Assembly: GCA_965112155.1 (NCBI GenBank)
Contig: OZ218101.1
Length of the DNA: 64,000 bases
From: Podarcis liolepis
Lineage: Eukaryota
Reading direction: 5' to 3' (one strand)
The translations under genes and the position numbers were made by a program. Below, piece by piece: positions 1-64,000 of this stretch. Numbering within the stretch: the stretch's first letter is position 1; every line of letters starts with the position of its first letter. The notes beneath the pieces were generated by a model that made no database searches, had not been told where the DNA came from, and was given only the letters and a program-made list of their open reading frames with translations.

Positions 1-256
1 AGAGAAGGTGGAGGCTGAAGGAGACCCTGGGCAGGAGCAGGCCCTGGGGGGAAGGTGTGCAGTTGGCGGTGTACAGGCAGCCCTGTGCAAGGCTGGAGCT
101 TAAGGGAGGGGACAAGGAGATTATTGGGGTGAGGTGGGTCCTGGAGCTAGGTGGGTTTCAAGTGAGGTTGTCTGTCTCATGGAAAACTTTATTAAGAAAT
201 CTTAACCTGCACAAAACAAAAAAGTCCTCTCCCTCGCCAGCAGTGATATTGAAGTA

Positions 257-498
257 CAGTGGTGCCTCAGGTTACATACGCTTCAGGTTACATACACTTC
301 ATGTTACAGACTCCGCTAACCCAGAAATATAACCTCAGGTTAAGAACTTTGCTTCAGGATGAGAACAGAAATCCTGCTCTGGCAGCGTGTCAGCAGCGGG
401 AGGCCCCATTAGCTAAAGTGGTGCTTCAGGTTAAGAACAGTTTCAGGTTAAGAACAGACCTCCAGAACAAATTAAGTATTTAGCCCGAGGTACCACTG
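257..498. mobile_element. Tc1/mariner-superfamily MITE, family 1
   Basis: TIR CAGTGGT(G/A)CCTC, TA TSD. Confidence 0.9.
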
Positions 499-1323
499 TA
501 GAATAGAATGCCTCATTTTATCTGAGGCATGTTGGAGGGTACGCTTTAGTCATTAGGCTGTGACTCTCCAAGTACTGCTGGACGACAGCTGCCATCATAC
601 ATGTTTTTGGCCCTCCAACATAAGCTGGAGGGTTAGCAGGTTCCCCACCTGTGTTTTAGGCTAAATATCACTGTTTAAGCTTAAAGTCCACTTATTTGTG
701 GATCACAAACTAAGGCTACATGCTTCCTTGGATATACGGTAACTCCCACTGAACACCTATTTTCTGAGTGAGTATGCTTAGGATCACGCAGTGCGTTTGA
801 AGCAGAACCAGCAATTAATCAACCTCTTAGATTTTGCCATTGTCGATTCCAAAATAAGGATGCTGGCCACAAGGAATGGATAGAATTATGTCAATTTCAG
901 TTTCTCTCAGCTACTCGTTTTTCCCATCTTAAATTTAGTTCCCTATATTTCCACATCAGTTTGCCAACGCTTTTCAAAAAGTCCTCATGAAAATCTATTG
1001 GCATGTTGATACAAATTTTTCTTTTGGGTAAGGAATTTCTGCAAGCAATTTCCCCTGATATGCCCAGTTTTGCAAAGCAATTTCCCTGAACACAAAGTAG
1101 TTTTGTATGTTGATTTCACTAAGATATAAATATATACTACCTGGCTGGAGAACTGCTAAGCTGCAAATGAAAAGAAGTGCAGGTCTTTGTAGGATGTCTC
1201 TGTTTTGATTCATGCATTGTTTCAGAAAGTGCAGATTCGGTATAAAACGCAAACAGGTATTAGATGCAAATGAAATCAGTTCCCATGAAAATTGATTCCA
1301 ATTTATCCCCCATCCCTACTTAC

Positions 1324-1599
1324 CACACACTTTGAGCAAGAAAATTTCACTGTCATTTCCAAAAGCAAATGTATATTTCCCCTCGTCGTTTTCTGATAAA
1401 TTCGTCATCTCTACAATCCCGTTCCTCAAGCACAGCCTTTTGTCACAATCATTGCAACAGTCCATCGTAAAATTCTCGGGCTTAGAACAGTTCGTTTCTT
1501 TCATTACTAGGATGCCACTTCGATTTTTAATTTCCAAAGGAAAAGAAACATCACCACCAACGTCGCCAAAAAGCTGTTTGAGGTCCATACAAGTCACAC
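1324..1599 (-). CDS. CD2/SLAM-like gene A, Ig V-like exon
   Basis: Acceptor ttgcag|, donor |GTAAGT, 276 nt, phase 1-1. Motifs 'GDVGGDVSFPL', 'NGIVEMTNLSENDEGKYTF' and 'FLLKV' match CD2/CD48/CD58-type V domains (D-x-G-x-Y, no canonical B-F Cys pair). Confidence 0.75.
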
Positions 1600-2747
1600 C
1601 TGCAACAGTAATAAAAGATTTAAGTAGATTTTTTTTAAAAAAAGCAGTTTATAAACACTATTAAATAAATAAATACATATTAAAAACCACAGTAAGTCTA
1701 ATCAAAGAGGTAAGACTGTGGCCACAGAAAAAGATGAGCAACCTCTCAGTCGAAGAAAACATATGAGAACAGTATTCTTCATTTTCCCCCCTTTTTAGCT
1801 CATAGCTTCATTTTATCTGAGTGAAAAGTCAGGGTGTGGGATGGAATCAACTCAATATTGGTTACTAAGACTGAAAGCCTTAATTCATGAAATACTGCAG
1901 TTTATAATTTTATATGAGTGCTGATCCTTTCGAAGGATACTTGATGAGCCATTGCTATAAATAAATGAGCTAAATGTACCTTTTAATTCAGGTAACATTT
2001 AATATAGTTTTACAAGAAAGTATGTGGTTTGTCGTTTGAATTAAGTGTTGTTTTTCATGTAGCTTAAACTGTCACCCATAGTGTGTATGTATTTGAATTC
2101 ATTACTCATTGGCCGCAAAAAACGTTAAATGACTTCATATGGTCCACAGATTTATACTGATTACACCATAGAATGTTTAGAAATGGAAATAATCACCACC
2201 TACTTAGTAGTTTAAGAAAAAAGAAAGAATCTAAGCGGTGTTTGCAAAACTGGATGAATTCAGGCTAGTTACTTTCCCTCACTACAATTCACTGTCTCCA
2301 AAATCATGCACAGATATTGAAAAGGACTTGGAGTATTGTTTTCAAAAGGATTTTAAACTGGAAGCCTAGGTACATCAGACTTGATTTTGAGATGTTTTCA
2401 TCAAGTATTCTAAATTATTTGTTCAAGGTCATGCCGAGAGACAAGAAAAGAATCCCGGAATCATTGTGTTGACCACCACCCCGCACAAAAAGCCCCGCAA
2501 CCTCTTATTTCTCTTGCATTTACAAATGCAGTACATCAGGCGACATGGTTGCAATTAGTTTATGAGAAAATCTGTCTTACTTTGGAGTGACTGTCCATTT
2601 TCATGCTTTGGCGGTTATGACACCAGTATTTCCCTGAGTCCCGTCGACTAGGAGAGGGGTGGCGGGGGTGAAATCTGAACGAAGAGGATCATTTCTGCTC
2701 ACCTAGGCAAAGCAATGCCAATTTGATAAAAGAAAATTCCCACTTAC

Positions 2748-2808
2748 CATCAGAAATGGTCAGAATCACCAGCACACATGGCAAGGGAAAAGAAAAGCGG
2801 AAATCCAT
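2748..2808 (-). CDS. CD2/SLAM-like gene A, signal-peptide exon (MDFRFSFPLPCVLVILTISDG)
   Basis: ATG at 2808-2806, hydrophobic leader, 61 coding nt ending in phase 1 at the donor G|GTAAGT. Confidence 0.75.
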
Positions 2809-3724
2809 TTTAAGCACCTTCTTGCATCGTGTGCTGAGAAGAGGATCTGGCTTTGCTGTTAAACCAACGCACTGGTCAGGAAATGATGTCAGAAGCAGGA
2901 ATTTAAAAAAAGAAAAGAAGAAGAGCATATACTGGAGGGATGCAAGACTAATGTACAGTCAAAACAAAGCAGAAGGGTGTTTGGTTGACTGACCTCATGC
3001 TTTAGCCACATCACCTTGATGATCTATTTCTATGGCCCTGTATGCAGGAACTGGGGTGTGTAAGAATAAGATTCAGAAGGAGCGATGAAATAGTGCTCTA
3101 AGCAAGTCCATCAGAGCCAACAGGACAGAGCTAGCAAGAATCCCAAGCAAATCCTGATATTGTGCCACTGAAGCCCTTTGTTGACTGATATAAACACAAT
3201 GCAAGGCAACATAAACAATCTAATCCCACTAACAGTAGCCTTAACTTAATCATACTGAGTTGTATTCAACTACTGTATGTCATACGCAGAGGATGCCCAT
3301 TGAAATCAACTAACTTTTACCCAGAGTAGACCTATTGAAATGAATGGCCATAAAGAAGTTGGGACCATTCATTTCAATGGCTCCACTCTGAGCTGGCGAG
3401 GTGAATCCTGCCCAACAGAACAAGCTAGATTCAACCAACTGAAGTGGATTCAGACCAAAAGCTGCAGCGCATATCGGTAGTGTTTGTGTGTGTGATTACT
3501 CTATATGCTTTGAGCATCAATGATAACTCAAAGAATTCTGTACCTTTGTAGATGGAACCAGCAGGACAAGCCCCAAATGCATGAGGTCTTCTTTCTGATG
3601 ACAAATATTCAACCATGAATGAACTGTGCTGTATATGAAATTAATCCAAAACTTTGGCCAATTTAGAAAAGATACAAATATGGTGCTCTATGTTAACTCA
3701 ATTTGATACAGCAGCAGTATAGTG

Positions 3725-3974
3725 CAGTGGTACCTCGGGTTAAGTACTTAATTCATTCTGGAGGTCCGTTCTTAACCTGAAACTGTTCTTAACCTGAAGC
3801 ACCACTTTAGATAATGGGGCCTCCAGCTGCTGCTGCACTGCCACGCTGCTGGAGCACAATTTCTGTTCTCATCCTGAAGCAAAGTTCTTAACCCAAGGTA
3901 CTATTTCTGGGTTAGCAAAGTCTGTAACCTGAAGTGTCTGTAACCTGAAGCGTATGCAACCCAAGGTACCACTG
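3725..3974. mobile_element. MITE family 1 (opposite orientation to 257-498)
   Basis: TIRs CAGTGGTACCT...AGGTACCACTG; same internal sequence. Confidence 0.9.
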
Positions 3975-5864
3975 TAGTTGTAGCATACATATCGCTGTGG
4001 AAGATTATCCTGTTGCAAATACCTCTGATAATACTTTGCAGATACTCACATATGCCTCAGTTGAGAGGGTCATAGTAATGGCCCCATATGTGTGTGCAAT
4101 GCATGTGTTATCCCCCACTAGAAAAGTGCACTCTCACAAGAATGGCCAGGCCCAGCTTCACAGTCAGCATTCTAGAGGATTCTGCCCACCCCCCCCCAAA
4201 AAAAAAGCTACCAAACTCTGTCTCTACAGGGTTGGCTGAAGGTCAGGATAACTATTCTGTCTCTACCACACACACATACAGTGGGACAGGGGGAGGGGAA
4301 CCTCGCTGTGATCTAAGATGCGACAAAAATAGCCTTCTGTGAGAAAGGCAGTGATCTGAAACTTCAGACATCTGCAGGCCAGTGGAGAGAGAGAGAGAAA
4401 AGACATCTGCAATTAAGAAGTCACCCATGGGTGCACTTGCCCTTTATATATATTTTTAGACCAGAACCGTGCAACTGCAACCTATATGTGGACCCCACCT
4501 AAGTGAAGGCACTTGATTGGGGAAAGGCTCTATATTGCATCCAATAATAATTCTGAAAAGCAACAGAGGAATGAGGAAGAAACCAGCTCTCACCATTTGG
4601 GAAACATCAATTTTAGGCTACTATTTTTTCCTGGTCATTTCAATGTGTTCAATATACATTTTATTCATGTTGCAAGTCAGATGCTAAGTTGGCACTTTCT
4701 CTCTCTGAACTTTCACTTTCTCTGTCCTGGTTCTAGACTTGCCTGGTCTTCTTCCTTAATTTCCTCCCGTGGCCCAACATATCAGTCTACATATGAATTT
4801 CCGCCTTCCTGGGATTGTCTCATCCTGGCATTCTTTCCAGCCTGACTCTTGCCCAGCATCCCTTTGCAGAGGAATCAGGGGAAGAACCTTGAAAAGAGGA
4901 TGACGAGTGAGGGGTGGAGCAAGGCCGAGTCTCCAGCCAGGATTTGAGGGATACCCATTGCCCTCTGGTGAGCTTCCGTAGCAGTGGTAACAGGCAGCAG
5001 CAATGCTTCAAAAAGCGCTGGGTGGCGTTTCCCCACATTGCTGCCAGCATGATGCTACACTGGCTTTGCAGAGAACTGTCATTGTAACTAGGTCTGACAC
5101 TTGGAGCACCAGACCCAGAAGAAAAATTAAGCGGGTTCCAGGGCAGGTGACAGCAATGGGTCCTGCCATGGTGTTGGGGCCCCCAACACTCACCCAAGGA
5201 GTCCAGGGACCAGCGCTTACCGTGCCTGTAGTGCCTTAGTTATCCTGAATCTGGTGTCCTCCACATATTGTTGGACTACAATTCCCACCAGTCCCAGCCA
5301 CCACAAGCTGGAGGACACCAAGCTGCTGTTGTGCAACACAATTCACTTACCCCTCTCGTGCAAAACCTTTCTCCTGTCTCACGTTCACCATCATCAGCTT
5401 GAACACCCAATCAAGTCCATCGCCTCCTCCACCTCCAAGTCTATCACACACTCCCTTTGGTCTTCCTCAGCCTTGCATGAAATGGTCAAGGTGAGACCAC
5501 TGAGGCAGAGAAACATGAAGGAAGCAGTGTGTGGCCAATTCATCTCAGTCTTCCTTAGTCCCTGCTTGACTACCATCCTAAGATATGTATCCTGGGCTTA
5601 CTCTTAGTAAAACCCAGGTCCACCACCCTCCACCCCCCAAAAATACTTCTGAGGCAGCACAATACATCCGTCTGTCAAGTTTTGAGCTCTCTGCTCCACA
5701 CTTTTTTGAGTTCTTGTTTGTTCTTTCCTTCACTTATCACATTTATTCATTCATTCATTCATTCAAAATCCTTTATTAGGCATAGCACACCACACATTAA
5801 CAAACAAACATCATATACAGACTGTATAAAATACGGGCTCAGCGAACACAATTTATCCCAGACC

Positions 5865-6090
5865 TAATTATTGCATTTATATCCTACATTTTTCTCCAAG
5901 GGGCTCAAGGTGGCGAATATGGTTCTCCTCTCCATTTTATCCCCGCGACAACCCTGTGAGGCAGCTTAAAGTGAGAGGCAGCAACTCTCCCAAGGTCACA
6001 CAGTGAGCTTCATGGCCGAGTGGGGATGTGAACCCTGGTCTCCGAGGGCCTAGTCCAACCCTCTATCCACTACACCACACTGCCTCTCAC
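5865..6090 (-). mobile_element. older CORE/MIR-like SINE
   Basis: ACAACCCTGTGAGG, CCCAAGGTCAC and CCACTACACCACACTG motifs. Confidence 0.65.
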
Positions 6091-8178
6091 AACTGTTGGA
6101 GCTCACTACTCAGTTGCTGCAAAAGAAATCTCCACTTTATGAAGCTCCTTCATAGAGACACGCTTTATAAAAAGGAGTGGGAACTGCCAGATGCAATTCT
6201 GTTTAACACTCTGAATAGGCCTCAGCAACTGCACTTTGCATCTCCTTGTTAACTTTCCTTCTGGGAATCCTGTGCTGTTTCTCACTCTGCTGCTGAAAGG
6301 TGGGGTGTTTGGCTGGCAGTTTGCTTGAAAATCTGCATGAGTCTGTCTACCTGGCCAGCCAGATAACAGAAGTCACTTTTGGGTGGATTCCAGCAAGGGA
6401 AGTGAAACAGCCATGCTATCACTTTCTTTGAGATTGAAAGTGAGACGCTACGGATGATAAGATTTCCCCAGTTGCATTTCATTATTGTGGGCTGACTCTG
6501 TCTCACACTCTGCTCTATGGTCTCATTTTGTATGGAAAATTTCTAATTAATTTTGGGAATTGCATGTGCGGAGTTTGTCCTCGTTCATTCATGTTAGTTT
6601 CTCTCTATCCACATGATCCATGCCCATAAGCTGTTGTAAACATTGAAACTTTTTTTTAGTTTGTGACTGAACGTGAGTGCACATCCTTTGAAAAGCTGGG
6701 CTCAGATGAGAGGGAATGTGCATTGCCACGTACATCAGAAAGGCATACTCTATATTGACCTTCTTGAAAGAAGGTTATGATTAAAATAGAAAAGGTAGCG
6801 AATAACCCAACGCAGAGAGAGACATTACTTAAACACAAATAAGATTTATTGAGAAAAGAAAAACAGAAATTCGGACTTATAGGAAAATCAAAGAAACATA
6901 AATTATCTGTTTCCTAATGACTTATGCTACAATCTTAACTATTTCTACTCTGACACAAGCTCTATTGAGTTTAATGGGACTTATTCCCAGGTAACTGGGG
7001 TTAGTTAGCATTAGCCATGAATTACAATGAACTACTTAAAATGTGTAAAAGTTCACACAAAGTACTGGGTGACAAGTCAGGGGTTGAAAGCTAAGAAGCA
7101 CAATCCAGATAAGCAAGAAGGCTCAAACTAGATTTCCAAGGGCAACATTTACAGTTTCAAGATGGCGGTTATTTTGGTTCACCTACCTTTTGAACTGATG
7201 CAGATCTGACAGGCAAGTTAGCAGCTTTTATGTTCAATGTGACTATTTATATGGTCAAAGGCGGCCTAAGACCACAGTCTGCAACCACAGTTCTATATCT
7301 TGGTCATTAATGAATGATTCTGAAACACTTTATACTTACAGGTTTAGTACTTAGCAAGGGGATGTGTGTTTAGTCGTGGTTTAGGCAGGAAGCAGAGTAA
7401 AAGCCTGTCGTATACAGATCTATTTTCAATTTGGGCTGAAATGTTTGCTGTGAACAAGTCAGCAGGGATTGCTTGAAAATAAACTTTTGCTTTTCAATGC
7501 ATACACTTTTAGTAAGTAAACTACAATAAAACATGTTCATATGCCATTATATATACGGAAGATATATCCACTCCAGTCCTGTTGCAAAAGCATAGCTTCA
7601 GCTTCTATAGCCTTGGATTAAAAGACTATGGAAACCTGAAGAATGACAAGTCTAGAAACTCATACCAACAGCAGTTTTAATAATGCATCTGCAATAGACA
7701 TAGACAAGGATAATTAATGATCAGGGACAATGCAAGAGGAAAAGTTGGATGATACACAATACAAATGAAACATTGCTTATTTTAATCAGAACAATACAGT
7801 ACAGTTGGGTCTTAACAAATTACTACATATTATTGTATCTATACATAAAACTCACCCCATTTGCTAGCTTTGTAATGACAATTTGCTGAAAGAGCAGTTT
7901 CTCATCATGATGAAGAGGTAAAATGGCCTTTTATTGTTTCATATTTGCGAGATTAAAATTAGTAATTAGGTTTATTTTTTTACATAAGCGCACTTTGAAA
8001 GTCTCTGCCTAGCTACTAAATGAACTGCATCTTCTGACAAATGAGATAGCATGTTAAATAGAATTGGATCTCAGATGATTTCAGAATTCGATTGTCTCTT
8101 TTCCCATCATACATGTCTGCTGGGTCACTGGAAGAAATGCATATTTGTTCTCTTAATTCCATTGCATCATCAAACCTC

Positions 8179-8312
8179 TCACAGAATACAGTCCACAAGA
8201 TCTGGAAGAACACAGCCGCCATCCCAGCAAACAGAGCTGTCACTCCTCAGTAGACTAGCACTACAACTCCTGACATTCATACACAGTGCTGGTGATAAAG
8301 CATTTTCTTTCT
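8179..8312 (-). CDS. possible terminal coding exon of gene B (EKENALSP...PDLVDCIL*)
   Basis: tttttctgttcag| acceptor, open in phase 1 to TGA, minus-strand AATAAA near 7930-7976. Joining all six exons gives 1098 nt, i.e. 365 aa in frame. Confidence 0.4.
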
Positions 8313-8336
8313 CTGAACAGAAAAATAATATGTATA

Positions 8337-8596
8337 CAGTCATACCTCGGGTTAAAGTTGCTTCAGGTTGAGCATTTTCGGGTTGCACTCTGCGGTGACC
8401 CAGAAGTAACAGAATGCATTACTTCCAGGTTTCGCCGCTCGCGCATGCGCAGATGCTCAAAATGGCGTCAAGTGCATGTGCAGAAGTGACGAATCATGAC
8501 CCGCGCATGCGCAGATGCACAGACACAGGTTGCGTTCTCTTCAGAATGCGAACGGGGCTCCAGAATGGATCCCGTTCACATCCAGAGGTACCACGG
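8337..8596. mobile_element. MITE family 2 (GCGCATGCGC-rich)
   Basis: CAGTCATACCTCGGGTT...GAGGTACCACGG; TA flanks; homologous to 18767-19026. Confidence 0.85.
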
Positions 8597-8735
8597 TACA
8601 TCTATAAGATATTTCTCACCCTGTGGTCTCCAAACTTTCCCAGCTTTCCTGCATTGCAGGGGGTTGGACTAGATGACCCTGAGTCCCTTCCAACTCTATG
8701 ATTCTATGAGTTCTCCCTCTGTCTAAAACTAGGGT

Positions 8736-9008
8736 GAAGAAGGAGGAGGAGGAGGAGGAGGAGGAGGAGGAGGAGTTTGGATTTGATATCCCGCTTTATC
8801 ACTACCCTAAGGAGTCTCAAAGCCGCTAGCAATCTCCTTTCCCTTCCTCCCCCACAACAAACACTCTGTGAGGTGAGTGGGGCTGAGAGACTTCAGAGAA
8901 GTGTAACTAGCCCAAGGTCACCCAGCAGCTGCATGTGGAGGAGCGGGGAATCGAACCTGGTTCACCAGATTACGAGTCTACCGCTCTTAACCACTACACC
9001 ACACTGGC
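8736..9008 (-). mobile_element. Squam3-like SINE with (CCT)n tail
   Basis: Closely similar to the reverse complement of 47837-48093. Confidence 0.85.
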
Positions 9009-10078
9009 TCTGGATCTCCAGATGTTGTTGGGGTACAATTCCCATAATTCCTGATGGCCATGCTGATGAGATTTGATGTCCAACAACATCAGGAAGCCAC
9101 ACATTCACCAACCCTGGTCTAAAATAAAGAGTTGGTTTTATCTGTACAAGACTTACCAGAGCCAACCCACAGATGTGGTGGGGATGTGCTTCTGCCTCAG
9201 GTGGCAGAAGTACAAGAGGCGGCACCCCATCTGCCCCACCACTTCCACCACCACCAAATTTCAATACGAGAGAGACATTCCAGCATGCAGTGCTACCGCT
9301 CGCTGGGTGAGAGGGGGGCATTCCGCTGATGGTGGAAGTGGTGGGGCAGGAATGGTGCAGGGGTGTGGCAGGGGCAACAGAGGGGGGACAGGGGACAGCA
9401 CATTCCCATTTCACCTCACGTGGTGAAATGGGATGATGTGCTGCCCCTGAGACTTCCCTATTTTACCACAGCTCCAATTGACATCTGTGCAGTGATCATG
9501 TTGCAAATGGTGGACATTTCTGCTGCTTTCACTGTATAGAGAGAAATTCCACCTAGTCCAGCTTTCTGTTCTCATAGTGTCCAACCAGATGCCTATGAAA
9601 GGCCCAGGAAAGTGCTGTTGTGCTCAAGTAATTCTTTCAGGCTCCCCACAGGGATCAGGTTGCACACTATGGGAACAAAACTTCCAAAAATTACTTTTGT
9701 AAGTGTCCCCAAATTTCATGGAGGCTCGATCGCAGTTAAGATCACTTTCAGCATATTTATATTTCAGACTTAAGCTGGTTTATCTGCTAGTCATTCTCCT
9801 TCCCCAGAAACCTGATGTTCTATGAAGATGGCCAGAATAATCAGAGACTCCTCAGCACAGTTCTCAGAAGGCTGTGGGGGTGTTAAACTAATATAAAACC
9901 TAATATGTTTGCAAGATATGTATGTCCTTAGACGTTTAGCCAAGCAGTACAACCTCATCTGTCTATTGCCTTATAATTAGAAAAGTCCTAAGGTGCTCAA
10001 GAGATGCTCACAGCTAAACTATTTTAGATAAAAATGTGTCCTTCCTGTCTGCAGTGTGGTTCAGTTTTGGTCACTTAC

Positions 10079-10228
10079 CTTGAAAAGTAGAGATATTTAA
10101 AAGCATGGGGTTTTCTGTGTTGGGAGCTGCTGCTGTTGCAGTCTCTTTTTCATTCCCAATCGAAAACCCTTGACCTTCTTCTGTGGTTTCTACTGCCTGT
10201 GGTTTCTGTAACTCTGGACTTGCAGTTG
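10079..10228 (-). CDS. probable cytoplasmic-tail exon of gene B (ATASPELQKPQAVETTEEGQG...NISTFQ)
   Basis: Strong polypyrimidine acceptor (tttttgctttcttgctcag|), CAAG|GTAAGT donor, 150 nt open in phase 1-1. Linkage to gene B is inferred. Confidence 0.55.
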
Positions 10229-12820
10229 CTGAGCAAGAAAGCAAAAAGCAGAAAATACAACAACCATGGAAAGTAAATGCTGGGTTAACACAACATTAAC
10301 ATATAAGCATGTTGTAATACCGGAACAAACAAAATTTACTAAGTATAGGGGGGACAGGTTTTAGCATGATTACACAAGGTTTCTGTATACTATGGGGCTC
10401 ACTCCCAGGTAAGTAGCCTTTTCTGAAGACCATAAATAGAGGATCCAAAATCTGCCTTGGGTCCTTACTGGAGAGGGGAAAAACAGATTAGAAACAACAA
10501 CAAGATGCTTGGAAAATGTAACTTGTGGGACCTCCTGATAAATACAAAACCAGAGTAGCCTTTTTTGTGAGCATGTAGTTCAATGTAAGCCAGGTCCATA
10601 AGAGGGCCAAACTAGATAGGACCTGGGAGAAATGTGTGAAGCATTTCCTAACTGAAAAACATGAATTGCAGGGGTGGGATGCCCCAAATTTTGTCAAACC
10701 AGCTGCAGTGGAAGGGGGTGATCAGTTCCCCCATCATAATATGCTAAAAACCACCCTCTTGTATCTGCTTTTTCCCCTGTAGGGAAATTTTAAGCCAGTT
10801 TTGACTGAGAAAACTACTCAAGATAGTAGAGTGTTTTTGCCCTCCTCCTACTGCTCCAATCACATTTGGAGGCAACAAGGGTGCATTAAAGGAAATTGTT
10901 GGAAGATACTTGATGTGCCTCCAGCTCAGGTCTAGTTGGACCCTCAGTGTATGTGCTGCACTAGAATAAACCCTTCTGACCACCAACTGTTGCACTTAAT
11001 TCTCTAGAGGCGGCAGACATGATATTTGAAGTTCCTTCTCTACATGTGTGCATTCCCCACCACTACTCTGCCCGAATACCAGCACTATGCATCACTGCAT
11101 ACACCTGTGGTTAAAAACAGTATCGTCAACCTCAATGAACACTTTCTATTGCAAGCTAACATCTCACACACGGTCTCATTTCAGCTGGTTTTAAACATTT
11201 CTGGGGATGAACAAATCCTTACATCAACTACCCTTGCAGCAATCTTTCTTCTATAATTCTACGTTTTGATTTCTAGCAGCTAGCACTGAATACTGTTCAA
11301 ACTCCTTTACCAAAATTGCTTAGGGCAAATGTCCCAAACAGTTGGAGCACCAGTTGGGAGGGTGTGGAGTGCTGGACTTGGACTAGGGAGAGGTGGGATC
11401 AAGTTATTGCCCAGTCTAGGTGGCCCATAAATGCTGCCTGAGCTCCTTGGAAGAAAGGTGGGCTAATGTTTAATATGAATAATAATAAGGAACAACAACA
11501 ATCTTAAAAAATAGCAACAAGAAGGAGCAGTTGTCATATCAGACCCATTAAAATACCAGTTTGCCCATGTCTTAAGATCTTCTGGAGAGATCCAAGTACT
11601 CTCTTTAATTGAGGTATGCTACTCTTTAAAAGAAAAAGAGGGCTTTTTTCTGCAGTGCCTCCTCAACCTTTGAGTGCCTTCTCAAGGGAGACATGACTGG
11701 ATCTGGCATGACAAGCTCTCCTATTTGCTGTCCTATTTGCTCACACACGTTCGTTTGGGGGAGGGAGGGAGGGAATGGTTTGTTTCTGTTTTTAGCTTTT
11801 GAGATATTTGTTTTGTTTCATTTATGTTTTGTTAAGCTGATTTGCTGATTTTAAGGTGTGTTGATAAATTGTCCAAATTAATTATATTCCTATTTTTGGA
11901 CCTGGCTCTGGAATCTTCTGTTGAAAGACGGTTGAGAAATAATAAAAATAAAAACTTAAAAATGAGTCATTGTGAGTCATGATTCACTTATATCTATTGA
12001 ATTCATTAGTCTACTCTGAGTCCGCGGCAATCCAATGACAAATAAACAAATAAATAAACAGCGGCTGCAATGTTTCAGTGATTAATTCGTTAGACTAATG
12101 GATTTTTAAAGTATTTTAATCTACTAAAAGAGTGAATCAGGAAGCATATTTATTTATTTATTTAAATTGCTTCTTTAATGTGAGTTACTTATTAAAACTG
12201 TGGGTGGCAAGCAGGAATGCCTCTTCGAAAATGACACTTGCAATGGCATATTGGGGGGGGACCCAGCCTGTGGGCCTAATTAGACCTACCATGCCCGCCC
12301 AATTTATATGACATCACATATGGGGCAGTTCAGGGCATGGCTGGACTGAAAGAGGCGTTGCAACTTACTGGCCCATCTGCAGAGATGGAGGTGGCTGCCC
12401 ATGGGAGGGAGGGAAGCACCAACTTGCAGAAAATATGGGGTGCCCCCTAAATAATGCTCCACAGAGTTGGAGCATATGGGACCAGCAGTGCAATTTGATA
12501 CATGTCAACTGAGAGGCAAGCCCCACTGAATTCAGTAAGACTTTCCCCCAGCAAGGCGTGTGTAGGGTTGCCACCTAAACCACATATGGTGAATCAAGTT
12601 GCAGTAATTATAGTAATAAACAGCAGTTCAGATAGAAGACAGTGCTGCCCAATGAGAAGATATGGCCCATTCACTCGCTGAATTAGCTTTGTTTCTCAGA
12701 GTAGACCATGACATTACCTTCTGTTCATGATACTGTTATAGGTGGGGGGGAATTCCACCCACCCACCCAAAAAAAAACCCTAGAAAGTAATAAATGGTAG
12801 GAGTCTGATGATTTGGAGTA

Positions 12821-12966
12821 CAGTGGTGCCTCGCAAGATGAAATTAATTCGTTCCGCGAGTTATGTCGTATTGCGATTTTTTTCGTCTTGCAAAGCACGG
12901 TGTCAGGAAAGTTTTGGAAAAGCTTCAAAAATCACCATGAGGCATTCGTCTTGCGAGGTACCACTG
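12821..12966. mobile_element. short MITE, family 3
   Basis: TIR CAGTGGTGCCTCGCAAGATGAA / TTCGTCTTGCGAGGTACCACTG; TA TSD. Confidence 0.88.
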
Positions 12967-15900
12967 TATTGAAGGGAAGATTGGAGGCCTGTGGAAAAGT
13001 ACAGGCTAAGCTTCCTTCCTGTCACCTGGGATAGAGGCATTAACATGAGAAAAGGTATTGCTGACCCATCTAGGAAGGATCTTGGGCCTGGGCAGACAGG
13101 CAGAGGTTGCCATGGTGATGGGGTGTGTATCTGAGGTACCACACAAAGAGAATCTTTAGAGAAAGGTGTGCTGGGAAGAAGAAGGGGAGAGCAAAGGGGG
13201 AGATCCATCTTGGGCAAGCTGGTTGAAGGCTGACTGGGAGAGATGCCTTGCACTCCAGTGCTGCATTGCTGTGGAGAACAAGTAAGAGCTGGACTCCCTC
13301 CATGCAGACTGAAGGTGTAAATATGCAAATAAAACAGATTTCTTAAAGCAGGCTCCACTACAGCTTCAATTCTCCAGAGGAGCTCAAACCATCAGCGAAT
13401 GCCTGAAACCCCCTGGAATCTTGCTACTGCTTGGCAGAGAGTGGGGGTGCCGCCCAACCTTTGTAAGAATATGCACAATTAATACTTTGTTGGAGTGGAG
13501 TTTAATTTATAAGGAAGGAAAACAGGCAGAACCATCACTTCTTTGAGGTGAGTAGTCTCCAAAACAACCAAAAATCCTTGCTTCCAGAAGCTGATCGGCA
13601 GTGCTTCAGAATGTCCTACTTACTAAGTGGCACTGTTCACATGAGTATTCTGCTCACTGAACTGTTAAATGCACTTGGTGGCAGCAGAACGTAGTGTATG
13701 AATCACCCCATAATGAATAACAAACTAAACTTGGCAAAGATGCACCGACACGACCTAAATGCAAGCACAGTAAAGAAGCTCCGATAGCTTTCTGGTTTTT
13801 TATTTGTCTTTTAACTGGCACGTAAAACCATAAGAACTGCGGAAGAGTCTAGCTAGCTCCAATGAAACAGATTTATGTTATTGTCTATGTATTCTCTTCC
13901 ATTTATAGCCCATCTTTCTTCCACCCTGAATCCAAACATACATGTAGTTGCAGGAAGTCCCCAGTCCAGGAACTGACCAGAACTGAATTTCATATATTAA
14001 TTTAGGCCTGCTTCACAAATCATGCTAACACAAACTATGTGTGAGTGTGGAGGCTCCCAGAGAGGAGATCGCAGCCACTTTGCTTCTCATCAGTTGTTTG
14101 GCTGCTGCACCAAACTGGGAGAGCTAAACCATGATCCTAGGTTTGTACAACACATCAACCCATACCATGGGGTTGGAAAATGATTTCCCCTCAGGCACAA
14201 CTGGCCCAAGACATTTCCCTCCCCCAACCCCAGCAGCTGCACTATAACTCTAGAACTAGTCCAGAACTGGTTTTAACTAATCTGAGAGGCATTCTTGTGT
14301 ACTCGGAAGGTCATAACTGTTGGATGACACACGGCTTTGTTGGTGGCCTTCAGCAGAAACTTAGGTTGCAGTGCAGTGCCAGACTGTGGGAACTGGAGGA
14401 CCCATGGCCTTCTTCTGTAACATATGGCTTGGCTCATTTCTCTCTGTTGTCTAGAGCTAAGGATTCCCAACAGAATTTGCTTCCTTCTGCTTTCTGCTTA
14501 TGTGGTCTAAATGATATACACCAAACTTGACTCTCACTTATTGGTCTTTGGGCCCCTGTCTTCTTATAGTTCTTTGAACCAACCCCTGAGCTATCTCCAA
14601 ACCAATTTGTTCCAGACCCGCACACCTTGATTTGCAATAGAAACCTATCACACCAGAACCACCTTTGTTTGTTGTCCTCACACAGTTACCAGGTAGAAAG
14701 GTCACACTTTTACGACCTCCTCCTGTCCCGCCCTCAACTGCAACATACAGAGGTCTCTAGCAGTTGGGACTCCACAATCACAGTTCTGGATCCCATGGAA
14801 GCCTAAACACATAGAGATTAGTGTACACTGGTTTGGCAGCTGTAATACTCACACTGGTCTTGCTTTCTCCTATAAACTACTGCATAGTCAGCAACATTCT
14901 TCCTCCAACTTGCATGGCGTTGTCTTCTTGTTTTCCAGAGAACTTAAACCATATAAAATAAAAAGTGTGGAAATGGTTTTCATCTCCTAATTTTATTGCA
15001 GGAGTGCAGACACAATCCCATTTCTTCCTTTGCCTTTTCTTTCTCTAGAGCAAATGACAGATGGGTCCCCTTCCCTCCTGCCCATTACAGCCTTTGTGGA
15101 AAATGGCACAGATTTTAAGGGAAGCTTAGAATAAAGTCTTTCCCCAGAGGTAACTGGCTTTTCATCATATGTATACTGAAGAACCCTCAACCTGTTTTCT
15201 TTTTAACAAACTAGCTTAGCACTACTTAAAACATGGCCTGAAATATCCGTTGGCAACTTCCTCTTATCAGGGACCCTATGAAAGTTAAGAGGGCAGGCGG
15301 CACATGCGAGAAACGGTGTGGCCATCAATTAATTGCTCACAAACCATCATGTGCTCATAGCCTTTCAGTGCTGGCAGGAGGAAAGGCAATGGATCCAATT
15401 ATTTGTGTTTTCCCTCTTCAGAGGTTGGGTCTTGGTGGCTAGAGATGGGGGAGCTCAGTTCACATTTAAAGGCAAATCTATTAAATTCACAGAAGCAGAA
15501 TTCACAGGTCCTTCCATCCAAAAAAAAGGTAATGAGACAGGGCAGATGGGCTTGATGATAGTATCTTCACCTCTTAAAAGATATCTACAGTAACTTGTTT
15601 TTTAATCAATGCATGCATATACTTGCTATCAATTAAGTTCACAGTCCTACCTAGTACACTGTGATTCATGTTAGTTAGTAAGCAAACAATTCAACAATGC
15701 CAGCAATTCCAAAGGGGATCTTCAGTTGAAAATGTCTTATTTTAGACTCAAGGATGTGGCTCTCGCTGGCATGTGCCAGAGGGCGGCAGAAGTCTGCATC
15801 CTGGTTTTAACTAGTCACAGTGCAGGGGACTGGAAGTGACACACTGCCCTGACACACTCACTGCAGCCTGATAAAAGACGGCTGGTCGGTGTGGGAGAGT

Positions 15901-16661
15901 GTGATAGCTGCAGTAGCAGCAAAACACACACACACAAAGAGGGGGGGGGACGTGGAGAAAGAATTATTGACAAGTGCACAGCAACGAAGGACAGCTAAGA
16001 AGCAAGGAGAGAGAGAACCTCTGTCCCAGCAAAGCTGCTAGAAAATAATATTAATTGTGAGTGGGAGTCAGGGGAGAGGAGAAATCTGCAGCTACAGAGA
16101 CAAAGCAGAGGCAGAGTGAGAGAGATGTGAGAGAACAACTGTGAAAGAAAAAGAGACAGCTGAGGTTACAAACTTCAGTAGAGAGCCAAGAAAAGCTGGG
16201 AGAAGTTGTATGGGCTGATGTAATCAGAAACACCTGTATGAAACCTGGAGCAAGGAACCATTCCAGGTCTCTTAGACCTCCTGTGTGTTGGGGGGGGCAC
16301 AGGGGCTCTTACATGGAACAGGAATCCTGACACACAATGTGTTGTTATGTCCGAACCAAGAACTGCATTCACTTCAACAAACTACAGTTTAAACTGAGCC
16401 AAGATGAGAAACCGCTGTTTCAATAAACCATAGTTTGGCCCTACCCATAGTTTGGCCCAATTCAGATGTAACCAATTATGGTCAGCTTAGTTCAGGAAGC
16501 AGATGAAGATCTCTTCCTCTGGTGCATGTTGGAGGAGGGCAGAGGACAGGAGGATGCTTGAGTCCACGTCTTGAGTAAGCTAACTCCTATTATGCTAAAG
16601 TACCGTATATTTTAGCATTATGTCCAAACAGGTGTTATATGCTGACCTCCATCTTGTGGTC

Positions 16662-16692
<31 letters not shown>

Positions 16693-16878
16693 TCCCAGTA
16701 TGCTTGGCGTGCTTGTAAAAAAAAGAAAAAGTTTAGGCTGCACATGGATTTTCATGACCATGAGATGAAAAAGGTTTTATTGACAAAGTAAAACAAGGGG
16801 TTGCATTAGACAACCATTGGTACCTTTTGAGTGAGTTTCCCCCATTATGGTAAGCAAGGTAAGGCAAGGAAAGATTAC

Positions 16879-17010
16879 CTGGCTTCCTCTTCCATTTTCC
16901 AACATGATATATACATGAGCCCAATATAACGAGAAAAGCTGCAACAAGAGCTCCTTCTAAGATGAAGAAGATTAAATGAGGCAAACGTATTGTCTTCTGT
17001 GGATTAGGTT
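16879..17010 (-). CDS. CD2-like gene B, transmembrane exon (QPNPQKTIRLPHLIFFILEGALVAAFLVILGSCIYHVGKWKRKP)
   Basis: ttttag| acceptor, CAG|GTAAT donor, 132 nt, phase 1-1. Hydrophobic span followed by the basic stop-transfer KWKRK. Confidence 0.75.
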
Positions 17011-18766
17011 CTAAAATTAGAATGCAATTGTGAAAAGAATTACCTATTTTAACTTACTTCTGACAGGTAGTTTTACAAAGAGCTCTGTTTGTACTTTTAA
17101 TGACATGTGGCACTGTGTAAAACATTAATACTACCCTGTCAATTTATTTAATCATTTCAATTAACTACCTTGCGCTTAACTTTTTCATCAATTAACCATG
17201 TATAATAAATGTTACATGAAGTCAACAGAGCCTATAACTTGACGGGGGCGAGGGCAGCACACAAAACTATGTATTGTCATACAAAATCAGCTTCAGTCTT
17301 ATGCAAGCTTTCCTGGGAATAAGCCCCACTGAACTGAATGGGGCTTACTTCTGAGTAAGTATGCATAAGATTCTAGACATATCCTACCAACTCTACCAAT
17401 TCTAAAATCTTTTCATAAGGAGCAATCTTAGTTAAAACCAAGTGAATCTGTTATCAGACTGAGAAATATTCTTAAGTCTTTAAGTCAAGCCACTAGCCCA
17501 TCCAGTACAGTACCATCTGCTCTGATCCATAGCAGCTTTTAAGACCTCAGAACAATGCCTGCTACTTGATAGCCTTTTAACAAGGGTCTTTCTGCACGCA
17601 GAAGTATGTACTCTACCATGGAACTATGCTTTCTTCCTACAATACGGACAGCTTTGTTAAGTATAATTGTTTAATGTGCATTGAATTGGGGGGGGGATCT
17701 ATAATGTGCCTATATTGCACTGGGTAGCATGACTAGAAATTTCCACTGAAGCTGAAGAAGAGCCTAACAATTGAATCATGAAGTGGGGATGTATCTCTGT
17801 GCCTGGATCGCAAGATGTTTAGCTCACAGTCATATGAAAAGGATTGTATTGCAGGTCTATGCATATGCTAATCTGTAGGCATCCATCTTGGATGGGGTGC
17901 TTTCTTTGTTCCAAGTTACTGAAAAGAATGGATGTGTGAATCTCTGTCTCCAGCAAACAGCCTGGAGGCAGCAATGAAGGAGAGACAGAGCTTTGATTTC
18001 TAGCTGAGAATACAACATATTTGTAATCTAAGATATTATGGTTTCTGCTGGGAGCAGTGCAAAAAATATGCATCTAACTGAAAGTAACTTTTATTGTTTT
18101 AAGCGTCAGTTTTTATTCATCCAGCAGATTACAAATGTGCAATATTAATAGTCTCAATAGGGTTTCCCACTGAAACATAACTTGGTTTTCATTCATCAGG
18201 TTCTCCCTTATTACATGAAGCAACACCTAGCACCTGTAATTCCAGGTGCTTTTTGATACACTGTGTAAGGAGGGAAAAATAATCTCTGCTAAACTATGAA
18301 TATCATTTTCAGTTTTAGCTGCAAATCAACATTTCTAACAGTTTCTTAACAGTGAATGAACCCAATTTCTGTTGTGCCATTTTAAGGGACAGTCTACCAC
18401 ACTGTGGGCACATACTTCACAAAAAGTTAAGTGCCTGTAGGTTCTGTTGATTAGAACAGAGCAAGTCAGTCCAATTGGCTTAGCATGGCCTAAAGGTACA
18501 TAATGTTGGCAATGGCATTAATAAAAAAATAGTAATATCCTTCTATTCAGTAAAATTACCAGTCTTCTTTTATTTGAAGGTAAGTGTTATTGTACTTTAC
18601 TAAAGTATTTGCAGCAGGCTCTTGTCGAACAGAATGTATGAAAGATATACAGTTACAACAAAATTGCAGTACATATAACTGTTCCAGTGGTTGGGTTGGC
18701 TATTGCACAGATGAACCTTGTAAATACTTGCTACTCATCTTAGAGCATGGGAATGCCCATCTAATA

Positions 18767-19026
18767 CAGTGATACTTCTAGATACGAATGGGATCCGTTC
18801 CGGAGCCGCGTTCACATCTAGAAGCAAACATAACTGGCGATGGCACATCTGCGCACCCGTGCATCGCTTTTCGCCACTTCAGCGCATGCGTGTGATGTCA
18901 TTTTGAGCGTCTGTGCATGTGCAAGCGGTGAAACCCGGAAGTAACGTGCTCCATTACGTCCGGGTTGCTGCGGAGCATAACTCGAACGCGGTCAACTCGA
19001 AGCGTATTCAACCCGAGGTATGACTG
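18767..19026. mobile_element. MITE family 2
   Basis: TA-CAGTGATAC...GGTATGACTG-TA. Confidence 0.85.
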
Positions 19027-19033
19027 TACTCAC

Positions 19034-19342
19034 GTGTAAGTTCCAGTTGAATTGTGTGACTGTACTGATACACACCATCCTTGGTAAACACTTCTGCTGT
19101 GTACTGTCCGATATCCTGCACATGAGTGGGACACAAGCTCAAGCTGCCATTGTTAAGTATAAGACATCTCTTGCTGTCGTCTATGCAAGTTGTAATATTC
19201 TGGCTGTCCACCTTTCCTATTGTGATATTGCCCTTCTTCCAAATCACATCATGAAGGTGGATGGCTTGTTTCGTGATCTTCATCTCAAGGAGCATACAAT
19301 CACCAAGTGTTCCTTTGGTGAGACTAAGCTGCAGTTTGGATT
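19034..19342 (-). CDS. CD2-like gene B, Ig V domain 2 (paralog of domain 1)
   Basis: ttcag| acceptor, |GTGAGT donor, 309 nt, phase 1-1. 'GTLGDCMLLEM...VIWKKG...NNGSLSLCPT..QDIGQYT' is collinear with the 19746-20054 exon. Confidence 0.85.
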
Positions 19343-19745
19343 CTGAACACAGAGCAAAAATATAGTGGACATACAGTTTACTTCAATCCTCAAAAATGTG
19401 TGCATTAAGTAGATTTGAAAGAATTTTGAAAACTGTTATTTCACTGTATTAAAGTATTTCAATTTCAGGGGTGCATTTCAAATTTCAGCCATGAAACTGA
19501 AAGCAAAGTAGTAAATGCAACTCTCAGGGAGCTATTCAATTTGAAAATTATACTAGAACGCCTTTTAGCTGCATAATGTAACTTCTCTGCCCTCTCCCCT
19601 CCCCATGTGCCCTAAATCTGCTCCTAAATGTGTTCCTCTAACTCTCTAGCTGTTCTGGTTATTATACAGCTGAATGCTGCAAATGCATGGCACTTATTTT
19701 ATAGGAATAACACACAGTTCCTTAGAGGGCCTATCTGATACTTAC

Positions 19746-20054
19746 GTGTAAGCAGCAGTTCCTTTCCGTTTCTGTATTGAATGCGTCCATCCTCAGTATA
19801 TGCTGCCACTGTATAATGCCCAATATCGTCCAACTGGGTGGGACACAAGCTCAAGGTACCATTGTTATAGATAAAACATCTTTTGCTATGGATTGTACAG
19901 TTTGCTTCATTCTGACCATTGATCATCATCCCAATCAAGGCATTGCCTTTCTTCCAAATCACATTGTGAATGTGGATTGCTGGGTTCCTGTTCTCCAGAT
20001 CAAGGAGAATACAATCACCAAGCGTTCCATTGATGAGGCTATCCGCTTTGGATC
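19746..20054 (-). CDS. CD2-like gene B, Ig V domain 1
   Basis: ttag| acceptor, |GTAAGT donor, 309 nt, phase 1-1. 'GTLGDCILLDL...VIWKKG...NNGTLSL...DDIGHYTVAAYTEDG' follows the CD2 N-terminal V-domain pattern (GALGQDINLDI/WEK/NGTLKI/DIYKVSIY). Confidence 0.85.
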
Positions 20055-22274
20055 CTAAGCATGTCAATAAGATGCAATGGGAAGACATTTAATTCATTAA
20101 CACCCAAATTGAACAAAGCATACCAATTCATAAAACTGTGATTTCATGAAATCAAAATGTTCAGATTTCAAGAGGACATCTAAAAATTTCAGACTCAAAA
20201 CACAGCACAAAAGCAAATTCAAATCTCCATAGTAAGACATGGCTGGTAGAATTCATTTCCCAGCTGTAATCAACATAATTTCACACTTTTTCAGAAGTGA
20301 CAGCTTTTAACATAGAACATCCATTTTTAGCATTCTTATCTGACATAATAAATCCCAGGAATGTTTATACCCAATATATCTTTTGTTTCTTTCTTTGTTT
20401 AAAATATTTTATCTCACTCTTCAATTATTCCAGGGTGGTTTACAAATTGGTCTTAAAATAGTAAAGCGCCAATAATTAATATCTATCCTTTCATTGTAAG
20501 TAGTTGCAGCACCACCAGGTTTTATCCAATTGGATTCAAAGAAACCGAGAGTGGATTGTTCAAAATGGTGGGTGTAGAATGCCCTCCTGAATCCAGTAAT
20601 TGTGTCACTGGCTGCTTCTTCCAAACAGTCACTGCATGCTGAAATAGTCAACCCAGACTCAAGTTATTCCAAGCTTACTGGTGTGCCAGTATGGTGGGTC
20701 CACCCCTATAAAATGCTGAAATCCCATTAGTATGCAGTGCTGCCCCATGGAGGCTGCAACTGTCATGGTTGGACACAACTACCTATCTACATGCTCATCT
20801 GATCATGCCATAAATAAGTTTGACCATGATGCCCCTCTCTCAATAAAACATGTATAGAAAAAGGGGCATGAGCTCTGGCAAATCCTCTTTACCACCTGGT
20901 TAGTCACATGATTGTGTGTGCACAGTGGGACATAGCCAGCCACTGTTCCTGCAGTACACTGAATTATTATTTTACATCCAAGAAGAGTTCTATGATAAAA
21001 GAGGTTTGCAAAATTTCAAAATGTTGGAAATTGACAAGAGCTGTCTCAGCTAAAGAGACAGGTAAAAATACTCAAAGTAAATAAATAATAGGCCATTAAG
21101 TCCACCTCCTTGCCACTGGTCATGATTCTCCACACACTAGCATCCTGACCCCTGAGCAGTCCTGACCCCTGAGCTGACAACAAGCAGAGAACAGACTCAA
21201 AATGGACAAAGAGATAAATATCTAAAATGCTGTTAAACAAGCTATATGCTCTCTGTAACATGTTCCCTTTTCCAGGCAGTCTCACCAGAGTATTGACCTT
21301 TTCGTGGAAAATCAGCAGATTCATCCAAAGCCTTATTTGCTCGCATGCCATCACCAAAAACTGGACCAGAAATATAAAAATAATAACATTAAGAAAAACT
21401 GCATATCAAATGGTTCTTTCCACCATATGAATAGATAACCATAAATAATACTACAATCTTAAGGCAGAAATGTATTAGTTTTAGAACATGAACCTGGAGG
21501 GCAAAGTTCCTGTTTCCTAGTTGCCTCCTCATTTTGGAGTTGACACAAGGCTTTGGACATGGGCATCTCATGGACCACTATGAAAGCAAGAATGCTGGAT
21601 TGGATGAGAGTTTGGTCTGATCCAGCAAGCCTCTTCTCATAGTTTTATGTAACTATTAGAGACCTTACAACCAGCTCCAGATTTTCTTCCATCCCATCAC
21701 AATGACAGATGTGTGGACTTTAATCATAAATTTTGACAATAATAAGTATCCTTTCATTCTATATCTGTGATTGTTTTTAAAAGGCATGTTGTTTTTTAAA
21801 CATATCTGCAATCTCATTGACTTCAGTTTCTTTCTGTGATCAAAGCACCATTTTCAAAATTACTTTACCTTATTGTTTTGTCCATTATCTTATTATATAT
21901 ATATAATATATAAATATATAAAGAGATTTGGGGGAGGGGGTTGACCAATCTAGCCAAATACATTTGACTCCTCTTTTACCGAAGGACTAAATAAGCAATT
22001 TCTAACATCAATAGTAATACTGTGCATTAAACTTTTTGGAAATTTGATTATGATTCACCCTTTAAAAATGTATCCCATTCATACACCACTTACAGTTATG
22101 CTTGTTGGATTTACACTGCATTTGATGCAATTACAGCAGACTAAACCTTGGTACTCTGATATATGACAGTCACTGTCTAATCCTACACATAAGCATGACA
22201 TACCAAGTAAGTGACTTCCATGAAATATTTACTTGGTTGTAGTTCATTTACATCCAAGCCGAAAATAAACTTAC

Positions 22275-22338
22275 CTTGAAGAACAAGTATATAAACCATT
22301 GATGGGACAGGAAAAATAGAAAATGCTTGAGAGTTCAT
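22275..22338 (-). CDS. CD2-like gene B, exon 1 signal peptide (MNSQAFSIFPVPSMVYILVLQG)
   Basis: ATG at 22338, 64 nt, phase 1, donor CAAG|GTAAGT. Confidence 0.7.
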
Positions 22339-23134
22339 TTTGGTAGAATGCTGTAGCACGTACATCAGAACACAATATCCTCAGAAACATCCCTACAGTA
22401 ACAGAGCTTCCATAGCATTGCCTAGAAAAGATAAAGGGCTGCTCTATCTTGATTTTAAACTCTTCCTCCTAGGTTCAGTGTAACTTGTCAAAACAGAGAA
22501 GCATGGGAGAGTCGGTTCTTCAAAAGAGAAGCAAGGTGGTTTCAACCACTGTAAGAAATACTCTTGCAAATTGTTAGTAAATGTGTTGCTCACATGCCTG
22601 AATATACAGAAATAGTACCTTTTAAGGCAAATACACGCGAGAGCAAAAAATAGAGATCAAAGATAAGAGCTACAAAGAGCAGAGAGATGTGGACGACCAG
22701 TCCATGATTCAGAGTGGGGAACCTGAAGCAAGTGTTGAGTTGGAGTTAATGAGACTTTATTAATTAAAGTTACATCCAGCCACAGCAGAGCATTTTTACA
22801 GCAAATCCTATACATGCCTATATAGAAGTAAGTCCCACTGAGTTCAATGGGGGTTATTTCTAGGTAAGTAGACATAGCATTGATTATATAGATTCAAACT
22901 CCAATAAGCCAGTGCATTGTACCCCAAACTTGTTGACCAAACTGGAATGGTGATGTGTGAATCAGCAACCATATTGATATAGCTATAAAATAATGCAATG
23001 TACCCAAGATTAGACTCAAATATTAGTTTTCTAATAAAGTCACTGACTCCGAGCTGACCATTTATTTAATATACTTTGAACTCTTCCTTCCACATAACCA
23101 AATTCCAGGCAATGTACAGCTATTAAAACATATT

Positions 23135-23627
23135 CTGTTATAAAGCCCTATATGGCTTAGGTCCAAGCTATCTGAAATACCACATTCCCTCATATGAAGC
23201 TGCCTGGGTTTTGAGATCTTCGGGGCAGGTCCTTTTCTTGGCCCCATCACCCTCATAGGCACACTAGGTGGGAATGGAGAAAAGGGCCTTCTCGGTAGCT
23301 GCTCCCAGACTCTGGAGATTCTTCCTCCCTGGAGAATACAGACTGGCTTCCTCCTTGTTGTCCTTCCGCCATCAGGCTTTTGGGAATTGACCGCTTTAAT
23401 AAAGGGGCTGGTGCTGTGCTGTTTCTATTGCAATTGTTTGTATACCGGTATTTTAAACAAGATTTTATTATGTTAATGTTTAATTGTTTTTTAATGACTG
23501 TTCCCCCATCAATGTTTCTATGTTTTTAGCAATTTCTTGTTTTTATGTATATGCTGCCTTGAGTCCTGTCAGGGGAGAAAGGCGGGGAATGTGCAACTAA
23601 CTAAATAAATAAATATTAAATAAATAA
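23135..23627 (+). mobile_element. L2-clade LINE 3' fragment
   Basis: AAAGCCCTATATGGCTTAGGTCC (KALYGLGP); (TAAA)n tail. Confidence 0.7.
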
Positions 23628-23657
23628 GCAGCAGTAGTAGTAGTAGTACTGTGGTAC

Positions 23658-24355
23658 TAAAGGGAGATGGGAAAGGTTTCTCTTAATATTTTATTCTGTT
23701 GCTCTTAAATATTATCTACACATAATAAATTCCTGCACTCTGCTAGGATGGTTAAAACAGCCCAAAAATTGCAGTAGCTTGCAAAAGCCTAAACCAGCTA
23801 CTTGAAACTGCTGATGCTAGCTACAGGTCAGAAGGTCGCTTCCTGCCTAGCCAGAAACTGCTGTTAACTAGAAAAACCACTAGCAAGATGTTTCCTGTTT
23901 TACTTCTGCTTAGTAATGCAAGAAGAAAACCACTAGCAAGATGTTTCCTGCTTTTACTTCTGCTTTTAAGTAATGCAAGATAGGAAGAGATACGAAGGAA
24001 ATGCTTAACTAGCAAAAGAAGACACGTGTACAAGGAGGTGGGAGGGAGTGCTGGCTTAGCAGAAAGACAGGAATGATTTAGCAAGCAATATTTTGTGTTT
24101 AGCAAGCAATATTTGCTAGTCGATTGGGGAAGTCCGGCGGGTATAAGAAAGTCTGTTGAAGTGACTTGCTTTACAGCCAGAATATTTTTAGGAATTATCC
24201 AGTTGGCTGTCTCTGAGTACAGACCTTGACTCTGTGCACAGAATCTCAATAAACTCTTTTTCTCCAAAGAAGATTTTGCTTTCCTGGTACTTTTGTTCCC
24301 TCCGAGGTCCAAGGGAACTGCGTGGCTAATGGATCCCTAGGTAAATAAGGCTTCA
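23658..24355 (+). repeat. ERV 5' LTR
   Basis: TAAAG...CTTCA; inverted CCAAT at 24123-24127, TATAAGAAA at 24142, AATAAA at 24248-24253; tandem ~52-bp U3 duplication at 23872-23980. Confidence 0.97.
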
Positions 24356-24361
24356 TCTCTC

Positions 24362-24379
24362 TGGGGGCTCGTCCGGGAT
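24362..24379 (+). promoter_or_regulatory. primer binding site, tRNA-Pro
   Basis: TGGGGGCTCGTCCGGGAT, the MLV-type Pro PBS, 6 nt after the LTR end. Confidence 0.95.
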
Positions 24380-24572
24380 CAGCCCCCTTCCCAAATACGG
24401 ACCGGAGGGCCAGGCTCAACCAAGGTGAACAGCTCCAATCGGCGTTCGCATTTCCGGTGCACACCCTGCCAGTTTGTAGGGGGAGATTGCCACACCGTCC
24501 TGGAGCAGAGACATCTGGTTGAGGGAGAATAAGAAGACAGAACGGCGCCGAGGGGACAGGTCCGCAGCGGAG

Positions 24573-24581
24573 AAGGTAAGC
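24573..24581 (+). promoter_or_regulatory. ERV major splice donor
   Basis: AAG|GTAAGC in the leader about 200 nt after the PBS, as in gammaretroviruses. Confidence 0.75.
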
Positions 24582-24913
24582 CCGAGGGAAAGGGCTAGGG
24601 GCCCGAGGGAAAGGGCTAGGGGCCCGAGGGAAAGGGCCAGAGGTCTGATCAGCCTCACCTGGTAGTTGGCAGTAAGAATGCCACCAGGAAAGGAATTGGT
24701 AAAGGTTTGGGAAAGGGAATGGGGCAGAGGGAATTGAGTGTTTTGTTGATATGTTGTGTGTCAGATACTCTAGTGGATGAGTTGTTGAATGAGGGCTAAG
24801 GCTTAGTGTTCCCTTGGCCGAGCGATTGTAGGATTGTGCATTTTCTGACAAACTGTAGCATGTGGAGTGTGAAAGAATTTTGAAACCCAGTTAAGAGGAG
24901 AGTATCTGAAAAA

Positions 24914-25940
24914 ATAGGATTTGGAGCAAGCCAATGTATTCCTCTGGAATGCTTTTTAAATAACTGGAAAACAGCCACGAAGAGTGATGATTTGGGGATT
25001 CAAATTGAAAAACAGAGACTCAAAACTTTATGTGAGGTGGACTTGCCAACCCAGGGAACTGCGTGGCTTTGATTTGCAATTAATCAACCCCCTGTGGCAA
25101 ATCAACCCCCTGTGGCAAAATATATTAAATGTCCACCCAGACCAGATCCCCTATATCTCTACATGGAAGACCAATGTAAAAAAAAAGAATCTACCATGGC
25201 TAAAGTCTTGCTGTGACAGCAACACACAGAACAGGATTTGTACAGTGAAGCCTCTGGTGTTAGAAGACCCAGAAGATGAGGAGAGGGGAGTGATTAAGCC
25301 ACCACCTTACACTCCACCAACAGCCCCCTCCAACCCCCCCCCCAGGCCAAAATCAAAAAGCACAGGGAGGTGCTGGTGTAGGGGGAGGAGGACCTGCGAA
25401 GGAAGATAGTGAGACGGAAGAAGAGGAAGATGAGGAAGATAACGAAGAGTTTAGGAAAACACTAGATGATATGAATCAAGGAAAGAAAATGTGGACAGAA
25501 AGACAGAAAAAGAGACTAAAAGGAGTTTGTAAAGCCATTTGAGGGAAAAAGTTGGATGTGAGCCCCTTGTTAGTTGAGACAGCAGAATACTGCACCCCTG
25601 AAAAGAGGAAGAGATGGCAACGTAAGTGGGGACAGGCGGCGAAGAGAGTTATGTCTCACAGACAGTATGAGAAAACCAGGAAGGATCAGGCAGCTGGAGA
25701 AATGCCCCTTCAGAGGGTTTATGATCCACCAGCCCCTGTCCCAGCTGGACAAACGAAGGCACCACGGTCCAGCATATACCCTTTTCAAGTGCAGATGTTT
25801 GTAATTGAAGAAATCAGAACCCCTCTTTTGAGGAGAATCCAGCAAAGATTGTAAAATTGTTTGAAGGGATTTTTTTAAAACCTATAATCCCACTTATGAT
25901 GATGAACAATATCCCCTGGACTCACTACTAACTACAGAAG
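24914..25940 (+). pseudogene. gag: ERV gag remnant (MA, late domain, CA N-terminus)
   Basis: (ATA)GFGASQCIPLECF..LKTLCEVD, HPDQIPYISTW, PPPY, PFSSADVCN*RNQNPSFEENPAKI. Start codon apparently ATG>ATA; frameshifts and stops; rest of CA/NC deleted. Confidence 0.88.
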
Positions 25941-28165
25941 CATTGCTTGGCCCCTGCATGAGTCAACTAGGGGAATAGAGAAGGATCCTTTTATATGGGG
26001 CAGGGAACAGCAGCAGGCTTTTCAGGGTCTCAAAGTGACATTACAACAAGCCCCAGTGCTTGGCATCCAAACCCCGAGAAGCTTTTTACCCTGTTCACAG
26101 ATGAAGACCAGGGGGGTAGCCAAGGGAGCCTCATGCCAGAAACTGGAAAATTGGCAGCAACCTGTCGAATACTTGTCAGAGAAGCTAACCCCAGCAGAAC
26201 AGAGGTTGCCCCCCCCCCGTATGAGAGTGATTGTGGCAGTGGCCACCCTACTCACAAAGGGCAGATAAATTCACGTTTGGACAGGACACCAGCTGTGTAA
26301 CTCCAAGAGGAAGTGCCAGATGCTGTTATTACATTCACGCCTGAAGTTTCAGGTTGCCACAGCCCTTAACCTAGCTACCTTATTACAGGTAGGAGAAGGT
26401 GAACAAGGGAGCTGCCCACTCAGTCTTACCTGTGCCTGTAACAAAACCCACAAACCAAGTGGTTAATATAATTAGAGCCACAGGTAAATCACAAAAGGCC
26501 CCATTTTTGCAGTCTGTTACCTGCTGCCTAGGTGGCCAAGTAGCCCAGCACAAAATTTTTGTATATACCAGAGTGTCCCATTCCTTTATTGGGCCGAGAC
26601 TTGTTAACAAAATTGCAAGCCCAGATTTCCTTCCAACCAATGGGGAAGTAATGATGACAACTGGACCAGCAGGAGAGTTTTCTTTAGAAATGCCCCTGAG
26701 AGACCATTGGTGCTTGATGATGGTAAAAGAAGAGGAGGGAATCCTCCCTGTTAGCCTGCTTCATGATGTTGACCCTGGACTATGGGTGGAAGATAAAAAC
26801 CAATACCCATCCCACGACAGGCAGCTGAAGGGGTGTGGGTGCATTTGAAGCGATTGCTTCAACATGGAATCTTGAAACAATGCCAATCACAGTGAAACAC
26901 CCCACTGTTGCCAGTGAAGAAGGAAGATGGTGGGTACTGCATATAGGCCCCAAAGTTCTGGAAAAAAGGAAAGGAAGAACAGGACTTTGAAAAACCATTG
27001 ACCCAAGAAACAGGGTCTAATTGGGAGTTCATGTTGCCCTTGGCTTTGCTTAGAGTCTGTAGCCTCCCATTGAAACGTAGTCGCTTGTCACCCTTTTGAA
27101 GTGATGTTTGGGAGACCGGTTCCTTATGTGTGCATGCTTTCACCTATCCCTGCTCAAGATATGGAATTGAACAATTATGTACAGTCTCTCTCTCGAGATT
27201 CTCTCTCTCAACCCAGGCCCGAACTCCTTGCGTGACCAGTTTGAGCCAAGTGACGAGGTGTGGATAAGACTGGTCCCAGGCACCACTGCAACCGTGCTGG
27301 AAGGGCCCATCTGCTCTCCACACCCACAGCTGTGAAGATCGCTGGCACCACCCCTTGGGTCCACCACATTCAAGTGGAGAAAGCTGCTTCAGATTGGACT
27401 GTGTCTCAGCATCCTGAAGATCCCCTCCAGTGACGACTGCCTTGCTGATATCACTCCAGAGGCTGATATCTCTACGCACGGTGAAGAATTGGATGGGAGG
27501 GGCGCCCACAGGCAGCGCCCCCAACGTAGACATTTGTTCTCCAGCCAATTTAGAGGCACCACCAGGACTTTTGATATTGGTACCAGAACTCACTCCAGAC
27601 GATGTGGAACCACGTTACACCCTTGATGAACAGCAGTGGACCAGCCAAGAAGGAGCAACGCTCCAGGAAGGACCAGACAGCCGTGTTTTTGTGCCCCAAC
27701 ATCTGGCCAGCACAATTGTAAAGAATTACCACGAGTCCACCCATTTGGGAGGCCCAGCTGCTAAAGCACACCTTGGGAGAATATTCTACCTCAACTAACT
27801 GCTGCTATAACTAACTGCTGCTATATCCCAAAATGTGCCCTGTGCGCCAACCAAGAGACTGAGAACTATCACCCTGTGAACTTCTATATGGCAGGCCAAC
27901 CCCTTTCGTCCGAGGCATCCCCGCCAGTTTGGGGCAGATGGGAGATCACATCACCCAAGAACAAGTGCAATCCCTGTGTTTGTTGTGTGTGTTTGCTTCC
28001 TTTCCAGGTATTCCCTCGAGCGTACACCTGCAGTCCCGCGGCAGTCTCGCTGAGCCGGTTCACCAGTTCCTCTGAGTGACAGTGTCTGGCGACCCCCTCA
28101 TCCCCAACTGCAGTGAAAGTAGTCGAGGTGATCCCCTGGGTACATCACACGCATCTGAAGAAGGG
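25941..28165 (+). pseudogene. pol: ERV pro/pol fragments, deleted and out of order
   Basis: In order: RT connection (FIWGREQQQAF..APVLG; LNLATLL), protease (VNKGAAHSVL; [16 protein letters not shown]), RT N-terminus (GILKQCQSQ*NTPLLPVKK), IN core (AYRPQSSG), IN CTD (TPTAVKIAG.TPWVH), IN zinc finger (YHESTHLG..CALC), second IN CTD (PTAVKVVEVIPWVHHTHLK). Confidence 0.88.
27975..28007 (+). promoter_or_regulatory. ERV env-type splice acceptor
   Basis: tgtgtttgcttcctttccag|G inside the integrase-derived region, the usual position of the env acceptor. Confidence 0.7.
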
Positions 28166-28340
28166 TGTCTGGACTTGCAAGAGAAATCCTGCTGACCCTC
28201 TGAAGTTGATCATCACCTTGTGTCTGACGCTACCAGGAAAAGCGTTAGGCCACGGGCAACGCGATCCTGCGACTAATCATCACAAGGACAGTTACAAAGA
28301 CTTTCTCTTTTCTCTCTTATTTTCTTTATTGACTTGCTCT

Positions 28341-28748
28341 ATGTCTTATTGCCCTGACCCTACCGAACCATACCGCCCTTATTGGCCTGCTGACCTCTGC
28401 TACGACTGGTTCGTCTTGCCGGTGGTAAGAGATGGCGTGCTCCTTGGCTATTGGAAACTGGGGTTTGATGAGATTACCGTATTGAGACACCCCACTGCCC
28501 CGTTGTGGCTCCTCTCCCACACCACTGACCAGCACGCGTGGACAGTGCTCTTACGGGAAGCTGCAGAGACAATCGAAATCTATCTAGTTCTGTACCGCTC
28601 TTGCTGTTGTGGGAGGGTAGTCAACTGTTATCCGGAAGGTAGAGCACTGTACCAACCTCATTTGATAGAACAGGTCCTACTCTTAACCCAGGTCATAGAT
28701 GGGACAGAACCTATCTTAATGCAAGTATTGCAGGGGTGGGAGCCTTAG
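28341..28748 (+). CDS. intact 135-aa ORF of unknown function in the env position (MSYCPDPTEPYRPYWPADLCYDWF...VLQGWEP)
   Basis: First ATG after the 28007 acceptor; no stops or frameshifts, unlike the neighbouring gag/pol; no motif I recognise. Confidence 0.55.
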   Translation: MSYCPDPTEPYRPYWPADLCYDWFVLPVVRDGVLLGYWKLGFDEITVLRHPTAPLWLLSHTTDQHAWTVLLREAAETIEIYLVLYRSCCCGRVVNCYPEGRALYQPHLIEQVLLLTQVIDGTEPILMQVLQGWEP

Positions 28749-29086
28749 CCAGATGTGCATTGAAATTACTAAACAAGTGCCAGTAAGAATTGCCACCCCA
28801 GGATTTCAGCTTCCATATGCTCTGGTCACTGGGGAGGCAGCACGAGAGTTCAATCCACCCAACAGGGTTAATAGAAAAATTGACCCACATAGTGGGAGCA
28901 TCAGCTCACCGGTGGGCTCTCATCCTTGAGGCTCAACAGGTAGTCGGGCACAAATATCAGTGGGCTCTTCAACAATGAGCACACCCCCTGAATATTGGTG
29001 GGAGGAACCATGGAGATATTGAGTTTGGTGGGTAGGAGTGATATGTACCGCTCTTGTCATATGGATGCTCTCGTATTTCTGTTGGC

Positions 29087-29248
29087 ATGAACGGTATCGT
29101 ATTTGTGGGAAGAATAGGCCCAATAATGCTTCTATTGCTTCTTTGCTTCTGTATACCCTGCTTGATGCAATGCCTGCAACATATGATGGGAAAGATGATG
29201 TCTCGCATGATGAGGGCCTCGCGTGATTGCTGTAATGAGAGAATATAG
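29087..29248 (+). pseudogene. env: env TM / cytoplasmic tail remnant
   Basis: 'IGPIMLLLLLCFCIPCLMQCLQHMMGKMM' resembles a class I env membrane anchor plus tail and lies just upstream of the PPT. No SU or ISD seen. Confidence 0.6.
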
Positions 29249-29286
29249 ACCCCTACCCCAGAACGAATCTAAGTAATAGATTGTTC

Positions 29287-29303
29287 AAAAGAAGAGGACG
29301 GAG
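29287..29303 (+). promoter_or_regulatory. polypurine tract
   Basis: AAAAGAAGAGGACGGAG immediately before the 3' LTR. Confidence 0.9.
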
Positions 29304-30001
29304 TAAAGGGAGATGGGAAAGGTTTCTCTTAATATTTTATTCTGTTGCTCTTAAATATTATCTACACATAATAAATTCCTGCACTCTGCTAAGATGGTTA
29401 AAACAGCCCAAAAATTGCAGTAGCTTGCAAAAGCCTAAACCAGCTACTTGAAACTGCTGATGCTAGCTACAGGTCAGAAGGTCGCTTCCTGCCTAGCCAG
29501 AAACTGCTGTTAACTAGAAAAACCACTAGCAAGATGTTTCCTGTTTTACTTCTGCTTAGTAATGCAAGAAGAAAACCACTAGCAAGATGTTTCCTGCTTT
29601 TACTTCTGCTTTTAAGTAATGCAAGATAGGAAGAGATACGAAGGAAATGCTTAACTAGCAAAAGAAGACACGTGTACAAGGAGGTGGGAGGGAGTGCTGG
29701 CTTAGCAGAAAGACAGGAATGATTTAGCAAGCAATATTTTGTGTTTAGCAAGCAATATTTGCTAGTCGATTGGGGAAGTCCGGCGGGTATAAGAAAGTCT
29801 GTTGAAGTGACTTGCTTTACAGCCAGAATATTTTTAGGAATTATCCAGTTGGCTGTCTCTGAGTACAGACCTTGACTCTGTGCACAGAATCTCAATAAAC
29901 TCTTTTTCTCCAAAGAAGATTTTGCTTTCCTGGTACTTTTGTTCCCTCCGAGGTCCAAGGGAACTGCGTGGCTAATGGATCCCTAGGTAAATAAGGCTTC
30001 A
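29304..30001 (+). repeat. ERV 3' LTR
   Basis: Identical to the 5' LTR by manual comparison except G23746 vs A29392. Confidence 0.97.
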
Positions 30002-30225
30002 GTACCTCGGGTTACATACGCTTCAGGTTGCAGATGCTTCAGGTTACAGACTCTGCTAACCCAGAAATAGTACCTCGGGTTAAGAACTTTGCTTCAGGAT
30101 GAGAACAGAAATCGTGGCAGCAGCAGGAGGCCCCATTAGCTAAAGTGGTGCTTCAGGTTAAGAACAGTTTCAGGTTAAGTACGGACCTCCGGAACGAATT
30201 AAGTACTTAACCCGAGGTACCACTG
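30002..30225. mobile_element. MITE family 1 copy split by the ERV (first 9 nt at 23649-23657)
   Basis: TA-CTGTGGTAC | ERV | GTACCTCGGGTTACATACG...GGTACCACTG-TA. Confidence 0.92.
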
Positions 30226-31477
30226 TAGTAGTAAACAGTTACAGTAAGAGGACCATTCAACAAGAAGAACAGGTTAGACAACCCTAATTATGAACAAATT
30301 CCTTGATATTCAAATCTTTAAAATACAGGCTTCCATACTTCCAGCAATAAACTAACCAATTGCAATCCTGTACCCACGAGAATAAGCCCCACTGAACTCA
30401 ATGGAACTTATTTCTGAGGAGACATGCAGTGGGTTGCACTGTAAATCTAATACTGTGCAAGCACCAGTGCAAACAAGAGAACCTATGAGAAGAGAATAGC
30501 TTTAATTAACCGAGGGATCTGTGAATGATGGTAAGATATGTTTACATGCTTGCCATCTAGAGGCCAGAAGGCAAAAGTGTGGGGGTTTTTTGAGGAAAAA
30601 GTTGGCACTGAGCATGCTCAAGGCCTGTGTTCTTGGGAGCGGTTCCAAGATGGATGCCAGAGTAAAAACTGTATAAAATAAACCAAGAAATAAAAGCCGC
30701 TATAGTTCATCTTATCACTGTAGCTTGCATTCACTGTTCTGCCCTGCTGTCCACTTTGGCATACTGCTGTGGCTGCCTCCAGAGAAGCCTTTAGCGCTTC
30801 CTGGCTTCCTCTTGAAATTGCCCCATTTCTGCCCAAACTATTGCTGTAGCATTTGCTGATGCAATTGATTCCTGCCCTGTGTTCATATTATTATGAATGC
30901 AGTGCTTGCATCTTACTGGTGGTGCTTGGAACGAAATCTAATTTAGCTAAAGCTTAATTCTGAGCGTCCCCTGGGGAACCAGCAGTAACTGTGTGTGTCC
31001 GTTACAAATGGAACTTTTTTCCTTACTTCGTTACTCATCGCAAAGAAGCACAGGGCAGGCTGCCATATTTTTCTCAGCATGAAGGGCACTGTGAGGTAGA
31101 TTCAGGGGTAGATCAGTCTCAATAGCAAAGTAAACATTGAAAATCTTGAATACGCTGGACTAAAGCTGAGCCACTAAACACCAGGTACTGAGCTCTTGTG
31201 CCTCAACACCGGGATGGGGAATCCTCAATTTAATCTGTTGTACAGCACTAGCTGTTAAAAAATAGTGAATTCACACTGTGCACACACGTAGCTATGTGTA
31301 TTGGGGGGCAGTTGCTCTTTGCTCTGGGAGGGGAGCAATGGGGGGCTGGGCTTTTTTTCTAGGCAGCAACAGCTCCCCGTCTTTTTGTGGCTGTATGGTT
31401 CACAATACTCAGGATTAAATATGTCTTGGTTCTTTATTGGCCAGGAGGTGTTGGTGCAAATAAAATAACTCTTCAGT

Positions 31478-32340
31478 AGGGAGCCTCTGAATGCAGAAAG
31501 GATTGTGCTACTTGCAATGATTGAAAATATTTCACTGGCTCCAAATCTGGACAGTACCTACACAAACCAACTGTGTAGGTACCTACACAAACTGTGTTGT
31601 ACCTGTGTGACATCTCTTCGGAGACAGGATCTAGCCTGTCCACTTGCTTGGGAAAAGGTCTTGAGAAAACGCAAGCAGGAGCAGTGTCCCAGGAGACATC
31701 CAGAGTCGAATGTCTGTATGTTCTGAATGTGACAAGAGCTTTAAGTTGGAGCATCAGACTTGGTCCTGCACCGGAGGACGCACTTTGGAGAAAAGCTCTT
31801 TAAGTGTACTGAGAGCTCACATCTCACTCGGCCCCTGAGAATTCACACTGGACAGAAACCATATATGTGTCATGAGTGTGGGCATAGCTTCAATCAGAGA
31901 TCCAATCTTACCAAACATTGGAGAATACATGCATGTGCAACATGTGGAAAAATAATCAGTGCCAGCTCCGCCTGTAGCAAAGGATGCACACAGGAGAGAA
32001 GCCATAAAAGTGTCCAGAATGTGGGAAGAGCTTTAGCCAACCATCTCATGTCACTCATCACCAATGGATCCACAGTGGGGGGGGGGAGCCCTAAATGTGT
32101 GTGGAGCATGGGGAAAGCTTTGAGGAGGGCTCAGATCTCATTAACCACAGAAGAACCCACACTGGTGAGAAACCCTATAGCTGCAACCAGCTATACCTCA
32201 GTGGGTATTCCAGCCTCATTGAATGCCAGAGAATTCATACAGGAGAACATTCGTATATGTGTGATGATGCAGGAAATGTTTCGGGTTCCAGCCCAAGCTT
32301 CTGCGACATCAGAAACACTATGCTTGACATAATTAAATCT
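31478..32340 (+). pseudogene. degenerate C2H2 (Kruppel-type) zinc-finger exon
   Basis: HTGQKPYMCHECGHSFNQRSNLTKHWRIH, HTGEKP*KCPECGKSF and HRRTHTGEKPYSC in shifting frames, with lost Cys/His. Confidence 0.8.
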
Positions 32341-32379
32341 GAATGACAAATGCCCTTTGGTGGTGGGCAAGGGGTGCTC

Positions 32380-32780
32380 AGGCAGTATACAAAAACTAGA
32401 ACTGAAACATAATCCAGACAAGGTAGAGTTGATCATGCTGGGTAGCCTAAATACCTAGAAAAGGGATGGAAATGCCTGTGCTGAATGACTCCTCCACCAA
32501 CAGATCGAGTTTGTAGCTTATGAACATTCCTGGATCTAGGCCTCTTGGATAGACAAGTCAAGGCAGTTTTATCAGCTTTGACTGATTTACCATCTGTACC
32601 CTTTTCTGGGGCAGAGGGTCCTGCATACTGTTCAGGGCATGTCCTGCTAATTTACCAACTGGAGTAATGCGATGTCCTCTATATGTAACTGCCTTTGAAA
32701 GCTGTGCAATTAGTTCAGAATGCGGCAGCCAGATCAATCTCTGTTGTTAAAACTGCATGTGGCACTCCAGTTCTGCAATA
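32380..32780 (+). mobile_element. decayed L2 RT fragment
   Basis: NPDK.E and VQLVQNAAAR motifs. Confidence 0.55.
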
Positions 32781-33084
32781 TGCTGAGATATGACTGAACA
32801 TAGCACATCTGTGATCTGAAACCTTTCTTGCAGAAGAAAACAGGTGGACTAACACTGGGAAGGAACAGTAGGTCAGGCAGACTCACCATACTGATCAGCT
32901 GTAACAAAAAGCTGGGTTTGTTTCTTCATGCTAATGTGCTAAGTTCTAAAGCTGTGGCATGGAACAGAAAAATGAAGGTGAAGCACATCACCAGGGTTGC
33001 TCTTAATATTGTAAATATTAAGTACAGAGGGGGGGAGAGAGAAATTGCTTTATAACTACTTAGCAAAACTCTTTGAAGTAAAGC

Positions 33085-33850
33085 TGTTATGTACTGAGCT
33101 GAATCCTAGAACAATAGGATCCAGAATGCAGCAGTCTGATTGGTCCGCAGGAGCCACCCAATCCAGCTCCAGATGGAAGCGAATCAGCAACCTGATTGGC
33201 TTGCAGGAGCAGCCAATCAGGCTTCTGAAGGAGGTAAATCCGCAACCTGATTGGCCTACAGGAGCAGCCTGGAATTAGCCAATCATGCGGGGCCCATTGT
33301 GCAAATAATGTATAAATACCTGTAGCTAGATGTTTTGGGGAAAGATTCATTCATTGCTACTATGAGCTGAATAATGAGCATGAAATTCACACTTGACTCC
33401 GAGTATATTTCACTGGCGACGAAGGTGGGATTCCACTGAGCTGACTGCCACGCACAGCACCGCAGCACGCCACACTGCTGCATCGCACCATGCAGCCAGG
33501 CTTCAGCTCTGGGACCCAAGGAACTCAGAATGGCAACCGACAGTAGCTTCTTGCCGTTCAACCCAGCATCAGGAGACTGGGAAGGGTACGCCACCCGTTT
33601 CAACTTCCTCCTAGAAGCTAAAGAGGTCACCAACGATGCCACAAAGAGGGCGACATTCCTCAGCGTCTGCGAAGAGGAGGCGTTTGAAATTGCCCAGGCT
33701 CTCCTTGCACCTGAAGACGTCGCTACCGTTTCTTACAAAACAATAATGGAACGGCTAAAGGGGCACTTCTCGCCGCAGCCCTCAGTGGTAGCTTGCCAAA
33801 ATGCCTTCTAAGCAAAGCGGCAAGCCCCTGGGGAAACCATAACCGGATTT
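33085..33850 (+). mobile_element. 5' part of a Ty3/Gypsy LTR retrotransposon (LTR 33085-33412, PBS 33414-33431, gag start 33530)
   Basis: TGTTAT...TTTCA LTR with repeated CCAAT boxes; PBS TGGCGACGAAGGTGGGAT (tRNA-Ser(GCU)-like); gag 'FNPASGDWEGYATRFNFLL..KRATFLSVC..LKGHFSPQPS...*AKRQAPGETI'; truncated. Confidence 0.85.
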
Positions 33851-36493
33851 CCATCTGATAAGAGAATTATGGCTTTCAAAACAGAAGGCCTTTTCACTCA
33901 TGTCTTCTCCTGCAATGTGTAGAGATGGACTGGCATCGCACCCACTGATCTGCACCTTACTGTGAGTTCAGGACCAGTGAGAAAGGCTGCAGACTTCATT
34001 CAATGTGTGTTCTTAATTTAGGTCTCTCAATCGATTTCTAAAGGTTCTGTGATAAAGGCTTTCAAGCACCAAGAGAAACAGGGAAGGAGGGCGGGAGGTG
34101 GGCAAGACCCCTATCCACATCACAAACACTGGATATCAATGCCCCTTATTTTTCACCTGGGAATTCTTTCTAATACTACCATAGTAGTAATTTAGCTCAA
34201 CCCTAGGACAAAATGCTTCTGCACTGCATTGTCCGGTACTGGCTTTTAAGCCACTCTAGACGCATGTAGCAATTTCCCCAGCACTTACACCAATCTTCAG
34301 AGCCATGGTTAGCGTTTCTAAGCAACAAATATCAGGAAAGGGGAAAGGGTAACTTATTTTACAGTTGCCTCTCTAAAAAGCAATGAAAAATGCTGGCGTG
34401 ATCCAAACTATATATTTACTTATAGGAATGCCGTATTGATTTCAATGCAATTTACTCTTAAGTAAGTAGACTTAGGATTACAACCTGAATACTCTGTCCG
34501 TCACGCTAGAAGCAATGTTAAGATGCCTCATGTCCACAAGATGGTGTTGTTATCTCAAGAATGTATTCCAACTGTGTGTGATAGTCAAGGCTACACAGGA
34601 AGCAAAAAGCTCGTGGTCACTGGATAGAATATAGCCAACATACCTAAGGCATTTGTTGCAGTATTGGATAAATACTCCCCCCCCCCCCCCGCCATGAAAC
34701 ATCTTTCTTGTGAACACTGTAAGCATAGTGTTGCAATTAACGTGAAATGTGATCGCCTGCAACACGGCAGGATCTGCCATACCCCCACATATTCTATCAG
34801 TTTATGACAAAACTAAATCAATCTGTGGCACAAAAAGAGGACAAGAGCTCAGTCAGAAATAGAAGTGGCAGTACACAACTGTGTTGTGAGCAGACTCTTC
34901 AGGAGCCTGCACAAATAGCCCAGCTATTTTTGTAACATTAGGTTTTGGCAGGATTGAGAAGCTGCTGGAACAGAAACAACAAATGCATTTTATATATTTG
35001 TTTTAGATATTCTGCCTTCCTTCCACAAGCACTTTCAAAACAGCATACATAGGTTTTAAATGGTAATATTAAAGCACTGAACAGACCCAGACCTATTTAG
35101 CTTCAGCAAGGTTCCTGTATTATGTGCTTTCAGCCTATGCCCTGAGGCTAGAATGATAGCACCAGAAACATAAAATGCAACCAAAGGAACCTCCCAAATA
35201 CTCCCAGACTAAACTCCCGACTAACCTGCCTTTCCTGCCTCTTATTGTAGTCGCTTAAACTAAGGTTGTAGTCCACTAAAAAGGGGTCGCAGGTGGGAAT
35301 ATTTGTTTGCAGGAAGCAGACCAAGTGTTCTCAGACAGTGGCAGCCTGCCAACAGTTCCTAATTTTTAAGTATTCCCTTTCATGCTGCTGCTGGCCTGAG
35401 CAATGCCACTTGGGACTGGCCAGCTTCGAGGCAGTATGAAATACCCAGTTCAGTTTTGGCTTCACTGCTTCCTCAGAAGTGCTAGAGCCCAGGCACTGGT
35501 TACAGCAGTCAGACATCACGCTCAATTTTGTCTACTTAGCCCAAGCACAAAACAAATTCTTGAGGATCATGTGCCACTTCTGAACTAGATCTGCCTTCCT
35601 AGCATTGTGGCAGATTCTTGGGCTATTGATGCTTTAGAAGAACAAAATGTGAACAAAGCTGGTGTTTCACCCAACCTATTTATTGTTCAAATTTTCTGTT
35701 GCCTTATTGAATGGCCGCAGCCAATTACCAGAAAAGGAGCGATATTGGTCCTTGTAGAAGTATAAAAGCAATGGCTATTTTCCCCTCTTTTGCACCCTGA
35801 TTTTCTCATTCTAGGTCTGTTGTTGTCTACTAGTTGGCTTTATTAAGAAAAAAAAATCATTGTCAGCAGAACCCAGGCTTGAGCTCTGCTTACGAAAGGA
35901 CCAATCAGCAGAACTAGCTGAAGCCTTTATGGCTATAGTTCAACTGTAAGGCAATGCTGATACATCATATCAGACAACAGTGAAATAACATGGCACATTC
36001 TCATCACAGCAAAATCTACTAAGTTTCACTTTCAAAACAAAATATTAATCTCACTGGTGGCTCCCATTCCTGAATGAGAAGGACATTAAAAAAATAATAA
36101 TACAGGAACTCCAATATGTTCCTCAATATTACCCTGTCCTCCTTAGTGCAGTGCCCCAGGTCTGAGTTTTGGATCATTTCCAGATAGGTGTAGAATTCAT
36201 TTTGCAGTATTTCTTGAAAATGCCATTTCAAGAAGTCTCAGCATGGGAAGAAAGAGCAAATGGCGAGAGCCCCTTGAACCTGTGGCAACTTTCCCTGTCA
36301 AATCTAGAATGCAGAGCAGTACAAGTGAGAAGTCAGTCATATCGGGGAGGGAATATATATCATACAAGAAAGCAGCTCCCATAATACTGTGGCTTTAGAG
36401 ATGACTGAGGATAAAAATATGGAGACACCATCTTTGCTGGGAGATCAGAAGATGAGCTTGGCAAAAGAAATCTTCTCCATGTTTCATTTCCTT

Positions 36494-36693
36494 NNNNNNN
36501 NNNNNNNNNNNNNNNNNNNNNNNNNNNNNNNNNNNNNNNNNNNNNNNNNNNNNNNNNNNNNNNNNNNNNNNNNNNNNNNNNNNNNNNNNNNNNNNNNNNN
36601 NNNNNNNNNNNNNNNNNNNNNNNNNNNNNNNNNNNNNNNNNNNNNNNNNNNNNNNNNNNNNNNNNNNNNNNNNNNNNNNNNNNNNNNNNNNNN
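36494..36693. other. assembly gap (200 N)
   Basis: Run of N; the round number suggests a placeholder size. Confidence 0.99.
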
Positions 36694-37653
36694 ATGAATC
36701 TAGATAAAAACCAGAAATCTCACCACAAGTACAAGGGTCACAGCAGCTCCTTGTAAGCTGCCAGATGGCACGTGGACCTTCCTTTCTCCATCACCCAAGC
36801 CAACATAATTGCACTAACTGATCTTCCTCAGATCAATAATTCTCTGGTTATACATGTGTGTGCTCAGTACTTCTTTATGGCCAGAGCTGCCATGAATGTG
36901 CTTCCTTTAACTGAGTGACCAGTGGGCAATTTTCTGACCGATCAGCCAAAAACTGCACCAGGCAGCCTTCTAAATTAATTTGGCACATCAGTGGATTATC
37001 AGCTAGTGCAAGTACTTTTAACTACTCAACAAGCAACAAGTTATTAAGAAGGAAATATATAGGTTTTCAATTTTCCCATCCAACACCACCAGTAGACAGA
37101 TAATTAACAACTGTTCCAACTGCTCAAAAAATAAGGTGAACAGATGCCACTTCCAAATGTTGTCTAGACTCTGAACTTTGGAAACTTTTAAAAGAATTGT
37201 CTTTCTACTCAGGTCACTAGGATCAACTCAGGCAACTATTGCTTTCACCCATCATCAGTGACCCAGAATTCATTTACGATTTACTGAAATTAGATTATTT
37301 TGCTTCCTTTCTTATCAACCTCTAGCCTGACCCCTTCTGCTCAAGATATTCCTCTTTGTACTCCTCAGTTCTCTGAATCAAGGCAGATTTTTTATAATGC
37401 ATTTTGTACTCAGATTCTACGGCCTAAGACTGAAACACGTAAGCGGCCACGATTTTCAGGCTCCCCCTGCAACAGGTGTGCAAGCAGGGCTGAGATCTTT
37501 CCCCAGTTGCAACTTGAGTAACAGAACCAGAGTACAAAAACATTGACTACGAAGCAGCCCTAAGTTGTTGCCCCATCAGCCCAGAACCTATCCACCCTGC
37601 CTGGTGATTCTTGCTCAGCCCATTTGGATCAGGAGTGTCAGACATGGCCTCAC

Positions 37654-37797
37654 TGTTTTCTTGGGTTCTTTCTTCCTTTTCTTATCTGAGTTATTCAGGC
37701 TTGGTTGTTCTCTGCTTCTGTATGAAGGGCCTCGGCTCAACTCCCGTTCGCTGTATGGCGGCAGAGTGTCTTCCCCTTCCTCTTGCTGTGGAGGTTG

Positions 37798-37828
<31 letters not shown>

Positions 37829-38344
37829 CCTGGTTTGTAAGTGGATGGTGGCGACCAAGCATAGTATGTCCCTCCTCTCTGGCTGGATTGCGAGCTAAAC
37901 TTTGAAGGTGTCCCGCCATGATCACCACCTTCATCATAGCTTCGCGATTTCCTCTCAAGGGCACTGGTAAGGTAGGAGTGGTCATACTTCTGACTCCCTC
38001 CCGGTGTCCGACACACTAGCCTAGGCAAGTGTTTCTCTTCGTGGGCACGTCTCCTGGGTGGGCTATACGTCCAGCCCCGATCCGAATCTGTCAACGGCTC
38101 ACGGTTTCCTGCCCTGTGCTTGCCATAATACTCATCGGATGAGTTTTCTGGGTGTTGAACTGCACCCCCACGTGCTCCTCTGGATCCTGTCCTCTCAAAG
38201 CGCCGGGGCTCCTGAGGGCCTTCTGTCCGACAGACGTGCTGACTGTAGGACTCGGCGAAGGCTGCAAGTTCATCCATGGAGACAGCCGGTACTCCCATGG
38301 AGAAACTCTTCCTTGAGAGCATTTCTGACTTGCATCTCTGCTGG
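37654..38344 (-). CDS. ILDR2: ILDR2 exon 9 (cytoplasmic tail)
   Basis: 'SEMLSRKSFSMGVPAVSMDELAAFAESY...YYAWSPPSTYK...LPPYSERELSRGPSYR...KKRKKEPKKT'; 691 nt; phase 2-0; donor |GTGAGG. Confidence 0.93.
37795..37827 (-). repeat. (CAG)7(CAA)4 coding polyglutamine tract in ILDR2 exon 9
   Basis: PGQQQQQQQQQQQPPQQ. Confidence 0.95.
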
Positions 38345-38505
38345 CTGAAAGAGACGGGAAATGGTTCGTGTTTTTTGTTTCAAATCAGTAAGCCAGTCTT
38401 GTAACTGGACTTGCCTGCTCGTCTAGGGTGAGCAAGCAATAAACCCCAAGCGAAGCACCTGAATGACATATGCCAACAGCCTAATATCCTTCTGCTTAGC
38501 AAAGG

Positions 38506-38507
<2 letters not shown>

Positions 38508-38539
<32 letters not shown>
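38508..38539. repeat. (CA)n microsatellite
   Basis: Direct reading. Confidence 0.95.
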
Positions 38540-38542
<3 letters not shown>

Positions 38543-39296
38543 TGTGTTCTGTGTAGAATTGCTATCCCACCCTTTCTCCCAAAGGAGCTTAGGGGAACGA
38601 ACAACGGAGTAGTAAAAAGAATACAATTAAAATAAAGTAAAACATATTTAAAACATTTAAGAACAACTAAGAATATTTTAAAGCATGTAAAAACAGTCAT
38701 ATAACCTCACAACAACTAATAATTCCAAGGTTGTTGCGAATAGGATCTTTCACCCGTCAGGTGTTTGGGTGAACAGGCATTTTCAAAAATTCCTCTTCAG
38801 TGTTTATAATGAGGGAGTGGGGAAAGAGAGAGAAACCTCCCCAGGGAGGGCCTTCCCTGGTTTGTTTTAATTTATGCTGGGAGAAGGTTGGGATAGAAAG
38901 AAATTAAATAAAGGAAATTCCACAAATGGGAAACCACTACTAAGAAGGCCCTGCTGTGGGTCAGGACCAAGGAGGCAACATCCAGCGGCGACAGCATCAA
39001 CCAGGGCTCCGCGCTGATTGAAGGACATTTTCAATCACCTTTTATATTAATCTCTTCTCTGGACGTAAACACACCTGGGTCCTTCAGCCTTTATTCACTG
39101 GAATTTTTCTCAAAGCCCTTCACCATCTTTGTCACTTTGGACTCTTACTCTCTTCATTGTCATTCAAGCACCGCCCCCTGCCCCTCCTAAAAAATTTGGA
39201 CCGCAATAATTAGAAAGAAAAAGGAGGGGAATCAGGAGAGCAAAAGGCATTCTCCCTCCCTCCCTTTTCCCCCCTTCTCCCAGGAGCTGCACTCAC

Positions 39297-39507
39297 CTGA
39301 GCCTCAGGCTGCCCCTCTCTGCCCTGTAATCAGAGCATGTCTGTGGCCTAGATGTGCCACCTCCACTGATGACTCCTGCCCAGTATTCTGCATCACCATC
39401 CATGTCTCCTGAAGGGGGAAGCGGCTTCCTGCGCACCTGGCGGTAAGATTGGCGGAAGTTGGCATCTTCCTCATGCAAGGAGGTGAGCTCTGAGATGGTG
39501 TTATTGT
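39297..39507 (-). CDS. ILDR2: ILDR2 exon 8
   Basis: 'NNTISELTSLHEEDANFRQSYRQVRRKPLPP...AEYWAGV'; 211 nt; phase 1-2. Confidence 0.92.
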
Positions 39508-39911
39508 CTAGGATGAAAGAAGGCACAGAAATGCTGGAAACCATGGAGATGATAAAAATAACTCAGAAGACATTGGGAAAAATAGCAATCTAACACTCAT
39601 GGATTGTTGGAGAGCCTTCACATACCGGAACAGAATTAATTCCTCAAGAAACACTAGATGTTGTATAGAATATCTAAATATTGTATAACAGATCCATCCT
39701 TTCTGGATGGATGATTACCTGTAGAATTTTTTCTTTTATGGAAATAAACATTGTGTGTATGTGAGAGAGAGAACTATAAAAATGGTGAGGGGGCTATTGG
39801 GTTGTTGGTTTTATTTTTATTATGTATTTGTGTGGTTTTATATTTTGATTTTATTCTGTGAACCGCCCTGAGACCCCCAGGTATAGGCCTGTAAATAAAT
39901 TCAATAAATAA

Positions 39912-39958
<47 letters not shown>
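39912..39958. repeat. (AAT)n microsatellite
   Basis: Direct reading; tail of a decayed LINE 3' end. Confidence 0.95.
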
Positions 39959-39959
<1 letters not shown>

Positions 39960-40387
39960 TAATAATGGTGGTGGTGGAGTAAGACTTGTCCCTGTTAAAT
40001 CAACCTTATCAGAAATGTGGTTTTAGTTATCGAAAGCAATGCTAAAACTCTTTTTCCTTTACCCTTTTTTAATTAAAAAATATAAACCAATCAAAAAAAC
40101 ACCAAAGCAGTGCACATAAAATAATTATCAATGCTACATAGTTAAAATCTGCAATTTTAAAAAATGAGGATACATGACTAAATTATATTTCATTTCTGGG
40201 TAGGTTTGCTGAAATAAAGGCACTAAAAAGCATCTAAAACAGTATAGCGAGGGCATCTGCCTAATAGGCGGGCAGTTCCAAAGCATAAGTGCTGCCACAG
40301 AACAAGACAGACTACAGAACAAACATTAAATGGCACTTGTAAAAGCACCAATTCAGGAAAACATGAGAAAAAAGTGGGTCGAAAGAA

Positions 40388-40754
40388 GGGAAAGGGAAAG
40401 GACCCCTGGATGGTTAAGTCCAGTCAAAGGCAACTATGGGGTTGTGGAGCCCATCTTGCTTTTCAGGCCAAAGGAACCAGTGTTTGTCCACAGACAGCTT
40501 TCTGGGTCATGTGGCCAGCATGACTAAACTGCAACTGGCACATGGAGGACCGTGACGGGAGCAATGCCGTTTACCTTCCCGCCGCCGCAGTACCTATTTA
40601 TCTACTCGCACTGACGTGCTTTCGAACTGCTAGATTGGCAGAAGCTGGTATAGAGCAATGGGAGCTCACCCTGTCACACGGATTCGAACCGCCGACCTTC
40701 CGATCAGCAAGCCCAAGAGGCTCAGTGGCTTAGACCACAGCGCCACCTGCTCCC
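40388..40754 (-). mobile_element. Sauria SINE, different subfamily
   Basis: Reverse complement has GGTGGCGCTGTGG and GGTTCGAATCC, and shares the core CTAGCAGTTCGAAAGCAC with 58891-59248. Confidence 0.88.
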
Positions 40755-42059
40755 TTACAGATCCAAAGAACCACATGGCTAGCTCTATTTGTCAGTGAGA
40801 GATGTAGTACTGTCTCTCACCATCAACAGTCTTTCATGTAAGAAAGTAAGAAGGTCTTGGAAAAGCATTTCTAACTTGGCGTGAGGATATGCTGCTCAAA
40901 AGGAAAAGGGTACAGGGAATCAACAGTCCACCCAAGTAGATTTTTTTGGATTCTGAATGCAAAGCCAATGTAAACTCTGTATTGCTCATAAAGATTTCCA
41001 TATGCATTTTTTCACAGGTACTCCTCCATAGCAATAAAACATAGGAGAAGCACCCTACTGTGTGTCAGAATTATATGCATTCTGTCTCACTCTTTCTGGA
41101 GTGGGAGATAGACCAGCTCTGTGTGATTAACCAAACTTAGCTTTTTAAAATGACGTGCTCTTTCCCTCCCATCACCCCCATTGCCTAACCCACTGCACAT
41201 AGTGACATCTGGATTCTAGGCATCCCAATCTGGAGAAAACCTTTTTATAGTATTTCTTGTGGGTGGAAATGGCAGCATGTTCAGTGATGACTGCTTCAGT
41301 ACACCATGTAATTTTTTAGTTTTTCCCCCCTCAAAGCTGTGATTAAAGTCATTCCTTGAGTCTGTCAAGTGATTGAGGCAGCTTGTGTATCTCTGACAGC
41401 CAGGACCAAGTGGCACTAATGGGCTGAATCTATTGAATGTGTATGCTAAAAATAGAGGGCAGCATTTTTATCTGTATTTTTTTTAAAAAAACTCTGTATT
41501 AGACGTATCTGAATGGACTTGATGAGTCAGTGACTTGGACCACCTCAGTGTGTAGCAATTTATTTCCTGCCGTCTTTTGCTAGAAATGATGGATGTGTAC
41601 AGACATACACAATGTGGGGGTGAGCCCTATGTGGAAATGCACTCACTGTGTTTTTCTCTCCTGGACTGAACTCAGAAGAAACCATTTCTGTGCCTTTACA
41701 GCAGAAGGCAATGGTTCACAGTGCTGGTTGGTGGAAACTGATGGCATTACTAACTCACATCCCACCCCTTTCCTGAAGAACTTTTTTCAATATTTTAAAA
41801 ACTGTTTCCAATTTTTTAAAAAATGACAGGGAGGGAGATGAATGTGGATGTGGTGCAATTAAGAAAGGTGGATGCCTTGTTGAAGAAACATGTTACTTTG
41901 CATCCTGTTAGTAGCCCAGTCATCACCAAATAGTTTATATCAGTGCGATCACCATTACAGGTTAAGGGGACAGGGGAGTTTGCATTAACATTCCATTCTC
42001 TTTTGAATGCAACAATGTTGGGTTTTACTAGAAATAGCTGAACAAGTTCCATCTCTTAC

Positions 42060-42173
42060 ATCTCTCTCGCATCCTCCTCGATGGGTCAAACTGAGCCAAT
42101 TCTTTCTCGACATAGTACAGCACCTTCATAGAATCTCTCTCTTTGTCAGCCTGGATTCGGTAGCCTTTCCGCA
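42060..42173 (-). CDS. ILDR2: ILDR2 exon 7
   Basis: 'VRKGYRIQADKERDSMKVLYYVEKELAQFDPSRRMRER'; 114 nt. Confidence 0.95.
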
Positions 42174-44363
42174 CTGTTGGAGAAGTAGTAAATAACTGGT
42201 CAGTATGTATTCTGTCCAAAAAATAACTTTCAAGTCCTCCTAAACTAAAAATCAAATCAGGATGCCTAACTAGTTCCTGATTGCAGGGGAGAACAGAATC
42301 TTATGTGTTCGTTAACTCAAAAGCCATAGGGAAATTCACGAACAATTACACACTTCCAAACCCTGAAGATTTCAGTGGAAAAGTCAACGCATTCTTCTCT
42401 GGCACTGAAATAAGTGGACCTTTAAAATATGGAACTATAAAGTGTGGGATCATGCCTAATTTGAATAATAGCACTGAATGCCAGTTCCTCAAACATTGTG
42501 TTTATTGCCTCTTCCCAACAAGACTGTCTATGACGTGGTGCTTCTTCCAATATGAATGTCTCTTTATTATTACAATAAAACTTTATTCATCTTATCCGTT
42601 TATGAAAGTGACTTTTTAACTGCTAGTGACCTTGTTGGAAATTAGAGTGGCATTATACAGTCATCATCTCTTGTAGTCCCAGAGGTTATTTTGGCCTCTG
42701 GATATCTATTTGGGTAGCTTGCATAATTTCTGTAATTGACAGGGAAATTAGTCATCCTTCCCCCCCCCAATTGCAGCTGTGTAGTAGGAAAAATTTATAC
42801 CCTATTTTGTGGAATGTAGATATTAATATCAGAGTGAGTTTAGATCTGTTGACTGATCCCAAACAATTACGGAAGACACTCCTAAAATAAAAAATGAGCT
42901 TAATGGGACTTACTCCCAAGTAAGTGCAACATATTTGCAGCCTTAAAGAAATGTCTAGTGTGGTCAGTAAAGTTCTTGTGAGTCATTCAGTCAGGGTTTG
43001 ATTCCATTAGCTATTCCATATAAATCAGAGATGATTATAGTAACCCATGCAACAGTATTTATAACAATTGCCCATGCCTGGTACCTGAGAAGTGAGAGGG
43101 TGGGAAGGATTTAGCCGTGCTTTATAATGTATGCAACCAATTTAAAGTAGTTTCAGAGAAGCAGACCCAACACCATGTCCAGTAACAATGAAATGAAAAA
43201 TGCAGTGGGTTGTTTGTTTGTTTTTCAAAGTATGTGTCGATTGAGCATCCTAGTTCAGTACAGCCATTTCTGTGCAGTGACATTTAAAGTGCGCACACAA
43301 CTGTGGTCTAACATGTCGGGTTGTTTATGATACTTTTCAGTTCAATATAATTCTGCTTTTGGTCAAATACTGATTTATCACTCCTGAATCTGCTCCAGAT
43401 CTTTTTCTTAATAATGAAAAAATGTTTTAACAGTTCCCCTTAACTCATCCATTCTTATTTTGAGTGGAGGAGAGCAGAAATACACAGATTATTTAAACCC
43501 TTTTTTCCAATGACTTTTCCAATGATCCCTCAAAAGGTCAGTACACTAGTACAAGGGCACAGGAGCTTTATTGCCAGAATTTGATCATCAATTGCTTTTT
43601 CAGGAATGTCATCTCAGTGCAGTGCTGCTATTACCAATTAGATTCTTCCTTCCAAAATGCCACATGCCGTTTCAAGAGCTAGTAGTACAAGCATTTGATC
43701 CTAAAGTATTGCACAGGACTGTTGATAAAGAACACCTGCCATTTTCTTTGGCTGCCTATCACTGATAAGCAAAAAAGGCATGTAGCGCTAGCCTAAGCAT
43801 ATCCCACTACGTTCAATAGAACTTGCTCCTGACTAATATCCATAGGATTGCACAAAGTTTTTCTCTGTCTCTTAATCACAGATCAGTACTGATTCAAGGC
43901 ACGTGTGACATAACCAAAAGCACATGGAAAGATGCACTGGGCATGCTGCCACCACACTGAACACTTGAAATGGGGCATGGCTTTCTTCTAAAAAGTTCCA
44001 GGCAAAATATGTGGTGGGGAAAATAAAAAATACCATGAATTTTTGCTCATGAGTGGTAGAGATGAAACAGAGGTGCAAAAAGGATTTGTGTTTTTACTTT
44101 GCATGATTATGCAAACTCGCACATTTCTTAATTTTGATATACAACTGTCCATCAAAAAACATACAAAGAGGTTTGTACCTTATTTTTCAGGAAAAGTCAC
44201 CCTTTCCTAATCTCGAAACTTTCCCAGTTAGAATGAGGATATCCCTTGGTTTTGTTAATTTAATTCCATGTGAATACACTTGTATACATTTTCCTCCTAT
44301 TCTGCTTCATTTGAGGGCCCTGCTGATATATTCTGACAAAGACCCAGAAAGCATCCAGATTAC

Positions 44364-44543
44364 CACTTTGTCCTCCTGTGCTGGATTCACTTGCTGCCAA
44401 GGGAGGAAGGTGTGACTTCTCCATCAGGACAGCATGAGATGGGACTCCAGCCGCAGAGTGGACAGAGGGAATATAATAAGGCCCAGGGATTGATGTGACG
44501 GTTGAAGGGTATCCAGCCTTCGCAGCCTTTCCTGCTTCATACA
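44364..44543 (-). CDS. ILDR2: ILDR2 exon 6
   Basis: 'YEAGKAAKAGYPSTVTSIPGPYYIPSV...'; 180 nt; AG/GT borders. Confidence 0.92.
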
Positions 44544-45654
44544 CTGGGGAAAAAAGGTAATAATTAAAAACGAAGCATTCATCCTGTAGTGCTTCCCATT
44601 TAACAGTTTGTAACTGCTCTTGATTTTAGCAACAGAAATTGCAGCAGCCCATTGATTCTTCCAAGTTCTTTTAAATGAGATGATACTGAACCCATTTTAA
44701 ACAAACAAGCTCAGCAAGTGTCATCAGAAATGTTTCATGTTTCAGAGATACTATGGTCTATATATCTTCAGCAGCAAAATCAGGTCATAACAAGACTTTA
44801 TATCAGGTATATTTCTGCAAAATAATCAGAGGATTTGTTTATTTAAAAAGGGGATTAATTAAAAATAATTAAACCACCGAGTAAACAAATGCGGAACCTA
44901 AATGAAATTTGAGGGAAATTACCCAGAAGCCTAATTAGCAAAGAGGAGTCATCATGTAAATAGATTCTGTTTAATTTATCTTATAGTCATAGAAGTTCAC
45001 CTTTAATACTACTGGAAGCCTCAAGCATGTACTAAAAGCCTGCAACTAGTTGGCCAATGATTCCAACTTATATCAGAATGGGATTTGGCTTCTCACAGCA
45101 GACACAGATGTGCACTGAGCATTCATGTGACTGATATTCCTTTCCACACAGTCACCCTGATCCAGCAAGATCTGTGTGTGGAAGAAAGCTTCTGTGCATG
45201 CAACCAGATGGATTTAAGATGCACACCTGGCTGCTCATTTACATCTGCATTGCTATGGACATCCAGTCACCATTCAGCTGACTGGTCCATCTCCAGATTT
45301 ATTTAACATATGTTCATTTGGCTTCTGCTGTTGACTGAAGTCACTCACAAACATCAAGGAGACATCAAAATTCATCAGTAATTATGCAGTCACGTTTAAA
45401 AAAAAAACAACCCACCTTTTCAAAGTTAACAGTAAAAACAATGAGTTGATTCCATTGCTGGCTTTTGAAAATCCCCCTATCTACTGTATCTCTCCACATT
45501 ATTTTCCTTCTGTTCAGAGGGTTCACCAGCCCTCATGAGGTGCTTCCCAGAAGGAAAAGGCAGCTGCAGTAGAAGATAAGACTAAAATTGAGTGCCCCAG
45601 TTTGCACAAGTGTATTTGCTTACTACTGATGGAAAGCCACCATTGGATGCAATA

Positions 45655-45835
45655 GACCCAAGGAAGCTGCCTTATACTGAGTCGGACCATTGGTCCATCT
45701 AGTTCAGTATTGTCTACACTAACTGACAGCAGCTCTATAGGATTTAAGAAAGGGTTCTTTCCCAGTCCTGCCTGGGCGTGCCAGAGTTTGAACCTGGGAC
45801 ATTTTGCATGCAAAGCAGATGCTCTACTATAGAGC
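45655..45835 (-). mobile_element. tRNA-head SINE fragment
   Basis: GAACCTGGGAC..TGCATGCAAAGCAGATGCTCTAC is a reversed tRNA head; related decayed copy near 17480-17630. Confidence 0.55.
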
Positions 45836-46334
45836 CCAACCCTATACAGATACATACTCCTCTCATCTAAACCACCTAAAGCCTGAACAAATAGATGGGC
45901 CTTCATGGATTTTTCAAAAGGCTAGCAGGAAGGAATACTGATAATCCTCTTTCCAAGGGGCTGTTCAAAGGGTGTTTTAAAGCCTTATAAGAACTAGCTG
46001 CTCCACTCCACCCAGAGCCCACAAGCTGAACATAGCTGCGGCTGGATTAGAGCCAATCTATTTTGCAGTCACCCCATGGATGATTGACATCCATATGAAA
46101 CTCTGCTCTGTGAAAGGTCAACCAATACACGTTTGGCTTCTCAGTTCCCAAGGCAATTCGTCAGCCTGATTTTAATGAGCAACAATACTTTAGGGCTGAC
46201 AGCTGGATCCTTCAGTTCTGTGAGAAGCACAGGAGGAGAAATATCATTTTAGCAATGAATACGGCAAGGAAGATGGTGTATCTACATGAAAAAGTGCTTC
46301 ACAATTTGGCCCACATTGTGAACAAGTCACTCAC

Positions 46335-46481
46335 GTGCCCGTGGACAGCAGCAGGTATCTGGGCAGCAGGGGCAGCGGACGTAGCAACAGCAGCTATGAG
46401 GACAGCACTGGCACCAGCAGATCCCAACCAGGAGGAAGAAGAGGAAGACCCCCAGGATCACCAAGCCCACAAACACCCACT
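46335..46481 (-). CDS. ILDR2: ILDR2 exon 5 (TM plus Cys-rich juxtamembrane domain)
   Basis: Translates [49 protein letters not shown], the LSR/ILDR signature; 147 nt. Confidence 0.96.
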
Positions 46482-46555
46482 CTAGAAAGAGAGAGATGCA
46501 AATGTGTCAAAATGTTAGGACCGTCAGCCAGTTAAGACTATTTAGATTAATTCAC

Positions 46556-46557
<2 letters not shown>

Positions 46558-46592
<35 letters not shown>
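46558..46592. repeat. (TG)n microsatellite
   Basis: Direct reading. Confidence 0.95.
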
Positions 46593-46594
<2 letters not shown>

Positions 46595-47437
46595 ACAAAA
46601 ACCTTGGAATGAGTATCTTTGGGGAATACTAAAGGACATGTAAATCAATTGAATTTGATAAATGAAAACATCTATTAATGCTTAGAAGGAAAGGCCACCT
46701 TCAATATTTTTCACTCCATACAGGCAACGCCCTATTTATGCACATTCAATAAGTATGCAACCATGCACACACACATCATACAGAAACTGGAAATGACACG
46801 AAAACATCACGAAAACGCCACCAAAAGTGCAGAATGGGGCGGGGGCCCAGCCCCCTCATAAAAAACTGCCTCGGCCCCTAGGAGTCAGCACCTATGCTAT
46901 GATCTATGGATTGCTTCCATTATACCTAATGTTTACCTGGAAACCCAAATAAACCTATAATTATCCAAAGATTGTACTGCCCCAAGAAAAGAAAAGTGCT
47001 TTTGCCCATCTCTCATAGCAAAAGCCAAAAAGCAATGGGTAGGCACAGACAGCAATCTACTAAGTGGTAAATGGTGGTGATTTTAAGAAAATAGCAGCTC
47101 CTCCATATAGCGCTGTACAGTTGTATTGTGTTCCGTTGTATGTGCAAGTTAGAGGATTTTCTCAGTAGTAGCAGTCTCCAGCTACACCAACATAGGGATA
47201 CACACAACAGCTTTATATAAACAACACTGGAGTATCCATCGCAGCAGTAGATTGAATAATACCCTAAATCTATCTTGCCTGTAGGGTTTTTAAAATATCA
47301 ATCCTCAAATACTACCAAACCGCCTATCCATGTATTTCTGGGTAGCTTTAGCTGTGGGACGCTACTGAACAAAAAACTTAATTACTTACCAAAGCTGCTT
47401 CTAGACTGTCACTAATTTGCGGGTAGAATGCAACATA

Positions 47438-48210
47438 GCAGCTAATACAGAATGCGGCAGCTAGACTGGTGACTGGGAGTGGCCGCCGAGACCACATAAC
47501 ACCTGTGGTGTAGAGACCTACACTGCTCCCAGTATGTTTCCGAGCACAATTCAAAGTGTTGGTGCTGACCTTTAAAGCCCTAAACGGCCTCAGTCCAGTA
47601 TACCTGAAGAAACGTCTCCATCCCCATCGTTCTACCCAGACACTGAGGTCCAGCACCGAGGGCCTTCTGGCGGTTCCCTCATTGCGAGAAATGAGGTTAC
47701 AGGGAACCAGAGGGCCTTCTCAGTAGTGGCACCTGCACTGTGGAACACCTTCCCCCAGATGTCAAAGAGAAAAACAACTACCAGACTTTTAGAAGACATC
47801 TGAAGGCAGCCCTGTTTAGGGAAGCTTTTAATGTGTGCCAGTGTGGTGTAGTGGTTAAGAGCGGTAGTCACGTAATCTGGGAAACCGGGTTCGCGTCTCC
47901 GCTCCTCCACATGCAGCTGCTGGGTGACCTTGGGCTAGTCACACTTCTGTGAAGTCTCTCAGCCCCACTCACCTCACAGAGTGTTTGTTGTGGGGGAGGA
48001 AGGGAAAGGAGAATGTTAGCCGCTTTGAGACTCCTGAAGGGGAGTGAAAGGCGGGATATCAAATCCAAACTCTTCTTCTTCTTCTTCTTCTTCTAATGTT
48101 TAACAGACTATTGTATTTTAATATTCTGTTGAAAGCTGCCCAGAGTGGCTGGGGAAACCCAGCCAGATTGGGGGGGGTATAAATAAATTATTATTATTAT
48201 TATTATTATT
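47438..48210 (+). mobile_element. L2-clade LINE 3' fragment
   Basis: 'IQNAAARLVTGSGRRDHITP..FKVLVLTFKALNGLSPVYL'; TAAATAAA(TTA)n tail; interrupted by a SINE. Confidence 0.85.
47837..48093 (+). mobile_element. tRNA-derived Squam3-like SINE with (CTT)n tail, nested in an L2 3' end
   Basis: Head GTGGTGTAGTGGTTAAGAGC; TSD TAATGT at 47829-47834 and 48094-48099. Confidence 0.85.
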
Positions 48211-48575
48211 GATGCAACATCATACAACCTCCCCACAAACAAATCAGAAAGAATACTCAATAAACAGCAGGCATCATAGAATCTCCCTGCAAACTTTGTG
48301 AAAACAAATCTGGATGAATGCTTGATGGACAGGTTAGTATGGAAGTGACCCAAGTGAATGGTCCCATGACTAACAACAAAGTCACCGCTGTCTTTGCATG
48401 CTCCGTGTCACTTGCTAAAGCCCCGGTTGTTCTCCCCAATTGCTAGTTGCAAGCAGTTATGGAAAAGACGGGGAATCAAGGGCACATGCACAAGCAGATG
48501 AATGCACAAGGTGCTGTGGTTGAATGGGAAGATAAAGTAGAAGAAGAATGGATAATGTGTTAGATGACGGAGTAC

Positions 48576-48632
48576 CTGGCATAATCTCCACAGCAAAACT
48601 GGGCAAGAGATCAGCAAGCAGCCCTGTCCTGC
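48576..48632 (-). CDS. ILDR2: ILDR2 exon 4 (57-nt symmetric exon)
   Basis: 'GRTGLLADLLPSFAVEIMP'; ttttctag| and |GTACTC; ACTAAC branch point upstream. Confidence 0.92.
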
Positions 48633-51600
48633 CTAGAAAAGACAGAGGAGGGGAAAGAAGGAGAGAGGTTAGTGCAGGAAAATCACTCCCTTGCCTCAGC
48701 ATGTAGCCTGCTCTTATGTTATGATGAGGTCTCTATGCTAGGGATGGGGGAGACATTTGATTCAGTTTCACATTTTGAAGTGAATTCACGCTTTCCAAAA
48801 CAGTACAAGAACAAACCCACAGCCATCCTGCAAAATTCGCATTATTCCAAATTTTGCAATGGACTTTGCCAGCCAAGTAACGTGTTAAAAAAAAAAGTAC
48901 CTGCTGGAGTAAAGTGTGCATAAAAATGCATATAATAGTGAAAATAACATACAAAATTTATTCTGTTAGAGAAAAGTACTACCAAAAAGGGTTTATTAGG
49001 TGAGATTACGTACAAAAATATTATTAAGATAAATTCATGCTAAAATGCTGATGAATTTTCATGAGGACTTTCTTTTTTAAAAAAGAAATGTGATATGTAA
49101 ATGTGGAGAACTGAATTTAAGATTAGAAAAATGAGGAACTAGTATGATTCATGTGTGCTTTCTCCCCTTTCTTATTCCTCAGTGAACTGTACAGGAATGG
49201 ATGCAGTTCCCGTTCTCCACATCTTTAAACTGATACTGATTTAAAATAGGTAAAGGGTAGATATAGGAAATAGCTGCAGGAAGCACTGCTTCACAGGAGA
49301 AATAGTAACTATACATATTACATTGTTTAGCTTCATGCATACATATGTTTCTTAATGAAACAAGACCAAAAAAAATCATTTTGGCCTAGACTTTCAGTAT
49401 ATATGGCCTATTCCTTTTGAGACTTTATTATAGGTAGCAGTTATAAATTCTGCATTGAGCCTGCATAGATTGCTTCCAGTTGACATGGAAACAACCTGGT
49501 TCAGCGGTGCTTTACAGAAAGGAAAGGCTTGACATTGTAAAACAGTACTGTCTGCGTACTCCACAATTGTGTTAGTAGCAACTTGGGTCATCCCAACCTT
49601 GACTGCCTCTGGTACTTTTAGAGATGTCTGGTAAAAACCCAGAGATGCAGGGAGTTGGGGATAAGGTCTCTTAAAGAAAACTGATATTCCTAAAATTAGC
49701 ATTGTAATCTGGATTTTTTGTTGCAGTTAAAGCACTGATAAGATCTCAGTTAAAATGGAAAATGCAAAGAGCTGAATGATTCCCACCATCAATCCTGGCT
49801 CTTGTGAATACCCCAGCTATACAAAACATTGGCCCAATTTCAAGGAAAATGTAATTTTATCAGCATGGTAAGTAGTAACCTGGACAGAGTTTAACATTTT
49901 CACCTTCTACATTTATGCATCTATATTTTGTTACAGCTCGTGATTAAATGGATGCAATCGAACATTTTCATATCCAATTCAAGAGCCAGCTCATTAGCAT
50001 GATTAGATATCATCCTGAGACCTGCAGGTTTCTTAATTGGTCAAAAAGTTAATCACCACAAGGAGCCACCCCAGTGTCAAAATAATCCACAAAATTACTG
50101 TGGATGACCTACAGTAGAATGTTCAGATACAAATGTGTATGAATTAAGTCTCTTGGCACTCAGAAGCTCCACAAGCGCACCATGAAATGGCAAGAAAAGG
50201 AGAGTCATCTTGAATACAGTGTTATGTTGCAACTTGCTCTTAGTAGACTTATACTGCAATCCTAATGCATCTTCATTTAGCAGTGCTATTGGATTCAATG
50301 GGACTTAATCCCACGTGACTGTCCAAATAAACTGCATGGACCATAAGATCAGTCCATTTTGCTTTACTGTATTTATTTAGAATCCATTCATGAGAAAGGG
50401 CAATATTTTATCTTCAGGAAGTTAGAGGCCACTGGCTACAGGATTCTAGATACAAACTTGTCTCCACATCAGTCAGCCAGTTCTGCATTAAGCAAAATTT
50501 AGACTAAGATCACCAACTGGAATTCAATTCTTTCCTACTTCTAGTTTTCCCCATTGAATAAAAAAGAGGGCTATACTTATTAAGACTACAGTATATGTTT
50601 CTGGCCCCCTAACCATGAGGCTATTGTCAAAGCAACAATAAAAGCACTCTAAAGTCTAGTAATGCTTTGCTACCTGTTGCATTTCATCAAAGCTGCTGTT
50701 ATATCACCACTGTAACATCATCAATCATGAGTGGCTCTTGGAGCCATAGTGGAATGCAAAACTGATTCTGCAGATAATGTGCTCACATTTCCTTATAACA
50801 ATAATTGTTTCTATCACCAATAGTTTTCTTGCAACTATCTTTGGGCTGAACTATATGTTACACACATAACAAAGGGCCAGAAACTCATTTTCCTAGGGGA
50901 AAGCAGTTTGCACTGGAGAAGCAACGGAACGGGGAAGGGATCTTTAATTCTTACTATTCAGAGTGCTTCTTCCTACCAAATCCTGCTCTCTTTTCTACTG
51001 CTATCCCTACAAGGTCCCAAATCCATGGTTTAAGACACCTGGTGAGGATACGAGCACTGTTATGCTGGAAAAGGGTGCTACTCCTTCACAGTGTAGCATT
51101 TTCTTGATCTAACTGTGCCCCTCCAAAGTTCCTATTTTCCTTGCTGTGGGTAAACATATGAAAGGTACCGATCAGGAAAATGGCATGGGCGAAAGGCTTC
51201 GAAACAACATGGCAGTCCTGATTCAATTCTCCCCTTCCCTTTAAAGAGAAACTAAACATTGGGAGATCTCATCACAAATCTCCCACATTTCATCTAGCTT
51301 GACCCTGAATGTAACACTGTACCTATTCCTTCATACACATTTAAAACAGCAAGTGAACTGGTGCCCTCCAAATATTATTATTTTTTTTTACTGCTAACCC
51401 CATTGTCCCTGACCATTGACCATTTTGGCTGGGGCTGATAGTTGTGGGCCAAAACTATCAGAGGCTAAAAGGTAGGAGAAGCCTGCAGATACCTGGAGCG
51501 TGGGGTCATGTTTTCTAGTTAGGGAATTGCTTGAGGCCAAGTGTGAATGCCTAAAGATCTGGAGAACTGAACATCCCAAGCACTCTCAAACTGTGATCTG

Positions 51601-54600
51601 GCCTCCAAAACAAAACAGATGTGGTAGCCAACCTACCAACCCCTGTATTCCAGCACATCCTGTCAAAACAGTCAGATCGGTCTCGATTGCCAGGGACCAT
51701 GCTGCACCCTCCACACTCCCTCACAGAACGGTTTACAGCCAGATTCCAGAATATAGCATACACTTCAGACAAAGCACACACACCCGCCCAAAGACTGTGT
51801 GTGTTTTGTTCTCGTCTCACAGATTTCTTCTCGCCCTTCCCTCCTGCCCACCACCCTGTCTAGTGTGAAGAATTCAATCTCTAAAGGAATTCACTAAGCT
51901 CTCTCCTTGGGGGCTAGTTCAAAGCACGGGGGTGAGGTGGAGGCGGGGCAGAGGCCATGCCTAGATCTGAACCTGATGACTTGAATATTCCAACAGAAAT
52001 TAAACAGCACTAAATAACTGTGCCATCGCCCACCTTTCAGCATTTTGATTCCCCCCTCCTTTTACACAAGCTGCATTAATTCAAAGATAACCGCTCTTCC
52101 CAATGCTGCGTAATTCCACCCCCCTTCACAGAACCTCCCCCTGATCCTAGTTTTTAATACCGGCTGTTAAGTAGGCTGCTGAAAAGCACTACAGCTGACC
52201 CAGCCGCTCTTGTTCATACCAGTGGTAACCACAGCAACGGTAGGGGGGAGGTAACACATGGGCCTGTCATGAATGCGCGCTAATTGAAGGCCAACTTTCC
52301 TCCCACAGGGATGAGCAACAAGTGAACCAAAAATATATAACGAACGAGGACAAAAGAACACACTGGGTGAGGAAGGAAGAGGTCTGAATACCTCTTGGAA
52401 ATTTTCAGGCAGAAAATTGAGACATTTTGTACATTTAGAAATTTGATAATCCAGGTGCAGGGCAGATGTGACACAAAAGGTTATTTTTATGGGACTATAT
52501 TTGGGGGGGGGATAGAAATTTGAAGGGTACAGTCAACAAATACACAAGGGCTGCCAGGATGCAGCTCTAATATTCTTAAAGGTTTTGGTTTCAGCAATCT
52601 GCTTGAGGAAACACACAAGTCTATTCCACTGCCAACATTCAGTTGCTATTTGCTTCCCAACCACAGTGATGCAGAATGAGAGCATGAGCATTCAGGCTTC
52701 CAGCCAAGGGGCCAACATTTTTGGGTACGTCCAGGGGTACATTTGCAAAATGGGGAGTCTGCCATAGGTATCACACGCGCATTGCAACCAAGCACACACT
52801 GCAACCTAATCTATTGGCTGCAACAGAATGTCTCTTTACAATTTAATTTCAACAGGCAAAGGAGACTCTACAGGCACCAGAAAAGGCCTCTGCAGGTACA
52901 GGTGTAGCCACAGGTGCCACAGTGGCAACCACTGCTCCAGCCACCAAAGTTGCTTCTGACCCTTTCCTCTGAAATTGCCATCCTTTGAACACTCACTTTT
53001 TCATGGGACACCTGCGTTGCATCATTACTTGCCCACTGCATTCCAGAAAAAAATGAGATGAAATTAGTAATTAAGATCTCTGTCTCTTTCTTTTCTTCCC
53101 CTGCCCCCAAACTGTGTGAGAGCAGAAACTGACATTGGTGCAATTAAAAGAAGCTTGGGGTGGTTGTACCTTACTCCAATAGAGGCAGTCATACCCTCCC
53201 CTCATGACCATCTTCTTTAAGAGATAACTTCCTCAGGTTAAACAGTGACCTGAGCAAATCTTCATTCCTGTACAAAGGTAAGCAAGGACATTTATTCACC
53301 TATTCTCGTAATTGTACACTGGGCATAGATCTGAGTCTGGCACTTAGTGGAGGTGCCAAACTCAGTTCAAAATCAAAAGCAGGAGAGTACAGAGAAGGAA
53401 CAAGCTGGCAGGGGAAAATAGCATATTAAGCGATCCAGATAACAGATCATCCATCTTGGCTTCCTGTTTATTATTGCTATTTCTTGCTGGAAAGGGAACT
53501 GCAGACATTTGATAAACCAATTGCAACAGTAGCATAGATTTCAGTGTATTTCACCTCCCCATAAACATATTTTTATCTGTGCGGGCTCCAAGCCCTCCTG
53601 TTTTCATGTGTCAGTAACTCATAGCAACTATCCTCCTGCTAGGCTGACTAGATGGCCCAGTTTATTAGGATTGTCCCAGATGGTTATTTCCAAATGGCAA
53701 ATTTGTCCTTGTTTCAATAATAAAAAGAAAATCTAGGACATACTGTCATTGTCTCTATTCCCGCTGCACTGCTGATTATACCTTTTGTATAAGTACATCC
53801 AGCAGCTGCCTCTCTGCCGTTTCCCTAAATGCACCTGCTGCCTCTTAAACCATCAACGGAAGTTTGAGCCAGACACATAATCAAGTTGCAAGGAGTGGGC
53901 AGCAAAGTCTGCAGAGAAGGAGCAGGCACTGATTTGGCATAGCATGTACAAAGCAGAGAAAAGAGCAGATACGGGAAAGTGTTAAAGCAAAGGAAAGATA
54001 TACTGATCCAAATGGCAGGAGACTAAATCAGAAGGGCAAACTCAAATATGGGGAAGGATGAAGAGAAGTTGTAAAATTTTGACAAAGGAAAAATAAATAA
54101 ATGAGACAAGAGGTAAGTAGGTTATGGAAAAAGGGAAACATCCTATGAGACAAGGCACACACAAAAGATTGAAAAAACACCATGGATGGTCATTGTGAGG
54201 GGGTGAAAACATGCAAAAATAAACACAGTAAAATAGCAAGTGCAGCTAAGCACAGAATAGGAATTTATGATAACATTGTTTTTGGACATATTGGATTACA
54301 GCAGTCTGGTTCTGCAGCTCTCTAATGGGAAAAAGGAACTATTGTTCTTCTAGCGGTGGCAACGTGTGGCTATTTGGCAAAACCGTAGCACTCATTGGGC
54401 CTCGACATTTAGACATGATCCCAAAACAGCATAAAAAAAGTTGTAGAGAGGAAACGCGTCTCTTGTAAATCAGAGGGGCATCCAGGAAGCCACTGAGAGA
54501 TTTATTGGGAGAGTGTGACCATGCAATGAATTCCTCTTTCCTCCCTCTGCTAGAAATAAACTTCTTCTTTTCTGCCCATCCCTCTCTTTCTTGTTTTGTC

Positions 54601-57271
54601 AATCAAGGGAAGAACAGCAGCAGCTATTTGCAGAGATCAAAGTTTTAACAAGCAACAGAGACCGCCAAGCAGGCTGTTACCATAGAACCCTTAGTAACGG
54701 AGGCCTTTGAATTGTGCCGGTATCCTTTGTTAGCAGCATGTGGCCGAGGCTGGCGAGTGAGAAGGAATGATGGGGAAATCTTTGGACAACAAGCACCACT
54801 TCTAAATAGCATTAAAGGAGGGGAGTAGGACTAGGCAGAGGAGACTCAAAGGCTGCTAACAGTGTCATGTGGGCTTGAGGCAGAAAGTGTGGAGGGGGGG
54901 AGTTACAGCACACTGAAGATGCAGACGGGAACTACCACTCCATCAGAAACAGGCATTCACAGATCATGACAAAAAATAAATAAGGAGTTACTTTGTTCTA
55001 CCCCTTTCATATTACTACTATGTGTGCTATTCTGTTAATTTTTACTCAGAGTAGGTCCATTGATATTAATCAACATGGCAAAGTTAGGTCCATTAATTTT
55101 AATACCACCCACTGTTTGCTTACTGATTTGTTTATAGGTGTCAGGAGTCAAGCCTGCAGCAGGATGGTGGGACCTTAGCCCCTCATATAAAGCAGAGATT
55201 TAGGCCGTGTGTCACACTATGCTCTTGCCAAAGAGCCAGAGTCCTTTGTTCTGAATTGGCCAAACTAATGAAACTCTAAGAAACACATGACCAGTCTCCC
55301 AATGGCTTTTTATTGTTACTGAAAGGCAATAAGGGTCAGGGATTAGGTATCTGACTGGAGAAGAAGCAGAGGAAGGAGTGCCTAACCCTTTCACCTCAGG
55401 CCATTTTTCTCTATATACTACATTTGCACTTTCCGTCATCATGCTGCTGAACAAATAAACAACGAAGAAGAGAGCAGGCAGACAGGTGGCCCAGGCAGGC
55501 CTTTCCATGCACTTCCTGCCAGACTGGGGCAGGAAGAAGAGGGTGGGCAGACAGACACCACAGGGAGGCAGGGTGAGCAAACAGACCAGTGGAACAGGCA
55601 GGCAGGTGGCCCAGGAAGTCCTTCCCAGATTCCTCCTGTTGTTGCTGCCATCACCACTGGTGTGGGGAGGGGAGAGGAATGAAGGGAAGAAAGTTGCTCT
55701 CCACTTTGTCCTGCTGCCATCACCACCTTGTCAACTTTCTCTCCTTCATTCCCCTCCCCGCCCCACAGTGGCAACAGCGACAGAAGCAAAAAGGGATGGG
55801 GTTAGGGAGCTGAGAGGGGTTGAGAGGGTTTTTGGTGGCAAGCTGTGTGGGAGGGGGTTTGGGGCCAACTGCGAGGCAGGTGTTGGCAGTAGGTATGTTT
55901 GTGAGCAACACAAGCAGCGCCAGAAGTCCCTAGTGCAAGTGAAAGAAGGGGCAGGGAGAAGCCATGCCATGAGGAGAAACCCTCTTTGCATACATACATC
56001 CTTCCTGCTTGGACAGCTCCTTTATCAGGGAGTGTGTGGTGACACCACTTTTGAATGGTAGACGAACTCAGCTCCCATCCACAGTGGCTGCCCGCCATCT
56101 TAACTTCCCCCGAGTGCAATGACTGTCCCTGCCCCTTGGACAGCCAAGTTCAGCTTCCATTCAAGAGTAGTGCTGCTACCTGCTCTTTGGCCACCAAAGG
56201 ACCCAGCAGCAGGCAGCTGGGTTAGGCCAATGAAGGACCCTACTGAGCCCCTGGGGCACTCAGCCAATGTCCGACCTGGCTGGCTGTTGGTGCTACGCCT
56301 GCTATTCATCACTAATCTCCCAGTCAGGATCAACATGAAGCAATAATATGGGCAGGACCTGCAAACAAGGCACTTTTAATTATAGGCATGGGAGCCCCCC
56401 AAAAGCTTCAATAGCACTTTGCCTGTTCACGCTAGAACAGCTGGTGCTGCAATTACATGTTGTTGCAAAAAGGGAAAGAAGCCCACCGCCACAAATCAAG
56501 TCTGAAAGAAATACGGGAGGGTAGACAACAAAGAAAATATTTGACTGCATTTATTTAGCAACATCATCTGGAATTCTCTATAAAAAGTACATGGGTAGAG
56601 GATGGCAGTTCCACAGAAAAGAGTCTGTGTAGAAGCGACCTCAGACGCTATTCACTGCAGCTGCTTGAAACGCAATTTCTTCACCCAATCTTACTTCCGC
56701 TGTCTGATCATACTCAGACCACCACTATTGATTTGGCAACCACAGGATCATATAATAGCCTATAACTCTGAGGGAGCAGGCAACAAGAGTGTCTGCTGTG
56801 AAGCCTTCTTCCCCAAACTACCACTTCCTCCACACAAGTCTTCACTTCTGCTTTGGTGACAGGGGATGTGATAAGACATCTACTCTCCAGAGAGTGCCAG
56901 TTGCTAATCTGCAGTTTAGCATTTCAGTGGACTATGTTGTGGGATAACAGCATCCCACAACACATCAAAGATACCAACACCTGTTTTAATCACAAGTAGT
57001 TGCTGATATATGATTGGCAGCTTTTCAGCAAAACAATATAAAATCAGTGGTTCTTTTTATCATATCTTTATCATATTTTAAGTAAAAATTCTCTTGAAGG
57101 ATTCCTCTAACTTTCGCATCCGTATCACCTTGTCTAATGCATTTTTGCTGAAGCAGAAGAGATCACTAAAACTGACATAAAGTAGCATGGGCCCTCACCT
57201 CGCGTGGAGTCAGACTTTCCTCTCCACAGAGGCTTTTCACCCACCCTGCTTGCAGCTATTTTATTCTCTGT

Positions 57272-57402
57272 TGGACAGTGTTCTCGAAGCTACCAGCAAG
57301 AGTTTGACCAAACTGCGGGAGGCAGTGGAAGACAGGAGTGCCTGGCGTGCTCTAGTCCATGGGGTCACAAAGAGTCGGACACGACTAAATGACTAAACAA
57401 CA
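57272..57402 (+). mobile_element. BovB (RTE) LINE 3' end
   Basis: GTCCATGGGGTCACAAAGAGTCGGACACGACTAAATGACTAAACAACAA. Confidence 0.85.
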
Positions 57403-57420
57403 ATTCCGTCAAATATCCAT

Positions 57421-57722
57421 AGGGTTGTCATGGAAGATGGAGCAAGTTTGTTTTCTCCTGCTCTGGAGGCTAGGACCCAAAACAATGGATTCAAAGTTAC
57501 AAGAAAGGAGATTCTGGATAAATATCAGGAAGAACTTTCTGACAGTACGAGCTCTTCAACAGTGGAGCAGGCTTCCCTGAGAGGCAGTGGGCTCTCTTTC
57601 CTTGGAGGTTTCTAAGCAGAGGTTGGATGGCCACCTGTCATGTATGATTTAGTTGAAATTACTGCATTGCAGGGGGTTGGACAAGATGAACCCTCAGTGT
57701 CCTTTCCAACTATGTGATTGTA
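57421..57722 (+). mobile_element. CR1 LINE 3' end
   Basis: 'KLQERRF..NIRKNFLTVRA..QW..LP' plus a CR1-type 3' UTR; short CR1 tail also at 8647-8709 (ATTCTATGA). Confidence 0.85.
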
Positions 57723-58890
57723 AGCATATCCCATCAACACATACATAGACAGGAGGCATGAACTGATAAACTAAGAAGGTGTATTTTCATAGCTGGTGAT
57801 GACAAAACGATCCTTTCTGAAATCTGATGGTAGGGAATCTTCCCATTTCTTGTCCGGGGGGGGGGGGAGATATTTTGACCACCTCCAAACTGTCAGTATT
57901 TTGCAGGAGGGATTTAAATAACATACCAGAAATTTAGGTTTCTGCAATTAAAATGGATTAAAGCATCCTGTCACAACATATCTACTTTATAAAACAAAAA
58001 ACAAGACTTCTGGGATAGGAAAGTGACAGGGAAATGTACTTAATTGTGTCAGATATTTGGTTAATTAACAAGAAGACGTACAGTATAACCACCACACGCA
58101 AGCAGTGTGATGCCAGTGAGCAACCTTTTGATAAAGTCTTGGTTTTCTACAAATGCACTTATGAAAAATCTTGTGAAACTGCATGCTCACTTTTATATAT
58201 CTAAATCAGAATATATGTGTTTCCTGCCTCAATCGGAAAGATTCAGATGTTGCTCTGTCTGTATGATTAGTTATTTTCTACTTCTACAGTTTTAAGAAAT
58301 ATTGCACAGAATGAGCAAATAAAACTTTTGAAATAAATTTGTCAAGAGGCTAGTGAAGTAGGAATGTTTTAAGTTATCTCAGTTATGTAGGATGACCCAT
58401 AAACATCTATTTGCTCCTAAATAACCCATATTTCATGATTTTCAAGTGCTTTACTCTTGCCGCATAAAAAGCTACCCTTCTCACATAAGTCCAGGGGATA
58501 AGGCAGCCCCCAAGGTGTTGCATAATTTATAGGCAGCCCCTAATCCCTTTCCTGTTCTAGTTTTGCATCCCCCTCTGAGGGAATAAGCCTCCCATCTGAA
58601 TATCAGCAAACAGAAAAACAAAAGCCTCTCACTCTGACTCTCCAAGAACTAAGATATTTTATCTAAGCCTTTTCTACAGTTCATTAATAGTGGGATGGGG
58701 TTTAAATGTCCCAAGAAGCTACAGAACCGCAAACAAATGGTCGTTTCTAAGTGTTTGTTTTCTCCTTTGAATGATGAGAAGAATGCTAACCACTGGCAAT
58801 GAAATACTACTGGGTGTGCAAAAACAAAAAACAAAAAAAATAGGCATTTTTATAATGTATTATGCACACATACAAGAATATATATATATA

Positions 58891-59248
58891 GGGGATGCGG
58901 GTGGCGCTGTGGGTAAAACCTCAGCGCCTAGGACTTGCTGATCGCATGGTCGGCGGTTCGAATCCCTGCGGCGGGGTGTGCTCCCGTTGCTCGGTCCTAG
59001 CACCTGCCAACCTAGCAGTTCGAAAGCACCCCCGGGTGCAAGTAGATAAATAGGGACCGCTTACCAGCGGGAAGGTAAACGGCGTTCCATGTGCTGCGCT
59101 GGCTCGCCAGATGCAGCTTGTCACGCTGGCCACGTGACCCGGAAGTGTCTGCGGACAGCGCTGGCTCCCGGCCTATAGAGTGAGATGAGCGCACAACCCT
59201 AGAGTCTGTCAAGACTGGCCCGTACGGGCAGGGGTACCTTTACCTTTT
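58891..59248 (+). mobile_element. Sauria SINE, full length
   Basis: tRNA-like head with B box GGTTCGAATCC; ACCTTT tail; TSD TACAAGAATATA. Confidence 0.9.
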
Positions 59249-61635
59249 TACAAGAATATAAGTAGTATATGTTTCTGGTCTTGGCTCAGACCAAGTTGGA
59301 GCCAATCATTTGCTTCTGAGAAGCCCAAAGCAGGGCATAGAGACCCCTGATGCTGCCCTCCCCTATAACAACTGGTGTTAAAAATATTGGAATTTCAGCT
59401 CCGGTAATCCGAGCTGATATGGCCCATCTTATTTGAGCCCACCCAGCAGAGCATTAAAACAACAAAGTCCACAACGGAAGGATGGGATAGTATGGGCTAC
59501 TCGCGATGCTTTATTACTAAGCTGTGCAGAGAGCAAAGAAATATACATGTTCTCTCTATGAGAAGCAGAGAGCAACTGAACAAAAGAAATGAAAGAAACA
59601 AAGGAAACAAGAAACCAGTAACGTCACATCCCGTCTCCCTTTCCTGTGAGTATCCAACAGTATCTGGACTCTGGAATGTAAACAGTCCTGTGACTGCAAG
59701 CAGCTGCTCAGTGAGGAAACAGAAACTAACATAGGCTGCTTCTGAAGTGGAAGTTCCAATTATATGCAATCCTATGCATGTTTACGTAGAAATAAGCCAA
59801 ACTGAATTTAGTTGTACTTGGCCCCGGGACTGCAGTCTTAGCCATTATGACTAACATCCTTTGATAGCCCTACTCACTCCTACTACACTGCTATTTATGT
59901 AATCCCATCTAAACCCAAGGCCATTACCACACTTTATATACATTGTGTGTGACATGCACTACATCTTCTGCGAACTGATTTCATTGAGCAACCTCAGGTT
60001 TTAGGATTGTGAGAGCAGAAGCAGAGGGGAACCTCCTACCAACTAACATGGCCAATTTGGGATTTCTGGAGGGCACCTATGCAAATGGGTACAAAGAGCA
60101 TACATGCTAAATGAACATGCTTGAGGAGGGAGTCGGTATTGGCGCAGCAGGTTTTATCTCATCAGGGGTGCCAGAAACAGGAAACTTTCAATAAATAGGA
60201 AAGCCCTCAGAGGCATAGCCAGCTTCTTATTTTGGAGTATGGGATCCTTCTCTCTCTCTATCTATCTCTCTCTCTCAATAGAGTCCAAGACTTTGTTCAT
60301 CACAGGGTATCGCTAAGTGACACAAACATAATCTCTCTTCATCATCATAATCTCCCAGATAACCCCTCAAGTCCCTTAACTAGTTTCCCCTCTTTCCTGC
60401 CTGAACTCCAGTGTGGCTCAGCACTGGGCTGAACCTGACCTTTCTTCCTTCTTTCTGAATATAGCAGGGCCTCTTTGAACCTTGCCTTTGCCTTCTCTGA
60501 GACATGCTCCTACTCTTCCTCCTTTGCTGCTCTCCTTTTCCCCTGTTGGCCTCCCAGTGGGACAAACGGAAGCGCATCAGATGTCCAAACACCACAGCAC
60601 TTCAGGTCCACCCATGTTTACATCTGGTTATTTCTGACCTCCCACATGATGGTTTAAAATAGAGTTGAGCCAAAATTATCTGCAGACGTATTAGCAGTAG
60701 TCTGTGAAGTGGATCTAATGGAGACTGTGGAATCCAAAAGTTACCCTTCCGCTCATGAAACAGAAAGACTCCTTGCAGCAGAAGGTGACCTTTGGGTCCT
60801 ACAAGTGACTTGTGGCTGATAGAACCAACATATGACATCCACAGTGAATCTGCTGAAAACATCTGGGAACTGATCAGCCACCACTGAAGTTGGATTTGCA
60901 CAGTTCATGCTGTAGAAATTTGCCCCCAAGTTCCCTTCTGCTGCTTCCAGGGCTGCCATTTTGCATTGTAGTTTGAAGAAAAGGGCAATAGGATACCTGG
61001 CAAACCATTTACACCAATGCCACCATTTCAGGGGGGTGTTATTGTTTTTTAATATTTTTTTTTGAACAATTGTTATTTCTCTGCCCAATTTTTCTAAGAA
61101 TTTTAGACAGCTGTTTAAATTTTGAAAACAATGCAAAAGCTGTGTTTTTAACTTGTAGGCTATATGAATGAAATTCATTGTGCATGTTGGCACTGCAACG
61201 TTTAGTGTAAAAGTATTTTAAATTATGCACTTATTATTTTTGTTTTAATGTGAGCCATCTGGAGTTTCAAAGAAAACAGGATACAATCATTTAAGTTAAC
61301 ACTGATCTTGGAATACTGCTTCAGTGGAACTTTATCATTTAAATTTAGGAGGAAAGAATCTGGCACTCTCCATCCTTTGTTACATGTTGCCTTACAACAG
61401 TGCGTAGTGATTGCAAAACAATACTGGCTTGTATCTCTTTAGATCAGCTTCACTCTGACACAAAGCAACAATGCAAGGAACAGAAAGAACAGAGAAGGAC
61501 ACCCAGGAAATGTTGCAAATCTTTTCACGTATAGACTAATGTCATGCATTTAAAAACAATTCCCAGAGTGGTTTACCAATAACTCCCTCTTCCCAGAGAA
61601 CTCTGGCAATTGTAGCTCTACAAGGGCCATAGGGG

Positions 61636-61782
61636 CAGTGGCGTAGCGTGGGTTGTCAGCACCCGGGGCAAGGCAAGTAATTTGCGCCCCCTAACCCGTG
61701 GATTTGCACCCCCTAACCCTAACCCCCAGATGTTGCGCCCGGGGCGGCCGGGCCCCCCTGCACCCCCCATGCTACGCCACTG
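61636..61782. mobile_element. non-autonomous hAT-type element
   Basis: TIR CAGTGGCGTAGC; perfect 8-bp TSD CATAGGGG at 61628-61635 and 61783-61790. Confidence 0.9.
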
Positions 61783-61970
61783 CATAGGGGACCTCCTAAC
61801 AACTCTCAGCACCCTTAACAAACTACACTTCCCAGGACTCTTTGGTAGGTACCAGATGGTATAACAGTGCTTTACATGTATGGCGTGGATGTGACCTTAG
61901 ATAAGTACATAGAAATTAGTAGAGAAGTAGGCTGTGTTGAATGGAAAAGTAAGCTGAGAACATAGCTCAC

Positions 61971-62090
61971 CCAGAACAAGCAGCTCCACTGACTCTTCCG
62001 TCTTGCCCTCCACATCATCAGGTGTGATAATGAGGCAGTAATACAACCCACTGTCTCCCCACATCAGTTTTCCAATGTGGAGGTCTGCAT
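61971..62090 (-). CDS. ILDR2: ILDR2 exon 3
   Basis: 'ADLHIGKLMWGDSGLYYCLIITPDDVEGKTEESVELLVL'; 120 nt; AG/GT borders. Confidence 0.95.
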
Positions 62091-62966
62091 CTGAAAAACA
62101 ATATAAGAGAAATAGTAGAGTCAGAAACACAGAGAAAAGGTGAAGGACTAAAAACAAGGCTTTCACTAACAGTTGTTACTGGCAGGAGTGCATTTTTCTT
62201 CCTTAGAGAAATAAGCACACTCCAGTGAGCCACAGTGCACTCCAGAGAGTCAGCAAACTTCGCTGGACAGTGATTTGGATCCAGGAGACCAAATTGCTAT
62301 TTATTGAGGAACACACCAGATTGTCTTTTCCACAATGAAAGTAGGACACATGTAAACCTATCTCACAATGCTATTTGTTCCCATGCCCTTCAACACGGAA
62401 GCAAGGTATAGGCCCATTCACATCACAGGCTCCTGCCCCAATCCACATATACAACACAAACATCTGTAGGGAGGGGGCCTTCACATATAGCTGAACATGC
62501 AATGGCTTCTTTGGAATCTAGGATCTGGGTGGTCAGGGTTCCAGATCACAAGAAAGCCTTCATGCAGTGCAAAGTGATTGTGAATAATTTTTATTTCTAT
62601 AGGAAGGGACATACACCTCAACAACACACACAAAGAAAAATATCTTCTATTTTACCAAGGTTTTTACAACTTAATTTTTGCATATTGTTTTACACTGCCA
62701 TTAGATGTTTTTACATCTAAGATCTCTCTGCCTTGTTAGTTTTCGTGTTTTATTGAAATTCATACTTTAACCATTTCTCAGGTTTTTAAAATGTAAACTG
62801 CCCTGGGAATATGACAAGAGTGGAATATACATGCCTATAATATATAGTATTAAATAAGCACACTGATCCTCATAAGAGAGATCCAAAACACTGGTGTAAT
62901 TTTCTACCATTCATAATAGCCAAAGAAGCTTTCTCATAATTAATAAACTGCTAGGCAGGCAGTTAC

Positions 62967-63299
62967 CATGGAGAATGGTGACATCTCTTCCCTTGTAGAA
63001 TTCTCCAACTGTGACCGACGGGCCCTGCTTGGAAGCCACAATGCGGACCGTTCTTCTGCTGTCCACGCAGTCCAAGTATGGATCCCATTCCAGGTTCCTC
63101 TTGCTCACAGCCTGTAAGCCTGCAGAGACCACTCCCAGAGCTTCTCCCATGCGGTCTTGGCAATATGATTTGAACTTCCACTGCACCACAGCTGGTTGTG
63201 TGGAGGAAGTTGAAAAGTGGCATCGAAGCACGACAGACTGAAAGAGCATGGCCACCTTTTTCTTTTCCGGCACCATGACCTGAAGCCCTTCAGTCACAG
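62967..63299 (-). CDS. ILDR2: ILDR2 exon 2 (Ig V domain)
   Basis: 'LQVMVPEKKKVAMLFQSVVLRCHFSTSSTQPAVVQWKFKSYCQDRMGEALG...WDPYLDCVDSRRTVRIVASKQG'; 333 nt; AG/GT borders. Confidence 0.95.
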
Positions 63300-63479
63300 C
63301 TACAAGACAAAAAGTATGAACGTTATTGATTTGTGAGGTATCAGCCATCTGTTCAGTGGTTCAGATCAAGACAGAATGTTATACGGGAGATTGCCATCAG
63401 CTTTTGGTGCTAAGAAGAAAATGTGCTGGAGAAATACTGGCAGCAAGGCAATAGTGCTATTTAATGCATCAAAACAATA

Positions 63480-63721
63480 CAGTGGTACCTCAGGTTAAGA
63501 ACTTAATTCATTCTGGAGGTCTGTTCTTAACCTGAAACTGTTCTTAACCTGAAGCACCACTTTAGCTAATGGGGCCTCCCGCTGCTGCCGCGCCGCCACT
63601 GCACGATTTCTGTTCTCATCCTGAAGCAAAGTTCTTAACCCGAGGTAATACTTCTGGGTTAGTTGAGTCTGTAATCTGAAGCGTATGTAACCTGAAGTGT
63701 ATGTAACCCGAGGTACCACTG
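63480..63721. mobile_element. MITE family 1 in ILDR2 intron 1
   Basis: TIRs and TA TSD. Confidence 0.9.
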
Positions 63722-64000
63722 TACTGAGCTGGTTCAGACGTCAAGGTAAACTGCAGTTTGTCATGACAGGAACAAGCCGCAGCAAAACTTGGCCTCACGT
63801 GCTCTCCAATTCACCTCTGCTGCAGCCACAGGAACATCAAAAGCTTTCACTACGGATGGTTGAAAATGTCACTTTGAATTTTTGGTTATCATCTTTCCAG
63901 TCTTACCATAAGTTCAGTTCTCCATGTGAGTTTGCATTGTTTTTTAAGCCCACATGAAAATTCACCAGCATTTTAGTGCAAATTTATCCTAAGGTACGAA

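Follow-up and report, generated by a model that had tools for sequence, protein, structure and literature searches.

Helper-dependent amplification of recombinant endogenous retroviruses (ERVs) is known from mouse, koala and chicken. Mouse VL30, as described in the parts of two reports used here (PMC4859993, PMC6466679), is a non-autonomous class I element with near-identical LTRs, an intact PBS and PPT and a 4-bp TSD; it carries non-coding gag/pol remnants, is 4.1-6.3 kb long and is present in tens of full-length copies, some of them with a Pro PBS. Mouse ETn/MusD, in the portion of PMC6466679 drawn on here, is a non-coding LTR element that is trans-mobilised and insertionally polymorphic, but it belongs to class II (beta-like) and its helper has been demonstrated experimentally. 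Koala recKoRV is outlined, in the section of PMC6112702 that we used, as a two-lineage recombinant with disrupted ORFs and many copies, thought to have been re-mobilised, in which KoRV ends surround an older insert and for which the helper is known. The chicken EAV-HP/ART-CH elements, in the excerpt of PMC4607243 relied on here, are defective ERVs of a non-mammalian host with presumed helper-aided spread and recombinant LTRs, at approximately 20-27 sites per bird by strict count; they are kin of avian leukosis virus and not gamma-like.

The provirus described here lies in a 64-kb window (the whole stretch of DNA analysed) and is a lizard case of the sort known from VL30, ETn and recKoRV (Table 1). 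Very probably it entered the germ line recently, as one copy of a non-autonomous ERV family of class I (gamma-like) that has many copies in wall-lizard-type lacertids and is moved in trans. Compared with VL30 it has a lizard host, a shuffled two-lineage interior, two integrase ends and an open orphan reading frame, ORF-X; compared with recKoRV it carries lineage A sequence 5' and lineage B sequence 3', its pol pieces are permuted, and its family occurs in at least two species labels. An initial annotation of this DNA had called the element VL30-like, which is apt for its mode of action, but structurally a recombinant such as recKoRV is closer. The element is not filed as VL30 proper, as the first of the two VL30 PSF-binding motifs has no match in it at up to three mismatches.

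Table 1. Features of the provirus and its insertion site, in window coordinates.
Feature	Position	Strand	Remarks
Whole provirus	23658..30001	+	LTR-flanked insertion within the 64-kb window
MITE, left part	23649..23657	+	first 9 bases of terminal inverted repeat; includes left TSD copy
5' LTR	23658..24355	+	698 bp; starts TA, finishes CA
PBS	24362-24379	+	6 nt 3' of 5' LTR
Splice-donor-like site, leader	24573..24580	+	consensus match, putative
Lineage A gag remnant	24914..25939	+	matrix, proline/acidic linker, capsid start; 63-68% to Podarcis gene models
Lineage A RT thumb/connection piece	25930..26406	+	77-78% to P0005/P0004; MLV RT 319-420, E 9e-14; Pfam RT_RNaseH_2
Lineage A protease and RT N-terminus	26399..26937	+	79-81% identity
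Lineage A integrase C-terminal part, copy 1	26936..27482	+	79% to P0005 1313-1516; Pfam MLVIN_C
ATG-started stretch after lineage A pol end	27493..27582	+	fused to lineage B; possibly start of lineage A env, from position only
Lineage B integrase N-terminal (zinc-binding) piece	27583..27846	+	61-67% to P0008; ~41% to lineage A
Lineage B integrase C-terminal piece, copy 2	27863..28220	+	48-52% to lineage A
Splice-acceptor-like site	ends 28007	+	inside lineage B integrase C-terminal piece; acceptor scan, putative
ORF-X	28341..28748	+	open frame, 135 codons, putative gene
Stretch between ORF-X and env remnant	28749..29113	+	short hydrophobic reading from ATG 28975, one stop
Putative env membrane anchor and cytoplasmic tail remnant	29114..29240	+	hydrophobic reading; assignment inferred
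PPT	29287..29303	+	purines at 16/17 positions
3' LTR	29304..30001	+	698 bp
MITE, remainder	30002..30228	+	begins with right TSD copy; 86-88% to 3 other window copies

Pairwise comparison of the two LTRs showed a single mismatch in 698 bp (23746/29392) and no indels, in agreement with the near-identity first reported, and the TSD said to be perfect is an exact GTAC on both sides (23654-23657 and 30002-30005). The PBS was also present as annotated; the PPT, which had been called perfect, is only near-perfect, with one position of the 17 not a purine. We take the PBS to be of the tRNA-Pro type. The 4-bp TSD and the PBS and PPT adjoining the LTRs are as expected of class I. Both LTRs begin with TA in place of the usual TG and end with CA, a start that leaves the class I descent unaffected. 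An LTR starting with TA is an unusual integrase substrate. Within the 5' LTR are a TATA-like word (24142), an AATAAA (24248) and a 25-nt repeat in U3 (23873). The leader fold showed no extra stability relative to shuffled sequences (z -0.96), and the leader scan found no GACG word. The insertion splits a short DNA transposon (MITE) inside its terminal inverted repeat. The empty-site probe proposed in the initial annotation falls in the terminal repeat of this repeated transposon, which has three more copies in the window.

By its sequence relationships the element is assigned to the class I (gamma-like) ERVs. MLV-type relatedness was seen in Pfam matches to Gag_MA, MLVIN_C and RT_RNaseH_2 and in the match to MLV RT (E 9e-14), and relatives bear PF02093 and PF18697. 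The interior has not simply decayed: it is a chimera in which pieces of two gamma-like retrovirus lineages have been shuffled, and it has two different integrase C-termini. The gag remnant, to which the Pfam Gag_MA matches are weak, contains six frameshifts and one stop, and the remaining capsid and nucleocapsid are deleted. The RT thumb/connection piece is out of order, 5' of the protease; the protease active-site residues are lost at the junction and the polymerase core is deleted after the RT N-terminus. Where neighbouring pieces meet, the first three junctions show overlaps of 10, 8 and 2 nt, and the third sits at a Tyr-Arg-Pro motif found in both the RT and the integrase of the references. 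The catalytic DTG of the protease had been described as reading NKG. NKG lies within the 8-nt overlap of the RT piece (ending at 26406) and the protease (starting at 26399), and is therefore a junction and not a point mutation. Neither the protease frame nor the lineage B integrase frame found anything meaningful in PDB sequence searches. The out-of-order pieces from two lineages had been missed by the initial annotation.

The Podarcis and Zootoca ERV Gag-Pol models P0001-P0007 and P0009-P0016 represent the source lineage of the 5' pieces, with pol pieces at 77-81% (Podarcis) and 58-74% (Zootoca). These models are colinear and carry catalytic motifs, whereas the element retains, out of order, 736 of the 1595 residues of P0016 (46%). 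In three lineage A gene models from two Podarcis species (P0011, P0016 and P0002) a single protein holds the motifs of protease, RT, RNase H and integrase; such models, 77-81% identical to the element pieces, may splice around stops. At 24914, the position at which the reference Gag models start, the element has no start codon. No matched stretch includes the LPQG and YVDD motifs of the P0016 RT, its nucleocapsid knuckle, its RNase H Asp motif or the first two of its integrase Asp motifs. Over 1058 aligned codons we counted 23 frameshifts and four stops, numbers that vary with the gap penalties chosen. The lost gag start, the missing RT catalytic core and the many stops and frameshifts noted at the outset were thus all found again. 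As the RT and integrase cores, the nucleocapsid and RNase H are all missing, self-copying is impossible, and the element has no capacity to encode Gag-Pol.

Three wall-lizard-type DNA runs, X1, X3 (organism B) and X4, were compared, setting single long contigs against flank contigs. Interior contigs stood at 14-37 times single-copy depth in all three, with ratios of 28-35 in X1 (all four interior pieces listed), 14-37 in X3 (four of four) and 20-37 in X4 (five of five). The element is thus not single-copy, whereas single-copy status was part of what the initial annotation had named as refuting its proposal. Contig depth is not copy number and the ratios are rough, and the family has roughly 15-35 copies per genome. 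High-depth contigs bridge two of the five family junctions, the left junction of the protease piece (26399; X1 record 6, depth 826) and the right junction of the RT N-terminus piece (26937; X4 record 21, depth 222), so the rearrangements are family-wide, with many copies carrying the same lesions. None of the contigs listed spans the junctions at approximately 25935, 27583 or 27862; loose contig ends occur at 27583 in X1, X3 and X4. The family is common to at least two species labels. X1 shows 0 differences from the window flanks in 3768 bases; it is probably the source individual and so is not independent. In the RNA run X23 (organism F), eight of 395 placed reads matched at 99% or better, and LTR depth was below 1. 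Among the papers searched, judged by titles and the starts of abstracts, none described this family, and none described an accessory ORF between pol and env in any class I ERV of a lizard; repeat libraries or supplements may already list the family under a repeat name.

Integration came after the damage, as had been proposed. The window copy differs from the dominant contigs at 11/1379, 29/2064 and 22/1580 positions (approximately 0.8-1.4%); had these differences been gathered after insertion, 11-20 LTR mismatches would be predicted, and the probability of one or fewer is 1.8e-4 to 6e-8. It is this excess of private differences over the LTR-LTR divergence, together with the shared rearrangements, that places the damage before integration. 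The initial annotation had named presence at the orthologous site in distant relatives as refuting its proposal; in a close relative, organism B, the orthologous flank contig (X3 record 12, depth 10) contains no LTR and extends 2533 letters further. Flank divergence between the window and organism B corresponds to 2.4 My, and we infer an insertion age of about 0.36 My (0.01-2). Among the element differences in 40 of 336 rows, the window has A against G elsewhere in 17 of 39 and T against C in seven of 39; the whole-run counts for X1 are 38 and 29, with mixed neighbours, a mixed picture for APOBEC-type hypermutation.

The interior divergence of 0.8-1.4%, and the differences from dominant LTR contigs that both LTRs share, would also suit an insertion of about 4 My, old enough for one branch to gather 0.8%, in which gene conversion then equalised the LTRs. 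We consider this improbable, since the flanks diverged from those of organism B by 2.4 My, less than the 4.0 My required, and the contig of organism B lacks the LTR, so that lineage sorting or a later deletion is needed too; trans-mobilisation of the family is still required. A little more improbable again is that recombination in the last cycle gave an older defective interior the LTRs of another virus that is active at present, in the manner of recKoRV. Five substitutions and five indel sites are listed between the window LTR and the dominant LTR contigs, and the family is itself already a recombination product, but in the LTR contigs solo LTRs and subfamilies are pooled and rare variants are dropped, and X4 mostly has the window's letter at two of the listed sites. 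Such a swap is in any case a variant of the preferred explanation and not a true alternative.

Least probable is an assembly artefact, with collapsed or over-polished LTRs or residual long-read indels in the interior. Three private 1-nt indels do fall in short homopolymer runs, and no listed contig covers the whole element. Against this, the flanks equal X1 exactly over the 3768 bases, majority-directed polishing would remove minority alleles and not make them, no indel separates the two LTRs, the TSD is exact, and the junctions are found in contigs of independent runs.

Under the preferred reading, a recent integration in trans, the family would have been created by repeated template jumps of reverse transcriptase between co-packaged RNAs. 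The gag-pol of lineage A may have been shuffled by one backward jump and two deletions, and another jump may have attached lineage A to the lineage B integrase and 3' region. The cis signals (LTRs, PBS, PPT and leader) were retained, so that the RNA could be served by foreign Gag-Pol, and packaging, reverse transcription and integration would have been carried out by the Gag-Pol of another provirus or of an infecting virus. The donor of the window copy would by then have drifted away from the main subfamily by about 1%; both LTRs would have been made identical again during reverse transcription, and integrase would have made the 4-bp duplication. As the initial annotation proposed, a helper may be present in this lizard, and the site may be polymorphic within the species. 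The TA start of the LTRs, the leader fold that is no better than in shuffled sequences and the few close reads and low LTR depth in X23 weigh against the preferred reading.

ORF-X starts at the sole ATG between 27950 and 28400 and is the first ORF 3' of the predicted splice acceptor, at the expected env start. Six matches were found (four full-length, two shortened), relatives are 76, 65, 57, 55 and 35% identical, and Met is at aligned position 1 in all four rows; the open frame and start codon are retained across diverged relatives, as seen through ORF callers, which yield open frames only. Conservative substitutions amount to 31-35% against 28% expected in four of five relatives and to 14% in the fifth, none significant, and three of the five nucleotide differences among those listed are synonymous. 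Donor and acceptor consensus sequences are present; in X23 the ORF-X depth was 0.33, with no donor-acceptor joint among those listed. AlphaFold gave a pLDDT of approximately 80 for residues 21-70. The relative P0020, predicted alone, reached a pLDDT of 46 yet showed one helix and five strands in the order predicted for ORF-X, which lends weak backing to the predicted fold.

Pfam gave no family above noise for ORF-X, Atlas searches with ORF-X and with P0020 gave no match, a PDB sequence search with the ORF-X profile gave nothing meaningful, and Foldseek against viral and PDB libraries gave no hit under E 0.001. The best VIA-align result (Z 6.9, rmsd 4.4 over 118 residues) was within the background range, and related loci were found in 0/40 and 0/90 candidates from viral and metagenome contigs. 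Identification of ORF-X as the env surface subunit was rejected: no signal peptide follows the Met, there is no env Pfam match, and relatives stop at 130-147 residues. We put the chance that lineage B had ORF-X as a genuine viral gene at slightly short of even; that it was so and is also still working in the element family is doubtful. A fuller proposal is unlikely, if a shade less doubtful than the last: lineage B would be an undescribed lizard class I retrovirus with a pol-env accessory gene, and ORF-X would encode, from spliced RNA, a small helix-plus-beta-meander protein outside all known families, its frame kept open by the non-autonomous ERV family because it aids the spread of that family. 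If so, the protein might, for instance, counter a host restriction factor or assist in the export of RNA, and the element would be a defective passenger contributing a protein and not a pure parasite. Accessory genes are few in this retrovirus group according to the part of PMC9967133 drawn on here, and ORF-X, if a real gene, would found a new accessory-protein family in a group said there to be poor in them.

Further 3', Pfam gave no match for the stretch following ORF-X in the frames scanned, nor for the env-anchor remnant. Thirty RNA reads from organism F share the latter (29114..29240) but carry different upstream sequence.

The element is evidence that a retroviral Gag-Pol was active in the lacertid germ line within roughly the last 0.01-2 My; in the literature searched, no description of such recent activity in Podarcis was found. 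With it, the helper-dependent amplification of recombinant ERVs has an example among reptiles, and wall-lizard lineages that are closely related gain presence/absence markers. An exon of a CD2/SLAM-like immune gene is 3.6 kb away from the insertion, so that an effect on regulation can be tested.

The element is genuine and recently inserted, one of a chimeric, helper-dependent ERV family. Its two LTRs differ by one mismatch and no indels over 698 bp, and GTAC stands on both sides of it, so that the near-identical LTRs and exact TSD of the initial annotation both hold. The element landed in a short DNA transposon, within its terminal inverted repeat; three further copies of this transposon (86-88% alike) occur in the window. 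The PBS, which we take to be of the tRNA-Pro type, starts 6 nt past the LTR end; it had been called perfect together with the PPT, a description that does not extend to the PPT, where purines occupy 16 of 17 positions. LTRs usually have TG...CA ends; both LTRs here end with CA and start with TA, and this start and the 6-nt spacer occur despite the exact TSD. The longest word common to LTR and interior (16 nt) links U5 with gag and spans two neighbouring sites where this copy's LTRs depart from the dominant LTR contigs of three DNA sequencing runs (X1, X3 and X4); in U5 it is possibly a patch from gag, copied in during reverse transcription.

The nearest CD2/SLAM-like exon is separated from the 5' LTR by 3.6 kb and is oriented away from it. 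Pfam searches gave no match for the ILDR-like exons or the gypsy-type fragment.

Features of the window, and pieces of the element interior in their order, with matching residues of the lineage A Gag-Pol model P0005
Feature	Window position	P0005 residues	Remarks
Immunoglobulin-type exons, CD2/SLAM-like genes	1316-1648, 19008-19382, 19699-20088 (minus)		Weak Pfam Receptor_2B4 and V-set matches
Element	23658-30001		6344 bp; interior 4948 bp between two 698-bp LTRs
TA start	23658-23659		In place of TG
U5/gag word	24312-24327, 25053-25068		Identical
LTR-PBS spacer	24356-24361
Tandem repeat	24580-24640		21-nt unit x3, directly past splice-donor-like site
1. Gag		2-181	Lineage A
2. RT thumb/connection		749-925	Lineage A
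3. Protease and RT N-terminus		340-543	Lineage A
4. Integrase C-part, first copy		1313-1516	Lineage A
5. Integrase N-part		1090-1201
6. Integrase C-part, second copy		1366-1496
ORF-X	28341-28748 (plus)		135 codons
Short ATG-started reading	28975-29113		Hydrophobic, tryptophan-rich, one stop
Rest of interrupted transposon	30002-30228
Decayed C2H2 zinc-finger frame	31745-32332		1.7 kb past 3' LTR
Gypsy-type gag-like fragment (presumed)	33440-33811
Assembly gap	36494-36693		200 N, 6.5 kb from element
ILDR-family-like exons (presumed)	37615-38379, 62911-63360 (minus)

With the RT piece as query, a homologue search yielded seven Podarcis and Zootoca gene models of Gag-Pol; a cluster look-up contributed eight more. 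Against P0005 the first four pieces show 68-79% identity and the last two 41-52%. An unnamed protein, P0008, matches these last two at 61-67% and is itself 51-53% identical to lineage A; the two pieces thus come from a second lineage, B. The order of the pieces thus places RT ahead of protease and leaves two unlike integrase C-termini. Junctions one to three each have a short stretch shared by both adjoining pieces, of 10, 8 and 2 nt respectively, and the third sits at a Tyr-Arg-Pro motif found in RT and integrase of the references alike; such short overlaps fit template jumps in reverse transcription, which may have produced the junctions. The NKG previously read as a mutated protease DTG falls inside the second (8-nt) overlap and so marks a junction rather than a point mutation. 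The element represents 736 of the 1595 residues of the lineage A model P0016; LPQG and YVDD lie outside these, so the RT catalytic core is indeed missing, as are the nucleocapsid knuckle, the RNase H motif and the initial two Asp motifs of integrase. Stops and frameshifts are as numerous as claimed (23 frameshifts and 4 stops in 1058 codons, frameshift-aware alignment). The short reading just upstream of the env anchor remnant is either the leader of env or another small ORF in addition to ORF-X.

Four of the 24 listed runs were compared with window positions 19600-29303. X1 is probably from the source animal, since its flank contigs show no differences from the window over 3768 bases; X4 carries the same species label and X3 is from organism B. 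The expected copies with the same lesions were found: single long interior contigs have 14-37 times flank depth (X1 28-35, X4 20-37, X3 14-37), so the element is not single-copy, and the family stands at roughly tens of copies, contig depth being no direct copy number. Contigs bridge the RT-to-protease junction (X1 record 6, depth 826) and the RT-to-integrase junction (X4 record 21, depth 222); among the pieces listed (24 of ~3500) none bridges the remaining three. Contigs of X1, X3 and X4 agree from 27583 onward and carry other sequence upstream, and further lineage B derivatives therefore exist.

Differences between this copy and the dominant contigs number 11/1379 for X1, 22/1580 for X4 and 29/2064 for X3, frequently at sites common to the three runs; there are also indels at 24667, 25284, 26259, 26641, 26805 and 29213. 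Had these differences arisen after insertion, 11-20 LTR mismatches would be expected and at most one would occur with a probability of 1.8e-4 or less; the damage is therefore older than integration, as originally proposed. X1 and X4 contigs end short of the insertion site. One X3 contig (record 12, 2917 letters, depth 10.3) fits 23140-23530 and continues for 2533 letters unlike the window, so organism B has no LTR at this site, an absence for which a deletion in organism B is a possible cause. The young age of the insertion comes from the LTRs: at the P. muralis rate of 1.98e-9 substitutions per site per year (PMC8760935), a single mismatch corresponds to 0.36 My (0.009-2.0 at 95%), and flank divergence from X3 and X4 is ~2.4-2.5 My. 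The X4 flank differs from the window much as that of organism B does (29/2917 versus 34/3587).

Since the element is incapable of copying itself, a helper would have supplied its proteins. Three models from two Podarcis species (P0011, P0016 and P0002) hold protease, RT, RNase H and integrase motifs within one protein, suggesting that the genus has lineage A proviruses whose pol frames are long, gene models being able to splice around stops. VL30 (PMC4859993, PMC6466679), ETn/MusD (PMC6466679), recKoRV (PMC6112702) and EAV-HP/ART-CH (PMC4607243) are earlier cases of defective or recombinant ERVs that spread via helpers; the element appears to work as these do, yet is a member of none and, unlike them, is lizard-specific. 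The VL30-like label holds for its helper-dependent mode and not for VL30 proper, the tested VL30 motif being absent. Podarcis env genes are treated in bioRxiv 2024.03.17.585361, the accessible part of which draws no tie to the element. A literature search found no account of the family in titles and the opening lines of abstracts.

The part that could raise the element's interest is ORF-X, an orphan open frame for which family and fold searches gave no match. It lies where env should begin, downstream of both the integrase of lineage B and an acceptor-like site whose end is at 28007, and opens with the sole ATG in 27950-28400. Six relatives were found, all in Logan contigs, four full-length (76, 57, 55 and 35% identity) and two shortened, and Met stands at the same position in all four aligned rows. 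From the four-row alignment AlphaFold predicted one helix plus a meander of five to six strands (pLDDT ~80 for residues 21-70, pTM 0.60); for the relative P0020, folded alone, the predicted elements came in the same order, with low confidence. At the rate of damage seen in the remaining pieces, so long a frame would stay open with a probability of 0.03, the frame having been chosen post hoc. PMC9967133 reports accessory genes to be few in viruses with gamma-type Env, and the extra ORFs described in PMC6995185 precede gag instead of standing between pol and env. Substitutions in ORF-X show no significant shift from neutrality towards conservative changes, the frame ends 5 codons short of that of the relative P0017, deletions run across it in minority copies (joints 28279-28383 and 28442-28790) and RNA reads from run X23 scarcely cover it. 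As a gene, ORF-X is a lead rather than a result.

X23 (organism F, ~12% of the run) gave 395 reads on the window, 8 of them at 99% identity or above. In nearly all those in the element, mate 1 maps to the minus strand, the usual mark of sense RNA. Depth peaks at 22 over 28996-29303 and is below 1 in the LTR bins, and 30 reads at the peak are unlike the element upstream of 29114. The peak is therefore a related env-type transcript, from outside the element's own family.
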